Assembly (NCBI GenBank): GCA_016839585.1
Contig: JAEOTZ010000016.1
Coordinates: 15,215 to 79,214, forward strand
Reading direction: 5' to 3'
Source: Promethearchaeota archaeon
GTDB lineage: Archaea; Asgardarchaeota; Lokiarchaeia; Sigyniarchaeales; SOKP01
Length of the DNA stretch: 64,000 bases
A program made the translations under genes and the position numbers. Below the pieces are notes generated by a model, which searched no databases, was not told where the DNA came from, and saw nothing but the letters and a program-made list of their open reading frames with translations. Positions 1 through 64,000 of this stretch are shown here, in pieces. Every line of letters starts with the position of its first letter. Position 1 is the first letter of the stretch.

Positions 1-1282
1 GTGATCTGAACATTCTTCTTAAATTAATCGACATGATGTACTGCTGAATTTGCCTTGAACCACCAATAATTTCTTGAATTCTAGAGATATTTAAGTAATC
101 GTGCATTAATGTATTATCGCAAAGACCAGCTCCACCCATTAAATTAGCACATTCATAACAAACTTTTTTAGATAACCGTGCTGCTTGATATTTAAATTGA
201 GATGCATTTGCCACCATTAATTGAGAAATAGGTTGGGGTAATTCTCCTCCATATTTTTTCATTTTTTCATCATAAACTTCACAATACTTAAGCATAGCTA
301 AAGTTAAATTTGTGGTTTTAGCCCATAGATCTGTTAAAAGAAAGCCAACTCCTTGAAATTTAAGTATTTCTTGGTCAAATTGCTTTCTTAAATTCGAATA
401 GATAAATGCATGTGATAAGGCACCCCAACATTCACTTATACCTCTCATGGCAATTGCAACTCTTTCAGGTACTAAGCCTTCGAAAAGATATTCTCTTCCT
501 TTTCCAACTCCCCCAAGAACATATTCTTTCGGAACACGTAGATTTTCAAGATGCTCTTTTCCTAAATATAATTTAGGAACCCAGGGGATTCCAACTCTCT
601 CGCAATGCCAACCATCCCAATCAGTATTAATTAAGAATTGAGCCATCATATTTCCATTATTTTTTTCTGCAGTGGCATATGCTACAGCCCATTTTGCTTT
701 TGGTGCATTGGTATTGTAAATTTTTTCTCCATTTAAAATGAAACTACCATCATCTTGTTCCTCGCAAGTAGTTAACATATGGACCGCATCAGATCCTCTT
801 TCAGGTTCTGTAATCAATAAACATCCAGGTGTTTTACCAGTTACTAATTGTTTCAATGCATCTAATCTAATCGGCATATTTTCATGATGTTCATAAATTG
901 GATTAATACAAATTACTGTGGCTCCACCACTCATAGCAAATTGTGGATCAAATATATCTAGTGCGAGTACTCTTAAAAAATCAGCAATAAATCCATATTC
1001 TTCATAATTTAAATCAATGCATTCGAAAGCATGTTGACGAGTAATATAACCTTCTGCTCCAAATATAGGAATCCAATCATATATATCTTCTTCAGGTCCA
1101 TGAGTGATCTTATTATCTTTTTCAAACTTTAAGCAGAATTTCTGAACCTTCTTCAAGAAATTAAACTCTTCTTGCGTTAAAATAGACATTAAATTACTGT
1201 TTATGAAATTATATCTATTTTTCAAACTTAACTTGGCTAAAATTTCATCATTAATGGCTTGTACTTTATATTTAGAAGGCAT
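1..1282 (-). CDS. Acyl-CoA dehydrogenase family protein (3' end runs off the window; absent from ORF track)
   Basis: Manual translation from ATG at 1282 (MPSKYKVQ...) shows ACAD motifs LITEPERGSDA, FILNGEKIYNTN, RKQFDQEILKFQGV, LMGGAG and EIIGGSRQIQ. Confidence 0.9.
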   Translation of the reverse strand, partial: MPSKYKVQAINDEILAKLSLKNRYNFINSNLMSILTQEEFNFLKKVQKFCLKFEKDNKITHGPEEDIYDWIPIFGAEGYITRQHAFECIDLNYEEYGFIADFLRVLALDIFDPQFAMSGGATVICINPIYEHHENMPIRLDALKQLVTGKTPGCLLITEPERGSDAVHMLTTCEEQDDGSFILNGEKIYNTNAPKAKWAVAYATAEKNNGNMMAQFLINTDWDGWHCERVGIPWVPKLYLGKEHLENLRVPKEYVLGGVGKGREYLFEGLVPERVAIAMRGISECWGALSHAFIYSNLRKQFDQEILKFQGVGFLLTDLWAKTTNLTLAMLKYCEVYDEKMKKYGGELPQPISQLMVANASQFKYQAARLSKKVCYECANLMGGAGLCDNTLMHDYLNISRIQEIIGGSRQIQQYIMSINLRRMFRS

Positions 1283-1496
1283 TATTATATTCACTTTTTT
1301 CATTTTAATGTTTAATTTTGATATTTAACGATATGAAAATGTTATTTTTTGTATTAATTTCTATTAATAAATTAAAATAGTTTTAGTTTTGCATTCTCAA
1401 ATTTCTGTAAAAATAAGAGAATCAAAAATTAAAATATAAAAGATAAATAAATAAAATAAAAGAAAATGTAAGATTTTTTATTTAGTTATTAAATTT

Positions 1497-1709
1497 TTAC
1501 TCTTCTTCCTCTTCATCTCCCAATAATTCTTCGATTTTATCTTCTAACTCTTCTACTTTCTCATCAATTTCTGCAATTTTCCTATATGTCTCACAAGTCT
1601 CGCAAGCATCATTTTCCTCACACTTGGGAAGAGTGTCGCATATTTCCTCTAGTTGATCCCTTTCCTCTAATAATTTTTCAACTTGGTCCTCAAGTTCTTC
1701 GATACTCAT
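1497..1709 (-). CDS. Small acidic coiled-coil protein with a 4-Cys loop (C-x5-C-x5-C-x2-C)
   Basis: 70-aa ORF with a GGTGTGA SD-like sequence upstream; heptad-rich acidic helices flank the cysteines. Confidence 0.7.
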   Translation of the reverse strand: MSIEELEDQVEKLLEERDQLEEICDTLPKCEENDACETCETYRKIAEIDEKVEELEDKIEELLGDEEEEE

Positions 1710-1841
1710 ATATCACACCAAAAAATGTTAAGATAAAAAAGAAAATATAATTTATTTTTTTTTGCTATAAAAATTTGAATTATATAAATTAAGTATAAGT
1801 GAATACTTAGAATCAGATGAACTATTAATGTGTTAGATTAA

Positions 1842-2666
1842 CTAACGGAAAAAGAAGAAGAAACTGATGATCATTAATGCAATTATTACAATTGTTAAAG
1901 AAAGAAGCAAAAACTTTTTAGTTAAATGTGTTCTCTTTTTGATGTTATCATTTTCTTGATATGGAGCCGTTTCAATTAAAAATTTCTTAGTTGGGGTTTT
2001 TTTTCTAATGGGAACTTCTTCTTTCTTATAGAGCCTTTTAAATTTCTTTCTGAAAGTTTTAACAGACTTTTTAATTATATCTTGAACCTCTTTTGGTAAA
2101 TCTTCATCGGCTATTTCAAAATCACGAGTCATAAAATCTAAACCAATAGTTAATTTATAACTTGTTTCAAATTTCTTTCCTATAAAAGTTTTAATTAAGG
2201 ATGACTTCCCTACTGCGGCATCTCCAACAAGTAAGATCTTAAATCTGAAATGATTCCCATCGACTACTTCTCCTAATCTCGGTTGAAGATCTAATAAAGC
2301 AATAATAGCTAGTCGATTAAACAAATTATCTACATTTTCATTTTCTAATGCTGAAGTTTCAATATATTCAAATAAATGATGCTGGTTTACTTTTTGTATT
2401 ATTTTTTTGCGAGGTATTATTTCGCCTAAATCCTTTTTCAAGTCATTCTTATTTCCAACTAAGATAATTGGGACGTTTCCTGATCTATTCCTTATGTCAT
2501 TAAAATATACATCAATATCATCATAAGTATCAGGACGACTTAAGTCGAAAACTAATCCTATGGCAGCAACACCCTTATAGAAATCAGTTTTAAAGAAATC
2601 AAATCGTTCTTGTCCAGCAATATCCCAAAGGCTGAGTGTAATTTTCAAGTTGGAAATAAACTCCAA
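1842..2666 (-). CDS. Circularly permuted Rab-like small GTPase with C-terminal transmembrane anchor
   Basis: Motif order WDIAGQE (G3), NKND (G4), ETSAL (G5), GDAAVGKSS (G1), TIGLDF (G2), then a polybasic linker and a hydrophobic C-terminal helix. Confidence 0.85.
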   Translation of the reverse strand: MEFISNLKITLSLWDIAGQERFDFFKTDFYKGVAAIGLVFDLSRPDTYDDIDVYFNDIRNRSGNVPIILVGNKNDLKKDLGEIIPRKKIIQKVNQHHLFEYIETSALENENVDNLFNRLAIIALLDLQPRLGEVVDGNHFRFKILLVGDAAVGKSSLIKTFIGKKFETSYKLTIGLDFMTRDFEIADEDLPKEVQDIIKKSVKTFRKKFKRLYKKEEVPIRKKTPTKKFLIETAPYQENDNIKKRTHLTKKFLLLSLTIVIIALMIISFFFFFR

Positions 2667-2786
2667 TATATTTTAATTTCAGATAAAATTTATTTGTAAA
2701 ATTTTTCTTTTCATTGAATATTTCTAGTAAATTATCAAAAATTAATTTTTATATTAATAAAAAGAATGTTAAAAAGATAAAGAAGG

Positions 2787-3491
2787 TTAGTTATTGGAAT
2801 CCCAAACTCCAATATAATTATCCTTAATCTCAAAAATCTTTTCAAACCCCATTTTTTTATATAGACTCTTAATACTTTTGTTATTGTGATTCCATGTTAA
2901 TCGTTTTTTATATGTATTAACTCCGTCATTATCAAGAAATAAAAAATCTATCAATTTGTATAGCTTTTCGGGAAAAAATTTACCAATTTTCAGGAATATT
3001 CTAATGAATCGAGTGTATGCTTTGATATCTTTTGGTTTTACGGCAATAGGTTCGCAAACTATTACTTTTCTCGCATGTATTTGAGCATTTTCCACTAAAG
3101 TAAAATGCGAAGGATTGATATGATGTAGTATATCACATAAAACAATAACATCTACCTTTTCTTTCGCATAGTTATGAAAATCAAGAATATTTTTTTGTTT
3201 AACACTAATATATTTCATTTTGGATTTCCCTCTCATCCAATCCTTCTTCAATTTAGTTAAGAATCTACGGTTAATATCCCAACCTTCATAAATGTTTGAC
3301 GGATGTAAAAATCTAGTAAGAAAGCCAGTTCCACAGGCTAGGTCCAATATATGCTTGTTTTTACCGATTAATTTTGAAATGGATAAATATTTCCTCCTGA
3401 CATTATATATTTTGTTTGATAAGAAGTTATAAATTCTGCCACTTCGATACATTAGACTTCTAAATCCTTGGAGTGCTGATTTAAATGTCAT
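2787..3491 (-). CDS. Class I SAM-dependent methyltransferase
   Basis: ILDLACGTG motif I and VDVIVLCDILHH. Confidence 0.8.
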   Translation of the reverse strand: MTFKSALQGFRSLMYRSGRIYNFLSNKIYNVRRKYLSISKLIGKNKHILDLACGTGFLTRFLHPSNIYEGWDINRRFLTKLKKDWMRGKSKMKYISVKQKNILDFHNYAKEKVDVIVLCDILHHINPSHFTLVENAQIHARKVIVCEPIAVKPKDIKAYTRFIRIFLKIGKFFPEKLYKLIDFLFLDNDGVNTYKKRLTWNHNNKSIKSLYKKMGFEKIFEIKDNYIGVWDSNN

Positions 3492-3528
3492 CGTTTAAAA
3501 AATAAAAAAGAAAATTTATTATTATGCT

Positions 3529-5589
3529 TTAAGTAGGAGACAACTCCTGCATCTTTTCTTCAATTTTCTTATCATTAATCACTATTTTTTTATCTAATAC
3601 CTTAAGCTCTTTACTAATTTCTTCGAATCTACTTTCTTGATCATTTAATTTCTTTATATATCTTTCTTTTAATGTAATTGATTGACTATCAGTCCCTAAA
3701 ACAGCAATGTTTTCTCTCAGCCTTTCTTGTTCGCCAGTCATTACATCGCGTTCTTCATGTAATTTTTCTCTCTTGTTTTTTAAATCATTTGAAGTCTGAA
3801 TTAATTCTGCAATTTCTTTTAGTTGTTGTTCGAGTTTTGGATCAATGAATTTATGTTTGACATAAAAGCCTACTCTTTTAAGAATATCTTCCTTGGACCA
3901 ATTCCATAAGTAATTGCTTGAGTAATTTTCTTTTCTTTCTTTAAGTTTAAAGATAATCGCATCTTTAGGTTTTAAAGTTATTTTAAAGCGCCAATAATTC
4001 GGTGTTTCTTCTGGATCAACAGGTTTTTCTATAAATTTGTAACCAGAAGTTTTAGGATGATCAAGATAGAGTTCTTTTTCTTCAGTGGTCTTGTTATTTA
4101 TTTTGTATTCAGTCATTAAATTAGTATAATAGTATTCATAAGAATAACCACTCCCAAACGTTACTTTATGAACGCTTAAATTTTCAGATTTTTGTTCATG
4201 CATTATAATTACAGCTTGTTCAACAGCATAATTTAATAGTCTTGTATCTTCTTTATTCAAAAAGGGGATAATAGCTTCTCCTGCAAGATTATCATCATAG
4301 ATTAGTGTAGCAGGTCCTCTTTCTAGTGTTAAATTTGTATTATTTGTTATTTCAAGACATGCATTAGGATTTTTATTATGTTCATCTTTATTATACAATA
4401 ATATTCGCTTAGCTTTGATTGCTTCGGTTAAAATGGGAACTAAAGCAGACTGTTTCCTTTTAATGGAAACAGGATTTGAAATATTATACTCAAAAAGCTC
4501 CCCTATATCTTTAGTTTGAGTTTTCGTCTGAAATTTAACTTTATCCATTAATGCATCATCAGATATTGTGGCTCCTGTAACACCAAATCCACCAGCTGCT
4601 CCTGCTGGTGGTGCAGATGGAGCAGCTACCATTCTTGCACGACTCTTCATAGCTTTAAGTTTAGGTGCTGCTTCCGCCATACTGTATTCTTTAAATCTTT
4701 CCATTTCTAAACCCTCCTCTATTTCGGTAGGTCTAGCACTCAAAACTTTCGGTGGTTGAATAACAGGACGCTGAATAAAAATAGGTCTATAAAAATCATA
4801 TATAAAAGAAACCGGCATTCCTGCCACTAAAGATAATGCTATATCTTCCCAATCTTGATTTGTTGTATTTTCAATAAGACTCCAACCAGAAAGTAAACAC
4901 TTCTGTTCTAATGCTTGTTGTTTGCTCATTATTAATCGATAAGAAGTCTTCCAGATAGGGCTTTCTCGTATATAAGATACAAAAATACTTCTTTCAATAT
5001 TATCAGCTCCACCTGACTCACAATTAATTTTTATCTTTTTAGCATCTTTCTTCTTTCCAGCAATAATAGTATCAAAAAAAAATTTTAAATCTTTTTTAAT
5101 GTCTTCATTTAATATATCGAAGGACTTAATCTCTGAAAAGGGAATTTTGGTAATAATATCATCATCTTGTAATATTATCAATAATTTCTCGATTATTTTT
5201 TGTTCTTTAATAAATTTTTCAATTTCTTCAATGCCTATTATAGTTCCTAAAATTTGTTTACTAGCTCCAATTGTTAGATTGACTTTTGCTCCTTTAATTT
5301 GCGTTATAAGTGAAGAAAACGAATCTTTATCAGGAATGTTTAACATGATTGATTTTAATAACTGTAGAGTGTCTAAAGCAGCATCATAAGAAATTGAGGA
5401 TATATATCCTTTTTCACTAGTGTCTAATACAAAAAGAGATTTTAGTACATCATTCATCTCATCAACTTTAAATTCAAGTTCGAACGAATCTGTTCCTTTT
5501 ATTATCCCTTCGAGAATATAATAAGAAACCCCGTGCTTGAAAATTATAACTTTTTTTACTTTTAATTTTGACATAAAATTATTATACAT
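3529..5589 (-). CDS. DUF4139-like protein with C-terminal coiled coil
   Basis: N-terminal VIIFKHGVSY, WKTSYRL, ENTTNQDWEDIALSLVAG and GELFEY..PVSI are typical of the DUF4140/DUF4139 family. Confidence 0.7.
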   Translation of the reverse strand: MYNNFMSKLKVKKVIIFKHGVSYYILEGIIKGTDSFELEFKVDEMNDVLKSLFVLDTSEKGYISSISYDAALDTLQLLKSIMLNIPDKDSFSSLITQIKGAKVNLTIGASKQILGTIIGIEEIEKFIKEQKIIEKLLIILQDDDIITKIPFSEIKSFDILNEDIKKDLKFFFDTIIAGKKKDAKKIKINCESGGADNIERSIFVSYIRESPIWKTSYRLIMSKQQALEQKCLLSGWSLIENTTNQDWEDIALSLVAGMPVSFIYDFYRPIFIQRPVIQPPKVLSARPTEIEEGLEMERFKEYSMAEAAPKLKAMKSRARMVAAPSAPPAGAAGGFGVTGATISDDALMDKVKFQTKTQTKDIGELFEYNISNPVSIKRKQSALVPILTEAIKAKRILLYNKDEHNKNPNACLEITNNTNLTLERGPATLIYDDNLAGEAIIPFLNKEDTRLLNYAVEQAVIIMHEQKSENLSVHKVTFGSGYSYEYYYTNLMTEYKINNKTTEEKELYLDHPKTSGYKFIEKPVDPEETPNYWRFKITLKPKDAIIFKLKERKENYSSNYLWNWSKEDILKRVGFYVKHKFIDPKLEQQLKEIAELIQTSNDLKNKREKLHEERDVMTGEQERLRENIAVLGTDSQSITLKERYIKKLNDQESRFEEISKELKVLDKKIVINDKKIEEKMQELSPT

Positions 5590-5672
5590 AAATTAGAATT
5601 TAAATGTTGATGAATTTGAGAAGGAAGGATTTAAAAAATAATCTTTAAAATTATAAGTAAATAAAAAACTCC

Positions 5673-6173
5673 TTACATGTTTTTTTCTAAGATCTCAAGA
5701 GTATCTTTTTCAATTGATGCTTTTGGATGCTCTACGATAACATCAAGGAAAACACCATTAGCATTGAAGAAATAAAACGTTGGAATAGCTTTTAATTTAA
5801 ATTTTGGATCAACTGCTTCTGGAGGAGATCGTTTTTTATGCCATATTGTCTCTCCTGGCTTATGCAATGCATTAACCATTATTCCATATAGAATATGTAA
5901 GCTAATATCTTCACTATTTATCAATTTTACGATTTTTATCATCCGAGGTACATTTTTCGAGCAATCTGGACACCAATCAGCACCCAAAGCAACAATTTTT
6001 AATTTTTCGTTTTTATTTTTTAAATAACTTTTTATCTTTTCAAGTACAGCTGCCTTTGGTTCATAAGTCTCATAATTATAGGCAACCTTGTCCCCATATA
6101 TTTCTAAGTATTCATCTGGAGTCATTGTTGGCGATACTAGATCATTCCATTTTAAATTCATTTGCGATTTCAT
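5673..6173 (-). CDS. Thioredoxin-family protein
   Basis: GADWCPDC active site and the AIPTFYF cis-Pro loop. Confidence 0.85.
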   Translation of the reverse strand: MKSQMNLKWNDLVSPTMTPDEYLEIYGDKVAYNYETYEPKAAVLEKIKSYLKNKNEKLKIVALGADWCPDCSKNVPRMIKIVKLINSEDISLHILYGIMVNALHKPGETIWHKKRSPPEAVDPKFKLKAIPTFYFFNANGVFLDVIVEHPKASIEKDTLEILEKNM

Positions 6174-6336
6174 ATGTATTAAAGAAATTTCTTTTTTTAA
6201 AAAAATTCGTCTAATGATCTAAAAATTTTCAATCGGAATGCTTAAATTATAGAAATTAATGATAAAAAAAATATATGAAAACTAAATTCTAAATTATCAT
6301 TATAATTTATTGTTCAAATGAAATAGGTCGATAAAG

Positions 6337-8181
6337 ATTTTAAAATCTTTTAGGGGAAAATTATTAAATGTCAATTTAACAAATAAAGAAGTCAAAATTG
6401 AACCGTTAAATGAAGAATTCTCAAGAAGTTTCTTAGGAGGTGCTGGTTATGCTTGTCGTTATTTATATGACAAGCTGGATAAAGATACAAATCCATTAGC
6501 TCCCGATAATATCTTAATGATTATGACAGGTCCCTTAAATGGTACATTTGCGCCAAATTCAGGGAGATGGGTGGTGTGTTCTAAAAGTCCTTATACAGGG
6601 ATGTGGGGAGAATCTAATTGTGGGAGTTGGTTTGGTGCTGAACTTAAAAAAGCGGGATATGATGGGATGATTATATCTGGTGCTTCAAAAGAACCGGTTT
6701 ATATTGAAATTAAAGATGATAAAGCGGAAGTAAAGGATGCAAGATTTTTATGGGGAAGAGGGACTGAATATACTACCATGATGTTAAAGGATGTTTTTGG
6801 GGATAATCATGCGATGGTTGCATGTATAGGGCAAGCTGGTGAGAACCTTATAAAATTTGCTAATATCATATCTGAACAACGAGCAGCAGGTCGTACAGGT
6901 ATGGGAGCTATTTTTGGTTCAAAAAAATTAAAAGCGATTATAGTAAAAGGAAATAATCTTCAATTAGATGTTCATAATAAAGATGAATTAAAAAAATCTA
7001 TAAAAACAGCTAGGGACAATGTAAAAACTAATTATGGATCACAGGTATTAACTAATTTCGGCACTTCAGGAACAGTGGATCTGTATAATTCAACAGGAGA
7101 ATTGCCTATTAAATATTTCACACTAGGAAAATGGGACAAGGCTACGAAGATATCTGGTATAACGATGGTCCAAACTATTCTTATAAAAAATAGATTTTGC
7201 CATTCTTGTGTAATTGGATGTGGGAGAATAATAGCTATAAAGGAAGGGAAGTATAAAACTAAAGAAACTGAGGGACCTGAATATGAAACGATATGTGGAT
7301 ATGGAAGTTTGATTTTAAATGATGATCTTGAATTTATATGTTATATAAATACAAAATGTAACGATTATGGGATTGATACTGTTAGTTCAAGTGGAATTAT
7401 AGCTTGTATTATTTATCATTTTACTCTTGGAAATATTAAACCAAGAGATATTGATGGATTAAGTCCAAATTGGGGTGATACTGAAACAGTAGAAAAATTA
7501 CTAAATAAAATTGTTTATAGAGAAGGAATAGGCGATATATTAGCAGAAGGATCTAACGCTTTTGGTAGAAAATTCAGTATTCCCCAAGCTGAGATAGCTA
7601 CAATTGATGGATTAGAAATTACTTATCATGATATGCGCTCAAATTATGGTATGTCAATTGCCTATGGAATGGGTGCTGCTCATAAAGGACCTTCTCACAA
7701 TTTATGTGACCTATATTTTGTATTGATGGGTTATCCATTTGAAGAAATTAATGCACCTACAATAACTTTAGATACTTATGCAAACGATTTAGAGATGGCT
7801 AAATGCTGTTCAATCATGATGGATTATAGAGCGCTGTATAGTTCATTGATAATCTGTTCTTTTTGTAATCCATTGCCCTCTCAAATTGCCACAATTATCA
7901 AACATGCAACTGGTTTAAAATTTGGTCTAGATGAGATAAAATTATATGGTGAAAGAATACTAACTATGAAGAGATTGTTTAACTTAAAAATGGGGGTTAC
8001 TCCAATGATTGATAAAGTTCCTCAAATATTATTAAAACCTCTTATTGAAGGTGGTTCGGCTGGAAAATCACCTGATTTTGAATTATTGCGAAAAAACTTT
8101 TATAACTTTAAAGAATGGGATTTGATTACTGGAAAAATTAGTAAATCTAAACTTGAATTTTTAGGTTTAGATAATTTATAA
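6337..8181 (+). CDS. aor: Aldehyde:ferredoxin oxidoreductase (W/Mo-pterin AOR family); start extended to ATT at 6337
   Basis: KSPYTG, AAGRTGMGA, GPEYET, CxxCxxxC. The conserved N-terminus GKLLNVNL...FLGGAG...DTNPLAPDN lies in frame upstream of the track start at 6517. Confidence 0.9.
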   Translation: MLKSFRGKLLNVNLTNKEVKIEPLNEEFSRSFLGGAGYACRYLYDKLDKDTNPLAPDNILMIMTGPLNGTFAPNSGRWVVCSKSPYTGMWGESNCGSWFGAELKKAGYDGMIISGASKEPVYIEIKDDKAEVKDARFLWGRGTEYTTMMLKDVFGDNHAMVACIGQAGENLIKFANIISEQRAAGRTGMGAIFGSKKLKAIIVKGNNLQLDVHNKDELKKSIKTARDNVKTNYGSQVLTNFGTSGTVDLYNSTGELPIKYFTLGKWDKATKISGITMVQTILIKNRFCHSCVIGCGRIIAIKEGKYKTKETEGPEYETICGYGSLILNDDLEFICYINTKCNDYGIDTVSSSGIIACIIYHFTLGNIKPRDIDGLSPNWGDTETVEKLLNKIVYREGIGDILAEGSNAFGRKFSIPQAEIATIDGLEITYHDMRSNYGMSIAYGMGAAHKGPSHNLCDLYFVLMGYPFEEINAPTITLDTYANDLEMAKCCSIMMDYRALYSSLIICSFCNPLPSQIATIIKHATGLKFGLDEIKLYGERILTMKRLFNLKMGVTPMIDKVPQILLKPLIEGGSAGKSPDFELLRKNFYNFKEWDLITGKISKSKLEFLGLDNL

Positions 8182-8212
8182 AGGTCTTTAAATCTTGTAT
8201 TATGGTAAAAAA

Positions 8213-8755
8213 TTAAGATGGGCTTTTATTTTTAAAGATTAATCTCGCTAATAGATCAAAAATTTTACTTACATTTTCACCTGTTTTTGAACTGCATTCT
8301 ATAAATCCTTTTGCTTCCATTGATTTTGCTATTTGCATTGCTTTTTTTGTTGATACTTCTTTTAAATGATTTAAATCTACTTTACCTCCAACAAAGATAA
8401 TCGGTAATTCATTATCTACATCTTTTTTGGCTATAGCATCCTCAACTATCGCAAACCAATTATCTACATGAACAAGTGAACCATAATTAGTAATATCATA
8501 CATGAATATCGCACCATTAGCGCCTTTTAAATATAAAGGAAAAAGAAATCTAAAGCGTTCTTCACCAGCAAAATCCCATATCTGTAACTTAACGATTTCT
8601 CCATTAACTTCAACATCTTTTAACATAAATTCAACTCCTAAAGTTATTGAAATATCCTGCTTAAATAAGTTTGTCAAAAATCTATGAGCTAATGTTGTTT
8701 TACCCGTTCCAGAATCGCCAAAAATCACTATCTTAAAAGTTGAGCTGTATTCCAA
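8213..8755 (-). CDS. Rab-like small GTPase (canonical motif order)
   Basis: GDSGTGKT, TLGVEF, WDFAGEERF, GGKVD, ECSSKTG. Confidence 0.92.
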   Translation of the reverse strand: MEYSSTFKIVIFGDSGTGKTTLAHRFLTNLFKQDISITLGVEFMLKDVEVNGEIVKLQIWDFAGEERFRFLFPLYLKGANGAIFMYDITNYGSLVHVDNWFAIVEDAIAKKDVDNELPIIFVGGKVDLNHLKEVSTKKAMQIAKSMEAKGFIECSSKTGENVSKIFDLLARLIFKNKSPS

Positions 8756-9002
8756 CCCTAATCCCTATAGAAACGTTATTATTTTTATTAAATATATAGT
8801 TAATTAGTTAAGTAATTGTTTAACCTAATATACTTTATGATATCTTATTTTAAAAATATTATTTTCCAAATAGGGATTAATACCCTAGAATTAGAAAAAG
8901 AAATTTACAAAGCATACTAAAAAAGGCATAATCTATAGAAATACAAATACATAAAAATATCAAGTTTATTATCATATAAAAAATCAAAAATAGGTGCTAT
9001 AT

Positions 9003-9461
9003 TTGGTAGGTACAGATATTTATTGTGGTTATAAAATTGAAAAAGCTCCCGAAACGCTCGAGCCTAATGATGAAATTGAAGGAAGTTTCATACTAGAAAA
9101 CCGTGGTAAAAAAGAAAAGAAATTAAAGAAAGCATTTATTAGGATAAATGAATTATATCTTGAAAAAGTGATATATAAAGATCCTGAGACGGGAGAGGAG
9201 ACTAAAAAATATGAAGAACGCAAAAAAACAATGAAAACTGAAGAAATTGTAAAAGGCGATAAAATTAAAGCGGGTGAAAAGAAAGAGTTGGATTTCAAGA
9301 TGAAAATGCCCAGCTCTTGGTCTAAAAAAAAAAGAAATAAAATTAAGGACTGGCGGTTAGAGATGTGGTTCATTCAAAAATCAGCAATGGTTGCATCTCG
9401 AGGATCGCATAAAGATGATGCTACTTGCGTGCTACCGGTCATCTTTAACATATTTTTGTGA
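9003..9461 (+). CDS. Hypothetical protein, possible Spo0M/arrestin-N beta-sandwich
   Basis: TTG start after an AGGTG SD; pattern LEPNDEIEGSFIL...IKAGEKKELDFKMKMP. Confidence 0.55.
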   Translation: MVGTDIYCGYKIEKAPETLEPNDEIEGSFILENRGKKEKKLKKAFIRINELYLEKVIYKDPETGEETKKYEERKKTMKTEEIVKGDKIKAGEKKELDFKMKMPSSWSKKKRNKIKDWRLEMWFIQKSAMVASRGSHKDDATCVLPVIFNIFL

Positions 9462-9863
9462 AACTAATTCATACTTTCCCCGAGAATAATCAATATTAAG
9501 ATTAATTAATTTATCATCTTTAGTAATGATACCTATTGGGAATTTTTCAGGAGGTACAGTAAATTTTGGTAAATCCATATTATGAGAATATATTTCCCTC
9601 CAATCATAATTTTTCAATCCTAATTCCCGTATTAAATCAGTAGGTGTTTTACCAATTCGTTTTAAAGCATATCTGAGTCCTCTATATCCGATTTTATCAA
9701 TTTCATCCTTTGTGGGAACCCGATTATAATAGGAATAAATTACATCTCGATAAAAAGCTAGCGCTTTTTTCTTATCAACCCATTCCCATCTTGTTTTTAA
9801 TTTTTTAGGATTTATACCATTTTCTTCTAAAAATTCTATTTCTTCCTCTGTGAAATTTATCAT
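9432..9863 (-). CDS. Hypothetical basic protein with a homing-endonuclease-associated-repeat-like helical unit
   Basis: YNRVPTKDEI..GY..L....GKTPTDLIRELGL; 30-nt convergent overlap with the previous ORF. Confidence 0.45.
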   Translation of the reverse strand: MINFTEEEIEFLEENGINPKKLKTRWEWVDKKKALAFYRDVIYSYYNRVPTKDEIDKIGYRGLRYALKRIGKTPTDLIRELGLKNYDWREIYSHNMDLPKFTVPPEKFPIGIITKDDKLINLNIDYSRGKYELVSQKYVKDDR

Positions 9864-9983
9864 CAGTATTCTTCTAAATGAGATGTTTAAAAGAAAACGA
9901 ATTTCACTAATGAATCATTATAAATATTCAAAGAGAAGTTCACTAGTTATATTTAAGCTTCTTTAGTTCTGATAATAATATGA

Positions 9984-12305
9984 TTATTCTCTTTCAGAAA
10001 TTTGAAGTAATTTCTGTAGAAGTTTAAGAGCTCCATCTTTTGATAAGTTTTGATTTCGGTTTCCACATTTTGGTGAATAAATACAGCCTGCGCAACCAAC
10101 AGAACAATTACAGGTACTTAATAATTCAAATGTTAATGAAAGTAATTCTTCTAACTTTTGATATAATAATTCTGAAATTCCAATACCCCCTCTATAGGCA
10201 TCATAGATGTAAATTATAGGTTGTTGCTTAACTGGATCAAAATCAATTGATACACCACCTAGGTCCCATCTAGAAATTTGAGATAATACTGGCGCGACAG
10301 CAATCATAGCATGTTCGACAGCATGTATACAATCGCCTATTAAATATCCGTCTTCCTCAAGTTCTTTTTGAATTGAGAAAGGAATATAAAACCACATGGC
10401 CTGAGACTCAAATTCAATGATTGGAATATCTTCTAAAGGATGTCTTGATTGGATTTCCTGTGTTATAGTATTAATGACTTTATAAGCATAGTATTCATGT
10501 TCAACTTTCACATTACCAAAAAATGCTTCTATTTGTTCATTTGGAGCTGTCTTTTTTTGAGAAGTTACTTCAATTGGAGTAATATTTGTGTGTTTTAGAG
10601 ATTGAGTGTAATAATCAATATTAGTTTTAGAAATGTAGACTTTTCTTTCCTCAAGGTCAAGCTCCTGAACAATATAAGTTTCAGCTTCGTAAAGATATAC
10701 AGCACCTTGATGTAAATCTCGAAATACATAGCTCTCATCCTCAGTTGTTAAAAGTGCTTCCTGATTTCCGAATCTTAAAATAACTTTATAACTTCTACTG
10801 GAGAGATCATTTAATCCATATTTCTCGTTTGGGAAAAATCCTCCTTTCCAATAGTATTTATCACCTCGCTTCATTAACAATGATTCTGCAAGTAATTCAT
10901 TTATGCATTCAATCAAAAATTCTTTATTCTGAACGCCAAATTTTTTGTAATCATCTAACTTAATTGGAATTTCTTTTGCAGCACAACATAGATGATTTTT
11001 TAAAATATATTTGTTATTTAGGGTTATTAAGACTTCTTCTTGAATAGGTCCAAATAATTTATCAGGATTATGAATGTAAAACAGATCAAGTGGATTTTGC
11101 ATTGGTATAATAGTTGAAATAGACAGATCGGAACCTCTTCCGGAACGACCAATTTGTTGTCTAAAACTTGAAATTGTCCCTGGAAATCCAGAACTTATCG
11201 TGGCATCCAAGCTTCCTATGTCAATTCCTAATTCCAAAGCATTTGTAGAGCTTATTCCGAGAATAATTCCTTGTTTAAAATTGCTCTCAATCTCTCTTCT
11301 TTTTGATTTACTTATGCCAGCCCTATAACTATGAATTTTATTTTTTAAGATTGGCAAGGCTTTTCGGGTCCAAATGGCTTGCAATTCTGCCATTTTACGA
11401 GAAAGAGTAAATGTTAACGTCTGATATCCTTTTTTTAGGTGACTAACAAATAAATTTTTCGTTTCTTGATGAGGAGATCTATATTTATTGGACACCTCAT
11501 CATAAGGCAAATCCCATAAAATTACTTTTTTAGCACCAGAAGGTGAATCATCTTTATCAACAACATAAAATTCTTCACCAATCAATTTTTCACAAAATTC
11601 TTTTGGATTAGGAATTGTAGCACTAGATAAAATCCAAATTGGTTTTACATTATAAATTTCAAGAATTCTTTTTAAACGTCTAAGAAGCAACGCAAAATTA
11701 GACCCAAATATACCTCGGTAAAAATGTATCTCATCCAGTACAATATATTGTAAATTTTGGCAAATCCTTCTCCATTTTTGTTTAAACCATGGTAAATAAA
11801 AATGTAGTCCATAAGGATTAGTAATAATGATATTTGCATTAGTTAAAATCAGTCTTTTTTCATTTAGCTCTACGTCCCCATCGTAAACACCAATTCTATT
11901 TTGTTTAATATTAGTTTCGGTCAGCATATTTGTTAAAATCGTATATTGATCTCTTGATAATGCTTTTGTTGGGAAGATATATAGGGCGGTAGTCTTGTCA
12001 TCGTTTAAAATTGAATTAAGAACTGGGAGATTATAGCATAAAGATTTCCCTGAAGCAGTAGAGGTAACTATTACTGTATTAAAACCATTACGAATAGCAT
12101 TAATTGCTTCTGCTTGATGTCGCCATAGTTTTAAATTATTATTATTTAAATATCGTTGGAGTCGTCTGCTTGAAGGTTTATCTAGATCATCATAACGTGC
12201 TTTTAATTCAGGAATATGCTCAATATGATATATCTGATCACAATAATATTCTTGGGATTTGATAAATTTTAAGAAATCTTCGAAATCAACCATAAATAGT
12301 GTCAA
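9984..12305 (-). CDS. DEAD/DEAH helicase with DUF1998 Zn domain (Hrq1/MrfA/YprA family)
   Basis: TASGKSLCY, DEIH, SAT, ALELGIDIG, QQIGRSGR, C-terminal CNCSVGCAGC..PKC. Confidence 0.92.
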   Translation of the reverse strand: MTLFMVDFEDFLKFIKSQEYYCDQIYHIEHIPELKARYDDLDKPSSRRLQRYLNNNNLKLWRHQAEAINAIRNGFNTVIVTSTASGKSLCYNLPVLNSILNDDKTTALYIFPTKALSRDQYTILTNMLTETNIKQNRIGVYDGDVELNEKRLILTNANIIITNPYGLHFYLPWFKQKWRRICQNLQYIVLDEIHFYRGIFGSNFALLLRRLKRILEIYNVKPIWILSSATIPNPKEFCEKLIGEEFYVVDKDDSPSGAKKVILWDLPYDEVSNKYRSPHQETKNLFVSHLKKGYQTLTFTLSRKMAELQAIWTRKALPILKNKIHSYRAGISKSKRREIESNFKQGIILGISSTNALELGIDIGSLDATISSGFPGTISSFRQQIGRSGRGSDLSISTIIPMQNPLDLFYIHNPDKLFGPIQEEVLITLNNKYILKNHLCCAAKEIPIKLDDYKKFGVQNKEFLIECINELLAESLLMKRGDKYYWKGGFFPNEKYGLNDLSSRSYKVILRFGNQEALLTTEDESYVFRDLHQGAVYLYEAETYIVQELDLEERKVYISKTNIDYYTQSLKHTNITPIEVTSQKKTAPNEQIEAFFGNVKVEHEYYAYKVINTITQEIQSRHPLEDIPIIEFESQAMWFYIPFSIQKELEEDGYLIGDCIHAVEHAMIAVAPVLSQISRWDLGGVSIDFDPVKQQPIIYIYDAYRGGIGISELLYQKLEELLSLTFELLSTCNCSVGCAGCIYSPKCGNRNQNLSKDGALKLLQKLLQISERE

Positions 12306-12471
12306 TAACTATAATGAAATATCTAAATTAAAAATTACAAAGGGAAAAGATTTAATTATTTCTAAGTAAACAAACCTTAATTTATTATTATAAAAAGAAA
12401 AGTTAAGTTTTTGATTAAATTTAAAGACAATTTTTTTTTTATTTGTAATATACAAAAAAATCATAGAAAAA

Positions 12472-13467
12472 ATGTCTAGTTCTGAATGGAATAAAGTTGA
12501 TTTTAATCAATTTATAAATGAATTTGATTATGAACTTATAGTTAATAATGCACCTACTATCTTATATTCAAAAAAAGATAAAGAGCATGAGGCATATAAC
12601 TCGCTAATAGCTTTCTTTTTCATAGCTGGTGGTTTGCTTATTTACATTTCCCTATCATATATTTTTGAATTTATTTTCAATTTAGGGTTAATAATTGTAG
12701 TATCTATTGTAGCAATCATCATAGATTTATTTTTAATTATTAACTATATAAAATCAAATGTATACATTAGACCATTAGAGTGCTGGGTTGAGATCCATAG
12801 AGGCAAATCTCAAAATGATGTTAATTATTATTGTTTTACTTATTATCCTATCTTTACCGGTAAATGTCACCCAAATGAAGTAAAAAATGTAATTTTTAAG
12901 TTTTACCAAGAGGAAGTGTTGAAGAGTAAAATTGATATTACCCAAATTGAAGTATACCTAAAAATAAACCAAATTAACAAAGAAAAAATAGGTTACTTCT
13001 TCCAATATGGTGAAGGAAGACCTTTTGGTGACGAAAATATAATTAGAAATTCTTGGAAATTTTTTCCTTCTCACCAATCGAAGGAAGAGAATTTTATTGC
13101 AATAGCAAATTGGGATCATCAGTTTGAGTGGCGTAATGATTTAGAATTAGATTTCGATAAGTTACATCAATATGCCCCTTGGGTAATTCAAAAATGGACC
13201 AAAATGAATTTAAAACCTTTAAATGAAGAATTTAAAGGAAGATACAATTGGAATTTAAGAAATATCATATCAGAACCAAAATTGACGCCATGGATAGCAG
13301 GTTTAGAAAATCAAACCTATGAAAATCCGATGGCTTATTGGGATATTAATATCATTGATGAAGCACTCGAAAACATCATTGGTAAGGTTAAGGAAGTAAA
13401 AAAATTAAAAAAGGTAAAAAATCAACTTCCAATGTTTAAATCTTATTTTAGAGATTCAAATGCTTAA
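12472..13467 (+). CDS. Hypothetical membrane protein (two N-proximal TM helices)
   Basis: 331-aa ORF with two hydrophobic segments at about aa 45-95. Confidence 0.7.
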   Translation: MSSSEWNKVDFNQFINEFDYELIVNNAPTILYSKKDKEHEAYNSLIAFFFIAGGLLIYISLSYIFEFIFNLGLIIVVSIVAIIIDLFLIINYIKSNVYIRPLECWVEIHRGKSQNDVNYYCFTYYPIFTGKCHPNEVKNVIFKFYQEEVLKSKIDITQIEVYLKINQINKEKIGYFFQYGEGRPFGDENIIRNSWKFFPSHQSKEENFIAIANWDHQFEWRNDLELDFDKLHQYAPWVIQKWTKMNLKPLNEEFKGRYNWNLRNIISEPKLTPWIAGLENQTYENPMAYWDINIIDEALENIIGKVKEVKKLKKVKNQLPMFKSYFRDSNA

Positions 13468-15019
13468 ACATTGCTTTATTCCTTTTATAAATTTTCATAT
13501 ATTCTGTGAATAACTTAGTGTAAATCTTTTTGTTATCTGGATTTGGCGTGAAATTTTGCTTAATTTTAATCAATGGAATTGCATCAGAAAAATCTTTTAA
13601 CAATCCTAATCCAACCAGAGAAATTATAGCAGATCCTTTAACTGCAGCTAAATCAGGATCAATCATTTGAACAATATTCCTTTCCAACACATCGGCTAAT
13701 ATCTGACACCAAACATTTGATTTTGCACCACCACCAATGAAATTTATTTTGTTAGTTTTTCCTACTAACTTTTCTAAAATAATTAACGCCCATTTTATAT
13801 TATATGCTACCCCCTCATATACTGCACGTAAAAGATCTTCCCGATTATGATCAAGGCTAAGATTATAAAAACCCCCTCGAACGTTAGGATCATTTAATGG
13901 ACTTCTCTCTCCAAACAACCATGGCGTAAATAGGAGATTTTTTGCTCCTACTTTAGAGTTCTCTACAATTGAGTTTATTAGTTTATATAATTCTTCCTGT
14001 TTTTCTTTAAATTTCTCCTTTTCATCGCTAAATATTTGATTAATCAACCAATCAAGACATGCAGCACCGGTTTCTTGTTTAGAGATGCATAAATAATTAT
14101 CTTGAGAAGAGCATATGCTCCCCGTGTAGTGTATAAGGTCTTTTAATCTTTTAGATGTGTGAGCGGAGGCCCAATCTGATGTACCTAGACATATAATTGG
14201 TTCATTATCTAATATCGCACCTGAACCTAGTGCAGCAGAAGTCAAATCTCCAGAGCCTACAAAAACTGGAATTCCTGGCTTCAGACCCAATTTATCTGAG
14301 GCTTCAGTGGTTAATTCTCCAGCAATTTCAGAGGATCTTTTTATTTGAGGTAATTTTTCTTTATCTATACCAAACTTATTTAATATTTTATCTGACCATT
14401 CAAATTTACCTGGATTACTATCCATCATCCAAGACGTATTACCTAAATCTCTTGAAGTTACGGCATTTTTAGTACATCTATAAACTACAATATCCTTTAC
14501 ACTTAAAAATTTGAAGGTTTTTTCATATACTTCGGGTAAATTATCTTTAATCCATAAAATATGAGAGATTGGGTCTTTACCATTGATTCCTGGAGCGCCA
14601 CCTGTTACTTTAATGAACATAAGTAAATTTCGCAAACCGAAATTTGAAATTTTTATAATCCCTTTAGTGAATTTACGAGTAGTAGCAGCAGCTCGAGTAT
14701 CAAGCCAATTAATGCAATTCATTAATGGAATACCTTCAATGTCAATAGGAACCGTACAATTCATTTGGCAATCGAATATTAACGCAAGAATATCATTTTG
14801 ATTAACTTTACTTTCATTGATTAACGTATGAGTTGCCTTTACTACAGAATTCCAATAATCTTCTGCGTTTTGTTCTGCCCAACCTGGTTTTGGATAAAAT
14901 AAAGGATAATCAGCCTTAGTTTGAGAAACTAAATTTAAATTTATATTAAAAAGAGCTGCTTTATTGCCAGTTGTTCCTAAATCATGAGCTAATATGAATT
15001 TATCTGCCAATTTTTTCAC
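13448..15019 (-). CDS. FGGY-family carbohydrate kinase (xylulokinase-like)
   Basis: HDLGTTGNKA, WLDTRA, GERSP, GGGAKS. Confidence 0.9.
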   Translation of the reverse strand: MKKLADKFILAHDLGTTGNKAALFNINLNLVSQTKADYPLFYPKPGWAEQNAEDYWNSVVKATHTLINESKVNQNDILALIFDCQMNCTVPIDIEGIPLMNCINWLDTRAAATTRKFTKGIIKISNFGLRNLLMFIKVTGGAPGINGKDPISHILWIKDNLPEVYEKTFKFLSVKDIVVYRCTKNAVTSRDLGNTSWMMDSNPGKFEWSDKILNKFGIDKEKLPQIKRSSEIAGELTTEASDKLGLKPGIPVFVGSGDLTSAALGSGAILDNEPIICLGTSDWASAHTSKRLKDLIHYTGSICSSQDNYLCISKQETGAACLDWLINQIFSDEKEKFKEKQEELYKLINSIVENSKVGAKNLLFTPWLFGERSPLNDPNVRGGFYNLSLDHNREDLLRAVYEGVAYNIKWALIILEKLVGKTNKINFIGGGAKSNVWCQILADVLERNIVQMIDPDLAAVKGSAIISLVGLGLLKDFSDAIPLIKIKQNFTPNPDNKKIYTKLFTEYMKIYKRNKAMFKHLNL

Positions 15020-15152
15020 CTTAATTGTTTTAATAACATTATAATAAAGTTGGTTTGAATTGTAAATAAAGATAAAGTTTTAAACAAAGAATTTTATCAT
15101 AAAAATTATTATTAATTTTTATAGAAAATAATTTAAGAGAGGAAAAGTAAAT

Positions 15153-16562
15153 TTGACGTTATTAGAAAACATCTCAAAACTTGAAATTCCAACAAATAAA
15201 ATATATTATGATAAGAAATCAAACGTTCTGTCCATTGAAATTCTGAGATTCACCTTTATTGGGATATATAAAAAGTCTACAAAGCTATCAAAAATTTTAG
15301 ATGATATATATAACTTCTTGGGAGAAATTCACATAAATCGTGAAGATTTATCCTTTGTAGATTTCATATCTAATACTATAATTTCAGAAACTACAAAGTT
15401 AAAAAGTTTAGGTTTGCTTGAAAAAAAAGAATTTGAAAAAAAAGAGGAAAAGAAAGAAGAGCAGAAATTAGGTAAAGATATTCGAACCAAAGCAGATATT
15501 GTTGAAAAAGAAACAGTTGAAAGAGTAAAAACCATTGCTCCTCCACGTAAAGCTCCAGAAAAGAAGAAAGCTAAGCAAGCTAAAAAAAGAGAGTCGTATA
15601 GAGAAGAGAAAGCAGAATATAAGATGATGGAAGAACCTGTTGAAAGTGCTGATATGCTTTTATATGAAGAGGATGAAGAATTTGAAATGGAAGAAGAACC
15701 TTTACCTCCACCATCTCCAGCCGCAGGTGCTCCACCAGCACCAACAAAAGTTCCAACAAGTGCTCCCCCCTCCGATGCATTAGCAGGTCCTGGATTACCT
15801 CCTCCTGAAAAATTTCGAGATGCCGTTGAAGAAGTTTTCTCTGAAGTTGTATCGGAACCAAAACCAACGGTTTATGAGATTAACATGGGGCTCCAATACT
15901 ATTCAGTAATGATGGAGCAGAGAAGTTATTTGTTTTATATCTATTTTTCTCATAAAGAATTAAAGATTGTAGATGAAGAGGGTAAAACTATTTATACAAC
16001 ACAAGTTAGAATAGTAACTACTAAAAAAGAACCACCCATTTTGGATCTTAAAATTGAAGGAGAAGGTTTTGAGGTTCATCCTTTAGCAGGAAAAGTAGTT
16101 GTTAAAAAAGATGCAGTTAATCCTCCAGTAATGATTTTCTCTGTGCTCCCCATAAAGTCTAAGAAAAAGAAGAAAAAGAAAGAAAGTGAACGTCGCTTTC
16201 TAAATATTTATATTGAGTTTGAAAATAAAGTAATAAGCCATTCAGTTCTCTCAATTATAGTTCAACCAAAATATTTTCGACTAGAACTTGGTCCAATCCA
16301 TTTAAATCTAAGTAAAAAAGTAGCATTGATAATCTCATTTATTTCTATATTAATTGCTGGAGTTTCACTGGTTTATACACTACTTTCGATTGACCCTTCA
16401 TCAAAATTCACAGATTATTTAGGTGGATTTGCTCCGGGATTGGGATCAATTGTATTCTTTGCAATTTTTCTGTTCACCTTATTTAAAGAAGGCATATATC
16501 CACTGAAAGAGAAAATTAGTAGCTTTTTAAATTTTGATCAAGCAGGTGTTCTTATAAAATAA
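15153..16562 (+). CDS. Hypothetical membrane-anchored protein: putative N-terminal ubiquitin-like domain, charged and Pro-rich linker, beta-rich domain, two C-terminal TM helices
   Basis: 469-aa ORF with PLPPPSPAAGAPPAP and two C-terminal hydrophobic helices. Confidence 0.65.
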   Translation: MTLLENISKLEIPTNKIYYDKKSNVLSIEILRFTFIGIYKKSTKLSKILDDIYNFLGEIHINREDLSFVDFISNTIISETTKLKSLGLLEKKEFEKKEEKKEEQKLGKDIRTKADIVEKETVERVKTIAPPRKAPEKKKAKQAKKRESYREEKAEYKMMEEPVESADMLLYEEDEEFEMEEEPLPPPSPAAGAPPAPTKVPTSAPPSDALAGPGLPPPEKFRDAVEEVFSEVVSEPKPTVYEINMGLQYYSVMMEQRSYLFYIYFSHKELKIVDEEGKTIYTTQVRIVTTKKEPPILDLKIEGEGFEVHPLAGKVVVKKDAVNPPVMIFSVLPIKSKKKKKKKESERRFLNIYIEFENKVISHSVLSIIVQPKYFRLELGPIHLNLSKKVALIISFISILIAGVSLVYTLLSIDPSSKFTDYLGGFAPGLGSIVFFAIFLFTLFKEGIYPLKEKISSFLNFDQAGVLIK

Positions 16563-16716
16563 CTAAAATAGTATCTTAAATGAGAAAAACAACTCCTTTA
16601 TAACAAAGCTTTTTTTTTTTTGCTTATTTTTTGCTATTAGATTCCTATAAAATAAAAATAGTTTACAGAAAGAGCTCATTTTTTAATTTTTTTTCTTGAT
16701 ATGATTATCATAAAAA

Positions 16717-17772
16717 TTGGTCTACAAGAGTGTTTTATTCAATTTAATTTTAATTATAAATATGAATGAATCAATATTAGAAGAAGCAAAAGTAATATAT
16801 TCAGATCCTAATCAATTCAATGAGAATAAACATTCAAATGAGTTTATCATAGAAGTTCAAGATCTAAAAAAGTCATTCAATGGTATTAAAGCAGTTGATG
16901 GTATTAGTCTTAAAGTTCGTAAAGGTGAATTGTTTTCTCTTTTAGGCCCTAATGGAGCAGGTAAATCTACTACAATTAGAATGCTTACCACCGTATTAAA
17001 ACCCACAAATGGAGACGCAAGAATCAAGGATCATAGCCTAATAAAAGAAAAAGATAAAATTAAACCGCTTATTGGTGTATGTCCTCAAGAAAATGTTGTT
17101 TTTGAAGCCTTAACAGCAGAAGATAATGTGGAATTTGTTGGTCGCATGCATGGAATGGATCCTGCTGACATAAAAAGACGCACGAAAACTTTGTTAGAAA
17201 AAATGAATATTGCTGGACGAAAAAAACCTGCAAAATCATTTTCTGGTGGAATGAAACGACGGTTAAGTCTTGTAATGAGCCTAATTCATCTACCACAAAT
17301 TCTATTTCTTGATGAACCAAGTGCCGGGTTAGATCCTCAAGCAAGACGCCTTGTCTGGGATTTTATCAAAAATCTTAAAAAAACAGGAATGACAATCATC
17401 CTTACTACCCATGATATGATAGAGGCTGATGTGTTAAGTGATCATATAGCAATCATGGATCATGGTAAAATCATTGCTTCTGGAACCTTAGAAGAGTTAA
17501 AAAGAAGTTCACATAACGGGAATATTCTTGAATTTAGCTTCTCTTCCAAAGAAGAGCTCATTCAAGCAAAACGCAAGTTAAAACAAATAGATAAAGTGAA
17601 AAAAATCACAGAAATGGAGAACAATAAGTTAATTATCTCCTTTACTGGAGGAGTTAAGACTTTTAAACGAGAAATTTTACGCGAAATAGAAATGTTTAAA
17701 ACCTTACACTTTAGGGAAGATTCTCTTGAAGATATATTCTTAAAGCTAACTGGTAGGGGGTTACGAGATTAA
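16717..17772 (+). CDS. ABC transporter ATP-binding protein (DrrA/NodI-like); start is probably ATG 16762
   Basis: GPNGAGKST, FSGGMKRR, LFLDEP, TTH. Confidence 0.93.
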   Translation: MVYKSVLFNLILIINMNESILEEAKVIYSDPNQFNENKHSNEFIIEVQDLKKSFNGIKAVDGISLKVRKGELFSLLGPNGAGKSTTIRMLTTVLKPTNGDARIKDHSLIKEKDKIKPLIGVCPQENVVFEALTAEDNVEFVGRMHGMDPADIKRRTKTLLEKMNIAGRKKPAKSFSGGMKRRLSLVMSLIHLPQILFLDEPSAGLDPQARRLVWDFIKNLKKTGMTIILTTHDMIEADVLSDHIAIMDHGKIIASGTLEELKRSSHNGNILEFSFSSKEELIQAKRKLKQIDKVKKITEMENNKLIISFTGGVKTFKREILREIEMFKTLHFREDSLEDIFLKLTGRGLRD

Positions 17773-18575
17773 TGAACATGATTGATTTAAAAGCCTGGTA
17801 TATTGCCAAGAAGAATGTAAAAGAGAAACTTAAAAATTATGGCACAATGTTTTGGACTGTTGCATTTCCAATCATGATGTTAATTGTCTACAAGTTAGCC
17901 TTCACTGAAGATGGTACTACGATGATAAATGGGTTAACAGTTTTCGACGTAGAATTTCCAGGAATCGTTGTATATACTATTGGTATATCCACAGTATCAA
18001 GTGCAGTTATGTTTTCAATGAGTAAAAAAGATGGAACATTAGAGTTTATAGATTCAATGCCTGTGAGTCGTGGAAATGTATTTTTAGGAGCTGTAATATC
18101 TGAGGCCATATTCATGAATCTCCAGCTCATTTTATTATTTGGATTTGGATATGGGGTGTTAGGAGCTCATTTTGAACTAGCAATGATGCCGATTGGATAC
18201 TTGATTGCAATGATTTATGGTGTTGCATCAATCGGATTGGGTCTTATTATTGCGAGTTTTCTTAATAGCCCTGAAGGAGCGAATGGAATTGCAATGTTGA
18301 CTCACATGTCCTTAATGTTTGTATCCGGGTCATTTTTCCCCTTGGATAATGGGAGCGTATTTTTTACTCCACAATATTGGGTCAAACAAGTCTATCTCCA
18401 ATTGACAGTTATTGGGGATTCATTCTCTGATTTGATGTATAGTGGTACTATAATTACTCCCACTTCTGAAGCCACTTTCTTTCCCATATGGGGAGGAATC
18501 CTCATGATATTAGCATTCACAGCTGCATTTATCATTTTAGGAGTTAAAATCTTTCAGAAAAAGACAACCCTTTAG
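17772..18575 (+). CDS. ABC-2 type permease
   Basis: About six TM helices, SGSFFP motif, TAATG translational coupling to the ATPase. Confidence 0.88.
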   Translation: MNMIDLKAWYIAKKNVKEKLKNYGTMFWTVAFPIMMLIVYKLAFTEDGTTMINGLTVFDVEFPGIVVYTIGISTVSSAVMFSMSKKDGTLEFIDSMPVSRGNVFLGAVISEAIFMNLQLILLFGFGYGVLGAHFELAMMPIGYLIAMIYGVASIGLGLIIASFLNSPEGANGIAMLTHMSLMFVSGSFFPLDNGSVFFTPQYWVKQVYLQLTVIGDSFSDLMYSGTIITPTSEATFFPIWGGILMILAFTAAFIILGVKIFQKKTTL

Positions 18576-18616
18576 ATTCTTTTTGAAATATTTAATTATT
18601 TTTTTTATTTTATTTT

Positions 18617-19543
18617 TTATTTTATTGTGAATTTAGATTTTAATTCATCCCAAAATCTCTTCTTAAGTTTGCTCAATTTTTTATCTTTTAATTTAATAAA
18701 ATATAAAGATCTTTTCACAATGGAAGGATAACCTTTAACTTTTAAATATTTTATCAAACCCGCTGATTCTGCCTTATCGGCCATCATTTCACTCATAACA
18801 CTTATAAAATTAGATTCATTAACTGTGGAAATGATTGAGTCATTATCATTTATTTCAAGTTTTATATTTAATTTTTTATAATCGGGAAATTGGTGTTTAA
18901 ACGTATTCCTCATTCCAGATCCTTTTTCTCTCCATACAAAGGGATATTTAGTAAGATCACTGAAATTTACAACATCTTTCCCATTTTTAAGTAATTCATG
19001 AGTAGGAGAACATATGAATTTAAATTCATCTTGTCCAATTTCAATATAATCAAAATCATTTTCATCATTATTCATAAAACTTCCGATACCTGCAAAATTC
19101 GCTATATTTTTCTTTAAATTTTCAATAGATTTCTGAGAATTATTAATTAGGATTTTAAAGTTAACATTAGGATTTTTATTTCGAAAATTTGCTATAAATT
19201 TTGGCAAAATATGAGAACCTGGAATAGTTGATGCTGATATTATAATCTCTTCAATTCTTTGATCTTTAAATTTTGAAATCTCTTGTTTACAATCGTCATA
19301 TAACCTAATGATTTCTACTGCATGTTTAAGAAATACCTTTCCTGCTTCAGTTAATTCAAATCTTTTAGTTGATCTATCAATTAAAACGACTTCAAATTCT
19401 TTCTCTAATTGCGATATTTGATGAGATAATGTACTTTGAGAGATAGGTAAATCCTTTGCTAATTCTGAAAAGCTTTTGTATTGAACAAGTTTTATAAAAT
19501 TCCTTAAATATTCAATATTCAAATTTACTGCCGCCTTAAACAA
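18617..19543 (-). CDS. LysR-family transcriptional regulator (CysL/YeiE-like); start is probably TTG near 19522
   Basis: SFSELAKDLPISQSTLSHQISQLE HTH, ASTIP, WREKGSGMR. Confidence 0.92.
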   Translation of the reverse strand: MFKAAVNLNIEYLRNFIKLVQYKSFSELAKDLPISQSTLSHQISQLEKEFEVVLIDRSTKRFELTEAGKVFLKHAVEIIRLYDDCKQEISKFKDQRIEEIIISASTIPGSHILPKFIANFRNKNPNVNFKILINNSQKSIENLKKNIANFAGIGSFMNNDENDFDYIEIGQDEFKFICSPTHELLKNGKDVVNFSDLTKYPFVWREKGSGMRNTFKHQFPDYKKLNIKLEINDNDSIISTVNESNFISVMSEMMADKAESAGLIKYLKVKGYPSIVKRSLYFIKLKDKKLSKLKKRFWDELKSKFTIK

Positions 19544-19670
19544 TCGTCATAAGTAAAAATTTAACACTCTATTAATAATTCAATGTGTTTAATGTTATTT
19601 TTATTTATCGATTTTTTGCATAAATTATTACGAAAAAATTAATAAATATATATTTATTTTCATTTATATC

Positions 19671-20030
19671 ATGTCAGAAAAAAAGAAAGTATTCACAATT
19701 GCCATTGGGAGCGGCCCGTATACCGAAGAAAGATCTTATACTATGCTTCGATTTGCTTATACCGCACTTTTAGAAGGACATAGCGTGAACATTTTTTTAG
19801 TTGAAGATGGAATCTGGGTTGGAAAAAAAAACCAAGATCCTACAACTTATGACAATGTTGGTAAATGGTTAAAAGATGTAATTGAAGAGGGTGCTATAGT
19901 AAAAATATGTGGAGTATGCATGAAAGCGCGTGGAATGGGTGTCGATGAATTGATGGAAAGAATTGAGAAAACAACTATGAATGGTTTTCTTGAAATGTGT
20001 GTAAATGCAGATAATGTAATATTTGGTTAA
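19671..20030 (+). CDS. DsrE/TusD-family sulfur relay protein
   Basis: GPY, IFLVEDGI, CGVCMKARG. Confidence 0.85.
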   Translation: MSEKKKVFTIAIGSGPYTEERSYTMLRFAYTALLEGHSVNIFLVEDGIWVGKKNQDPTTYDNVGKWLKDVIEEGAIVKICGVCMKARGMGVDELMERIEKTTMNGFLEMCVNADNVIFG

Positions 20031-20052
20031 TAAAAGGAGTCGATATATTGAT

Positions 20053-20280
20053 ATGGGAAATGTATTTAAACTAAAATGTGATGGATTGGTTTGTCCATTA
20101 CCAGTCGCAAAAACTAAAAGGAAATTATTGGAAATGGGCAGTGGAGACATTTTAGAAGTTTCAGGAGATTATGCAGAAGCAGGACAAAATATCAAAAATT
20201 ATATTGAGAAACATGGAGATAAGGTATTAGATTTTATTATCGATGGAGAAGACTTTTTGATAAAAATCCAAAAGTCATAG
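20053..20280 (+). CDS. tusA: TusA/SirA-family sulfurtransferase
   Basis: DGLVCPLP motif and GDILEV; ATG 20053 follows an AGGAG SD. Confidence 0.88.
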   Translation: MGNVFKLKCDGLVCPLPVAKTKRKLLEMGSGDILEVSGDYAEAGQNIKNYIEKHGDKVLDFIIDGEDFLIKIQKS

Positions 20281-20315
20281 ATGAAAAAATCTTTTTTTTC
20301 TTTTTAAAGTCTTTT

Positions 20316-20666
20316 TTATTTATTGAGGAAATTTCTATTAGGCATACAATATGGGTAGGTTCTAAAGAATTTTGCGAATATAACTTCTCTATCAACGCCG
20401 TTTTCAAGCATCCTCTTAAATCCTTTTATGTTATTTAAATTATTTGAATAAATCGATTGCATTTCTTCCGAATGAGTTTTTAGCATAGTCGTTAAATCTT
20501 TTTTAGAATCAAGCTCTTTTAATTTTTCAATTCCCGTTTCTAATTCATCTTTTAGTTCATCAAATTTTTTAATTAAAAATTTAAAATCTTTCTTACATCT
20601 TTCTACAATGGCAATTTGGTTTTGTTTAATTTTTGATTGTTCCAATCTAGAAAGTAATTTTGACAA
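20316..20666 (-). CDS. Hypothetical helical protein
   Basis: 116-aa ORF with a GAGGGTG SD upstream. Confidence 0.55.
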   Translation of the reverse strand: MSKLLSRLEQSKIKQNQIAIVERCKKDFKFLIKKFDELKDELETGIEKLKELDSKKDLTTMLKTHSEEMQSIYSNNLNNIKGFKRMLENGVDREVIFAKFFRTYPYCMPNRNFLNK

Positions 20667-20750
20667 ATCTATAACACCCTCTTTATTTTTTTTTTTTTTA
20701 TTTCTATATTCACTATTATTTATTATTAAAAGTAATGAAAATTTGGATAT

Positions 20751-21650
20751 TTATATTTTAGTAGTATTCTCAATAGCCTCAAATAACCAAATATTATTAT
20801 ACTTTTTTGCTAATTCCTCTGCTAAAATGGGGTCTAAAACGTTCATACAAGCAAAAATTTGAGTAGGGTTTAATGGATTTTGTAGTTTGATCAATACTCT
20901 ACTATTATCAAAAATATCATAATATGTTGGGATTCTTTTATATATGAATCTCATTTCAAAACCATCTATTACTGGAGATAATCCAAATAATTCATTTAAA
21001 ACTTCTATTAATTTATCGAATAGAGAATGATTTTTAATTTTTTGATCATTTGAGAGTGGCCTCTCATCATATTCAAAACTCCATAAATACCTTACTTGAA
21101 CACCTCGGTTTAATGCATTTACAATGCCTTTATAGAAATTTTTAGCAAAAGGAAGAACCTTAAGTGTATTATCATTTAAAAAACCAGTCATCAGTAAATT
21201 GTCCTTTAATGTATTAAATTTCTTAGTATATAATGATAACATGTTTTCTGCTCCAAAAGCAGTGGACCAAAAGACTTTTGATGATTCTCTTTTAATAAAA
21301 AAATTAGAATTATAAATTTTTGATTCTAATTCCTTTGCTTGATTGTAGAGAAATGAAATTCTTCTTTGATTTTCTTTCTCCATTTTGGATATTAAATTTT
21401 GGAATGCTTGGTTGACCGAGATTGCTCTGTATTTTTTTGGTCTCGAATCTTGGATTTCAATCATTCCATAATCATTTAAAACCTCTAAAACTTCATATAT
21501 CCTTCCAGTTGGGACTCTTGATCGTTCGCTTAATTCCCGTGCATTTAATTCATTTGATTGTAATAATACTAAATAGACGTTTATTTCATAATTGGAGAGA
21601 TGCAAGTTTTTTAAGAATTCTTTCAACTCATCTTTTATAATATTTGACAT
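20751..21650 (-). CDS. TrmB-family transcriptional regulator
   Basis: LSNYEINVY...ARELSERSRVPTGRIYEVL..L...G..RPKKY. Confidence 0.9.
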   Translation of the reverse strand: MSNIIKDELKEFLKNLHLSNYEINVYLVLLQSNELNARELSERSRVPTGRIYEVLEVLNDYGMIEIQDSRPKKYRAISVNQAFQNLISKMEKENQRRISFLYNQAKELESKIYNSNFFIKRESSKVFWSTAFGAENMLSLYTKKFNTLKDNLLMTGFLNDNTLKVLPFAKNFYKGIVNALNRGVQVRYLWSFEYDERPLSNDQKIKNHSLFDKLIEVLNELFGLSPVIDGFEMRFIYKRIPTYYDIFDNSRVLIKLQNPLNPTQIFACMNVLDPILAEELAKKYNNIWLFEAIENTTKI

Positions 21651-21741
21651 TTAGATCATTCTAGAAATTTCAACTAAAAAAGTGTTGTTTTATGTTTTAT
21701 AGTTCTTTATTTTATTTTAATTATTTTCACATTTTATATTT

Positions 21742-21758
21742 CAACTTGAAAAAAGTTG
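21742..21758. promoter_or_regulatory. Candidate TrmB operator (CAACTT-N5-AAGTTG) just downstream of a TTTTATA box
   Basis: Inverted repeat in the divergent promoter; a related copy ATTTCAACTAAAAAAGTG starts at 21667. Confidence 0.4.
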
Positions 21759-21804
21759 TTAAGGATCGAAAAATAATTTAAATCGTGCATGTATCCTATA
21801 AACT

Positions 21805-22299
21805 GTGAAAAAAATAGAATTAAAAGAATTATTGATTAAATGTTGGATGACTCATGATGGTATGTGGTTTTTTCACTGCCTACAAGAGTGTGGTATTGAG
21901 AAGACAAATAAAATAAATAAAGCGGCAATAAAATCAATGGCTAAAATAGAGATAAAAAGAATTCAACACATATTTGGTATTGATGAAATTAATAAATTTG
22001 GAGAACTTCAAAATATTATAAAAAATGCTTTAGAAGTGTTCAAAGCTGATTTTATGGAATTTAATCATTCTTTTCCAAGTAAAAATCATATGCATTGTGA
22101 AATACATAAATGTTGGGCTTATGATGGTATTAAACGTCTTGGAGTTATTGATGAATACAAATGTGGAATTTTCGATAGAATTGATAGCTGGTTAGATAAT
22201 CTAGGGATAAAATATGATGTAAATCCCAAAATAGAGAATTGCTTAATGAACATTAATGGGAGATGTTATAGAGATTACACTTTTTACTTCAATGAATGA
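21805..22299 (+). CDS. DUF6125-like (V4R/ATC-hydrolase-like fold) protein
   Basis: WMTHDGMWF, C..C...C pattern, CYRDY. Confidence 0.65.
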   Translation: MKKIELKELLIKCWMTHDGMWFFHCLQECGIEKTNKINKAAIKSMAKIEIKRIQHIFGIDEINKFGELQNIIKNALEVFKADFMEFNHSFPSKNHMHCEIHKCWAYDGIKRLGVIDEYKCGIFDRIDSWLDNLGIKYDVNPKIENCLMNINGRCYRDYTFYFNE

Positions 22300-22342
22300 T
22301 TAAATAAATATTTAAAGATATAAGAATTGAGATGATGAAATT

Positions 22343-22858
22343 ATGGAATTATTATTAAAAGAAAAGTATAAAATCCCCTTAGAGACTCAGAAATTTATAT
22401 TGCAAATGTGCTGGGCTCAACATGATGGACAATGGTTCTTAAAATCAAAAAAAGAGTACGGTATTGAAGCAGCAAATCAATTGAACCAAAAAGTAGTATT
22501 TTCTATGGGAAAAATAGAAGCAAAGCATATTTTAAATGCTTTAGGTATCAAAAAAGGAACAATTAAATCAATTTCTGAACTCTTTAAACTCATAAATACT
22601 TTCATGGATGTAATCATTCCCAAAATAATGAAATTCAAGTTTATTGTTCATTCTAAAAATGAAGGTGTAGCTATTGTTAACAAATGTTTTATTTGGAAAG
22701 AAGTAGAAAAATCTAAAGAAGCTTCAGAATATAAATGCGCATGCAACTTTAGACATAGGAGTTGGCTCGAAGCAATGGGGGTTAATGGTGAAATTATTCC
22801 CTTAAAACGCAAATCAAACGGAGATAATATGTGTAAATTCAAATTTATATTGACGTAG
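22343..22858 (+). CDS. DUF6125-like protein, tandem paralog
   Basis: WAQHDGQWF, the same Cys pattern, CKFKF. Confidence 0.65.
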   Translation: MELLLKEKYKIPLETQKFILQMCWAQHDGQWFLKSKKEYGIEAANQLNQKVVFSMGKIEAKHILNALGIKKGTIKSISELFKLINTFMDVIIPKIMKFKFIVHSKNEGVAIVNKCFIWKEVEKSKEASEYKCACNFRHRSWLEAMGVNGEIIPLKRKSNGDNMCKFKFILT

Positions 22859-22891
22859 AGTATTGATATACAGAATTAACTATTATTATTT

Positions 22892-23602
22892 TTAGCAATT
22901 GCATATAAAATTCTTTATTATCTCCTCACCTATAGTCTTAGTCTTATTAACTATAGCCTTATCATAGACTTTAGCAAAATTTTTATTACTATAATGAGTT
23001 TCTGGGTGGAATTGGACTGAAAAAACGGGTTTTTTAAGATGACGCATGTATTGTACAGTTTTATAACCATCTATCTCTTTTGTTGCTATTATTTGGAAAG
23101 TACTTCGAATATGAGGGTCGTCTGGTAATAAATAATCACGATGATGTATGTTTACTGGGATTTCATCATAAGGTATCAATTCATCAGATTTATTTAACGA
23201 TATCGAAATAATCTGACTCCCACTCTTTAATATATTCATTCTTTGGATTTTCCCATTAAAAGCATATGCTATTAAGTGAAATCCATAACAAATTGCTAAG
23301 ATTGGCTTTTGATTCTTTTTTCGAATTAACTGTATTTCAGGTTTGAATTTTTTTCTTAAATTTTTATCATTATAGAATTCTGATACATTAAAGTTAGAAC
23401 CTGATAAAATGTAACCATTAATATCTTTCAGATGTTTTATATCTAATTGAGAATAATGAAGAGTTTTTAAATTGATACTTGGAAAATTTTGTTTGTTAAT
23501 ATCTTTAATTCTTTCAATACGTTCAGTTGGAAAGTTAAGTTGATAATTGTCTATGAGACATATAACCTTCTCATTTTTTAACGTTTTCTTTTCTTCATTC
23601 AT
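22892..23602 (-). CDS. Class I glutamine amidotransferase-like protein
   Basis: ILSGS, AICYGFH nucleophile elbow, QFHPE. Confidence 0.85.
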   Translation of the reverse strand: MNEEKKTLKNEKVICLIDNYQLNFPTERIERIKDINKQNFPSINLKTLHYSQLDIKHLKDINGYILSGSNFNVSEFYNDKNLRKKFKPEIQLIRKKNQKPILAICYGFHLIAYAFNGKIQRMNILKSGSQIISISLNKSDELIPYDEIPVNIHHRDYLLPDDPHIRSTFQIIATKEIDGYKTVQYMRHLKKPVFSVQFHPETHYSNKNFAKVYDKAIVNKTKTIGEEIIKNFICNC

Positions 23603-23619
23603 TATATCAACAACGTCTT

Positions 23620-24015
23620 TTATTTAAGATATGAATTAATAAGAGATGGGGAGGGGCAATATACAAAAGCAAGAAGACTCTCCCCTTCTAATGTTTCCAC
23701 ATTTACTAAGAGCCTATGGTATAAAGATCCTTCACCTTCGATTATATCAATCTCTTGAAATAATGAATTATCTAAGCCAAAATAAACTTCACCTTTTACT
23801 TTAGACTCTTTGTCCTGTATAATAATTGGAAATCCTAGATGTGAAAAGGAAATTTTTCGGTATCCAGATAAGCTAGCTTTTTGGAATGTTAATCCCTTAA
23901 GTATATAATTACGACTCTGTCCATGTTGTAAGGTTCCATAAACAAAAAGGTTATTACATTCTTGACTGTTATTTGTTTGTTCTTCACTGTGATTATTTCT
24001 GTAGGTGAAGTTCAT
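23620..24015 (-). CDS. Gamma-glutamylcyclotransferase (AIG2-like)
   Basis: LFVYGTL, VKGEVY, IDIIEG..Y.R. Confidence 0.88.
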   Translation of the reverse strand: MNFTYRNNHSEEQTNNSQECNNLFVYGTLQHGQSRNYILKGLTFQKASLSGYRKISFSHLGFPIIIQDKESKVKGEVYFGLDNSLFQEIDIIEGEGSLYHRLLVNVETLEGESLLAFVYCPSPSLINSYLK

Positions 24016-24180
24016 TTTATTCCCATACGTTTTAGTATTTCTAATCCATCAATATTTAAGAATTGACTTGCTTTATCTTTTAAATGTTTTTAAAATAATT
24101 ATTATTTTATATTAGAATGAAAATAAAGAAATATTAAGAGAAAATTTCAAATTAAAGTTAAAAAAAATAAAAAAATAAGT

Positions 24181-25326
24181 CTAATGTTTTAAATTCGCAG
24201 AAACCCAGTCGTAATAACCTTTATCATCCAATTCTTTTGGAACTGCTTCAAAGAATTGATTTGTTATATCTTTTAAATGTTTTGCGGCGACAGGGTGAAA
24301 CATCATAGCTAGATCAAGTCCTACAAGTGTCAAGCTTAAAGCATTAAGAATCTCCCAAATAGGGCCTCTATATTGTCTTAAACCCCATCCTGGTGCTGTT
24401 TTTTCACTCATCCATGCTTCCCTAGCACCCCACGCGTTAGTTGTTCCACCACTTATGGGATACGCTAAGTCAGTTTCACCAAGCAGTCCTGCGATACGCA
24501 TTCTTTGATAAATGCTGAAAGAGTATTCTAGGCCATATCCTAAAGTTGCGCATGTTGGATCCATTACTATTCGGTTAGGAGGGAGTCCAAGTTCAAGAGC
24601 ATCCTTGTTCATCTTGATCTGATTGTTTAAATCCAAGCTAGTCCACAATAAACAATTATGATCATATTTCACGGCTAGAGGGATAACATCCTCCCAAGTT
24701 GCCTTATCTGCTGCCGAAAGCATTAATACTTCGCTTTCTGAAATTTCAGCAAGTACTTGAAACATCTCAACATCCTTTTTCTTGTTTCCAGAACATCCAA
24801 TAATAACTGGTACATCAACTGCCTGGAGAATTTCTTCAAAAAGCTTTTTAGATTTTGATACTGGCCAATCTAATGTTCCTGGATCAATCCCTAGAGAGTG
24901 AAATGTAACACATTCGGCGCCGAATTTATCAACTGCAAATTTTGCCCAAGCAGCAGGATCTCCAAGAACATCTTTATATTCCAGTTTAATAGGTTTTGGT
25001 AAAATCATTTCAGCACCCATATCGAAGACATCATAGGTTACTAATGGTGGATTAGGATTTCTTTTATCAACTCCTAAGAAGTTATAAAAAGGAGGGACAA
25101 CCTCACCGCCAATAACAGCTTTTTTCCCATTAGAGCGTATAAATTCGACAGTTTCGATTTTTCCTGGAAAATCTACATCCAGTGAGAATTTAGTTGGAGT
25201 CCATTCTGCAATTCCCGGTAAAACTGCTTGAGCTGCTCCAGCAACCATACCTGGTAAGACCTGAAATTCTAAGTATTCAGCAAACAAATCAACATCTACA
25301 AGTTCCATAGATTCAGTATCTTTCAT
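24181..25326 (-). CDS. cdhD: CO dehydrogenase/acetyl-CoA synthase delta subunit (small corrinoid/FeS protein subunit); may start at ATT 25365
   Basis: IVMDPT..LGYGLEYS, R..GL.G, NAWGAREAW, MMFHP. Confidence 0.9.
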   Translation of the reverse strand: MKDTESMELVDVDLFAEYLEFQVLPGMVAGAAQAVLPGIAEWTPTKFSLDVDFPGKIETVEFIRSNGKKAVIGGEVVPPFYNFLGVDKRNPNPPLVTYDVFDMGAEMILPKPIKLEYKDVLGDPAAWAKFAVDKFGAECVTFHSLGIDPGTLDWPVSKSKKLFEEILQAVDVPVIIGCSGNKKKDVEMFQVLAEISESEVLMLSAADKATWEDVIPLAVKYDHNCLLWTSLDLNNQIKMNKDALELGLPPNRIVMDPTCATLGYGLEYSFSIYQRMRIAGLLGETDLAYPISGGTTNAWGAREAWMSEKTAPGWGLRQYRGPIWEILNALSLTLVGLDLAMMFHPVAAKHLKDITNQFFEAVPKELDDKGYYDWVSANLKH

Positions 25327-25631
25327 TAATTCTGCTAATTTTTTACTAAGTTCTTCGAAAGAAATTTTACATCACGATGATTAATTTTTTGATATTTTGA
25401 TAGATATGAAATTATTAAATAGAATATAAAATTGACTGTTAGAAATCGATCAGTTTACAACGATTTTACTCATTTCTAGCTAAATTGAAAATTTTAGAAG
25501 TGATAAATTTATGAAAATGAAAATCCTTTAAATATGGTTCATGTCGGATTTAGTTTATTTAAAATCTTTTATAATTTCGGCTTTTAAATAAAGTGCACTT
25601 AATAAAAAAAGAGTAGATATGAAATTGTAAC

Positions 25632-26147
25632 TTATTTAATTCTCTTCATTTTTCTCTTATATAACACAATAATTAATCCTAAGGCAAAAATTAATGAGAA
25701 AATAAAAATTGGTAGCTGATATCCAGGAATTTGGGGAAGATAATACCGTGTTAAATCTTGTGTACAAATTAATGTAAAAGTATCAGGTCCTCCACTGATT
25801 AAAATAATTTCAATATAATAAATTTTTTCTACTGGAGCTGTATAATTAATATAAGGATTATCATCCAGATTATAAGCTACACTGTCGTTAAAAATTTTAA
25901 TATTAAGAGTATTATCATTTCTTACATAGGAATTAGTTGGTCTTTTATTAAATAGAAAAAGAGTGAAATTTCCACTTCCTACATGGGTTACATTTAGCTC
26001 AATATTTTCATCTACATCTAAATCGACTAAAAAGAAAACATAATTACCATTTTTTACATTATCTACGTATGTGAACGCCAATATATTAGTAATTGGAAAT
26101 GATAATAGAAAAATTGAGCCTAGTAGAAATAATTTTTTATAATTCAT
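25632..26147 (-). CDS. Secreted/surface protein with Loki-CTERM-like sorting tail
   Basis: N-terminal signal peptide; C-terminal IPGY, TM helix and KRKMKRIK. Confidence 0.7.
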   Translation of the reverse strand: MNYKKLFLLGSIFLLSFPITNILAFTYVDNVKNGNYVFFLVDLDVDENIELNVTHVGSGNFTLFLFNKRPTNSYVRNDNTLNIKIFNDSVAYNLDDNPYINYTAPVEKIYYIEIILISGGPDTFTLICTQDLTRYYLPQIPGYQLPIFIFSLIFALGLIIVLYKRKMKRIK

Positions 26148-26329
26148 ACACGGATATACCTTTCTTTTATTGAAATAGATATTAAATATAACATTTTATA
26201 ATTATTTATTTTTTATAATCTTATTTTAAAAAGAATTAAAGTCCAATTTATACAAATTAAATTTAGAAATTTTTTTCAATTATCGTTATATTTTAAAATT
26301 AGTAGTTAGAAGAATTAGTTGAATTAATC

Positions 26330-27211
26330 ATGGAAAATTATTTTCTGGAAAATTTAGATTTTGAGAAATATCATGGATTAGGAAATGATTATATTCTTTT
26401 GAATGATATTAAATGGAATATTCCTGAGAAAAAGAAATCAGAATTAGCGATTAAATTATGTAAAACTCATTTTTCAATTGGTGCAGATGGTCTTATTTTT
26501 GTACGTAATTCCGAAAATGCAGATATTAGAATGCGTATTTTCAATAATAATGGATTAGAAGCAGAGATGTGTGGAAATGGAATTAGATGTTTTTCAAAAT
26601 ACATTTATGAGAATAATATTGTAAGAAAAGATCAGATTAATATTGAAACTCTTAAGGGGCTAATTAGGGCTGAGCTTAATGTTGTAAACAATAAAGTAAA
26701 AAGTATACAAATTGATATGGGTTCTCCCATTTTAGAATGTGAAAAAATTCCTGTTATTTCGGATGATAATATTGATAAATGTATTAATGAGCCAATAGTG
26801 ATTTTGGATAAAATTTTTAACTTCACAGCAGTTTCAATGGGGAATCCTCATGCGATTATATTTGTAAATGAACAATTAGATGATGATAAATTAAATAAGT
26901 ATGGAGCAGCAATAGAATCCCATGAACGTTTTCCAAATAAGGTAAATGTCGAGTTTGTTAAAGTCTTATCTAAACATGAAGCAATTTTAAGGGTATTTGA
27001 AAGAGGAGTAGGGATAACGAATTCATGTGGAACAGGAACATGCGCAGCTGTAGTAGCAGGATCTATTCTAGGGCTTTTTGATAAAAATAGTCCGATAATT
27101 GTTCATAATGATGGAGGAGATTTAATAATAACTTATGATGGGAAAAAAGTATTCATGGAAGGCCCTATTGAAAAGGTTTTCAAAGGTGTAATTGAAAAAA
27201 TTGAATTATAA
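26330..27211 (+). CDS. dapF: Diaminopimelate epimerase
   Basis: KYHGLGND, EMCGNGIRC, MGNPH, ERGVG.T.SCGTG. Confidence 0.95.
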   Translation: MENYFLENLDFEKYHGLGNDYILLNDIKWNIPEKKKSELAIKLCKTHFSIGADGLIFVRNSENADIRMRIFNNNGLEAEMCGNGIRCFSKYIYENNIVRKDQINIETLKGLIRAELNVVNNKVKSIQIDMGSPILECEKIPVISDDNIDKCINEPIVILDKIFNFTAVSMGNPHAIIFVNEQLDDDKLNKYGAAIESHERFPNKVNVEFVKVLSKHEAILRVFERGVGITNSCGTGTCAAVVAGSILGLFDKNSPIIVHNDGGDLIITYDGKKVFMEGPIEKVFKGVIEKIEL

Positions 27212-27273
27212 GTATTATTTAACACTTGTAAGAATTAGTTTAAATTGTATTAGAATTCTGAGGTATTGAAAAA

Positions 27274-28587
27274 ATGGAGTATACAGAATGGTTAAAATAC
27301 AAGGATTTAGAATATCGAGATGGAATATTATATTTTGAGAATGTAAACACATTAGATTTAGCCAAAAAATATGGAACTCCTTGTTATATTATTAATGAAA
27401 ATATGATTCGAAAACGATATAATGAATTAAAAAATATTATTGATTCTGAATACATAAAAAATGATATACACTTTGCTGTGAAGGCAAATTCAAATATATC
27501 TATTCTAAAAATCCTTGATTCTGAGGGATCACATTTCGATTGTACGTCAAGAGGAGAAATTTACACATGTCTTAAAGCAGGGATATTCCCAGAGAAAATC
27601 ATTTATACAGGAAACATGTTTACCAATGAAGACTTCGAATTTGCTATTATAAATGGTGTTGTTGTTAATTTAGATAGTCTTAGTCAACTAGAAAGGTTAG
27701 AAAGAGCATATAATAAATTAAAAAAAGAAAAAAAACCAGTATCTTTTAGAATAAATCCTGAATTTGGAGCCGGACATCATATTCATGATATTACTGCTGG
27801 AAAAGATATTAAGTTTGGAATCTTAGAAGATCAAGTTATTGAAGCATATAAGAAAGCGAGGGAATTGGGCTTTAGGGATTTTGGTATTCACCAACATATT
27901 GGGTCTGGGATAAATAATCCTTATGATTTTGAAAGAGCTACTAAGAAATTTCTATCAATTATCAAAAAAATTATTGACTCACTCCATATTAAGTTTAAAT
28001 TTATAGATTTTGGCGGAGGTTTGGGAATTCCTTATCATCCAGAAGAAGACCCTTTAGATTTAGATCTTTACAAAGAAATAGTTATTAAACCATTTAAAGA
28101 ATTAGTTAACACTGAAGATATTGGAGAGCCTATATTTAAAATTGAACCAGGAAGATATTTATCTGCTGAATCAAGCATTATTTTAACTCAAATAAACACA
28201 ATAAAAGATAATGGATATAAATTATTTGCAGGGATAAATGCTGGATTTAACACTTTGATAAGACCGACGATGTATAATTCCTATCACCATATAATCGTTT
28301 GCAACAAAAAAGAAAAAGTTAGAAAATTAAAGTATGATATCGCAGGACCTATATGTGAATCTGGAGATATTCTAGGAAAAGAAAGAGATTTACAAGAGTT
28401 AAAGGAACAAGATTATCTTGCTATTCTTGATACAGGTGCTTATGGTTTTACGATGAGTAGTACATATAATTCAAGACCCCGACCTGCTGAAATTTTAATT
28501 AAAAATGGACGATCATTCAAAATTCGAGAAGCAGAATCTTACGATAATTTATTAAAACTTCAAATAATTCCTGATCATCTCAAGTAA
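27274..28587 (+). CDS. lysA: Diaminopimelate decarboxylase
   Basis: FAVKAN (PLP lysine), HIGSG, DFGGG, EPGRY, GPICESGD. Confidence 0.95.
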   Translation: MEYTEWLKYKDLEYRDGILYFENVNTLDLAKKYGTPCYIINENMIRKRYNELKNIIDSEYIKNDIHFAVKANSNISILKILDSEGSHFDCTSRGEIYTCLKAGIFPEKIIYTGNMFTNEDFEFAIINGVVVNLDSLSQLERLERAYNKLKKEKKPVSFRINPEFGAGHHIHDITAGKDIKFGILEDQVIEAYKKARELGFRDFGIHQHIGSGINNPYDFERATKKFLSIIKKIIDSLHIKFKFIDFGGGLGIPYHPEEDPLDLDLYKEIVIKPFKELVNTEDIGEPIFKIEPGRYLSAESSIILTQINTIKDNGYKLFAGINAGFNTLIRPTMYNSYHHIIVCNKKEKVRKLKYDIAGPICESGDILGKERDLQELKEQDYLAILDTGAYGFTMSSTYNSRPRPAEILIKNGRSFKIREAESYDNLLKLQIIPDHLK

Positions 28588-28704
28588 AATATTCATTTAT
28601 GTTTCTTAGATAAAAAAAAATAAAAATATTACTGATTTTTATTATTACGAGATAAAATTATAAAAGTGAGAATATTTAAGGCTTGGATACCCTTTATATA
28701 TTCT

Positions 28705-28770
28705 TAATGAAGAGTTGGCATTATGAAATCTATATTATTGGGTTAATGATAATACTGATCTGCTCTGATA
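28705..28770 (+). ncRNA. Candidate box C/D guide sRNA
   Basis: C box ATGAAGA 28707-13, D' ATGA 28723-26, C' ATGATAA 28746-52, D CTGA 28765-68. Guides are complementary to conserved archaeal 16S helix-34 sequences. It lies between convergent genes and has a T-rich 3' flank. Confidence 0.65.
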
Positions 28771-28831
28771 TATTTTTATAATTTTATCTCATTTTCTAAA
28801 ATGAACTTCACTATGTGAAAATACTTTAGAA

Positions 28832-29653
28832 TCATAAACCCAAAACTTCAGCTGTGCTATAAATCTTACTTTCTTTTGCTTTAACAATGAATTTAATTGC
28901 ATTAATTGCACCTGTAGCAAAACAAAGCCTACTATGAGCCTGATGTTTTAATTCAATTCTTTCTCCAGACCCTCCAAATAGTACAATATGATCACCAACA
29001 ATATCACCTGCCCTAATTGAATGAATCCCAATTTCATTTTTTGCCCCTAGTAACCGCTTATTAGGTCCCTTATTACGTCCAAATTTAGCTATAGCTGAAA
29101 AATCAGAACCTAAAGTATTACTAATAAGTTGTCCAGTTTTCAGAGCAGTTCCACTTGGGGCATCAATTTTTCTATGATGATGTGCTTCAATTATTTCAAT
29201 ATCCCATTCTGATAGATAGTTAGCTAATACTGAAGCCATTTTAAAGAAAATATTCACACCAGTTGCCATGTTTGGCGAAATTACAGCAGGCGCATTATGT
29301 TCTTTAACTAATTTTTCGAATTTATTGAGAAAATCTTGAGATAATGCTGTTGTTCCAATAATACATCGAATACTATTCTTCACACAAGTTTCACTATTTT
29401 TTTCTGTTGCTTTTGCAACTGTAAAATCAACCGCTACATCAGGATTCGTTTTTTCGATAACATTTTGAAGGTTATTTACATTATTAATTTTTACTTTATT
29501 TGGATCTTTTGTGGCTACATAAGCTCCTAACTCTTCTCCAATATTGCTTACATCGCAAGCAGCCACTACTTCAATATCACCATCATTTAAGGCTAATTTA
29601 CTTATAATTTTTCCCATTGCCCCCGTTGGACCTAAAATTAATAACTTAATCAA
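28832..29653 (-). CDS. dapB: 4-hydroxy-tetrahydrodipicolinate reductase
   Basis: GPTGAMG, DFT, EAHHHRKIDAPSGTA, RAGDIVGDH. Confidence 0.95.
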   Translation of the reverse strand: MIKLLILGPTGAMGKIISKLALNDGDIEVVAACDVSNIGEELGAYVATKDPNKVKINNVNNLQNVIEKTNPDVAVDFTVAKATEKNSETCVKNSIRCIIGTTALSQDFLNKFEKLVKEHNAPAVISPNMATGVNIFFKMASVLANYLSEWDIEIIEAHHHRKIDAPSGTALKTGQLISNTLGSDFSAIAKFGRNKGPNKRLLGAKNEIGIHSIRAGDIVGDHIVLFGGSGERIELKHQAHSRLCFATGAINAIKFIVKAKESKIYSTAEVLGL

Positions 29654-29671
29654 AAAATCCCCTCATAGATA

Positions 29672-30586
29672 TTAGATTATGTTTAACTTTTTTAAAACTA
29701 TATTAATTTTTTCTTGATTCTCTGGTAGTGGAGGCGTTAATGGTAATTTCATCCTTTTATTCATTATTCCCATTAATTCTGCAGCATATTTAACAGGACC
29801 AGGATTAGTCTCTATAAATAATACCTTAAAAAGATCAAATAAATCTAACTGCATATCTCTTGCATTATCCCAATTGCCATTATTCATAAATCGTGTAAAC
29901 TCTACCATCTTAGCAGGTATAATATTTGAAGCTACACTAATAACTCCTTTTCCACCTAATGCCATAATGTGATAAGTTAGACTATCATCTCCACTTAGAA
30001 CAATAAAATCATCTGGAGTTGTTTTAATTATCTTCGTTATTTGGTCTATATTTCCACTGGCACATTTTATCCCAGCTATGTTATCTTTAGAAGACGCTAA
30101 TGTAGAAACTGTTTCAGGTTCTAAATTCCTGCCAGTACGGCTAGGGACATTATATAAAATTATTGGCAATGAAACAGAATCGGCAACAGCAGAAAAGTGG
30201 TCAACTAAAGAATGTTGAACAGGCTTATTATAATAGGGTACAACTAATAATAATCCATCTGCTCCTACTTTTTCAGCATATTGTGATAAAGAAATGGCTT
30301 CTTTAGTAGAATTACTCCCTGTCCCAGCTAATATAAATGTATTTTTTTCAACCTTTTTTGCTTCATCAACTGCAATACTAATTGCTTGATGGTGTTCTTC
30401 ATGTGATAAAGTTGCACTTTCTCCAGTTGTTCCCATTGTCAAGATTTGACAATCATTTTTAATTTGAAACCTAATAAATTCTCTATACTTTTTTTCATCT
30501 ATTGTAAAATCCTCCTCGAAGGGAGTAATTAATGCTGTAATAACACCACTTAATTTTTTTAAATTAGACATAGTAAATTTTTCCAA
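29672..30586 (-). CDS. dapA: 4-hydroxy-tetrahydrodipicolinate synthase; start is probably ATG 30571
   Basis: GTTGES, PYYNKP, YNVPSRTG, GIK, SGDD. Confidence 0.95.
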   Translation of the reverse strand: MEKFTMSNLKKLSGVITALITPFEEDFTIDEKKYREFIRFQIKNDCQILTMGTTGESATLSHEEHHQAISIAVDEAKKVEKNTFILAGTGSNSTKEAISLSQYAEKVGADGLLLVVPYYNKPVQHSLVDHFSAVADSVSLPIILYNVPSRTGRNLEPETVSTLASSKDNIAGIKCASGNIDQITKIIKTTPDDFIVLSGDDSLTYHIMALGGKGVISVASNIIPAKMVEFTRFMNNGNWDNARDMQLDLFDLFKVLFIETNPGPVKYAAELMGIMNKRMKLPLTPPLPENQEKINIVLKKLNII

Positions 30587-30796
30587 TTAAATAGGTTTAA
30601 TTTTTGAATAATAAATTATGCAAACTTCTATAATCATTTTTTTTAAATAAATTAATTTAAAAGTTGTCTTTTTTAAAAAAAAAAAGCAATTTTTAACTAA
30701 TCATTTAATAAAAAATTAAATACAACTTCTATTATTGGAATTATGACGTATTTATCTTAAAATTTTTAATAAATTTGATTTTAGAGAAAAAGAACA

Positions 30797-33700
30797 TTGA
30801 ATGAAAAAAATTCTTTATCAGAAGCTTTTGAAAGCAGAGTTTTAGATTCTATTTCTGAGCACGTTATTTATTATAATAAGGATTTTGAGATTAAATGGGC
30901 AAATAGAGCCGCTGCGGATTCTGTAAATTTATCACCCTTAGAATTAATCGGTAAAAAATGTTATAGTATATGGCAAAACAGAATTTCCCCATGTGAAAAT
31001 TGTCCTGTATTAGATGCGCTTAAAACAGGTAAATCTAATTCAGTAGAAATGATTACTCCCGATGGAAGAGTCTGGCTTATTAAAGGAAATCCTGTTTATA
31101 ATAAAAATGAGAAAATTATTGGGGCAGTTGAAATTACTCGCGAAATAACAGACTTAAAAGAGGTAGAACAAAAATTAATAGCTTCTCAAGAGAATTATCG
31201 GAATTTAATCGAACGATCAAAAGATGCGATTTTTCTAGTAAATTTAAAAAATGAGATATTATTTGCTAACCAAGCTTGTTATGATATCTTTGGATATACC
31301 CCTGAAGAATTTTTAACAATTCAGGGACTTGTCAGACGTATTCTTCATCCTAAATATGAACAACAGTTTGAAGATTTTTGGAAAAATTATGAAATAACAA
31401 AATTTTTTCCAGAAAATACCACAGAATGGGCATGGATAAAAAAGGATGGAGAATTAGTGTATACAGAAAATATTTTTTTTAATATTTTAGATGAGAAAAA
31501 ACTTGTTATTGGTTTTGGAACTGTAGCTCGGAACATTACGCTGCGTAAAAAAGTTGAAAAAAAATTAAGGGAATCTGAAGAGAAATATCGTAATCTTATA
31601 AATAATATTTTGGATCAAATAATAGAAACAGATTTAGATGGAACAATAACCTTTATTAGTCCTCAAGTTTATGATCTTTTTGGTTATAAGCCAGAAGAGG
31701 TGATTGGCAGAAGAAGTATCCAATTTGTACATCCCGATGATATTAATATTATCAAAGAAGCAATGGAAAAATCAATTAAATCCGGAGAAATGATATCTTC
31801 AGAGTATAGATTAAAACATAAAAATGGGTATTATGTGAACGTAGCATCAAGAGGGAGGCTTATTAAAAGAGGTGATGATCATAAACTTATTGCAGTAATT
31901 AGAGACATCACAGCACAAAAAAGGGCAGAAAAAAAAATTAGAGATTCAGAACTACAATATAGGACTACACTTAATTCAATTGGGGATCCTTTGCATGTTG
32001 TAGATAAAAATTTGAGAATAATTTTAATAAATCCAGCAATGAAAAAATGGCTCGATGATCTAAATCTTATTAGAGATGTAAAAAATCAAAAGTTAGATGA
32101 AATTTTTACATTCTTGCCTAAAAATGTTTTTAAAGAATATGAGGAAGTATTTACAACAGGTCAGCCAATTTTAACTGAAGATGAGACAAAAATAGAAGAG
32201 AAAATATATTATACTGAAACTCGAAAGATTCCAATATTTAGAGAAGGAGAAGTCCATCAGATAATTACATTTATCCGTGATATAACTGATCGTAAGGAAG
32301 CTGATTTACTGTTAAAAGAATCTGAAGAGAAATATCGAAATATTCTCGAAAATATGATGGAAGGATATTATGAAACTGATCTTATAGGAAATCTTGTTTA
32401 TGTCAATATTGAATATTGTAAAATAATGGGATATTCAAAGGAAGAAATAATAGGAAAGAATTATCGCTTACTATATGATACAAACTCATCCGAAATTTTG
32501 TTCAATATGTTCAACCAAGTTTATAAAACAGGGATTCCTCGTCCTCCAACAGGAGTAGTTAAAGTAATAACAAAAAAGAAGAAACTAATCTATTTTGAAG
32601 GATCAGTTGATTTATTATACGATTCTAAAGGAAATAAGGTCGGATTTTATGGTCTTGTTCGGGATATTACGAAAAGGAAAATTGCCGAGCAAAAATTAAA
32701 AAAATCTGAAGAAAAATATCGTTCTTTGTTTGAAAATATGAACGCAGGATTTGCTCTTCATGAGGTCATGGTTGATGATAACAATAAACCAGTTGATTAT
32801 AGATATATTGAAGTGAATCCTGCTTTTGAAAAGCTTACAGGAATGAAAAAAGAAGATCTAATTGGAAAGACTGTAACTGAAGCAATTCCAGGAACAGAGA
32901 ATGATCCTGCGGATTGGATTGGCAAATTTGGAGGGGTGGGATTAACAGGAATTCCAATAACAGTTGAAGATTATTCAGAAGCATTTGATCGATGGTATAA
33001 AGTCTCAGGATATTCTCCTAAGAAGGGTTATTTTGCTGTGACTTTTACTGATATAACTGAGCGCAAGAAGGCAGAAGAAGCTTTAAAAGAATCAGAGGAA
33101 AAGTTCAGAACGATTGCCGAACAATCATTTATGAGTATTATTATCTTACAAGATGGCATTTTAAAATATTTTAATGAAAGATTTCCAAAAGGTAATAGAT
33201 ATTCACCCGAAGAAATAAAAAATTGGAAACCGTATGAATTTGCTAAGCTCATACATCCTGATGATAGAGATTTTGTTATGGACCAAGCTAGAAAAAAAGC
33301 GATTGGAGAAAAAGGCGTAATTGAACAATATAAGTATCGCATAATAAGGAAAGATGGAGAAATTAGATGGCTTGAAAATTTTTCAAAAACAATTAATTAT
33401 AAAGGAAGACCAGCCGATTTCATAATGTCAATAGACATTACAGAACAAATAAATGCTGAAAAGCAATTAAAAAAATCAGAAAAAAAATATCGGGAAGCTT
33501 TTAATCGATCTAATTTTTATAAGGACTTAATTGCCCACGATATAAACAACATTCTTCAAAACATCTTATCTTCTGTTGAATTGAGTTTCCTTTATTTGGA
33601 AGAAGAGAAAGATTTAAATGAATTAAAACAAATGTTGAAAATATCTAAACAACAAGTTAGTAGGGCGGCTAATTTAATCTCAAATACCCGAAAATTGTCA

Positions 33701-34204
33701 AGATTGGAAGATATAAAAATTTTCACCCAACCCATAGAAGCCATTGAAGTATTGAACAAATCAATAGAATTCCTACTTAAAAGTTACCAAGACAAAAAAA
33801 TTAAACTTGACGTTGAAAATCCTTATAAAACAATTATGGTTCAAGGAAACGAGCTTTTAATAGATGTTTTTGAAAATATTTTAATCAATGCTGTAAAACA
33901 TAATCAGAATTCGCCCATTGATATAATGATTAAGGTTTCAAGCATTCAAAAGGAAGGATTAGACTTTTTTAAATTTGAATTTAAAGATAACGCAATTGGT
34001 ATTCCTGAGGTCAATAAAGAGTTGATTTTTCAGAGAGTGATCAATACAGAAAAGACTGTTAGTGGAATGGGGATTGGGTTATCGCTTGTGAAAAAGATAT
34101 TAGATATTTATGAGGGTCAAATATGGGTTGAGGATAAAGTTCAGGGAGACTATTCAAGGGGAAGTAATTTTATTGTATTGATTCCTGAGGTGAAAACAAA
34201 CTAG
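30797..34204 (+). CDS. Cytoplasmic sensor histidine kinase with seven PAS domains
   Basis: Repeated ESEEKYR...DIT PAS units, H-box AHDINN, N-box NAVKH, GMGIGL. Confidence 0.92.
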   Translation: MNEKNSLSEAFESRVLDSISEHVIYYNKDFEIKWANRAAADSVNLSPLELIGKKCYSIWQNRISPCENCPVLDALKTGKSNSVEMITPDGRVWLIKGNPVYNKNEKIIGAVEITREITDLKEVEQKLIASQENYRNLIERSKDAIFLVNLKNEILFANQACYDIFGYTPEEFLTIQGLVRRILHPKYEQQFEDFWKNYEITKFFPENTTEWAWIKKDGELVYTENIFFNILDEKKLVIGFGTVARNITLRKKVEKKLRESEEKYRNLINNILDQIIETDLDGTITFISPQVYDLFGYKPEEVIGRRSIQFVHPDDINIIKEAMEKSIKSGEMISSEYRLKHKNGYYVNVASRGRLIKRGDDHKLIAVIRDITAQKRAEKKIRDSELQYRTTLNSIGDPLHVVDKNLRIILINPAMKKWLDDLNLIRDVKNQKLDEIFTFLPKNVFKEYEEVFTTGQPILTEDETKIEEKIYYTETRKIPIFREGEVHQIITFIRDITDRKEADLLLKESEEKYRNILENMMEGYYETDLIGNLVYVNIEYCKIMGYSKEEIIGKNYRLLYDTNSSEILFNMFNQVYKTGIPRPPTGVVKVITKKKKLIYFEGSVDLLYDSKGNKVGFYGLVRDITKRKIAEQKLKKSEEKYRSLFENMNAGFALHEVMVDDNNKPVDYRYIEVNPAFEKLTGMKKEDLIGKTVTEAIPGTENDPADWIGKFGGVGLTGIPITVEDYSEAFDRWYKVSGYSPKKGYFAVTFTDITERKKAEEALKESEEKFRTIAEQSFMSIIILQDGILKYFNERFPKGNRYSPEEIKNWKPYEFAKLIHPDDRDFVMDQARKKAIGEKGVIEQYKYRIIRKDGEIRWLENFSKTINYKGRPADFIMSIDITEQINAEKQLKKSEKKYREAFNRSNFYKDLIAHDINNILQNILSSVELSFLYLEEEKDLNELKQMLKISKQQVSRAANLISNTRKLSRLEDIKIFTQPIEAIEVLNKSIEFLLKSYQDKKIKLDVENPYKTIMVQGNELLIDVFENILINAVKHNQNSPIDIMIKVSSIQKEGLDFFKFEFKDNAIGIPEVNKELIFQRVINTEKTVSGMGIGLSLVKKILDIYEGQIWVEDKVQGDYSRGSNFIVLIPEVKTN

Positions 34205-34405
34205 CCTTAGTTTTTATTGTTGAATAGGAATAGAATACTAATTTTTATGATTCGTATATAAGCCCTATTGATAATGTTAAGAATAATAATTAAAAAGTTT
34301 TTCTCCTTTTCATTTTTAAAAAAGATTAAATAAAAATTCTATTATAAAATTTTCAAAAGACTTGAATGAACATTTTTTTAAATTAACAATTTCCTCTGAT
34401 ATAAT

Positions 34406-36706
34406 GTGAATGAAGAAATAAAAGCTCCTGAAGCAAAATTTAAGGCTATAATTAATAATATCAAGGAAGGGTATTTTGAAGTAGACCTTGAAGGCAATCT
34501 AACTTTTTTCAATGATACATTATGTGAGCTTACTAGATTCTCAAGAAGTGAATTATTAGGATTAAATTATAAATATATAACCGATGAAGAAAGTAGAAAA
34601 AAGATATTTAACGGATTCAATTCTGTTTATAAAACTGGTAAAGAATTAGCTGATTTTCAATATAAATTTAAAGATAAACATGGGAAGACTATTATAGGTG
34701 AAACTTCAGTATATTTAAAATATGATACAAAGGGAAATAAAGTTGGATTTTATGGTCTATTTCGAGATATTACTAAAAGAAAGGAAGAAGAGGAAAAATT
34801 TAAAGCAAAATTAGAAAGATTAGTAGATAAAAGGGCAAAGGAATTAAAAGAATCAGAAGAAAAATACCGACTTATTACTGAAAATGCTAATGATATAATA
34901 GATATATTAAATAGAAATTTTATTATTGAATTTGCAAATGAACAAGCTACCTTTAACATATTAGGTTATAAATCTTCTGAAGTTGTTGGAAAAAGTGTAT
35001 TAGATTTTCTACATCCTTTGGATAAGAATAAAGGATTAAATTCACTTTTAAAAGGAACACATGAAAAAGAAGGGATGGATGAAATAAGAGTAAGACACAA
35101 AAATGGAACTTATATTTGGCTAGAGGTTAAAGGCAAAGTTTTTGTTGATAGAAATGGTGAAAATAAAGGAATTTTGATAGGTCGAGATATTACTTCACGT
35201 AAGGAAGGGGAGTTAAAATTAAAAGAATCGGAAGAAAAATTTAGAACATTAACAGAACAATCTTTTCTTGGCATTGCTATTATCCAGGATAATTTAACTA
35301 AATATGTAAATAAGCGAATTTCAGAAACATTCGGATATTCAATAGATGAAGTAATGACTTGGCAACCGGGAGAATTCATAAAGAGAATTCATCCTGATGA
35401 TAGAAATTTTGTTGTTGAACAAGTTAGAAAAAAGCAATTAGGTGAGCCAAATGCAATTGATCAATACCAGTTCAGAGGGCTTAAAAAGAATGGAGATATA
35501 ATCTGGTTAGAAGTATTCTCAATAACAATTAATTATGAAGGAAAACCTGCAGACTTTGTTACTCTTATCGATATAACAGAAAAAAAAGAAGCTGAAGCAA
35601 AATTAAAAGAATCCGAACAACAGTACCGTTCAACAATTGATTCAATAAGAGATCCAATTCATGTTATTGATAAAGATTTAAAAATTATTCTTATTAATAA
35701 TTCAATTAGAAAATGGCTTAAGATTTTAGATATTAAAGAGGATATAATAGGTAAAAAATTAAATGAAGTATTTACATTTTTGTCTAAGAAAGTCTTTAAT
35801 GAATATATACAAGTTTTTACTACTGGAAAACCACTCATTTCAGAAGAGACCAGCGTAATTAAGGATGAAATTTATTATACTGAATCAATAAAGATTCCAA
35901 TATTTAGTGAAGATTTAGTTATTCAGGTAATTACTATTATCCGTGATATAAGTGATCATAAGCTTGCTCAGCAGAAATTAAAAAGATCTAAAAGAAAATA
36001 TCGTGAAGCTTTTAATAGATCTAACTTTTATAAGGACTTAATTTCCCATGATATAAACAATATTCTTCAAAATATATTATCTTCCATTGAATTAAGTTCC
36101 ATTTATTTAAATGAGGGAAAAGACACAAATGAATTAAAACAGTTACTGAAAATTTCTAGAGAACAAGTAAGTAGAGGAGCAAATTTAATTTCAAATGTTC
36201 GAAAATTATCAAGCTTGGAAGAAACAGAAATTTCTACTCATCCTATAGAAGCTATTGAAGTATTGAATCAATCAATAGATTTTTTATTGAACAATTATCA
36301 AGATAAAAAAATAAATATAGATATTGAAAATCCTTATAAAACAGTCACAGTTCAAGGAAATGAGCTTTTAATTGAAATATTTGAAAATATTTTAATTAAT
36401 GCCGTAAAACATAATCAAAATTTCCCCATCGAATTAAAGATTAGAGTTTCAAAGATCCAAAAGGATAATTATAATTTTGTAAAATTTGAATTTAAAGATA
36501 ATGGAATCGGTATATCTGATCCTGATAAAGAGATTATATTTCAGAGAGCCTATAGTATAGACAAAACTATTAGCGGAATGGGAATAGGATTATCGCTTGT
36601 AAAGAAAGTTTTAAATACATATCAAGGTCAGATTTGGGTTGATGATCGAATAGAAGGAGACTACTCAAAAGGAAGTAATTTTGTTATATTAATTCCAGAG
36701 GTGTAA
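34406..36706 (+). CDS. Cytoplasmic sensor histidine kinase with four PAS domains (paralog)
   Basis: PAS repeats, SHDINN, NAVKH, DNGIG, GMGIGL. Confidence 0.92.
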   Translation: MNEEIKAPEAKFKAIINNIKEGYFEVDLEGNLTFFNDTLCELTRFSRSELLGLNYKYITDEESRKKIFNGFNSVYKTGKELADFQYKFKDKHGKTIIGETSVYLKYDTKGNKVGFYGLFRDITKRKEEEEKFKAKLERLVDKRAKELKESEEKYRLITENANDIIDILNRNFIIEFANEQATFNILGYKSSEVVGKSVLDFLHPLDKNKGLNSLLKGTHEKEGMDEIRVRHKNGTYIWLEVKGKVFVDRNGENKGILIGRDITSRKEGELKLKESEEKFRTLTEQSFLGIAIIQDNLTKYVNKRISETFGYSIDEVMTWQPGEFIKRIHPDDRNFVVEQVRKKQLGEPNAIDQYQFRGLKKNGDIIWLEVFSITINYEGKPADFVTLIDITEKKEAEAKLKESEQQYRSTIDSIRDPIHVIDKDLKIILINNSIRKWLKILDIKEDIIGKKLNEVFTFLSKKVFNEYIQVFTTGKPLISEETSVIKDEIYYTESIKIPIFSEDLVIQVITIIRDISDHKLAQQKLKRSKRKYREAFNRSNFYKDLISHDINNILQNILSSIELSSIYLNEGKDTNELKQLLKISREQVSRGANLISNVRKLSSLEETEISTHPIEAIEVLNQSIDFLLNNYQDKKINIDIENPYKTVTVQGNELLIEIFENILINAVKHNQNFPIELKIRVSKIQKDNYNFVKFEFKDNGIGISDPDKEIIFQRAYSIDKTISGMGIGLSLVKKVLNTYQGQIWVDDRIEGDYSKGSNFVILIPEV

Positions 36707-36711
36707 ATAAA

Positions 36712-37080
36712 ATAGCTTCGGTTTTCATTGTTGAGGATGATCAATCACTTAGATTGCTGTTTAGAAAAGTTTTAGGAATATCAGGATTTGATGTGATAGG
36801 GGAAGCAAAAAATGGAGAAGAAGCTGTTTCTTTGTATACTTCCTTCCCAAAAAAACCAGATATAATTTTGATGGATCATAGAATGCCAATAAAAAATGGA
36901 ATTGAAGCAACAAAACAAATCTTAAATATTAATAAAAAATCAAAAATTATTTTCACGAGTGCTGATAATAGTATCAAACAAGAAGCCCTTTCTATTGGTG
37001 CAAAAAGTTTTTTAGACAAACCTTTTAGTATTACAGATTTGATTGATATAATTAAGAAGGTTTCAATAAATTTGGAATAA
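36712..37080 (+). CDS. Stand-alone response regulator receiver; start extended to ATA 36712
   Basis: In-frame ASVFIVEDD upstream of the track start; ILMDHRMP, FTSA, KPF; GAGGTG SD 8 nt before the ATA. Confidence 0.9.
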   Translation: MASVFIVEDDQSLRLLFRKVLGISGFDVIGEAKNGEEAVSLYTSFPKKPDIILMDHRMPIKNGIEATKQILNINKKSKIIFTSADNSIKQEALSIGAKSFLDKPFSITDLIDIIKKVSINLE

Positions 37081-37121
37081 AGTTATAAAGATTAAAAATT
37101 ATTGAATCCTTTTAAAAGGTA

Positions 37122-38123
37122 ATGCCTATAGATTATCTAGACAAATTTAAAGGATCTCTAATTGGAGTTGCTATAGGAGATACTCTCGGACATCCTTTTG
37201 AAGGAATGTTGAGAGATGCTATAAGATCTAATTTTACCAATTTTAAAGATTTTATAAATGATAATAGGAGATTATTTAATAAATTTACAGATGATACGCA
37301 ATTAACGCTACATACTGCACAAGCTTTGATTCAAGGGAGAGGATTTAATCTCAACAATTTTGTAGAGGAATATATTAAATGGCTTGACGATCCTCCAATT
37401 GGAGCTGGTTATGGATGTATTACTGCCGCAAAGAAATTAAAATACGGTATACCATGGAAAGAAGCTGCGTCGAATTCCGGTGGAAATGGAACTACTATGA
37501 GAATTGCACCAATTGGATTGTTTTTTCATAAAGATATAAAAGTATTAAAATCATCAGCAATCACATCAAGTATTATCACTCATGCTCACCCAGCAGCTTC
37601 TGCTGGAGCGGTTGTAATAGCAAGCGCTATTGCATATTTAATTAATAAGGAACCAGAATCTGGTTTCTCAATAGATGAATTTTTTGATGTGATTACATCT
37701 TCTATTTCTAACTCTCAAGATGAGATTTGGGAAGAATTTTGTGAAATTTTAGTAAAATTGCAATCAAGCCTAGATATGCCAATTGAAGCGGGATTAATAA
37801 AGTTTTCTCAAGCAGGAGTTAAATCTCCCTACTTTATTGAACAATTCTTAGGGAAAGCTTTTGTTCATCCTTATACTATAAGTACCGTTGTTTGTGCGAT
37901 TTTTGTTTTCTTAAAAAATCTAAATTCATTTAAGGATTGTATTTTTGAGTTAGCTACTGCTGGAGGAGATAGCGATACAGTTGGTGCAATAGGAGGAGGT
38001 TTAGCAGGTGTTTATTCTGGTATGAAGAATATTCCAGATGATCTAATCAAAATGGTAAAGAATTATAAAAAAATTCTAAAAATTAGTGAAAAATTATTTG
38101 AAATATTTAAAGAGAGGTATTAA
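37122..38123 (+). CDS. ADP-ribosylglycohydrolase (DraG/ARH family)
   Basis: GDTLG, FTDDTQ, GNGTTMR, GGDSDT. Confidence 0.92.
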   Translation: MPIDYLDKFKGSLIGVAIGDTLGHPFEGMLRDAIRSNFTNFKDFINDNRRLFNKFTDDTQLTLHTAQALIQGRGFNLNNFVEEYIKWLDDPPIGAGYGCITAAKKLKYGIPWKEAASNSGGNGTTMRIAPIGLFFHKDIKVLKSSAITSSIITHAHPAASAGAVVIASAIAYLINKEPESGFSIDEFFDVITSSISNSQDEIWEEFCEILVKLQSSLDMPIEAGLIKFSQAGVKSPYFIEQFLGKAFVHPYTISTVVCAIFVFLKNLNSFKDCIFELATAGGDSDTVGAIGGGLAGVYSGMKNIPDDLIKMVKNYKKILKISEKLFEIFKERY

Positions 38124-38128
38124 ATAAA

Positions 38129-38707
38129 TCATTTCAGTTTTTTAACAAATTTTAATAATCTTTTTGAGCAAATATCGCAAAATTGAGAAGGTTTTTCATC
38201 AGTATCTGCCAAAGAATTTGAAAATTGCATTATACAAAAATTATTACAGTGTTCTAAGCCGAATGTATGCCCTAGTTCGTGAATTGCTTCTTTTAAAACT
38301 CTTAATTCGAATAAAGAGTTGTCATCAGACCTCCTGTAGAAACTTTCTCTGAGACGTGTAATTGAAATTATGGCAACACTAGATACTTTCAAATCTACTC
38401 TAAATGGTTTTAAAGCAATTCCAAATACAAAATTTAAGAATCCTGAATAAATGTCTTTATCCATTACTCCTAATACACGAAAGTATTGCTTTTCTTTTAC
38501 ATAATTTTTTATTTTTCTCAATACTAATGAGGCATCATATTGATGCCTAATTTGGTTGTACGACGAATCCTCCAATGGAATCTCTTCCTCGATTATCTTT
38601 ATAGATAATGAAAATTCTTTAAATGCCCATTGAAGATTTTTTTTTAATTTTAATATAATAGCAAGATCTAATTCTCCTATTCTTTGAAGATGAACTATGT
38701 TTTTCAA
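38129..38707 (-). CDS. amzA: Archaemetzincin Zn-metalloprotease
   Basis: HELGHTFGLEHC..C.M..S...D.K...FC..C. Confidence 0.9.
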   Translation of the reverse strand: MKNIVHLQRIGELDLAIILKLKKNLQWAFKEFSLSIKIIEEEIPLEDSSYNQIRHQYDASLVLRKIKNYVKEKQYFRVLGVMDKDIYSGFLNFVFGIALKPFRVDLKVSSVAIISITRLRESFYRRSDDNSLFELRVLKEAIHELGHTFGLEHCNNFCIMQFSNSLADTDEKPSQFCDICSKRLLKFVKKLK

Positions 38708-38821
38708 GTTAGTACCTTTCTTTTTATATTATTTCTATTAATCAAGAATATCTTTTGAATATTAAATAGAGAACATTACTTCTTAATTCTTATTGAAAAA
38801 AAGAAAACTTGAAAAAAAATA

Positions 38822-39713
38822 TTAATGTTTTTGTTTTTGTTCTTCTTCATATAATTTTTTAATATAGGCTCGTAATCTCTCAAAACTTTCATCTTCTCCC
38901 ATGTTAACAGAACAAGATTCACAGTATTCAGAATTATTATTTATTTTTTTTCCACAAACCTTACAAAATGATTTTAAATCTTCCATTACATATTCCTCCT
39001 GTTTTTTATCATCCTTATTTTTTAACCTATAAAATTTACTCTCTAAAATTTTTTTATTATTTTCACTAATTTCCTCATCCGTTAACCAACTTCTCTCTAT
39101 ATTAGGTGTTCTTAATAAGAAAGGTTTTTCAATTGAATTTACCCTAATAATGCATTGCCCTTGCTGTAGCATTGAAAGATATTCTTTTTGCCTTTCTTCA
39201 AGATTTAATAATTCTTGCTTTCTACTATATCTTTAAAGATTTTATCCATCCTTTTTTTATAAGAACAATTTTCAAATTCTCGTAAAGTATCAACAATTTC
39301 ACGCCCTATGTTCCCTATGCTCCGATTTATTTCATTAATTACACGAATTAATTCCCTCTGTTTATCATTATAATACAAATCCCTAGCTTGATATTCCCAA
39401 TGCCTTTTTTTAATATAATCTCCCGCTTCTCTCTCTCTCTCATTTCAGAAAATATTTTTGCCATCTGTTCTTTCATGATAAAATCAGCATCATCACTGTT
39501 AGTAGTATTTGGCTTTTCTAAAATAGCGTGGACCTCATCAATGACAATGAGATATTTTAATTCTTCAGCTTCACTATCTTTGGTTAAAGTTCGTACAAGT
39601 TGAAATATGGCATTTACAATTAACATCTTAATGAATTTATTACACATGGACAAATCAAGGAGAATATTTCTTCCATCTAACCAACTTGTAACCCAATCTG
39701 GCAACACTTCCAT
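38822..39713 (-). pseudogene. Fragmented HerA/VirB4-like ATPase C-terminal part, interrupted by unrelated sequence
   Basis: Fragment 39348-39713 has LLDLS...IVIDEVH (Walker B). A fragment from about 39220 to 38822 has LLNLEERQKEYLSMLQQGQCIIR...PFL plus a CxxC-x10-CxxC tail. Walker A and the intervening motif are missing. Confidence 0.65.
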
Positions 39714-39718
39714 TAATT

Positions 39719-40051
39719 TTAGAACCTTTTGGATCTTTTGTTCATCAAAATACCAGAATACCAGTATTCTGCAATTTTATCATTCGAAAAAATTTCACTC
39801 AATCCCCCTTTATTATATAGGTTTTTAATTTCTTTTTCATAATCTTCTTGACCGTATTCTTCGGAAGTAAATTCAATATGATAGAAAATAGGGCAATCAT
39901 GATGAAATACCTTGCATGTAAAATCATTTAATTCTTCTCTTATTGGAAATTCTTCCACTAATTTGCCATAAGGACACCAACCAAACCGATGGCATGGTTT
40001 TTTTGCGTTCTTATCAATAATTTCTGAAGTATTTAACCATTCACTAACCAT
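39719..40051 (-). CDS. Hypothetical Cys/His-rich protein
   Basis: PCHRFGWCPYG...CKVFHHDCP; GAAGTGA SD upstream. Confidence 0.6.
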   Translation of the reverse strand: MVSEWLNTSEIIDKNAKKPCHRFGWCPYGKLVEEFPIREELNDFTCKVFHHDCPIFYHIEFTSEEYGQEDYEKEIKNLYNKGGLSEIFSNDKIAEYWYSGILMNKRSKRF

Positions 40052-40276
40052 TTAATTCACTTCTTTGGTTTAATTATTATTTTATAATATATTTATACAA
40101 TTATTTATAAACAAAAAATAAAAACATCAATTATTAACGGAAAAACTTTTTTAGAGTATTAATTTTATTTATCTATACCATTTTATAAATACAATAGCTC
40201 AATTAATTTTTAATTTGTCTCATTAGTAAGAGAGGAATTAGAAATTATCTTTAAGAAGGAACGCCCATTCCTTAAA

Positions 40277-40379
40277 GGGAGGGTAGTCTAGCCTGGTATG
40301 ATTCTTGGTTTGGGACCAAGTAAACGAGCCAATATGACCGTTTTGGTAAGGGTCGGGGGTTCAACTCCCCCCTCTCCCA
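40277..40379 (+). tRNA. tRNA-Pro(UGG) with a 29-nt intron (40321-40349) at position 43/44
   Basis: Acceptor stem GGGAGGG/CTCTCCC+A, anticodon arm CTTGG-TTTGGGA-CCAAG, T-arm GGGGG-TTCAACT-CCCCC; no encoded CCA. Confidence 0.92.
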
Positions 40380-40479
40380 TTTTGTACTTTTTAATATTTA
40401 GTCAATTCTCTTTAAGAATAGGATAAAAAATAAATGAAATTTTTTCCGTTGTAAGAATTCTAATTAATTAGATGAGATT

Positions 40480-40782
40480 TTATAATATTTCATCTTTAAT
40501 TTCTAGTGGCTCTTGTATCTCTATTGATTCTTCTGTATTGAAATAACTTTCAGCGATTAATTCTTGAATAGATGAGATAAGGGATAACATAATAGCAGGA
40601 TTATTAGATGTAATTCTATAGTATTCATAGAACCTACTTTTTATAGAATAATTTACTTGATTTTTGAAAAATTTTAGGATTTCTTGAATATCCTTATCCA
40701 AATCTTTATGTTTTTGTATCCAAGCAATAATAACTTTCTTGTTATGCTTTTTATCGGTTTTCACTTTAGTTTTTACAATCAT
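40480..40782 (-). CDS. Hypothetical protein
   Basis: 100-aa ORF with no recognised motif. Confidence 0.55.
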   Translation of the reverse strand: MIVKTKVKTDKKHNKKVIIAWIQKHKDLDKDIQEILKFFKNQVNYSIKSRFYEYYRITSNNPAIMLSLISSIQELIAESYFNTEESIEIQEPLEIKDEIL

Positions 40783-40984
40783 TTTACCATTTGTTTTAAA
40801 TACTTTAATAGAGTCCGATTAGTTTAACATTATTATAACTTAATATATTTAAAGAAAAAGAATTTTAAATAAAAAAAAAGATTTTTGAAAAATATTAGGC
40901 TTACTTTAATACTATTAAAATAGTTTTATCCGATATGCTGAAATTTTAAAAAAAGAAAATAAGTAATTCTATATAAATATTACA

Positions 40985-42538
40985 TTACTTTTCAGAAACC
41001 GTTTTATCTAAATCATGAACAATCAATTTTGTGGTATTTTTCTCATTGAATTTCAATCTGCTCTTATTTAACTCATCGTCAATTCCGGCTATTTTTTTAA
41101 CCATCGTTTTTCGGGCTTCAATGTCATATTGGGTTGTAATAGCTATTTCCTCCATAACTGGGCTTCCTCCTCCGTGGTAGCTTCCAAAAAGATGAATTCC
41201 TCCTGTTGCAGAACAAAGCATATCACCAACATACCGCCAGAATTGTGCGGCATTTTCAGGTGATATCTTTGGGTTTCTAGTAATATATTTATAAAGTTTG
41301 TCTTTCAATTTAGGATTAAGAAAATCTTTTTCGTGTGGGAAAGTTGCTGGAATACCACCTGAAATATCCGTAATTATCTCAGCTTCACGGAATACATTTT
41401 CTCCGGTTAAGCATCTTCCAACATTGCAATAAATTGAGTTTGGAATGTAGCTTCCTGGCCCATAAGGAATAAGTCCTACTCCGGGCATATATATTTCTGA
41501 TTTTCCTAAATCAGAAGCAGTGTATCCCGCAGCATAACCAAGTTCTGTAACTAAGATTAATTCAGCTAATTTATGCCGAACATGTGTTGCCTTAGCTATG
41601 TTGTTATATTCTGCAGCCAAAGCTGCTGTTCCCGTTATTATATCTCCAATTGCGGGTTTGCATCCCGAGTAACTATGGCGGTGAAAGAGACCAAATAGTA
41701 AGGCAAGGGCACCTCCATGCTGGTATTCACCGCATAAAAAGACTCTTTCCCAGGGAATGAATACATCGTCAAAAATTATATATGAATCAGTGGCTCCTGG
41801 TTGAAAACCACGTGGAAAATGTTCTCTATTACGATAATTATGAATGGTAACCACTTGAGTAACACCCTCATAATCTCCAGGTACAGCGAATGCAACCGCA
41901 TAGTCTTTATCTTCTGGTCTTAAAGCTCTTGTTGGGATAACTAGTAGTTCATCAGAAACGGAAGCTTCTGAGATATGCAATTTACAGCCACGAACTATAA
42001 TTCCATCTTTCTTCTTTTCTACAACATGAACATACATATCAGGATCTACTTGATCAGCAGGACGTTTAATTCGATCACCTTTTACATCAGTTTGAGCACC
42101 AGCTGCGACTAAGTCTTCCTGTTGAAATCTTAATAGCCATTTTTTAAAATTTTCGTGGTAACGAGATTCTCCATTATTTAGTTTATCAGCCTCATATGAA
42201 ACATTGTATATCGCATTCGCTGCATCGCAACCCATGCATCGTTGAATGCATCCACCAACTTTTTGACATAATTTACGCGTCATATCTTGCTTTTTATGAA
42301 GGTCTTCAGTACTATGATGAATATGCGTAAATCGATTAATAATTTCACCCGTAAGATGAGATTTTACTTGTACTAATTCTTTGTATTCAGGATCGTTGAA
42401 GGCTTCGAATGTAGTTCCAATCGTATTTAGACAAGCCATTTGGCGGTCATCTAATCGATCAATTTGTTCGCCATCATAATAAAGATTGGATTTCATTTTA
42501 CCTAAATCTTTCATGTACTGTTCTTTTGTCCTAACCAT
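40985..42538 (-). CDS. abfD: 4-hydroxybutyryl-CoA dehydratase / vinylacetyl-CoA isomerase (AbfD/HpaB family)
   Basis: CIQRCMGCD and HRHSYSGCK FeS-ligand motifs, TDVKGDR, HGGGSP. Confidence 0.85.
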   Translation of the reverse strand: MVRTKEQYMKDLGKMKSNLYYDGEQIDRLDDRQMACLNTIGTTFEAFNDPEYKELVQVKSHLTGEIINRFTHIHHSTEDLHKKQDMTRKLCQKVGGCIQRCMGCDAANAIYNVSYEADKLNNGESRYHENFKKWLLRFQQEDLVAAGAQTDVKGDRIKRPADQVDPDMYVHVVEKKKDGIIVRGCKLHISEASVSDELLVIPTRALRPEDKDYAVAFAVPGDYEGVTQVVTIHNYRNREHFPRGFQPGATDSYIIFDDVFIPWERVFLCGEYQHGGALALLFGLFHRHSYSGCKPAIGDIITGTAALAAEYNNIAKATHVRHKLAELILVTELGYAAGYTASDLGKSEIYMPGVGLIPYGPGSYIPNSIYCNVGRCLTGENVFREAEIITDISGGIPATFPHEKDFLNPKLKDKLYKYITRNPKISPENAAQFWRYVGDMLCSATGGIHLFGSYHGGGSPVMEEIAITTQYDIEARKTMVKKIAGIDDELNKSRLKFNEKNTTKLIVHDLDKTVSEK

Positions 42539-42696
42539 TTCTCATCAATTTTTTAAATTGTTTTTTTTGGTTTAATTCTTTAATTATAATTATATATTTA
42601 TAATTTTAATACAAGAAGTATTAAATTATTTTGATTTATAATTTTTTATAAATCAATATTTGATATATTTTTGATTTTTATTTTTTTTTAAGATTT

Positions 42697-42801
42697 TATA
42701 GCGCATCACAATTCGGACCCGAAAAAGGAGCCAAGATGCGAAAATGCACTTTTTGTTTAGATAGACACCTGGAAAATAAAATACCAGTAAGTGTTGACTT
42801 A
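42697..42801 (+). pseudogene. Remnant of a DmsB/HybA-like 4Fe-4S dicluster gene
   Basis: Translates as YSASQFGPEKGAKMRKCTFCLDRHLENKIPVSVD, resembling PYGAPQF...MxKCxFCxDRxxxGxxPxCV; no start context. Confidence 0.6.
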
Positions 42802-42804
42802 ATT

Positions 42805-43869
42805 TTATTTATTTAAGAATTTTTTCAGTTCTTTTGTGATTTTTTCGGTTTTTTTATCTTTTATCCAATATCTGATTTTCGAGGATTGTAGGAATTTCTG
42901 AATTTTATCATTTAGTTCATTTAATTTTTTTCGATCTTCATCAGAAAGCTGAGGGATTTCTTCTTCTATTTTTTCTTTTACTTTTTTAATTTCTTCTTCA
43001 ATAATAGGAATTTCTATTTGTACTTTTCCATAAATAAGTCTTTTTCTTAAGATTTCTTTTATATTTTTTATCCACCCTTGAATCCAAGGAAAATTGCCTT
43101 GTTTCTTTGGATCAATTATACTAATTGTTTTTCTATCAACAATTATTAAATCATCAGGGCAAGAATTTTCACACGCTCCGCAATAAAAGCATTCATCCTC
43201 ATTACAAGCAATTTTTCCATATTTTTTTACATCCTCGGCACTTTCTGGAATAAAGAAAGATTCGGTAGGACATATGTTCACGCATGCTTTACATCCTTGT
43301 GGATCGCATTTATAAAGCATATTCTTTTTAATAATTACTTCTCCTTTTATAGGAGAATCTATATGAAAACATTGAGTTGGACATTCTTTTTCAATTCTAT
43401 AGTAATCTTGTATATTATTTCTAGTTCTAACATTTAAACATAGAATACATATCTCGTTTTTTTTATCTTCTATACATTTCTTTTTGTCAATATTAAAAAA
43501 ATTTCCAATTGAAGGATATTCATCTATATTAATTTGCCCTTCAGGTTCAATAGATTCATGAAAAGCGTCATTTGGACATACTATTGCACATAACATACAA
43601 TAACAACATTTATCATAATCTATTAATATTTTAGGATTACTCTCATCTAAAATATTTTGGGCAATTTCAGGAATAGGTCCAAGTTCAATTGCATCGACAG
43701 GACATACTAATTTGCATAAACTACATCCAATACATTTTTCTATATCATATGTAAGCTTTTTATTAACTTCTTTAAATTTCCAATTAAGAATGAGTTGTTC
43801 TGGAGTGATCTCGATATCCTTATTTATTTGTTCCTCTTGAGTTTCTTCTTCGGGAGATGTATTTGAAAT
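42805..43869 (-). CDS. Polyferredoxin (FwdF-like 4Fe-4S protein); start extended to ATT 43869
   Basis: Multiple CxxCxxCxxxCP motifs. The 91 in-frame codons upstream of the track start include KCIGCSLCKLVCPVDAI and KCCYC(MLC). Confidence 0.85.
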   Translation of the reverse strand: MSNTSPEEETQEEQINKDIEITPEQLILNWKFKEVNKKLTYDIEKCIGCSLCKLVCPVDAIELGPIPEIAQNILDESNPKILIDYDKCCYCMLCAIVCPNDAFHESIEPEGQINIDEYPSIGNFFNIDKKKCIEDKKNEICILCLNVRTRNNIQDYYRIEKECPTQCFHIDSPIKGEVIIKKNMLYKCDPQGCKACVNICPTESFFIPESAEDVKKYGKIACNEDECFYCGACENSCPDDLIIVDRKTISIIDPKKQGNFPWIQGWIKNIKEILRKRLIYGKVQIEIPIIEEEIKKVKEKIEEEIPQLSDEDRKKLNELNDKIQKFLQSSKIRYWIKDKKTEKITKELKKFLNK

Positions 43870-43966
43870 CTTTATTCAACCATTCATTCCATTTTTCAAA
43901 TCTATTTAATCCAAATAGTCCTTTATAATTAATTTTAATGTGCTAAATAATTAAAAAGAAGTTTTA

Positions 43967-44467
43967 TTAAGAGTAATAAGTGTAGCTTTCTTTATCAAAA
44001 CCATAAATATATTCAATAGAAATTCCATCAGGTTGAAGATCTAAAGGAGCATAAATTAAAGGCAAGTTCGGAAAGTATGTTCCGATTCCTTTCTTTGCTA
44101 ATATTATCGCAGGATGATCTACATCTTTATAAATTTTTTCGCTAATTATTAATGTTATCGCTCTACATTGTTGTTCATCTAGGATTCCTAAAGAGTGAAC
44201 ATATTCATGTAAAAGTATATGATATGTATAAGCCCAAATTATATCATGAGGTTGTTCTTCTAAAATGATCTTTAAAGGAGTTTTATTCATGAGTATTTCT
44301 GTACCAGGGTAAAAGTGCATCCCGCCTATAAAGCCTCCCCGAAAAATACCCATCTCAACTAACCCTAAGCTTAATCCTGCTCGATGGCGTCCATATATTT
44401 TTCTAACATCTTTTTTTACTTTTTCAAAAATTCCTGGCATTAATTTTTTAAAATCGTGAAAATTCAT
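43967..44467 (-). CDS. Hypothetical HExxH Zn-metallopeptidase-like protein
   Basis: HILLHEYVHSLG..DE. Confidence 0.7.
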   Translation of the reverse strand: MNFHDFKKLMPGIFEKVKKDVRKIYGRHRAGLSLGLVEMGIFRGGFIGGMHFYPGTEILMNKTPLKIILEEQPHDIIWAYTYHILLHEYVHSLGILDEQQCRAITLIISEKIYKDVDHPAIILAKKGIGTYFPNLPLIYAPLDLQPDGISIEYIYGFDKESYTYYS

Positions 44468-44523
44468 ATAATAACCTCAAATTCTTATTTTAATATACAA
44501 AATTGATGAGGATTAAGACAATT

Positions 44524-45312
44524 TCATATATCAAAGAACCAATTATCTTCGTCTTCTTTTAAAAAATCCATTAGATTAGATAAATCTCTTAATAAATGTC
44601 TAACAGAAACTCTATGTTGATCCCTACTAATAAGATCCATGCCTGAGAAAAACATATCATCTAACAAGCTATCAATATTAATTCTCTTGAAATATTTTAT
44701 TGGATTATAAAATAATGTATAAAAAATTTCTTTTCTTTCTAATTTGGAAGAATTAGAGCGTCCCTTCCTAAGTTGGTCTTCATATTGTTGTCCTATTAGA
44801 TTTTTAAGCTCTACTATGAGGCATTCTTTGTTTTGCAGTAAACCACTTCTTTCCTCTTCTAATTCTATAATGTTCTGTTCAATTTCTTTAATTTTTTCTC
44901 CTAAAAATCTTAATTTGTTGTTAGGACTTTTAATTTTCTTGTAATCAACATTATATCCAATATCTTTTAGCTGAAGAATTTCACTGTTTTCATCTATTGT
45001 AGCAACATCATATTCTATATTATAATAATCAGGAGTTAAATCAATTCTTAAAGAGAGATTACTCATTATCCGATATTTCCCACCCCTTGGTTTGGGATCT
45101 ATATTTTCAATTATACCATTATCAGATAAAATTTTCAATTGAGAATGAACTGCTTGACGAGAAATACCTAATGATCTTGCTAATTCCGAGGCACCATGTG
45201 GCACCTTAGCTAGTTTTGCTAAAATAATTCTTCTTGTAGGATTACCTAATATTTCTAGTAAGGTATCTAAGTTAATAATTTTATTTTTATTTTCTTGATT
45301 TTCAATTATCAT
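44524..45312 (-). CDS. ArsR-type wHTH regulator with coiled coil (Phr/HSR1-like heat-shock regulator)
   Basis: LGNPTRRIIL...SELARSLGISRQAVHSQLKIL; located downstream of hsp20-cdc48. Confidence 0.82.
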   Translation of the reverse strand: MIIENQENKNKIINLDTLLEILGNPTRRIILAKLAKVPHGASELARSLGISRQAVHSQLKILSDNGIIENIDPKPRGGKYRIMSNLSLRIDLTPDYYNIEYDVATIDENSEILQLKDIGYNVDYKKIKSPNNKLRFLGEKIKEIEQNIIELEEERSGLLQNKECLIVELKNLIGQQYEDQLRKGRSNSSKLERKEIFYTLFYNPIKYFKRINIDSLLDDMFFSGMDLISRDQHRVSVRHLLRDLSNLMDFLKEDEDNWFFDI

Positions 45313-45361
45313 ATTTAATCTCTCTTTCTTTGTAAATACTTAATATAATTTTATATTTTTA

Positions 45362-47587
45362 TTATCTATATAATTCTTCTGAAGGTTCTTGTGAATATCT
45401 TTCATGAGATTTTTTTGCTTTATCAGCAGATTTTAAGATTTTTTCAAATGCTTCATCGAATTCAGATTTAGAAATTTTCACTACTTTTACAGATTCTGCA
45501 TCTTGAGTATTGATATTTTTATTAGCAACTGCCTTTCGAATAGTTAGTAGAGTAGCTTCTTCACAAATTGCTTGAATATCCGCTCCTGTATATCCTTCCA
45601 TATCTCCCGCCATTTTATCAATACCAACATTACCTGCTAATGGCTTGTTTCTAAGATGGATTTTAAAAATATCAATTCGCGATTTTTTATCTGGCATAGG
45701 TATCTCAATATGTCTTCCAAACCTACCCGACCTTAATAAAGCTGGATCAAGCATGTCGGGCCTATTTGTAGCAGCAAGTAAAACAACATCTTTTAACCCT
45801 TCTAATCCATCCATCTCTGTTAATAACTGTGAAACAACTTGCTCTGTGACTTGATAACCTGCAAATCTACCTCTCAAACCTGCTATAGCATCTATCTCAT
45901 CAAAGAAAATTATACAAGGTGCTGCTGATCTTGCTTTTCGAAATGTTTCTCTTACGGCTTTTTCACTTTCACCAACCCATTTCGATAGAAATTCTGGACC
46001 TTTTACTGATATAAAATTTATCTCAGTTTCGTGAGCTAATGCTTTAGCTAATAAAGTTTTTCCTGTTCCAGGAGGTCCAAAAAGTAAAATCCCATTTGGA
46101 GGTTTTGATTTTAAATGGGAATATAATTCAGGATATTTTAATGGCCACTCTATTACTTCTCTTAATTGGAGCTTAGCATCTTCTAGCCCCCCAATATCGT
46201 CCCAAGTTTCAGTTGGTTGAGTAATTAATACTTCTCTTAAAGCAGATGGTTCGATGCCTGTTAATGCTGTTTCGAAATGATTCATTTTAATTTGAAGATC
46301 CATTAACATTTCAGGAGGAATTGGCTTATCTAGATTTATTTTAGGTAAAATTTCTCTTATAGCTAACATTGCAGATTCTTTTGCTAATGATTCTACATCA
46401 GCACCAACAAACCCATGAGTTTTCTCAGCGATTAGCCGAAGATCAACATCTTTATATAAGGGCATTCCTCGTGTATGGATTAATAAAATTTCATAACGTC
46501 CATCAGTATCAGGAACTCCAATCACGATTTCACGGTCAAATCTTCCAGGTCTTCTCAATGCAGGGTCAATATCATTTACTCTATTTGTTGCGCCAATAAC
46601 GATAATTTCACCACGCCCTTCTAAACCATCTAATAGTGATAATAATTGAGCAACAACCCTTCTTTCAACTTCACCGGTTACTTCACCTCTCTTAGGGGCT
46701 ATTGAATCTAATTCATCAATAAAAATGATTGAAGGTGAATTTTCTTTAGCCTCTTCAAAAACTTTACGAAGATTTTCTTCACTTTGACCGTAAAATTTGC
46801 TCATTATTTCTGGTCCACTTATTGTAATAAAATGAGCATCGGTCTCTCCGGCAACAGCTCTTGCTAGTAATGTTTTTCCTGTACCGGGAGGACCATGAAG
46901 TAATACACCTTTAGGTGGATCAATACCAATTCTTTTAAATAATTCAGGATGCCTTATAGGTAATTCAATCATCTCACGGATTTTCTGAATTTCTTCTTCT
47001 AAGCCTCCAATATCTTCGTATGTTACTTTTCTTCTTTCTAATTCTTCAAATTCTTTATGGGTTTTTTCTGAAATAGTAATTTTAGTGTCTAAATAGATCC
47101 TAACAGCCTCAGCTTTAGGATAGTAATCAATAACAACAAAATCAATTCTACGACCCATAGCATTAAAACTTATAATATCTCCCTTAGTAACTACTCGGTT
47201 TTCTAATATTTGTGTTATTTGTTGAGGGGTTCTCAATATAATGGACTCTTCTAAACCTGCAAATGTTATTCTTTCTGCGAGACTAGCTTCTATTTTACGT
47301 ATTTCTACTATGTCATCTAAAGAGGCATTTAAATTTCTTCGTAGTGAAGAATCAATTCTGATTGAATTAGTACCTCTATCTTCCTCTTTTCCAGGATATA
47401 ACAATGCTGCTGTTTTCTTTTCTGCTGCGGGATGTAAAATCTCAACTACATCACCAGTTCTAAGGTTTAATTCCTTAATTAAGTCAGGATCGATTCTTAT
47501 TCTACCTCTTCCCGCATCTATCTTATAAGCGTCTTTTATTTTAACTTTTCTCCCATTACCTTTAAATTCTCTTGTTATTCCACTCAT
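45362..47587 (-). CDS. cdc48: CDC48/VAT AAA+ ATPase
   Basis: N-domain plus two AAA modules (GPPGTGKT twice, FIDELD/FFDEID, RPGRFD). Confidence 0.96.
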
Positions 47588-47666
47588 CTTTTTATCATCA
47601 TCATACGTTCATAATAAATTCTATTTCTCAAATGTTTATTAAAATGATTATTTAATAATTATTATT

Positions 47667-48287
47667 CTATTTACTTAATTTCTTCACTTTTATGTAAGCA
47701 ATTCCATTATTCACATCTAACTCATAATTTTCATTTAATAACTTAGAAGGTAAATTAATCTTTTTAAAATATTTCCGATTTTTATTTTGAGCGGTAAGCA
47801 ATAATATTTTGCCATCAGCACTAAAATCTATCTTAACATCTCCTCTTTCAATACCTGGAACTTCAATTAGAATCTCAAAATATTCTTTATCTTCATTAAT
47901 TTCCGTATATGGTTCTAAAACATATAGTTCTTTATCTTGCTTTAATGTCTCTAATGTAAGTTCACTCGCATCAATCTCTTTTTTAGAGTGTGAACCAAAT
48001 AGTTTCTTTAACTGGGGATATTTATTCATATCCACATTTTTTAAGAAGTCCTTAATTTTTTTATCATCAATATTACCTTCAATTTTTATTTCAGGTTTAT
48101 CCATACCTGTTTCAAAATGATAGGATATCTTAAATCCTTCCAATTTTTTATCATAAGGCTTTATTCCTAAATCAATATTTTTTTCTGGTATAAATAAAAC
48201 ATCTATATCAAAAATATCTGAATCTAATTTAAAGAACTTTTTAATCTCATCAATTATATCATCAAAATCATCCCGCACAGTTTTCAC
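47667..48287 (-). CDS. Small heat-shock protein (Hsp20/alpha-crystallin)
   Basis: EPYTEI...IEVPGIERGDV...YFKKINLP...NNGI. Confidence 0.85.
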   Translation of the reverse strand: MKTVRDDFDDIIDEIKKFFKLDSDIFDIDVLFIPEKNIDLGIKPYDKKLEGFKISYHFETGMDKPEIKIEGNIDDKKIKDFLKNVDMNKYPQLKKLFGSHSKKEIDASELTLETLKQDKELYVLEPYTEINEDKEYFEILIEVPGIERGDVKIDFSADGKILLLTAQNKNRKYFKKINLPSKLLNENYELDVNNGIAYIKVKKLSK

Positions 48288-48314
48288 CTTTGATTTTTAT
48301 GATTTTAATTTTTT

Positions 48315-48333
48315 TGTCATTCCTCAATTGACA
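48315..48333. promoter_or_regulatory. Candidate heat-shock operator TGTCA-N9-TGACA
   Basis: Inverted repeat between the minus-strand TATA box (TTTTTATATG, 48355-48346) and the hsp20 start. Confidence 0.45.
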
Positions 48334-48673
48334 TATGAACCTTTACATATAAAAATCTATTGGTTTTAGAAAAAAAGTGTTTTACTAGTCTTTTTTAAAA
48401 ATATAATAGATTTAAAATCTAATTCTTAATTGAAAAAGATAAAATTAATATTAAAGTAATTGAAATGGAAGCAGATGATTTAAATAGAGAAGAGTTAGAA
48501 CTGTTCTACGAGGTTTGTTTAAAAAGATTAAATAATCAAATAAATTTGAAAAAAATAGAATGTAAAAAAAAACATAAAAATTAATAATTAAATTTCTTTT
48601 GGATTTAAAATATAATTGAAATTTTTACAAAAATGTTTTTATATATAAAATTGATCTTTAATTACGAAAAGTA

Positions 48674-51049
48674 ATGGATCGTAAAAGATTAATTTTTGCT
48701 ATTTTCCTCACTAGTTCATTAATCTTTGCATTATCTTCTTTTGGAGTTGGAGAATCCCACCCAGATTCATCATATAATTATAATAATGACGATCTTTACG
48801 ACATAGAGTATTTTGAATTAATAAATAAAGCATTTGAATTAAAAAGTTCAGAAAAGCAATTATTAAACAATAATAAGTTTGTTGTTTTAAATCGAATGGG
48901 AACGGAAGATATACTAGATGCTTATAAGTTTTACTGGGAGAATGAATTGCCCATTTTCATAACAACTGATACCATGCTTCATACATGGCATTTAATCTTT
49001 GATTATACTCTTAAAAAACTCGAAGAGAAAATCTTCTATCCTCTTCTTAGTGAACTAGCTGATAAGATTGCCTTAAATGCATTAATGGAATATAATAATA
49101 ATTTTTTAATGGAAGATACTCTAATTTATCTTATAGTAGCCTCTGAACTAGCGAACTCAACTTATAGCGAACTACTCCCTCCAGATATTAAAAATGCTTC
49201 AGAAAAGATCTTAAATGCCATTATGGATGAAATTTCATTAGAATCAGCTATATCTCAATTTGACACTGAATTAACAAGGCGATTTATTGATGATTTCAGT
49301 CAATATAAACCAAGAGGTCATTACATCCATTCAGAAACATTGCAAAATTACTTCCGATTATTTAAATGGTTTTCCCGAATCCCTTTCTTTTTTGATGATT
49401 ATCTTGGGATAGTATTCCTTCAGACAATCCCAAATGATATGATTAAATCTGCATTAGAAATTACATGGTTACTGAAAGGAACTTCAATTAGATGGTTCGA
49501 GAATTATGTATCTGGTCTCGAAATTTGGAATATATTTAAATCATTTTTAGATGTAATTGTTGGTCAAACTAATTCAATATCTCCACTTATGATAGATGAT
49601 ATTTGTAAAGATCTTATAGGTGATTTATGGAATATAAGTGATATTGATGATAATTTAATAACCCAGGTCCAAGCAAATGTATTAAATGATACAACAATTC
49701 CAGAACCTAGATCCCCATATATTATTGATGCTAGAGCTGGTGCATTTTTTTCTCCCAAGACATTTGTGCTGTTTGGTGAGCGATTAACCCTAGACAGCTA
49801 TGCTCTAAATCATTTCGTCTATCCTTATATCAGTCTTAGATTTTTACCAACTAGTTTAGATTTCGCAGCAGCATGTTTAGAATCAGACCGCTCATTTGAG
49901 CTTCTTACAAATGAATTTGATAAATATCCAGGATTACTAGAACAAATATTAGAGATGCAGGAGGAAATAGGTAATCTTACTGGATTAGAAAAACAAACTG
50001 CTCATTGGCAGTGGATTGAATCGTTAAAAAATATTGCTGTTACTGAACCTGAATGCAATGGAAGTATTATCCTACCTGAATTCATGAACTCATCTGCTTG
50101 GTTAGATGAAAAACTCACAACTATTATGGGTTCATGGACTCAATTGAAACATGACATGATCCTCTACTCAAGGCTATCATTAACACCCATTAGTTTAATA
50201 GAACATTATAACGTACCTATAGGCTATGTTGAACCATATCCAGAATTTTACAGAACCTTAAATCAATTAAGTCAACTGTATAATTCTTCGATAAAACCGT
50301 TAGAAACAATTGGATATAATTTTTCAACCAATGATTATGATTATCTTTGGGCATTAGATAATTTTTATGAAGCAAGTGTAATGCTTGAGACAATTTCTTA
50401 TAAAGAACTAAAAGGTTCACAATTAACCGAAGAAGAAAAGCAATTTATTAAATCAACCTATGGAGAAGATCGTATTTCTGGAGATAAGGTTGTTGTTGGA
50501 TGGTTAGGTGATATAATTAGGAAGCTTGATAGAAATTACGGAAAAATAGAAAATTGGCCAAATACACGCACATCACTAGTTGCTGACATACATACGGACA
50601 CAAATACAGGGGACATCTTACACTTAGCTACTGGTCTTTTAGAACCATTAATAGCAATCGTTCCTGGATGGGATGGTGAAGATATAACTGTTGCAGGTCC
50701 AGTATTTTCTTTTTATGAATTTAATTTATCTGATTATACACGATTAAATGATTATGAATGGAGAGGAATCCTCCAATTATGGTTGGAAGGAGGCTGTGAT
50801 AGTTGTGATTTTGAAAGATTTCAAAGGGGTTTTTGGGCTGAAAGTTATATGGTTTCAACAGAAATAACTACGAGTATGATATATTACGATAATGCGAATT
50901 TTGAACCTCCAGAATGGTTTGTATCTGGACCCTCTCCAGAAGGGACTAAAAACAATATTTCAAGCTACAATATTCTAATAATACTTGCGTTCATTTCAGT
51001 AATTTTTGTGATTATTGTAGTTAAGAGAAAATCTCAGTTAATAAATTAA
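48674..51049 (+). CDS. DUF3160-like secreted protein with Loki-CTERM-like anchor
   Basis: Signal peptide; FITTD, DFSQYKPRGHY, SWTQLKHD, GYVEP, LVADIHT, GPVFSFYEF; tail ISSY-TM-KRK. Confidence 0.8.
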   Translation: MDRKRLIFAIFLTSSLIFALSSFGVGESHPDSSYNYNNDDLYDIEYFELINKAFELKSSEKQLLNNNKFVVLNRMGTEDILDAYKFYWENELPIFITTDTMLHTWHLIFDYTLKKLEEKIFYPLLSELADKIALNALMEYNNNFLMEDTLIYLIVASELANSTYSELLPPDIKNASEKILNAIMDEISLESAISQFDTELTRRFIDDFSQYKPRGHYIHSETLQNYFRLFKWFSRIPFFFDDYLGIVFLQTIPNDMIKSALEITWLLKGTSIRWFENYVSGLEIWNIFKSFLDVIVGQTNSISPLMIDDICKDLIGDLWNISDIDDNLITQVQANVLNDTTIPEPRSPYIIDARAGAFFSPKTFVLFGERLTLDSYALNHFVYPYISLRFLPTSLDFAAACLESDRSFELLTNEFDKYPGLLEQILEMQEEIGNLTGLEKQTAHWQWIESLKNIAVTEPECNGSIILPEFMNSSAWLDEKLTTIMGSWTQLKHDMILYSRLSLTPISLIEHYNVPIGYVEPYPEFYRTLNQLSQLYNSSIKPLETIGYNFSTNDYDYLWALDNFYEASVMLETISYKELKGSQLTEEEKQFIKSTYGEDRISGDKVVVGWLGDIIRKLDRNYGKIENWPNTRTSLVADIHTDTNTGDILHLATGLLEPLIAIVPGWDGEDITVAGPVFSFYEFNLSDYTRLNDYEWRGILQLWLEGGCDSCDFERFQRGFWAESYMVSTEITTSMIYYDNANFEPPEWFVSGPSPEGTKNNISSYNILIILAFISVIFVIIVVKRKSQLIN

Positions 51050-51543
51050 CATTATATCACAATTAAGATTTTGTGAATAAATAGAATAGGCTAATATATT
51101 TAGAATACTTATTTTTAATCCTTTAAAATGTATAAAAAGTAAGTAATATACGTATCAGCCAATTGGAAAAATATTTTTACCCCAAAAGTCATTTTAAAAG
51201 GAGATTTATGTGATTCAAATTGAATTTCTTGTTTACACGGATTACACGTTTTAGATTCAATTGATTTTCACACATTTTTGATCCTGTTGACTAAATACGT
51301 AATATTACTTATGATTCATAACTAAAATTCATTTTAAAATTTATATTGAGATTATCGGATTTTTAATTTATAAACATTTAAATATCCATATTATTATAGT
51401 TATGCATTTAATTATCATACTACAAAAGCAAATCAGACTTACTAAATTAAAAAAAATATTTAAACGATGGGTTAACATTAGAATATGAAAAAAAATAAAG
51501 ATGAATTTATTTACTGCTTAATAAAGTAAGGTTAGATGACTTT

Positions 51544-51726
51544 ATGAGAAAAAGAAAGTGTTTTAGGTGCGGTAAAGATTTAGATTTTGAGAGTTATATA
51601 AAAAATAGTAGTTCTAAAACGAGAGAACATTTAACTAAGCTGTGGAATAGTAATTATATTGAGTTTTATTGTTGTCATTGTTATAATATTAAAGTGAAAT
51701 ATCAACCTTATCTTGATTTAGATTAA
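51544..51726 (+). CDS. Small zinc-finger protein
   Basis: CFRCGK...LW...YCCHCY. Confidence 0.65.
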   Translation: MRKRKCFRCGKDLDFESYIKNSSSKTREHLTKLWNSNYIEFYCCHCYNIKVKYQPYLDLD

Positions 51727-51927
51727 GTGACTTCTAAACTTATTTTTAAGAATTGTTGCTTCTTCTTTTTTTAGTAATACTTTATATCTTTTTTGATTTG
51801 GTACATTTCTGTATTTGTTAAAATAATTCATAATTCTTGTTTGATTTTTAAGCTTTCATTTTTAATTTGCTAAAATTAATGGAAGGGTGAGAGAGGTTTT
51901 GTTAAACAATAGGTTTAGTAAAAAAAA

Positions 51928-52983
51928 TTATTTAAATTCCTTTTTTACTTCTTCAATGACTTTACCTGTTCGATATAATAATTCATAAGCTACTGTTGGT
52001 GAGTACCAACCTGATAATCCACAATCAGGACCAACAAATCTAAGACGTTCTCCATAGTGATCAATAGCATCAAGTAGGTTCTTTTTAATTCTTTCTTTAG
52101 AATCAATTAAACTTATTGTTCCTTCGATAGTCTTTAAATAATCAAATGAAACTCCTGAATCCAACGCCTCTGCCATAATATTATTAACATTTGTCCTTGT
52201 AATACCTACACGGATATATTTATCATATTGTTCTAACTCTCTTTTAGGAATTTTATTAGACTTATTTGAAGCATATTCACAGGTAATGACATTAAGATTT
52301 TCTGTTTGTAAAGGAATTGATGCCAAATTTAACGTATGTATATGAAATTGACTTTTTACATCAATTCCTTCTAGAGTTTTGTCAAAAACCTGTATTAATT
52401 CATCATTATCAATATGGATTAAATCAACATAACCAAATGAAGGTTCATCAATAGAAACGATTGAAGTCTTCATATACTTAGTATTGATAATTGATTTTCT
52501 TAAGAAAGAATTTATTGATTTAGCGAAGTTTAACGCCATGTCTAAATAAATCGTATAATTTATCTTTTTAATATATAATTCTATTGGTCCAGTTATACAT
52601 AGTTTAGTGTTGAGAGGATTTCCTGTTCTTTCATAATATTCCACCGCGAATTTTTCAAGTACAAACATTTCTGGAATAAAAGCTTTTTCTGGATCTATCA
52701 AATTTGGTTCAATTTCATAATCTGCTAATGGTCTTAAAAATTGATTGTACATATCCATATGTTGAGGATAATTTACTATTTGAACACCAGCATTTAGTTT
52801 TAAATTAAAGGAGTTAATGAATGGATCTATAAAATAAATATTGATCCCTCTATTCTCAAAAATATTACTTTTATTGACTAGCCCCTTATAAGTTATCCAA
52901 TAAAATTTTTCAAAAGCTTGCCTATTTATATGAGCTGGTAAAGGGAAACTTCCTACATCATCAAACTTAGGAAATTCACTCAA
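51928..52983 (-). CDS. Core (single-domain) MetE-like methionine synthase / methyltransferase
   Basis: DVGSFP, TGPIEL, IDEPS, HIH, GPDCGL. Confidence 0.75.
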   Translation of the reverse strand: MSEFPKFDDVGSFPLPAHINRQAFEKFYWITYKGLVNKSNIFENRGINIYFIDPFINSFNLKLNAGVQIVNYPQHMDMYNQFLRPLADYEIEPNLIDPEKAFIPEMFVLEKFAVEYYERTGNPLNTKLCITGPIELYIKKINYTIYLDMALNFAKSINSFLRKSIINTKYMKTSIVSIDEPSFGYVDLIHIDNDELIQVFDKTLEGIDVKSQFHIHTLNLASIPLQTENLNVITCEYASNKSNKIPKRELEQYDKYIRVGITRTNVNNIMAEALDSGVSFDYLKTIEGTISLIDSKERIKKNLLDAIDHYGERLRFVGPDCGLSGWYSPTVAYELLYRTGKVIEEVKKEFK

Positions 52984-53269
52984 TTTAATTGACCACCTTT
53001 TTAGTTAAAATGTGAAAAAATCAAAAAAGAAAATTTCGCAACTGTATATTATTCTTTTGAATTCTTTTGCAATAATTGTTCCATAACTTTAAGATCTTTT
53101 AATTTATCAATGAAGAAGTTTTTTAACAAAGTATATATATTCATTTTTAGCATTATATATAAAGAACATGCTTTAAATAGCTGAAAGTTTTAAAAAAGTG
53201 ATAATCCATTATTTTATTCAAATAATATTAACAACTTGTATTGTAGTCAAAAAATAATTTTAGAAAGAA

Positions 53270-54403
53270 GTGAATATTATGTCAAAAGCAGAAAAATTGC
53301 CTAAAGAATGTAAAGAGTATATGACTCCAATGGAAAGGATAACGGGTCTTTTAACACGAAAAAAACTTGATAGAGTTCCGTGCTTTCCATTCGTTTCAGC
53401 AGCAGCAGCTCAGATTAGACGGTTAAACTATGGAGAATATGCTACAAAACCAGATTTATTCTTAAGATGTCAAATAGAAGCTCAACAGCTTTTTGGGTAT
53501 GATGGTATTACAGCAATGCCAGATCTTTGCGTTGAGGCTCAAGGTTTTGGGGCAAAAATCATATATCCCCCCGATAACGCTGCTTATCCAGATCCTTATA
53601 ATCCAGTTCTTAAATCTCCAGATGATTATAAAAACATTGGTAAATTATTTGATTGGTCCCATGCTGACAGGATGAAAAATCAAATAAGAGTCGTTAAAAC
53701 CATAAAGGAGGAATTACCTGATTTAATGATAGGAGGGATGACAATAGGTCCATTAGGATTAATAAGCCGACTTCGTAATGTTAATGACCTCGTGCGAGAT
53801 TTCACGTATCATAAAGACAAACTTCATGAAGCTCAAGAAATTGTAACTGATATTCAAATAGAATATATTGAAAAACAGATTGAGGCAGGAGCTCGAACAA
53901 TCATGGTTCCTGTCGTTTTAGCCGAGAGAGAACTTATGAGCAAGGAAATGTGGTTAGAATTGGATATGCCTTATCAAAAGAAGATTGCCAATTTTGTGAG
54001 GAAAAAACGAGTTTTTTATATGGTTCATACTTGTGGTCGAGGTCCCTATTTTGATCTGTTAATTGAGCATCTTCGACCAGTTCTTATTCAAAATGCATTC
54101 TTACCTGATGGTATAAAAACTGAACAGGAAATGGTTGAAAAATATGGGAAGAAGTTAATATTTTTAGGATTTTTAAGCGTTTCATTACTTGCATGGGCAC
54201 ATCCTTATGAAGTTATAGCGGAATGTAAAAGACAACTTGAAGTTTTCGGAAAGTCACCCGCAGGCTATATTCTTGGAGCGTCTTGTGAATATCCGCCCTA
54301 TGCACCCTTATATAATGCGATGGCTGTTGTTAAAGCAGCTAGGACATATGGTAAAAATTTTCAAACTGGTAAGGGAGCCAATTATGAAGAAGAAGGAGGT
54401 TAA
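53270..54403 (+). CDS. MtaA/CmuA-type (URO-D family) corrinoid methyltransferase
   Basis: MTPMERI...DRVP, VEAQGFG, HTCG, ILGASCE Zn ligands. Confidence 0.85.
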   Translation: MNIMSKAEKLPKECKEYMTPMERITGLLTRKKLDRVPCFPFVSAAAAQIRRLNYGEYATKPDLFLRCQIEAQQLFGYDGITAMPDLCVEAQGFGAKIIYPPDNAAYPDPYNPVLKSPDDYKNIGKLFDWSHADRMKNQIRVVKTIKEELPDLMIGGMTIGPLGLISRLRNVNDLVRDFTYHKDKLHEAQEIVTDIQIEYIEKQIEAGARTIMVPVVLAERELMSKEMWLELDMPYQKKIANFVRKKRVFYMVHTCGRGPYFDLLIEHLRPVLIQNAFLPDGIKTEQEMVEKYGKKLIFLGFLSVSLLAWAHPYEVIAECKRQLEVFGKSPAGYILGASCEYPPYAPLYNAMAVVKAARTYGKNFQTGKGANYEEEGG

Positions 54404-54408
54404 AAGCT

Positions 54409-55056
54409 TTGTCAGATGAAGAAATTTTGAATAAGCTTAAGGAAAGTGTTCTAGATTTTGATGAAGAGACTGCTAAAGAAGCTGCTAAGGAAGCAATAAA
54501 GGCTGGAATTGACCCATTAAAAGCAATAAAGGAGGGGCTATACCTGGGCTTAAAAGAAATTGCGGATCACTATGAAGACACTTTCTTTATAACAGATATG
54601 ATAATAGCTTCAGATGTATTCTATGCGGGTGCGAATATTTTAAAATCTAAAATAGATCCAGAAAGATTTAAAGCAGATAGTAAAGGAACAGCTGTTATTG
54701 GCGTTGTGAAAGGAGATATTCATGATCTTGGCAAGAACATGGTGAAATACCTATTTGAAGCTGAAGGTTTCAAAATTATTGATCTGGGATTTGATGTTCC
54801 TGCTGAGAAATTTGTTGAAGAGGCAGTGAAAAACAATGCAGATTTTATCTTAATTTCGTTAATGCTAAGCTCAAGGTTTCCTGAAATCGGAAAAATCGTT
54901 AATTTAGCTAAAGAAAAAAAGTTACAAGCAAATGGAGTGAAAATTATGGCTGGTGGGGGCCCCGTTTCAGAAAAAATAGCCTATGAACAAGGTGCTGATG
55001 GATGGGCACTCACAGCTCCTTTAGCGGTTAAAAAAGCTTTAGATTTGCTTAAATAA
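54409..55056 (+). CDS. Corrinoid (B12-binding) protein, MtaC/MtbC-like
   Basis: GDIHDLGKN, DLGFDVP, GGGP, GADG. Confidence 0.92.
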   Translation: MSDEEILNKLKESVLDFDEETAKEAAKEAIKAGIDPLKAIKEGLYLGLKEIADHYEDTFFITDMIIASDVFYAGANILKSKIDPERFKADSKGTAVIGVVKGDIHDLGKNMVKYLFEAEGFKIIDLGFDVPAEKFVEEAVKNNADFILISLMLSSRFPEIGKIVNLAKEKKLQANGVKIMAGGGPVSEKIAYEQGADGWALTAPLAVKKALDLLK

Positions 55057-55080
55057 GATATCAAATAGGATTGATATTAA

Positions 55081-56919
55081 TTAACAATTATAAAAGAAGT
55101 TAAATAAGAGATTAATCTCTTTTTCTTTTACCTTAAATAAATCGAAAATTAATTTATCAATTCTTACTTGAATTTCTTTTCTATTCCCGCTGGATTGAAC
55201 TAATTGCTTTGTTAATTTTTTTATTAAAGATATTTTCTTACAGTCCTTTTCTGATGTAAAGTTTTCTATAAAAGGGATAGGCAAATCATATTCTAATTTT
55301 GTCTTACTTCGCTTTATCCGAATATTTTTTGCGTTAAATAAAAAACGGACTAAATTAGAATTCAAATACGCTATCATAAATGTGTAATCAATAGATTTTT
55401 GGTTAAATCTTGGCCATAAGAAATAAGTATCAGATGTAGCAAAATATGAGGAATTTGAATATCCGAAAATATTCTCGTTAGATATATACTTAAAAAAGAT
55501 CTTTCTACCCTTTTCATAAAAAGGTTCAAGATCAATTAAGGTTTCATTGGAATCATTTTCATTTCTCCGGATAAACGTCCCTCTTCTTGGAAAAAAATAA
55601 TCATTTGGATTCTCTTTTGCATTAACTAAAATATTTTGTAATTCTGTTTTATATTGTTTTAGGTATTGAATTAGATTTGGATATTTTTCTTCAAAAAATC
55701 GATTTCTTTCCTCTATATTCGCACCATTAAATTCATTTTTATTAAAATATATACCATACCCGGTATGATCCCCTTCTTTATAACTGTAAGGCTTTATTGA
55801 TTTACTTTTATAAATTTTCTTAAGTCTTTCCTTCTCAATATTTAAAATCTTTACAAAAATATTGTTGATTTTTATATATACATCTTGCTTCTCTATTTTA
55901 AGATTCTTTCCTTCATTTAAAATAAATATATTATCTTTAATAAAAATTATACCATTACGTACAATAAATCTATCCTTAAGATAAGAGATTTTACCGTTAA
56001 CGATACAGCTTTTTTCAATATCATCAATAATCTCCTTGATCTCTTCCGGATATAATAAGTTCCAACTTCTATCTGGTTTCAAATCATTATTCGTTATAGC
56101 AGATCTATAGTTTCTTATGCTTCTATTATCATTGCCTAATAATACCTCTTTAAAAATCAATGTATTAAACATTTCATTATTATTACTTGAAATTCCATTC
56201 TTAGTAATCTGAATTACTTGAATAGGTTTGTTTACGGATCGTTGCTTCTCCAGATCTGTTTTCTTCCTTAGAATAAAAATACAATTATGCTGCCCCTCTG
56301 CTCCTTTAAATAAGGTCATATTTGATAAGTCGATGTATTGAAGTAAAAAACATTCTTCTAATATATGGGGTTTTAATAATTTTATCCCTGTTTTTTTAGA
56401 TTTTGTTAACCAGTAATTTGTTGTGATAAATGATAAAATTCCACCTGGTTTAAGCTTTAAAATCCCTAAATGGATAAAGTAATAAAATAAATCCATATTT
56501 CCTACAAAATATTTTTTACAAATTGGAAACTTCTTTGTATAATTTTGAAATACATCTGCGTTGTAATTTTGACCTAAATAAGGAGGATTTCCAATGATTA
56601 TATCAAATTTTTCGTTTAGATCTGAACCCAAAAAGTTTTCAAAAACAAATCTTACTTGTGGATAATTCTTTAAAAGAGTATTCTTCAAATTTTTATCCAT
56701 TTCATAAGCAGTTATATCTAAAAAGTTGTTTTGAATAAGAGATTTCAGAAATATACCTTCTCCTACAGATGGTTCCAAAACCTTTAAATCTTGATAGGAT
56801 TTATTATAAGTGGTAATGAAGTTAGATATATTCTTTACCATAAATTTTGCGATATATTCAGGAGTAAATATTTGTCCAATTAAATTATATCCTCTTTTAT
56901 TATTATTTTTTAAAACCAT
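55081..56919 (-). CDS. N6-adenine DNA methyltransferase (Eco57I/TaqI-like gamma class)
   Basis: GQIFTP, LEPSVGEGIF, IIGNPPY, C-terminal YLNS..LPIP. Confidence 0.88.
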   Translation of the reverse strand: MVLKNNNKRGYNLIGQIFTPEYIAKFMVKNISNFITTYNKSYQDLKVLEPSVGEGIFLKSLIQNNFLDITAYEMDKNLKNTLLKNYPQVRFVFENFLGSDLNEKFDIIIGNPPYLGQNYNADVFQNYTKKFPICKKYFVGNMDLFYYFIHLGILKLKPGGILSFITTNYWLTKSKKTGIKLLKPHILEECFLLQYIDLSNMTLFKGAEGQHNCIFILRKKTDLEKQRSVNKPIQVIQITKNGISSNNNEMFNTLIFKEVLLGNDNRSIRNYRSAITNNDLKPDRSWNLLYPEEIKEIIDDIEKSCIVNGKISYLKDRFIVRNGIIFIKDNIFILNEGKNLKIEKQDVYIKINNIFVKILNIEKERLKKIYKSKSIKPYSYKEGDHTGYGIYFNKNEFNGANIEERNRFFEEKYPNLIQYLKQYKTELQNILVNAKENPNDYFFPRRGTFIRRNENDSNETLIDLEPFYEKGRKIFFKYISNENIFGYSNSSYFATSDTYFLWPRFNQKSIDYTFMIAYLNSNLVRFLFNAKNIRIKRSKTKLEYDLPIPFIENFTSEKDCKKISLIKKLTKQLVQSSGNRKEIQVRIDKLIFDLFKVKEKEINLLFNFFYNC

Positions 56920-57015
56920 CTTACCTTAATATTAGGTTATGAAGTCTATATATTTGCTGGTTAATTGTCTTTAAAAAGTAAAAATTTAGAAAGAAAAACG
57001 GAATGATATATTAGA

Positions 57016-58548
57016 TTAATGATCGTGATTATGCTGATGCTCGTGATGCTCCATTTTAATGTTTATCGGTTCTAAATTACCAATTGCCCAACCTGTCACC
57101 TCATTAAGTGAAGGATGAATAACCATTGAGTGATAAATTGGCATAAATGAGCCACCTTCCGGACAAGCTCGGGAAATTTTAGGAATATCGGTTTCTTCAG
57201 TAAATTCTGGTAAAACACAAGTAAAACCTGAATTCATCAAATAAACGAAAGGCTGTACCAAAAGAGCAGCATTAGATCCGATTACATGAGCTCCTAAAAT
57301 TCTATATGATTTATCAACTATTAATTTAACAAATCCATCATCTTCTTCACCAGTTTTAAAACCCATTGCGAAACCCTTTGCTACAGTTGAGTAATTTTTT
57401 ACTGCTATATAAATTTCATGTCCTTTTTCTATTGCTTCTGCTTGGGTCATTCCAGCATGACCTATTTGAGGATAAGTAAAAATCGCCCATGGAACTGCAG
57501 AATAATCTACTGAACGTTTTTGATCTTCTGGACCAAAAATATTATTAGTACAAATTTCTGATTCATAATTTGCTTTATGACGAAATTGAAATAGACCATT
57601 AGCATCACCAATACACCAAATATTCTTTTTATTAGTTTCCAAATACATGTTTGTTTTTATCCACCCTTTTTCATTTATTTCAACTCCAGTATTTTCAACT
57701 TTTAATAGATCTGCATTTGAACGTCGGCCTGTAGCTACAAGAATTTCTTCTGCTGTAATTTCAACTTCTTGACCTGTCTCCATGTTTCTAGCAATTACTA
57801 TTTTTGTGTTTTTCTTTAATTTTGCTTTAATTGCTTTATGATTAACATAGACTTTCATATATTTCTTAAAATTTTGTTCTAAAAATTGACTGATTTCTGG
57901 TTCTTCAGTCGTCACTAAACGAGGAAGCATCTCAATGATTGATACTTCTGTTCCCATAGCTGAGAAAATATGAGCAAATTCTGCAGCAATTACTCCTCCT
58001 CCAATAATTATAAGACTTTTCCAAGGTTGACTTGGAAATTTTTCACCAAAGAAATTTTCATTAGTAATATAGCCTACATCTTCTAAACCTTCAATTTTTG
58101 GGATAAATGATCGTGCCCCTGAGGCTATTACGAATCTATCTCCTTTAAATGTGCCAAAAATCTCTTTCCCATCAATAGAATTTACCCGCATCTCATATTC
58201 TCCAGTAAATTCGCCTACTCCTTTGTATAATGTGAGATTAGGGACGTGTGATAATCCCTCCTCGATCTGCTTGCTTTCATCGATCTGAGACCACATTCTT
58301 TTGGATATTAAATCCCAATCAATTCTTTGTACATTGAAATGAATTCCAACTTTAATTGCATGTTGAGCTTCTCGAATCAAGTCTGCTGGGTGTACTAAAA
58401 CTTTCGAAGGAATACAACCACGAGTTAAACATGTAGCGCCTAACTTTGTATCTTCTACGAGTGCACATTTAATACCCATTTGGAGACCCACATTCAAAAC
58501 ATTTAGTCCGGCTCCACTGCCTATAACAACTAAATCATATGTTTCCAT
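57016..58548 (-). CDS. Pyridine nucleotide-disulfide oxidoreductase (dihydrolipoamide dehydrogenase/mycothione reductase-like)
   Basis: IGSGAG, TCLTRGCIPSK, GGGVIAAE, IHPSLNE; His-rich tail. Confidence 0.9.
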   Translation of the reverse strand: METYDLVVIGSGAGLNVLNVGLQMGIKCALVEDTKLGATCLTRGCIPSKVLVHPADLIREAQHAIKVGIHFNVQRIDWDLISKRMWSQIDESKQIEEGLSHVPNLTLYKGVGEFTGEYEMRVNSIDGKEIFGTFKGDRFVIASGARSFIPKIEGLEDVGYITNENFFGEKFPSQPWKSLIIIGGGVIAAEFAHIFSAMGTEVSIIEMLPRLVTTEEPEISQFLEQNFKKYMKVYVNHKAIKAKLKKNTKIVIARNMETGQEVEITAEEILVATGRRSNADLLKVENTGVEINEKGWIKTNMYLETNKKNIWCIGDANGLFQFRHKANYESEICTNNIFGPEDQKRSVDYSAVPWAIFTYPQIGHAGMTQAEAIEKGHEIYIAVKNYSTVAKGFAMGFKTGEEDDGFVKLIVDKSYRILGAHVIGSNAALLVQPFVYLMNSGFTCVLPEFTEETDIPKISRACPEGGSFMPIYHSMVIHPSLNEVTGWAIGNLEPINIKMEHHEHQHNHDH

Positions 58549-58817
58549 AAATTCAATTTTGAAAGTATTATTTTTAAAGTTTTTACTAAAGTTTTAAAGA
58601 AAAAAGTGAAATAAAAGAAATATAAAGATAGAGAGATGTATCTCTTTATTTAAAAAAAGTTACTTAGAATTTATAATATCATTACTTATCATTACTAAGA
58701 AGAAAAAATAAAACAAAATGGTGTTCGATAATAACAATATCAAAAGAAATCATACGAGACGAAAAAATTAGAACTATCATTAATTCAGAATATAAAGATA
58801 ATGAGTTCATAAATTTA

Positions 58818-59993
58818 ATGAAAAAGATTACAAATGAATCTATTGAATCTAATTCTTTTTATAAAGAATTAGTTAATAAACAGAAATTTAATACAGATGA
58901 TTTGAATAATTTAGATGATTTAGCGATAATCCCATATATACCTGGTCCTTATTTCAAGGAATCTGCTAATATGTTTAAAAAGTTAATGAAAATTCCTATA
59001 AAATCCCCTGAATTTGAAACTTGGAATGTATCTTCGTGTACAACAGGAGATGCATCCTTAGTGGGGCGTTCAAGAGAGGATATAGAATTATTGGCAAGTA
59101 TGACCATCAAATGTATCTATGAATTTATTCCCATCCCTAAAGATGAATGGTATAAAACAATCTCATTTAATTTTTCTCCAAGTGTTAAGTTTTTAAACAG
59201 AATTGCATGGAGATATACAAAAATCAGACCAGTTAAATTATATGGTAGTATTTTACATGAAATATCAACAAGGATGTCGAATCCAAAATTTCTAATTAAA
59301 TTTTTTATTTTAAAAGCATTTAAGGAAATCATTAAAAAACGAAGCCTTGTAGGGGCTTTTGGAATAAATACAAAATTCGTTATTAATGAAGTTAGGAAAA
59401 ACTTTCAAAAACAAGAAGAAGAACAGAAACATATCTCATTTGGAGGAAGTCTTCAATTACTAAATATCTTTATGAACGTGTATATGAAAGAAGATAATAT
59501 CAGATTCGATATACCTAATAGTGTTGTTAATACTGGTGGTGGAGGGTGGAGTGGGCATAAATCTCAATTGAAATATCCTCCTATAGATAAAGTAAAATTT
59601 GTTTCGGATTGCATTGAATACTTTGGAACTAAAGCTGATAGAATCACGGATATGTATGGTTTTACAGAAACACCAATAGTTTTTGGTAGTCATTGGTCAG
59701 ATAAACATCAAGACTTTATTTTCCATTGTCCATCTCAAGCTAGAATTCTAATTAGAGATTTAGACTCATTAGATCCTCTCAGTAAGAAGGGTGATCAGGG
59801 TCTTCTGGAGGTTTTTACACCATTTGGAGTAGCTGCCTCAGTAAATCATGCTGTACTCATGGATGATTTAGTAGAGTTAGTTTCAAAGAATAGATGCCCT
59901 GAATGCGGATATGAAGGTGATTCGTTTTTAGTTCATGGTAGAATTAAAGATAAAGAAGGACTCGGATGCGCTTCTATTCTTGAATGGATATAA
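58818..59993 (+). CDS. LuxE/PaaK-like acyl-protein synthetase
   Basis: SSCTTGDAS P-loop, NTGGGGW, DMYGFTE, MDDL, GRIKD..GLGC. Confidence 0.7.
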   Translation: MKKITNESIESNSFYKELVNKQKFNTDDLNNLDDLAIIPYIPGPYFKESANMFKKLMKIPIKSPEFETWNVSSCTTGDASLVGRSREDIELLASMTIKCIYEFIPIPKDEWYKTISFNFSPSVKFLNRIAWRYTKIRPVKLYGSILHEISTRMSNPKFLIKFFILKAFKEIIKKRSLVGAFGINTKFVINEVRKNFQKQEEEQKHISFGGSLQLLNIFMNVYMKEDNIRFDIPNSVVNTGGGGWSGHKSQLKYPPIDKVKFVSDCIEYFGTKADRITDMYGFTETPIVFGSHWSDKHQDFIFHCPSQARILIRDLDSLDPLSKKGDQGLLEVFTPFGVAASVNHAVLMDDLVELVSKNRCPECGYEGDSFLVHGRIKDKEGLGCASILEWI

Positions 59994-60104
59994 CTCTGGT
60001 TTTGATGACAATTTTAATTTTTCGGTGAACTCTTCATAAATCAATGCCTTAATGTGAGGGCTATATGAATAATTTTTAAATAGTTAAATTGGTTATTATT
60101 ATAT

Positions 60105-60404
60105 ATGAGACATGATGTCTTAACTTTGGAGGGTGTGAACATTAACAATACAATTAAGAGATTTATCGATTATTTTCATCCTAGTGGTAAATTCACAGAT
60201 AAAACAGGCAATATCCATGTGTTTATTATTGAACAATATTATTTTAGAGCAGAATCAATTCTTACGTCAACTTTAATTTTTGAACAAAAAGATCAAAGTA
60301 CCTTGATAATTCATATGGTTGTAGCTGGAGGAGGAACTTCCTTACTTTCTGGGAATGCTAAAAAATCTATGCTTAAAAAGTTAAAAAAGTTCTTTTTAGA
60401 ATAA
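60105..60404 (+). CDS. Hypothetical protein (DUF6054-like)
   Basis: IEQYYFR...TLIFE...VAGGG. Confidence 0.55.
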   Translation: MRHDVLTLEGVNINNTIKRFIDYFHPSGKFTDKTGNIHVFIIEQYYFRAESILTSTLIFEQKDQSTLIIHMVVAGGGTSLLSGNAKKSMLKKLKKFFLE

Positions 60405-60501
60405 AATAAGAGTAGATTGTATAAGATTATATTTTCACAACTATGATTGAATTAATATATCAAAATCCTATCAATAAAATATTAAAACAAAAGAATTAGA
60501 T

Positions 60502-61434
60502 TTAAGATTTAATAATTTCCATAAGTTTCGGAAAAATCCTTGGGTAATGGACCGCCATACAATGGATTCCGGCAAGTAGATTCTTTTTCCTAAGCTCTGT
60601 AATGAATGGTTTGAAGAACTCATAATTTGCTTGATCATATGCCTCTTTTTGCATTTTCTTATCAGTTGAGTAATCCGTTTTAATGCCCTTCCATTTAGCT
60701 AAAATATTTTTAGGAACGCTTACACCTGGCACAAACGTATCGAAGCCTTTAGCCATTCCATAACTCTTCATAGGAAATATTCCTAAGAGAAGAGGAACTT
60801 TATATTTCTTAATTTCTGTTAAAAATTCAATGGTTCGATCCAAATCATAAACTACTTGAGTTTGTATAAATTCACAACCCGCTTCTGCTTTCCGTCCAAT
60901 TTTTAAGATTTCTGCTTCCATTGGTTCTGCATTTGGGTTTGCTGCTGCGCCCACATGAAGAGTTGGTGGATGCTTAATTTCATGACCATTAATCGCTCCT
61001 GTATCGACCATTTCTCTCACAAGTTTTACTAGGGTTGCAGAATCTAAATCAAAAACAGGTTTGCTTTCAGACATATCGCCCAATGCTGTGTGGTCTCCAG
61101 TAAGAGAAAGAATATTTCTTAATCCTAAGGCGTGTCCTCCCATAATCATACCAGCAATTCCGAGTTTATTAACATCTCTTACAGTTAATTGCCAAATAAC
61201 TTCTAAATTTGCTTCTTTCTGAATAATATGGGAAGCTGCCATACTATTGATCGTAACAATACCAAGAGGACTATCTGTAACATTTGCAGCAATCACATAA
61301 GGTGCCATATCTTTTGCCTCCTGAATTGTATGAGAAAGGTCGCATGTTTTTTCAGGCTCAAGTTCACCAGTAAGTATGAATTCTCCCTTTGCAAGTGCCT
61401 CCCCTAACTTTGAATATACTTTTCTTTCAGTCAT
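60502..61434 (-). CDS. metF: Methylenetetrahydrofolate reductase
   Basis: TGELEP, NVTDSP, RDVN, LTGDH, QTQVVYD. Confidence 0.92.
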   Translation of the reverse strand: MTERKVYSKLGEALAKGEFILTGELEPEKTCDLSHTIQEAKDMAPYVIAANVTDSPLGIVTINSMAASHIIQKEANLEVIWQLTVRDVNKLGIAGMIMGGHALGLRNILSLTGDHTALGDMSESKPVFDLDSATLVKLVREMVDTGAINGHEIKHPPTLHVGAAANPNAEPMEAEILKIGRKAEAGCEFIQTQVVYDLDRTIEFLTEIKKYKVPLLLGIFPMKSYGMAKGFDTFVPGVSVPKNILAKWKGIKTDYSTDKKMQKEAYDQANYEFFKPFITELRKKNLLAGIHCMAVHYPRIFPKLMEIIKS

Positions 61435-61448
61435 TCTTTACATACCTC

Positions 61449-62120
61449 TTATCTAAATACCACTTCTTGTTGATGTCCACTTTCAGACCAATCTCTTGCA
61501 TCACGCAATCGACTAAATAGATCTAACCTGTCGATTGCTTTCAGACGATTAAAAATTAAGACCCAGCCACAATCCTTCTCGTAATTGCCCACTTCACATT
61601 TACCATCAACCATACCACCACAGGGCCCATTCATGAGCCCTTTAGCGCAGGTAGCAATAGGACAAATTCCACCTGTATAATTTAAATAACAATCACCACA
61701 GGCTCTACATCGCATATAGAACCTACCAATTCTCTCAGTCATACCAATAAATTTTGTATTATTGGAGACAAGAACTGGTTTTTCTGGATATTTGTTCTCT
61801 AGTACCTTTACTATACTCTGAGCCCCCAATCCACAACTAGCGGTTAAGATTGCGTCAGATTCTTGAATTTCGTCATCAATTTTGCGAAGATCCTTTTTCA
61901 TAACTCTATTATCACATACATCCTCAGAAACTATAACAGCAGTAATTTCATATCCTTTTTCTATTAAAAGGTCATTCCATTCTTTTGCACCTTCTGTCCC
62001 TCCAGTTTGGCAAAGAGCAGCACAAGTGCCACAACTTACAATAGCTAATTTCTTGATTTTATAGTTCTCCAACGCTTCGATTACTTCTTCAGTTGGTTTT
62101 TTTGTTGTTATAACAACCAT
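61449..62120 (-). CDS. metV: MTHFR-associated FeS subunit
   Basis: CGTCAALCQTGG, CRACGDC...CP...CAKGLMNGPCGG...CEV...CGW; adjacent to metF. Confidence 0.88.
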   Translation of the reverse strand: MVVITTKKPTEEVIEALENYKIKKLAIVSCGTCAALCQTGGTEGAKEWNDLLIEKGYEITAVIVSEDVCDNRVMKKDLRKIDDEIQESDAILTASCGLGAQSIVKVLENKYPEKPVLVSNNTKFIGMTERIGRFYMRCRACGDCYLNYTGGICPIATCAKGLMNGPCGGMVDGKCEVGNYEKDCGWVLIFNRLKAIDRLDLFSRLRDARDWSESGHQQEVVFR

Positions 62121-62510
62121 TTTAATTTAACCATATTTATTTATATTCTATATAGATATCCTTAAATAGGGAAATTAACAAATACATAAAAAATTAATTA
62201 TTATTTTTTATCATATTTATTAAATTGCATAGTTTGAAAAGACTAAATTTATTATTATATTGACAAAAATCATATTCATTTTGTAAAAATTATACATTTT
62301 TGTTGTTTTTAGAAAGATAATTAATGAAATTTAATCATATTATTTTTCGAATTAAGTAATTAATTTATAGAAAAGTTAAAGAAAAAAAGAAATCTAAAAG
62401 GAGGATTAGAATAACTATAAATTCTTTAAAAAATAATATTATTGAGATAATAAGTTGAGCTGATTTATTATTCTTAGAAAAAAAGGAAAAAAAGAAAAAA
62501 CTAAAATTAT

Positions 62511-63989
62511 TTACAATAATGCTGGTAAAATCCTAGCCAAAGGAACTGCTAGACCGCCAAGTAATGAACCAATAGAACTGATTTTTTTAAGATAATCCTT
62601 AATATTTTTTGTAACTTTTACTGTTCTTGTCTTACCCTCTATAATTGTACCTTCTGAAGAGAGTAAAAAGATTTGGACTGTTTGTTCTCCTGTTTCTCTT
62701 GGTTCTAAGGTTAGCCATGTCGTATCCCCATTCTCTAACATCGTGGACAATACACCAGCAATATCGGTACTTCCAGAAGAAATTAATGGTATAGGTTTAT
62801 CAGGAATCATAAATGTACCTCGCCCTTCAACTTCAATATTAAGAACCATCTCAGTGGGATCAAACCCTGGTGCCACTACCTTCACAGTATATTTTTTATT
62901 TTCAGGGGCGTTATTGTAAAGAAAAACCATTACATTTAACTCAGAATTTAGGTAAACAACTTCCTGTGCTGATGAATCCATATATATTGGATCTTTTGAT
63001 ACTCGTTCAATATTATCAGCTAGCTCTAATTGTAATCTGTCTATGATGTTGAAAAATCCAGGATTGAATTTTTTAATGTAATTAAATAATTTATAGATAT
63101 CTTTTACTGAAAAATACCAAGCACTTTCCATGAAAACACCTTTCTCAACATCAAAATTATCTGAATTTACGTCAATAATTTCTCTTAATTCTTGAATTAA
63201 TTGATCTTCTGATAAAACTTCCTGAAATTTCAGGTAATAGAGAAATAGTAGCTTTTCAATAGCAAAAGTAATAGGTAATTCTTCCTCTTCTTGCTCTTTT
63301 ACTTTTTGAATGAAATCGGGAGTTAGAATTTTGTTTAATTCTGCTAAATATTCGTCCCATTTAAGAAAGGTAACTGGATCTAAATGATTTGATAAGATTT
63401 CTGCGAAAAAATTATCCAAAAATAAGGAATGAGTTGTTGGCTTGTAAAAGTCTTGAAGACCATTTACATCATGGATATTGAGGTTTAAACTACGGATTAA
63501 TATAGATAATCCTAAACCTACTAACGCAAAACCAGCAGCAGCAAATCCTATGTCAAGAACATCAAGAGCTAACATAACTACAAATAATATTATTGCAGTA
63601 AAACAAATAAGCGAAATAAATTTTAATAAATTTGTAACTCTTTTAACGCTGCTTGAAAGTAAGCCAAATCCATCAAGACTATCTATTGGCCTCCCTCTCT
63701 TTCGTTCAAACTTTAATCTCATTTTAAGAGAACTTTCGGTAGAACTTGCACCTAGTAATAACATAAAGGAATTGAATGCATAAACAACTATAACTATTAA
63801 ATAAATTACTTTTAATGTAAAATCAAGTGCTCCAACTGCAAAAAACGCAAGAAGCGTAACTATTAACAAGGCTATAGGTAATATGAATAGTAAGAGTTTC
63901 CCGACCTTAGAGATGTAACTTATCATTTTACCTTGAAATCTTTCTTTCTTGATAATTGCCTTTAAATCCCTTTCTAATACTGCTTCCAT
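62511..63989 (-). CDS. Hypothetical membrane protein (four N-terminal TM helices, C-terminal beta-rich domain)
   Basis: 492-aa ORF with hydrophobic N-terminal helices and a GTGAT SD at the window end. Confidence 0.75.
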   Translation of the reverse strand: MEAVLERDLKAIIKKERFQGKMISYISKVGKLLLFILPIALLIVTLLAFFAVGALDFTLKVIYLIVIVVYAFNSFMLLLGASSTESSLKMRLKFERKRGRPIDSLDGFGLLSSSVKRVTNLLKFISLICFTAIILFVVMLALDVLDIGFAAAGFALVGLGLSILIRSLNLNIHDVNGLQDFYKPTTHSLFLDNFFAEILSNHLDPVTFLKWDEYLAELNKILTPDFIQKVKEQEEEELPITFAIEKLLFLYYLKFQEVLSEDQLIQELREIIDVNSDNFDVEKGVFMESAWYFSVKDIYKLFNYIKKFNPGFFNIIDRLQLELADNIERVSKDPIYMDSSAQEVVYLNSELNVMVFLYNNAPENKKYTVKVVAPGFDPTEMVLNIEVEGRGTFMIPDKPIPLISSGSTDIAGVLSTMLENGDTTWLTLEPRETGEQTVQIFLLSSEGTIIEGKTRTVKVTKNIKDYLKKISSIGSLLGGLAVPLARILPALL

Positions 63990-64000
63990 ACTATTATCAC

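What the first reader, a model, noticed from the sequence alone, without database searches (positions are those of the whole stretch)
1842..2666. Circularly permuted, tail-anchored Rab-like GTPase (G3-G4-G5-G1-G2)
Seen: the protein starts at strand beta3 (KITLSLWDIAGQERF, G3) and runs through G4 (GNKND), G5 (ETSAL) and helix alpha5. After a short linker (QPRLGEVVDGNH) it supplies the missing N-terminal part: FKILLVGDAAVGKSS (G1) and YKLTIGLDFMTRDF (G2/RabF1 plus beta2). Each motif occurs once, so this is one complete domain cut at the beta2-beta3 hairpin. The 120-bp AT-rich upstream gap holds no frameshifted P-loop. A polybasic linker and a C-terminal TM helix follow. Known: YlqF/YawG permutants use G4-G5-G1-G2-G3, and a G3-G4-G5-G1-G2 'cpRAS' domain is described from some eukaryotes inside larger proteins. 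Inference: a stand-alone archaeal cp-Rab held on the membrane by a tail anchor instead of prenylation, with switch I placed next to the anchor. It could be an undescribed Asgard membrane-trafficking switch.
Basis: partly seen in the sequence, partly recalled or inferred. Interest (0 to 1): 0.9.

Follow-up and report, generated by a model that had tools for sequence, protein, structure and literature searches.

The report
Circularly permuted, membrane-anchored Asgard Rab-like GTPase
This Asgard archaeal gene encodes a real, conserved Rab-like GTP switch whose two sequence halves are swapped and which carries its own membrane anchor. The same swap is known from the eukaryotic cpRAS domain, but this archaeal, stand-alone form appears to be undescribed.

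Summary
The ORF at 1842-2666 (minus strand; likely true start 2648, 268 aa) is one complete Ras-fold G domain in the order G3-G4-G5-G1-G2. It is cut exactly at the beta2/beta3 hairpin, and each motif occurs once.

- **C-terminal parts:** a strongly cationic amphipathic helix, a low-complexity linker and a C-terminal transmembrane helix with one residue after it.
- **Not an artefact:** contigs from independent studies bridge the junction. All 120 best homologues have the same order. The G domain evolves at dN/dS 0.05-0.16. AlphaFold2 folds it as one compact domain (pLDDT 83, pTM 0.82).
- **Family:** one clade (SH-aLRT 99). It is single-copy per genome, present in 49 of 53 genomes of the own genus and in about half the genera of one GTDB order. 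No junction-spanning match without stop codons was listed outside that order in a 400-genome phylum sample.
- **Two subclades:** short forms like this one (some have lost the anchor but keep the basic helix) and long forms of 316-755 aa, most with extra C-terminal sequence and hydrophobic segments.

The closest known case is eukaryotic cpRAS, which has the same cut but is RAS-type and sits inside large proteins. The archaeal family is Rab-like and probably arose independently.

Its function is inferred, not shown. A domain-swapped dimer remains a live rival.

Earlier agents of this scan found the same family on other genomes.

The parts
1842..2666 (-). ORF of the circularly permuted Rab-like GTPase as listed from the first TTG (274 aa, including the stop at 1842-1844)
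   Evidence: Pfam Ras 129.2 bits against a cut-off of 21.6
2646..2648 (-). Likely true start codon (second TTG), giving a 268-aa product that begins M-K-I-T-L (beta3)
   Evidence: The aligned position is ATG in L008 and TTG in L005. A conserved GGAG/GAGG lies about 12 nt upstream, and the first TTG is not conserved in L005 or L008. Most homologues start MKITLSLWD.
2610..2627 (-). G3 / switch II start, WDIAGQ (beta3 end); D15, G18 and Q19 are invariant
2442..2453 (-). G4, NKND (guanine specificity)
2346..2360 (-). G5, ETSAL
2250..2285 (-). New linker QPRLGEVVDGNH that joins helix alpha5 to strand beta1. The PRLGE core is a family signature kept in most members of both subclades.
   Evidence: R130 and G132 are invariant in A1; it is kept in long forms; it forms a short strand in the model
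2202..2225 (-). G1 / P-loop, GDAAVGKS
2133..2159 (-). G2 / switch I with a RabF1-like motif, YKLTIGLDF (T173 invariant)
2112..2132 (-). Strand beta2, the last element of the G domain (the new C-terminal end of the fold)
2019..2099 (-). Cationic amphipathic helix directly after beta2 (hydrophobic moment 0.70-0.74; net charge +7 to +10 per 18 residues). It is also kept in relatives that lack the transmembrane tail.
1914..2018 (-). Low-complexity, K-rich, poorly conserved spacer that ends in a basic patch (KKRTHLTKK) before the membrane helix
   Evidence: pLDDT below 50 for 217-245; variable in A1; tail dN/dS 0.15-0.5
1848..1913 (-). C-terminal transmembrane helix (tail anchor), followed by a single Arg
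   Evidence: Kyte-Doolittle 19-residue mean of 2.9; equivalent helices occur in 27 of the 45 archaeal family members scored; helix 241-273 in the model

Best explanation
The gene encodes a working small GTPase of the Ras superfamily, Rab-like in sequence, whose G domain is circularly permuted.

**Anatomy.** The chain starts at strand beta3 and runs through switch II, G4, G5 and helix alpha5. A conserved 12-residue linker (PRLGE core) then leads into beta1, the P-loop, alpha1, switch I and beta2. The two parts pack in one chain into a single Ras fold with one nucleotide pocket.

**Membrane attachment.** The chain leaves the fold at the end of beta2, that is, at the interswitch hairpin, as a strongly cationic amphipathic helix. 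A flexible basic spacer and a C-terminal transmembrane helix follow. The protein is therefore held permanently on the cytoplasmic face of the membrane (basic residues before the helix, one residue after it). It has no prenyl group and no GDI-type extraction cycle.

**Inferred mechanism.** Switching happens only through GTP/GDP exchange and hydrolysis at the membrane. The membrane-binding helix is continuous with beta2 and switch I. The nucleotide state could therefore change how the helix and the G domain sit on the bilayer. That resembles the way Arf/Sar1 couple their interswitch to an amphipathic helix.

**Origin.** The permutation arose once, from an Asgard Rab-like paralogue, in one order of Lokiarchaeia-type archaea.

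**Shown:** gene integrity, the permutation, motif conservation, purifying selection, family monophyly and distribution, and the predicted compact fold and anchor.

**Inferred:** GTPase activity, membrane topology, coupling to the helix, and the cellular role.
For: **Permutation**
- Swapped matches to Pfam Ras and to Ypt32.
- An HMM built from the re-ordered family matches the genome's canonical GTPases end to end (for example C5_83720, E 7.8e-57). It matches this protein in two swapped pieces.

**Function retained**
- These residues are invariant across 40 members: G148, G153, K154 and S155 of the P-loop; T173; D15, G18 and Q19; N72, K73 and D75; S105.
- G-domain dN/dS is 0.05-0.16 in nine pairwise comparisons.

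**Single domain**
- The AlphaFold2 G-domain model has pLDDT 83.2 and pTM 0.82, with all six strands and five helices. Only the switch loops have low confidence.
- Residues beta3-alpha5 superpose on Rab and Rho structures at 1.5-2 A over 110-125 columns.

**Not an artefact**
- A 5179-nt contig from another study (X9) covers 1888-3600. Contigs of X13 and X7 bridge 2200-2300.
- All 120 best homologues have the same order.

**Family**
- 45 archaeal permuted sequences form one clade, SH-aLRT 99.
- One copy per genome, found in 49 of 53 genomes of the own genus.
- A junction-specific profile gives a clear gap: E 1e-25 or better in the same genomes, against 1e-18 or worse elsewhere.

**Anchor**
- The hydrophobic C-terminal helix occurs in both subclades.
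- The amphipathic helix has a hydrophobic moment of 0.70-0.74 and net charge up to +10.
- Two full-length ArsA/Get3-family ORFs are in the genome. This is weak support, because that family rings in all 14 control genomes.
Against: - No biochemical or expression data exist.
- The full-length model is only moderately confident (pLDDT 67.8, pTM 0.58).
- About three quarters of genomes in the own genus carry a form without the transmembrane tail. Permanent anchoring is therefore not essential to the family's function.
- Gene context yields no GEF, GAP, longin or roadblock partner. Synteny decays in the more distant genera.
- A homodimer prediction places beta1-alpha1 of one chain into the other chain. 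The score was 0.42 and the best of 3 controls 0.00. In the tool's calibration the mark was reached by 20 of 30 proteins solved as pairs of one chain and by 1 of 23 solved as single chains. The runs agree in at least 29% of contacts, and the partner's pLDDT is at least 60. Closure within one chain is therefore not the only predicted arrangement.
Confidence: 0.75

Rival explanations
1. Obligate domain-swapped homodimer. The beta3-alpha5 part of one chain is completed by the beta1-alpha1-beta2 part of a second chain. This gives two Ras-like lobes, each built from two chains, and a dimer with two membrane anchors.
For: Homodimer prediction on alignment A3: score 0.42, best of 3 controls 0.00. In the tool's calibration the mark was reached by 20 of 30 proteins solved as pairs of one chain and by 1 of 23 solved as single chains. 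The runs agree in at least 29% of contacts, and the partner's pLDDT is at least 60.

The confident contacts are beta4 (residues 26-35) with beta1 (132-143) of the other chain, and alpha5 (106-118) with beta1/alpha1 (134-155) of the other chain. These are the intradomain contacts of a Ras fold, made in trans. Circular permutants with short linkers are known to domain-swap (general knowledge).
Against: - One of the three runs scored 0.00, and the median only just reaches the mark.
- The interface is the Ras fold's own core. A predictor can place co-evolving intrachain contacts between chains, so the pass may only reflect likeness to solved GTPases.
- AlphaFold2 closes the fold within one chain at pTM 0.82.
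- A 12-residue linker is long enough to join alpha5 to beta1 in cis.
Confidence: 0.17
2. The archaeal family and the eukaryotic cpRAS domain share one ancestral permutation (vertical descent or transfer) rather than being independent events.
For: The motif order and the cut point (between strands 2 and 3) are the same as in cpRAS. CPRas is considered a possible LECA component (PMC13393502). Asgard archaea are the closest relatives of eukaryotes.
Against: - cpRAS is a typical RAS-family domain with the TIE G2 motif, set inside large VWA or COG2373-like proteins.
- This family has a Rab-type TIGLDF switch I, and its best solved matches are Rab11/Ypt31/32, Rab7 and a Thorarchaeota Rab.
- It groups with canonical Asgard paralogues of the same genome.
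- It is confined to one order. No stop-free junction-spanning match was listed outside that order in a 400-genome phylum sample.
- cpRAS sequences could not be obtained by reference, so no joint tree was built.
Confidence: 0.06
3. Assembly artefact, pseudogene, or doubly truncated remnant of a tandem double GTPase without function.
For: Tandem and adjacent GTPase genes do exist in these genomes (L090, L091, L093). They are the expected raw material for a permutation.
Against: Independent contigs bridge the junction. The family is single-copy and conserved in dozens of genomes with an identical order. All catalytic residues are invariant. dN/dS is 0.05-0.16. The tandem proteins found are no closer to the family than single canonical GTPases.
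Confidence: 0.02

Closest known systems
cpRAS domain of eukaryotic CPRas proteins (Elias & Novotny 2008, Biol Direct 3:21; PMC2430557)
   Same: The motif order G3-G4-G5-G1-G2 is the same. The cut between strands 2 and 3 is the same. Strand1-helix1-strand2 follows helix 5 directly. All G motifs are retained.
   Different: cpRAS is RAS-family (TIE G2 motif), eukaryotic, and embedded in large proteins with VWA or COG2373-like regions. This protein is Rab-like (TIGLDF), archaeal and stand-alone. It ends in an amphipathic helix and a transmembrane anchor, and in the tree it sits with Asgard canonical paralogues.
YlqF/YawG (YRG) circularly permuted GTPases
   Same: A P-loop GTPase domain that works despite circular permutation (PMC2430557 text).
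   Different: Their order is G4-G5-G1-G2-G3, cut between strand 3 and helix 2. They are a different GTPase lineage with a ribosome-biogenesis role. The NCBIfam YlqF model scores 13.8 bits against a cut-off of 208.2.
Canonical Rab GTPases (Rab11/Ypt31-32, Rab7) and the solved Thorarchaeota Rab (PDB 7ezb)
   Same: These are the best sequence matches (E about 1e-24). RabF-like motifs are present in switch I, the interswitch and switch II. The catalytic Gln is present.
   Different: Canonical Rabs have the order G1-G5. Eukaryotic Rabs attach through C-terminal prenylated Cys after a hypervariable tail on alpha5, and they cycle through GDI (general knowledge). Here the order is permuted, no C-terminal Cys is present, the tether leaves from beta2, and the anchor is a transmembrane helix.
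Arf/Sar1 GTPases, including the Asgard Arf-like proteins (PMC11914678)
   Same: An amphipathic membrane-binding helix sits next to the interswitch. This makes nucleotide-dependent membrane engagement plausible. It is a functional analogy only.
   Different: In Arf/Sar1 the helix is N-terminal, the fold is not permuted, and the family is different. Coupling is untested here.
Membrane-anchored GTPases such as SR-beta (N-terminal TM) and Toc34 or Miro (C-terminal tail anchor); named from general knowledge
   Same: The G domain is fixed to a membrane by its own transmembrane helix rather than by a lipid.
   Different: The families are unrelated or only distantly related, none is permuted, and their roles (targeting receptors, organelle motility) have not been shown to apply here.

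Membership tests
Ras superfamily small GTPase (Pfam PF00071) | Profile match above the curated cut-off | tested here: met
   129.2 bits against a cut-off of 21.6, in two stretches; TIGR00231 small_GTP 71.1 bits against 42.5
Ras superfamily small GTPase (Pfam PF00071) | G1 GxxxxGK[ST], G2 Thr, G3 DxxGQ, G4 NKxD and G5 SA[KL] all present | tested here: met
   Each motif occurs once, and the residues are invariant across 40 family members
Ras superfamily small GTPase (Pfam PF00071) | Canonical linear order G1-G2-G3-G4-G5 | tested here: not met
   The order is G3-G4-G5-G1-G2
Ras superfamily small GTPase (Pfam PF00071) | Binds and hydrolyses GTP | not testable with these tools
   Needs purified protein
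Rab family | Rab-specific motifs (RabF1 IGxDF in switch I, and others; definition recalled from Pereira-Leal & Seabra 2000) | tested here: inconclusive
   IGLDF, WDIAGQERF, FYKGV and LVFDLS resemble RabF1-5. The top solved matches are Rabs. No Rab-specific profile or rooted eukaryote tree was available.
Rab family | C-terminal Cys prenylation motif | tested here: not met
   The C-terminus is ...ISFFFFFR with no Cys; a transmembrane helix is there instead
cpRAS domain (Elias & Novotny 2008) | G3-G4-G5-G1-G2 order with the cut between strands 2 and 3 | tested here: met
cpRAS domain (Elias & Novotny 2008) | RAS-family signature (TIE G2 motif) | tested here: not met
   Switch I is YKLTIGLDF; the definition comes
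cpRAS domain (Elias & Novotny 2008) | Embedded in a large protein with VWA or COG2373-like regions; eukaryotic | tested here: not met
   No other Pfam domain in the 274-aa ORF; relatives are Asgard MAGs
cpRAS domain (Elias & Novotny 2008) | Groups with cpRAS sequences in a tree | not tested
   No cpRAS sequence could be obtained by reference (one search found none)
YlqF/YawG (YRG) permuted GTPases | G4-G5-G1-G2-G3 order and family profile | tested here: not met
   The order differs. TIGR03596 scores 13.8 bits against a cut-off of 208.2; TIGR03597 scores 21.8 against 297.4.
Tail-anchored membrane protein | A single transmembrane helix at the extreme C-terminus, with no N-terminal signal or other TM | tested here: met
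   The only strongly hydrophobic segment is residues 252-273 of 274, with one residue after it and a basic flank before it
Tail-anchored membrane protein | Post-translational insertion (Get3/ArsA route) with a cytoplasmic N-terminal domain | not testable with these tools
   Two ArsA-family ORFs exist in the genome, but that family rings in all 14 control genomes

The most novel reading that the evidence does not exclude
The permutation is adaptive rather than neutral. Moving the chain's exit to the end of beta2 wires switch I and the interswitch directly to a cationic amphipathic helix and a membrane anchor. That would make a Rab-type fold into an Arf-like device whose grip or orientation on the membrane depends on the nucleotide. 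Alternatively, it works as a domain-swapped, two-anchored dimer. Either would be a way of coupling a small GTPase to a membrane that has not been described, evolved inside the archaeal lineage closest to eukaryotes.
Probability: 0.15. Interest if true: 0.8.

Novelty: new variant of a known kind. Interest (0 to 1): 0.6.

Why it matters
Circular permutation of a Ras-like G domain at the beta2/beta3 hairpin was once argued to be structurally unlikely (quoted in PMC2430557). In the full-text library I searched, the only paper using this motif order is the one on eukaryotic cpRAS.

A second, apparently independent case now exists. It is stand-alone, small, single-copy, strongly conserved and self-anchored. 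It would show that the Ras fold tolerates this cut repeatedly.

It also gives a compact model for three questions:
- How does the fold assemble when its interswitch hairpin is open?
- How does a small GTPase work without a lipid anchor or a GDI cycle?
- What do the expanded small-GTPase sets of Asgard archaea do at membranes?

Its restriction to one order means it says little directly about the eukaryotic ancestor.

Tried and rejected
- **Expression:** the search of sequencing runs listed no RNA holder, so nothing can be said about expression.
- **Gene context:** the block helicase - canonical Ras GTPase - AOR - thioredoxin-like - 686-aa protein - methyltransferase - cp-GTPase - acidic CxxC protein - acyl-CoA dehydrogenase is kept among close relatives. 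In genera g3 and g8 and in family f2 only the dehydrogenase, or nothing, stays nearby. I take the synteny as inherited, not as evidence for a partner. The gene inserted between the GTPase and the acidic protein in the tail-less loci differs between loci and lies on the other strand, so it is not a split-off anchor.
- **Surviving intermediates:** tandem double or triple GTPases among the representative hits are eukaryotic gene models (plant, mollusc, fungus) or no closer than single-domain GTPases. The archaeal tandems L090 and L091 have a degenerate first domain and are not close relatives.
- **Obtaining cpRAS sequences:** the search for longer homologues returned only canonical multidomain GTPases, so no joint tree was built.
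- **Structure searches:** Foldseek can only align the larger half because it is sequential. It cannot by itself show the complete fold.
- **Distribution threshold:** the first whole-protein search at E 1e-35 to 1e-40 missed divergent long forms in genera g5 and g2 and in family f28. These were later found with a junction profile and with L092 as query. Genus counts are therefore lower bounds.
- **Literature:** eight full-text searches and look-ups in four further papers found no description of a permuted Asgard GTPase. Subscription-only papers were not searched.

Full report
**1. What is in the sequence**

The minus strand of 1842-2666 holds an intact ORF of 274 codons counted from the first TTG.
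- A DNA alignment with six relatives shows that the second in-frame TTG (2648) is the conserved start. It is ATG in L008 and TTG in L005.
- A GGAG/GAGG lies about 12 nt upstream in all of them, and the first TTG is absent from L005 and L008.
- The product is then 268 aa and begins M-K-I-T-L-S-L-W-D, one residue before strand beta3.
- The 120-bp gap to the upstream methyltransferase gene is 12.5% G+C, is closed in all three frames and holds no P-loop. No other P-loop occurs in any frame of 1400-3600.

**2. The permutation is real**

- Pfam Ras matches residues 6-120 to profile positions 45-157. P-loop models match from residue 143.
- Against solved structures, the best hits are Ypt32, Rab11, Rab7 and a Thorarchaeota Rab, all in two pieces. 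Residues 140-187 align to Ypt32 12-59, and residues 4-126 to Ypt32 57-176. The cut therefore lies exactly in the beta2/beta3 hairpin.
- Each G motif occurs once: G3 at 14-19, G4 at 72-75, G5 at 103-107, G1 at 148-155 and G2 at 170-178.
- I built an HMM from the family after re-ordering it into canonical order. It matches the genome's ordinary small GTPases end to end (best E 7.8e-57). It matches this protein in two swapped pieces.

**3. It is not an artefact and not decaying**

- Contigs assembled from other studies cover the junction. X9 gives a 5179-nt contig over 1888-3600 with 76 differences, X13 covers 2130-2469, and X7 covers 2115-2279 and 2259-3468. The possible source run gives a 6747-nt contig with no difference.
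- All 120 best homologues start at beta3 and have G4 near residue 66 and G1 near residue 142.
- Across 40 members these residues are invariant: the P-loop Gly, Lys and Ser; the switch I Thr; D, G and Q of DxxGQ; N, K and D of NKxD; and the G5 Ser.
- Pairwise dN/dS of the G domain is 0.05-0.16. That of the tail is 0.15-0.5.

**4. Fold**

- With a 46-sequence alignment of permuted G domains, AlphaFold2 gives pLDDT 83.2 and pTM 0.82 for residues 1-189 of the 268-aa product.
- The elements run beta3, alpha2, beta4, alpha3, beta5, alpha4, beta6, alpha5, a short linker strand, beta1, alpha1, a disordered switch I, and beta2.
- The full-length model is weaker (67.8 / 0.58). It shows a long helix after beta2, a disordered spacer and a confident C-terminal helix.
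- Foldseek is sequential, so it aligns only beta3-alpha5. That part fits Rab and Rho structures at 1.5-2 A.

**5. The C-terminal part**

- Residues 184-210 of the 268-aa product form an amphipathic helix with a hydrophobic moment of 0.70-0.74 and net charge +7 to +10.
- A K-rich spacer follows, then a basic patch, then a 22-residue hydrophobic helix with a single Arg after it.
- This is the layout of a tail-anchored protein with a cytoplasmic N-terminal domain. No Cys is present for prenylation.
- The genome holds two full-length ArsA/Get3-family ORFs. That family is too widespread to count as evidence.

**6. The family**

*Copy number and distribution*
- In whole-genome searches there is one copy per genome. 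It is found in 49 of 53 genomes of the own genus; the four without it are 58-88% complete.
- It is also found in several other genera of the same GTDB order.
- A profile of the alpha5-linker-beta1 junction separates the family cleanly across 400 genomes of the phylum. Full-length junction matches score E 1e-25 or better. The next match is at 1e-18 and runs through stop codons between two adjacent canonical genes.
- The same profile also led to divergent long forms in genus g5. A search with one of them (L092) added genus g2 and family f28. About half of the order's 24 genera therefore carry the family.
- No junction-spanning match without stop codons was listed outside the order among the genomes sampled.
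- NCBI record titles call the relatives Promethearchaeota (Lokiarchaeota). Some carry other Asgard labels, but GTDB-based grouping places them in one order.

*Tree and subclades*
- In a maximum-likelihood tree of re-ordered sequences with 120 canonical GTPases, the 45 archaeal permuted sequences form one clade (SH-aLRT 99). It sits beside canonical paralogues of the same genome.
- The clade splits into a short-form subclade (97) and a long-form subclade (99).
- Long forms are 316-755 aa. Most add a charged or Pro-rich spacer, further C-terminal sequence with no Pfam match, and hydrophobic segments near the C-terminus.
- The linker core PRLGE is kept in most members of both subclades.

*Loss of the anchor*
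- Transmembrane tails occur in both subclades. Tail-less forms are nested inside the short-form subclade and keep the cationic helix.
- Judged by ORF length and query coverage, roughly a quarter of the genus's genomes have the anchored form and the rest the tail-less form. No genome has both.
- I infer that the anchor is ancestral and was lost several times.

**7. Mechanism**

*Shown:* a complete, conserved catalytic set in one compact predicted domain, and a membrane-binding C-terminus that leaves the fold at beta2.

*Inferred:* a GTP/GDP switch fixed on the cytoplasmic face of the membrane, with no extraction cycle. The tether and the amphipathic helix are continuous with the interswitch and switch I, so the nucleotide state may alter membrane engagement, as in Arf/Sar1.

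No regulator or effector can be named. The neighbours are a SAM methyltransferase, a 686-aa protein without a Pfam family, a thioredoxin-like protein, an aldehyde:ferredoxin oxidoreductase, a canonical Ras-like GTPase, a helicase, an acidic CxxC mini-protein and an acyl-CoA dehydrogenase. This synteny fades with phylogenetic distance.

**8. A live rival: a domain-swapped dimer**

- A two-copy prediction scored 0.42 against 0.00 for the best of 3 controls.
- In the tool's calibration, the mark was reached by 20 of 30 proteins solved as pairs of one chain and by 1 of 23 solved as single chains.
- The runs agree in at least 29% of contacts, the partner's pLDDT is at least 60, and one of the three runs scored 0.00.
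- The confident contacts are beta4 with the other chain's beta1, and alpha5 with the other chain's beta1/alpha1. That is the Ras core made in trans.
- Because these are the fold's own contacts, the pass may reflect likeness to known GTPases rather than real dimerisation. The single-chain model also closes confidently in cis. I give this rival about 0.17.

**9. Comparison with what is known**

- In the full-text library I searched, the only paper that uses the motif order G3-G4-G5-G1-G2 is the one on the eukaryotic cpRAS domain.
- cpRAS shares the cut point. It differs in being a RAS-family domain with the TIE motif inside large VWA or COG2373-like proteins.
- This family is Rab-like, stand-alone, archaeal and self-anchored, and it groups with Asgard paralogues. 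Independent origin is therefore the better reading, but I could not put cpRAS sequences into the tree.
- YlqF/YawG permutants have a different order and lineage.
- A single 243-aa sequence from the foraminifer Bolivina argentea also shows the order. In the tree it sits apart from the archaeal clade, among unnamed representative sequences, and it may be a transcriptome artefact.
- No paper describing a permuted Asgard GTPase was found in the searchable library.

**10. Earlier scan results**

Other agents of this scan reported the same family on other genomes and reached the same reading. I re-tested their main claims here. New in this report:
- the corrected start codon;
- the two-subclade structure with long multidomain forms;
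- the pattern of anchor loss;
- the junction-profile distribution;
- selection estimates;
- independent-contig support;
- the domain-swap rival.

**Verdict**

This is a new variant of a known kind: a second, probably independent G3-G4-G5-G1-G2 permutant. The cellular role is unknown.

Noticed in passing
window 1497-1709 (-): A 70-aa, extremely acidic, coiled-coil-like protein with a Cys cluster (C-x5-C-x6-C-x2-C) and no Pfam family above cut-off. It is the same-strand downstream neighbour of the permuted GTPase in nearly all close relatives (50-97% identity).
   Followed up: partly
window 3529-5589 (-): A 686-aa conserved protein with no Pfam family, an Ala/Gly/Pro-rich middle and a coiled-coil C-terminus. 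It lies upstream of the GTPase (with or without the methyltransferase between them) in most relatives, but not in genera g3 and g8 or in family f2.
   Followed up: partly
L092:1561-3027 (+); also L080:1912-3231, L081:64-2187: Long forms of the permuted family. The cp G domain is followed by a charged or Pro-rich spacer, a conserved region of about 130 aa with no Pfam match (motifs such as PGC-x-CVP and ITP-x-x-x-G) and hydrophobic C-terminal segments. L081 and L092 end near RKPKDAKP. In L092 the catalytic Gln of G3 is replaced (WDPPGE).
   Followed up: partly
L090:1303-2877 (-), L091:884-2791 (+): Proteins of 524-635 aa in the same genus with two Ras-like domains in tandem. The first has a degenerate P-loop (a pseudo-GTPase) and the second is canonical.
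   Followed up: partly
L093:897-1412 and 1431-1946 (+): Two canonical 171-aa small GTPase genes 18 nt apart on one strand in another family of the class. This is the kind of gene pair from which a fusion and a permutation could start.
   Followed up: no
P0185 (EukProt, Bolivina argentea): A single 243-aa foraminiferal sequence with the same G3...G1 order. In the tree it sits apart from the archaeal clade, among unnamed representative sequences. It is either an independent eukaryotic permutant or a transcript-assembly artefact.
   Followed up: partly
own genome, G000:C27:6504-7017 (+), outside the window: A Ras-family match split over two frames: profile positions 1-40 lie in a 55-aa frame and positions 34-157 in a 531-aa frame. 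This may be a frameshifted or split GTPase gene.
   Followed up: no
G147:C41:9523-10275; G259:C16:42503-43030; G254:C98:3963-4487 (other genomes): In G147 the alignment to the anchored form continues past the stop codon to residue 263, which hints at a recently truncated tail. G259 and G254 hold a second permuted-like match interrupted by stop codons, possibly pseudogenes.
   Followed up: no
window 8213-8755 (-): A canonical 180-aa Ras-family GTPase (Pfam Ras 152 bits) lies 5.5 kb from the permuted one, and the two stay syntenic in close relatives. The genome gives 73 matches to the Pfam Ras profile.
   Followed up: partly

Follow-up and report, generated by a model that had tools for sequence, protein, structure and literature searches.

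The 64,000-nt window analysed here, taken from contig JAEOTZ010000016.1 of a Promethearchaeota archaeon, very probably carries on its plus strand a genuine box C/D guide RNA gene for position 1197 of 16S rRNA (E. coli numbering), as judged from the boxes, the guide and their conservation. An unannotated box C/D sRNA had been proposed at this locus by the initial annotation, and that proposal has held up well: the boxes lie where it had placed them, the element is conserved family-wide, and no Rfam family matches at the gathering threshold, a permissive Rfam search returning weak snoRNA-like noise alone. The features of the element and its surroundings are collected in Table 1.

Table 1. Features of the sRNA element and its neighbourhood, in window coordinates
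Feature	Position	Strand	Remarks
lysA, diaminopimelate-decarboxylase-type gene	27274-28587	+	
A/T-rich box AAAAATAAAAAT, TATA-like, putative promoter	28616..28627	+	conserved block within genus
P1, 5’ arm of closing helix	28649..28667	+	pairs with 28772-28790
H1, 5’ hairpin	28668..28705	+	loop CUUGGAUAC at 28682-28690
Box C, AUGAAGA	28707..28713	+	UGA and G6 invariant in genus alignment A2
D’ spacer GUUGGCAUU, 9 nt	28714..28722	+	no supported target
Box D’, AUGA	28723..28726	+	invariant in genus; C-stem of internal K-turn follows directly
Internal stem-loop AAUC...GGUU, C-helix of C’/D’ K-turn	28727..28744	+	
Box C’, AUGAUAA	28746..28752	+	UGA invariant; 3-nt bulge AAU in front
D guide spacer UACUGAUCUGCU, 12 nt	28753..28764	+	16S pairing via 28752-28763; D+5 = C28760
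Box D, CUGA	28765..28768	+	invariant in genus
P1, 3’ arm of closing helix	28772..28790	+	includes T5 run
dapB	28832-29653	-	dapA behind dapB

The element sits in a 244-nt gap in which the 3’ end of lysA faces the 3’ end of dapB, two lysine-synthesis genes that converge on it. This position, together with the long inverted repeat that brackets the element with an A-run and a T-run, might suggest that there is no sRNA gene here, and that chance box-like motifs have arisen within a cis-acting or DNA-level feature, such as a palindrome serving as a bidirectional terminator or an element that regulates the lysine pathway; motifs like ATGA and CTGA arise often in a genome as AT-rich as this one. We regard this as very improbable. 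The boxes and guide are invariant while the loops vary, the stems of the K-turns covary, the arms of the inverted repeat (helix P1) lie ~100 nt apart and show a G:U asymmetry that marks pairing at the RNA level, and the guide-and-box unit recurs in unrelated contexts in other phyla. Because both neighbouring genes point at the element, a 5’ leader or riboswitch is impossible, and gene orientation likewise rules out a lysine regulator of this kind. A minus-strand gene was also rejected: no boxes are found on the minus strand, and read from it the G:U pairs would turn into A.C mismatches.

As a plus-strand sRNA gene, the element would be served by the A/T-rich box listed in Table 1, a putative promoter; the box stops 22 nt upstream of the first base of P1, a distance that would fit a transcript start at P1. 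Genes for Nop5 and fibrillarin are adjacent on contig C52 of the same genome. Elsewhere in the window, an Rfam tRNA match at 40277-40379 extends over 103 nt although the model has 71 positions, and the excess implies an intron in the tRNA.

The box C/D core and its predicted 16S rRNA target

The four boxes together cover 62 nt. Box C agrees with RUGAUGA at 6 of 7 positions; its position 5 pairs with U2 of box D and its G6 with C1 of box D, both as Watson-Crick pairs, and its position 7 covaries with the base preceding box D (U-A in 25 sequences, A-U in 4). This last covariation fixes the register of box C, and accounts for the final base of the nominal guide being U here and A in most relatives. 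An alternative register, UCGAUGA with a 12-nt spacer, was rejected: its G3 varies between G and A in the genus, whereas the register adopted here has an AUGA-G that does not vary and that covaries with box D. The C’-D spacing is 12 nt and the C-D’ spacing is 9 nt family-wide, against an archaeal rule of 10-12 nt.

The small hairpin that had been reported between boxes D’ and C’ is present as a 4-bp AAUC/GGUU stem (28727-30 with 28741-44) with a 10-nt loop, and its pairs covary (U-A, U:G, C-G). A bulge of AAU or GAU precedes the GA of box C’, and the combination of stem, 3-nt bulge and GA opposite AUGA fits the predicted geometry of a K-turn, as against the usual archaeal K-loop. An additional covarying hairpin of ~15 nt is found in the C’/D’ region of 26 of the 30 aligned species of the genus. 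Across the genus alignment, 91% of cells are paired in the core, compared with 49% or less after sliding the partners, and four core pairs are altered on both sides. Covariation thus backs both K-turns, C/D and C’/D’.

No 16S rRNA gene has been assembled in the MAG to which the window belongs, despite 99% completeness; the only rRNA found in it is a 23S fragment (model positions 16-1319) cut off by the end of contig C76 (G000, 1-1412). Pairing was tested against full-length 16S of three congeneric species and further 16S of the family. Against these, the D guide AUACUGAUCUGC forms 12 bp with 16S GCAGGUCAGUAU, 11 of them Watson-Crick and one G:U, with guide letters ATACTGATCTGC facing GCAGGTCAGTAT in the target. 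Of the 13 pairs originally proposed for this guide, 12 stand against the 16S of relatives and the thirteenth, at U28764, does not; that base is better paired with position 7 of box C, given the A-U/U-A covariation. The site is the only one of such quality in 16S plus 23S, and an equally good site was found for 9 of 3000 shuffled guides (~0.3%). By alignment with E. coli rrsH the duplex covers 1194-1205, and the D+5 rule picks the first G of GGUC, N+5 being position 1197 on the 3’ strand of helix 34; both the helix and the nucleotide (the first G of AGGUC) agree with what the initial annotation had stated. The N+5 pair is a Watson-Crick C-G pair.

The target is identical in all 18 family f1 16S sequences that span the region. 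The guide stretch GAUCUGC is likewise constant in the family except for one U-to-C change (genus g18), which turns the G:U pair into G-C; the same guide base is C in other phyla as well, giving a perfect duplex. The G:U wobble lies at N+6, beside the target nucleotide, and could perhaps reduce activity. Variants of the D guide with ACA or ACC at N+9 are present in some MAGs of the family, all of which lack 16S; genera g16 and g20 have variable guides. One 16S sequence from the same genus, L048 (G058:C18), is unlike all other family 16S in helices 34-36 (GGUGUUCUCUUAAGUGAGAC) and past the target, and may be a binning contaminant from another lineage.

The annotation had also assigned the D’ spacer to helix 34, so that both guides would address it, and this part did not survive. 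The letters cited for the D’ guide, GAGTTGGC, do occur, but GCCAGCUC, the target proposed for them, is missing from 16S, in which the actual strand reads GCCAGUUC (E. coli 1064-1071). Against that strand the D’ spacer forms 8 pairs in this genome, including two tandem G:U pairs, and 6 in most of the genus; two of the pairs use nucleotides of box C, and the duplex starts at position 4 from D’. The spacer also drifts by genus (GUUGAC, UUUGGC, GUAGGC, GACGAC and others) while the rRNA strand is invariant. Other D’ targets in 16S and 23S gave at best 9 bp with 3 G:U pairs (530 loop), and a scan of 11 tRNAs gave at best 7 nt, in the anticodon loop of tRNA-Gly(GCC), both at chance level and not conserved; the spacer letters complementary to that loop are GUUGGCA. 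A G-R-C-R core (GGCA, GGCG, GACA or GACG) is kept in the spacer of nearly all genera while its flanks drift. The D’ spacer is treated here as a putative orphan. In the proposed mechanism the D guide would be the sole working conserved guide, and the RNA, assembled with L7Ae, Nop5 and fibrillarin, would direct 2’-O-methylation of the G at E. coli 1197.

The proposed extended fold

Archaeal box C/D sRNAs typically end in a short stem beside boxes C and D. No such stem adjoins the boxes in this RNA, which would be closed by two parts that the initial annotation had not listed, the 5’ hairpin H1 and the 19-bp helix P1, for a predicted total of ~142 nt. Lack of the short stem marks the RNA as a variant and is no argument against the guide mechanism. 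Over 28 sequences from 11 genera, 92.8% of the cells in P1 are paired and 9 of 18 pairs are altered on both sides; the inner 16 pairs contain 20 G:U cells and 3 A.C cells. In the GC-richer genera the A/U-rich arms are replaced by quite different, still complementary sequences, and P1 still pairs in genera g15 and g17, where the arm sequence is no longer TATA-like. Because complementarity is kept and G:U exceeds A.C, P1 is best taken as a plus-strand RNA helix and not as a promoter palindrome, and for the same reasons the reading of the left arm of the repeat as a promoter was discarded.

The stem of H1 covaries as well (A-U/G-C at 28679/28693), and its 9-nt loop is essentially invariant across family f1 and in the homologue found in family f3. 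A GGATACC hairpin followed by box C/D motifs has a single instance in the genome, which is H1 itself; the idea of H1 as a general sRNA module of this genome was dropped, the hairpin being found at the sRNA locus alone. Over the full element, 20 of 38 pairs are altered on both sides, and none of 500 shuffles matched the observed value on four of five covariation measures; for the remaining measure, further pair types, 9 of 500 did so.

The 3’ strand of H1 terminates exactly at the 3-nt bulge of box C, and the D-box strand joins P1 after 1-3 nt. The transcript would accordingly be of ~142 nt (28649-28790), with P1 joining its ends and H1 placed between P1 and box C. In this model the terminal K-turn would have H1 as its C-helix, with P1 added as a further helix on the strand that carries no bulge, a topology that we read as a putative k-junction. 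In secondary-structure topology the RNA resembles the k-junction, an elaborated K-turn known from TPP riboswitches (PMC4005666, PMC10573300): the 3’ strand of H1 leads to the box C bulge of 3 nt and to the G.A pairs of that box, and P1 breaks the D-box strand before the 5’ strand of H1 is reached. P1 would most likely unite boxes C and D for RNP assembly, or else stabilise the RNA or take part in its processing; in AT-rich species the T5-T6 runs of its 3’ arm could end transcription before P1 is complete. To our knowledge, no box C/D RNA has been described with a k-junction, and the apparent novelty of this Asgard family lies in its enlarged, k-junction-like architecture around the 62-nt core.

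The mature RNA might instead be the compact core of 62-70 nt, P1 and H1 forming a short-lived precursor stem that is trimmed away or serves circularisation. Archaeal C/D sRNAs are usually 50-70 nt long and some are circular (reviewed in PMC7994747), the Freyarchaeia, Sifarchaeia and Thermoproteota have compact homologues without H1, and a paralogue in genome G009 has neither P1 nor H1 and carries the identical A/T box 22 nt ahead of its box C. We consider such trimming possible, though not likely: the invariance of the H1 loop in both f1 and f3 implies constraint above what a disposable leader would need, and H1 adjoins the box C bulge precisely where a K-turn requires its C-helix, with no other terminal stem present.

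A further reading concerns the H1 loop. Through GGAUACC the loop could form seven Watson-Crick pairs with 16S GGUAUCC (E. coli 1081-1087), ~10 nt past the 5’ strand of helix 34, a stretch that is invariant in f1 but for the divergent G058 copy (GGUGUUC). The RNA could thus be mainly an rRNA-folding chaperone that keeps the helix 34-36 region open by means of the D guide and the H1 loop, methylation being secondary or absent. The H1 motif is found with no other sRNA in the genome, chaperone roles of dual guides have been described in the literature, and the partner guide that other archaea carry, antisense to GGAGGUGCAU, makes bridging of helix 34 typical of this sRNA family. We nevertheless judge a mainly chaperoning RNA unlikely. 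The loop region contains five 7-mers, for which ~0.45 chance matches to 16S are expected (an estimate), one nucleotide of the 7-mer belongs to the H1 stem, and the N+5 pair is a normal C-G pair that leaves methylation unblocked; loop and 16S partner are both invariant, which makes a covariation test impossible. More specifically, the f1 RNA might be a ~142-nt snoRNA-like RNA with a terminal k-junction, whose H1 loop pairs with 16S 1081-1087 while the D guide holds 1194-1205, the RNP clamping helices 34-36 during small-subunit assembly. This is a doubtful proposal; if true, it would make the RNA an intermediate, both structural and functional, between compact archaeal sRNAs and eukaryotic snoRNAs with accessory rRNA-binding elements.

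Conservation and distribution of the guide

A 96-nt query gave full-length matches in ~45 of 54 species of the genus. The covariance model R1, built on the core, recovered it from 105 of 131 family f1 genomes, which represent 11 of the 13 genera of f1; the same model gave no match in 19 genomes of the three sister families of the order. A pattern search run afterwards found a diverged homologue in one of these, family f3. Family f2, complete genomes included, yielded no homologue by R1 or by pattern, three f2 pattern matches being rejected as apparent coding regions without boxes.

Genus alignments have invariant boxes and D guide, variable loops, and DNA outside the element that does not align; mean column identity is 87% within the element, and alignment is lost in the flanks past P1. 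Placement between lysA and dapB is kept at ~40 of 50 family loci, and the LysA proteins at the family loci are 54-90% identical (~66-70% among the species of the same genus alignment). The element is evidently under purifying selection across this Asgard family, as its pattern of sequence conservation shows, and conservation and covariation across the whole family make it more than a product of chance.

The f3 homologue, L142 (G026), has an H1 hairpin, GGGCUGGAUACCC, a box C of GAUGAAG and the D guide, together with a D’ box of ACGA and a GC-rich internal stem; it lies outside the lysA-dapB synteny, and a possible P1 3’ arm, GCUACAA, is shifted ~35 nt downstream of box D. Paralogues of the sRNA, in tandem or nearby at 1-4 kb from the main copy, were observed at L018:2654-2746 (G009) and in genomes G093, G126, G128, G151 and G088. 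In some of these P1 and H1 are missing and the D’ spacer differs (GUUGACACU); in some the D guide has gained one nucleotide or the 5’ half is truncated.

The guide itself reaches well beyond this order. The pattern TGA-N4-ACTGAYCTGC-N-CTGA was run over 400 genomes of the phylum (Asgard), and outside f1 it matched 6 of 6 genomes of family f21 and single genomes of f3, f19 and f29; the reversed pattern, used as a control over the same 400 genomes, gave zero matches. A perfect-complement pattern searched in 185,579 species gave 67 matches, ~43 archaeal and ~24 bacterial, an enrichment in archaea if the library is, as assumed, mostly bacterial. The archaeal matches sit in canonical compact C/D sRNAs and come from Freyarchaeota (including an f21 chromosome), Jordarchaeia and Sifarchaeum (f29), and from many Thermoproteota, such as Pyrobaculum oguniense, Vulcanisaeta, Thermofilaceae, Bathyarchaeia and Nitrososphaeria. 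A partner guide (A/G)UG(C/U)ACCUCC accompanies many of these archaeal guides; it is antisense to the 16S strand at E. coli 1047-1056, to which the D target is paired in mature helix 34, and its N+5 is presumably close to the position of yeast Gm1271. Since the partner guide hits this strand, the statement that both guides lie on helix 34 holds for the wider sRNA family and not for the RNA of the window.

Compact sRNAs in which ACUGACCU(G/A)C, the guide for helix 34, is combined with a partner of this type, so that two strands of one part of helix 34 are addressed, were seen at L158, L195, L200, L206 and L216 (uncultured archaea, Iainarchaeum and Micrarchaeota), at L159-L192 (Thermoproteota) and at L197, L203 and L211 (Freyarchaeota and Jordarchaeia). 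In the DPANN loci L161, L166, L188, L189, L198 and L221 (Nanoarchaeia, Woesearchaeota and uncultured archaea), a C/D unit with guide ACUGACCUAC lies in an apparent tRNA gene, flanked on one side by a stretch resembling an anticodon arm and on the other by a GGTTCAAATCC T-arm. GUAGGUCG is present in the tRNA part that follows, and the DPANN guide may on that account target its own tRNA and not 16S.

The guide of the window RNA is also present in P. calidifontis sR32 (PCAsR32), which has RNA-seq reads behind it (Dennis et al. 2015, PMC4644070). Pyrobaculum sR32 (PMC4644070; Lui et al. 2018, PMC6009581) and the window RNA share the 12-nt UACUGA(C/U)CUGC, followed by a D-type box, and select the same N+5 nucleotide. 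The versions in Pyrobaculum, other Thermoproteota, Freyarchaeia and Sifarchaeia measure ~50-70 nt and have two 12-nt spacers and a short C’/D’ linker, whereas the window RNA has a 9-nt orphan D’ spacer and a K-turn with stem-loop at C’/D’; the window RNA alone has the G:U pair at N+6, the 5’ hairpin H1 and the 19-bp closing helix. Outside the boxes and guide, homology of the window RNA to the compact versions was not detectable, and an Rfam family was found for neither. A literature search found no paper on box C/D RNAs of Asgard archaea. The description of this RNA as an Asgard guide proves too narrow, since other Asgard classes, many Thermoproteota, further lineages and the published sR32 all have an identical guide in an unchanged register: by sequence comparison, the guide is widespread in Archaea, was known already from Pyrobaculum, and is not specific to Asgard archaea.

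Eukaryotic counterparts and significance

The literature places yeast Gm1428 (guided by snR56), human Gm1490 (U25) and Arabidopsis Gm1431 at one position in helix 34, and homologous guides have been reported from Plasmodium and Dictyostelium. As is predicted for the window RNA, snR56, SNORD25 (U25) and AtsnoR19 are guides for a helix 34 site of the small subunit. In the yeast 18S motif AACAGGUCUG, a count to m7G1575 points to the first G as the one that is methylated, and on that count Gm1428/Gm1490 in 18S CAGGUC would be the same nucleotide as the target of the window RNA. A common target is no proof that the guide genes share descent. Sequence similarity to SNORD25 was not detected, and SNORD25 is not among the Rfam matches of the element even at E values up to 10. 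Guides for the shared site are found across Thermoproteota and in several Asgard classes, so it looks archaea-wide and not like a link between Asgard archaea and eukaryotes in particular.

In its predicted architecture the window RNA also resembles the eukaryotic box C/D snoRNAs that have external or terminal stems: a long flanking helix unites C and D, the length exceeds 100 nt, and a variable stem-loop lies in the C’/D’ region. Unlike them, it is archaeal and predicted to be independently transcribed, and its 19-bp helix is strongly conserved.

These results add a well-supported, unannotated ncRNA family to Asgard genomes, one with an unusual closure for a box C/D RNA, in which a closing helix and an accessory hairpin are combined with a C’/D’ K-turn and one orphan short spacer. 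The matching archaeal guides indicate that the ribose methylation site in helix 34 is probably older than eukaryotes. If the extended form is the working form of the RNA, the family would bear on the origin of large snoRNAs with extra domains.
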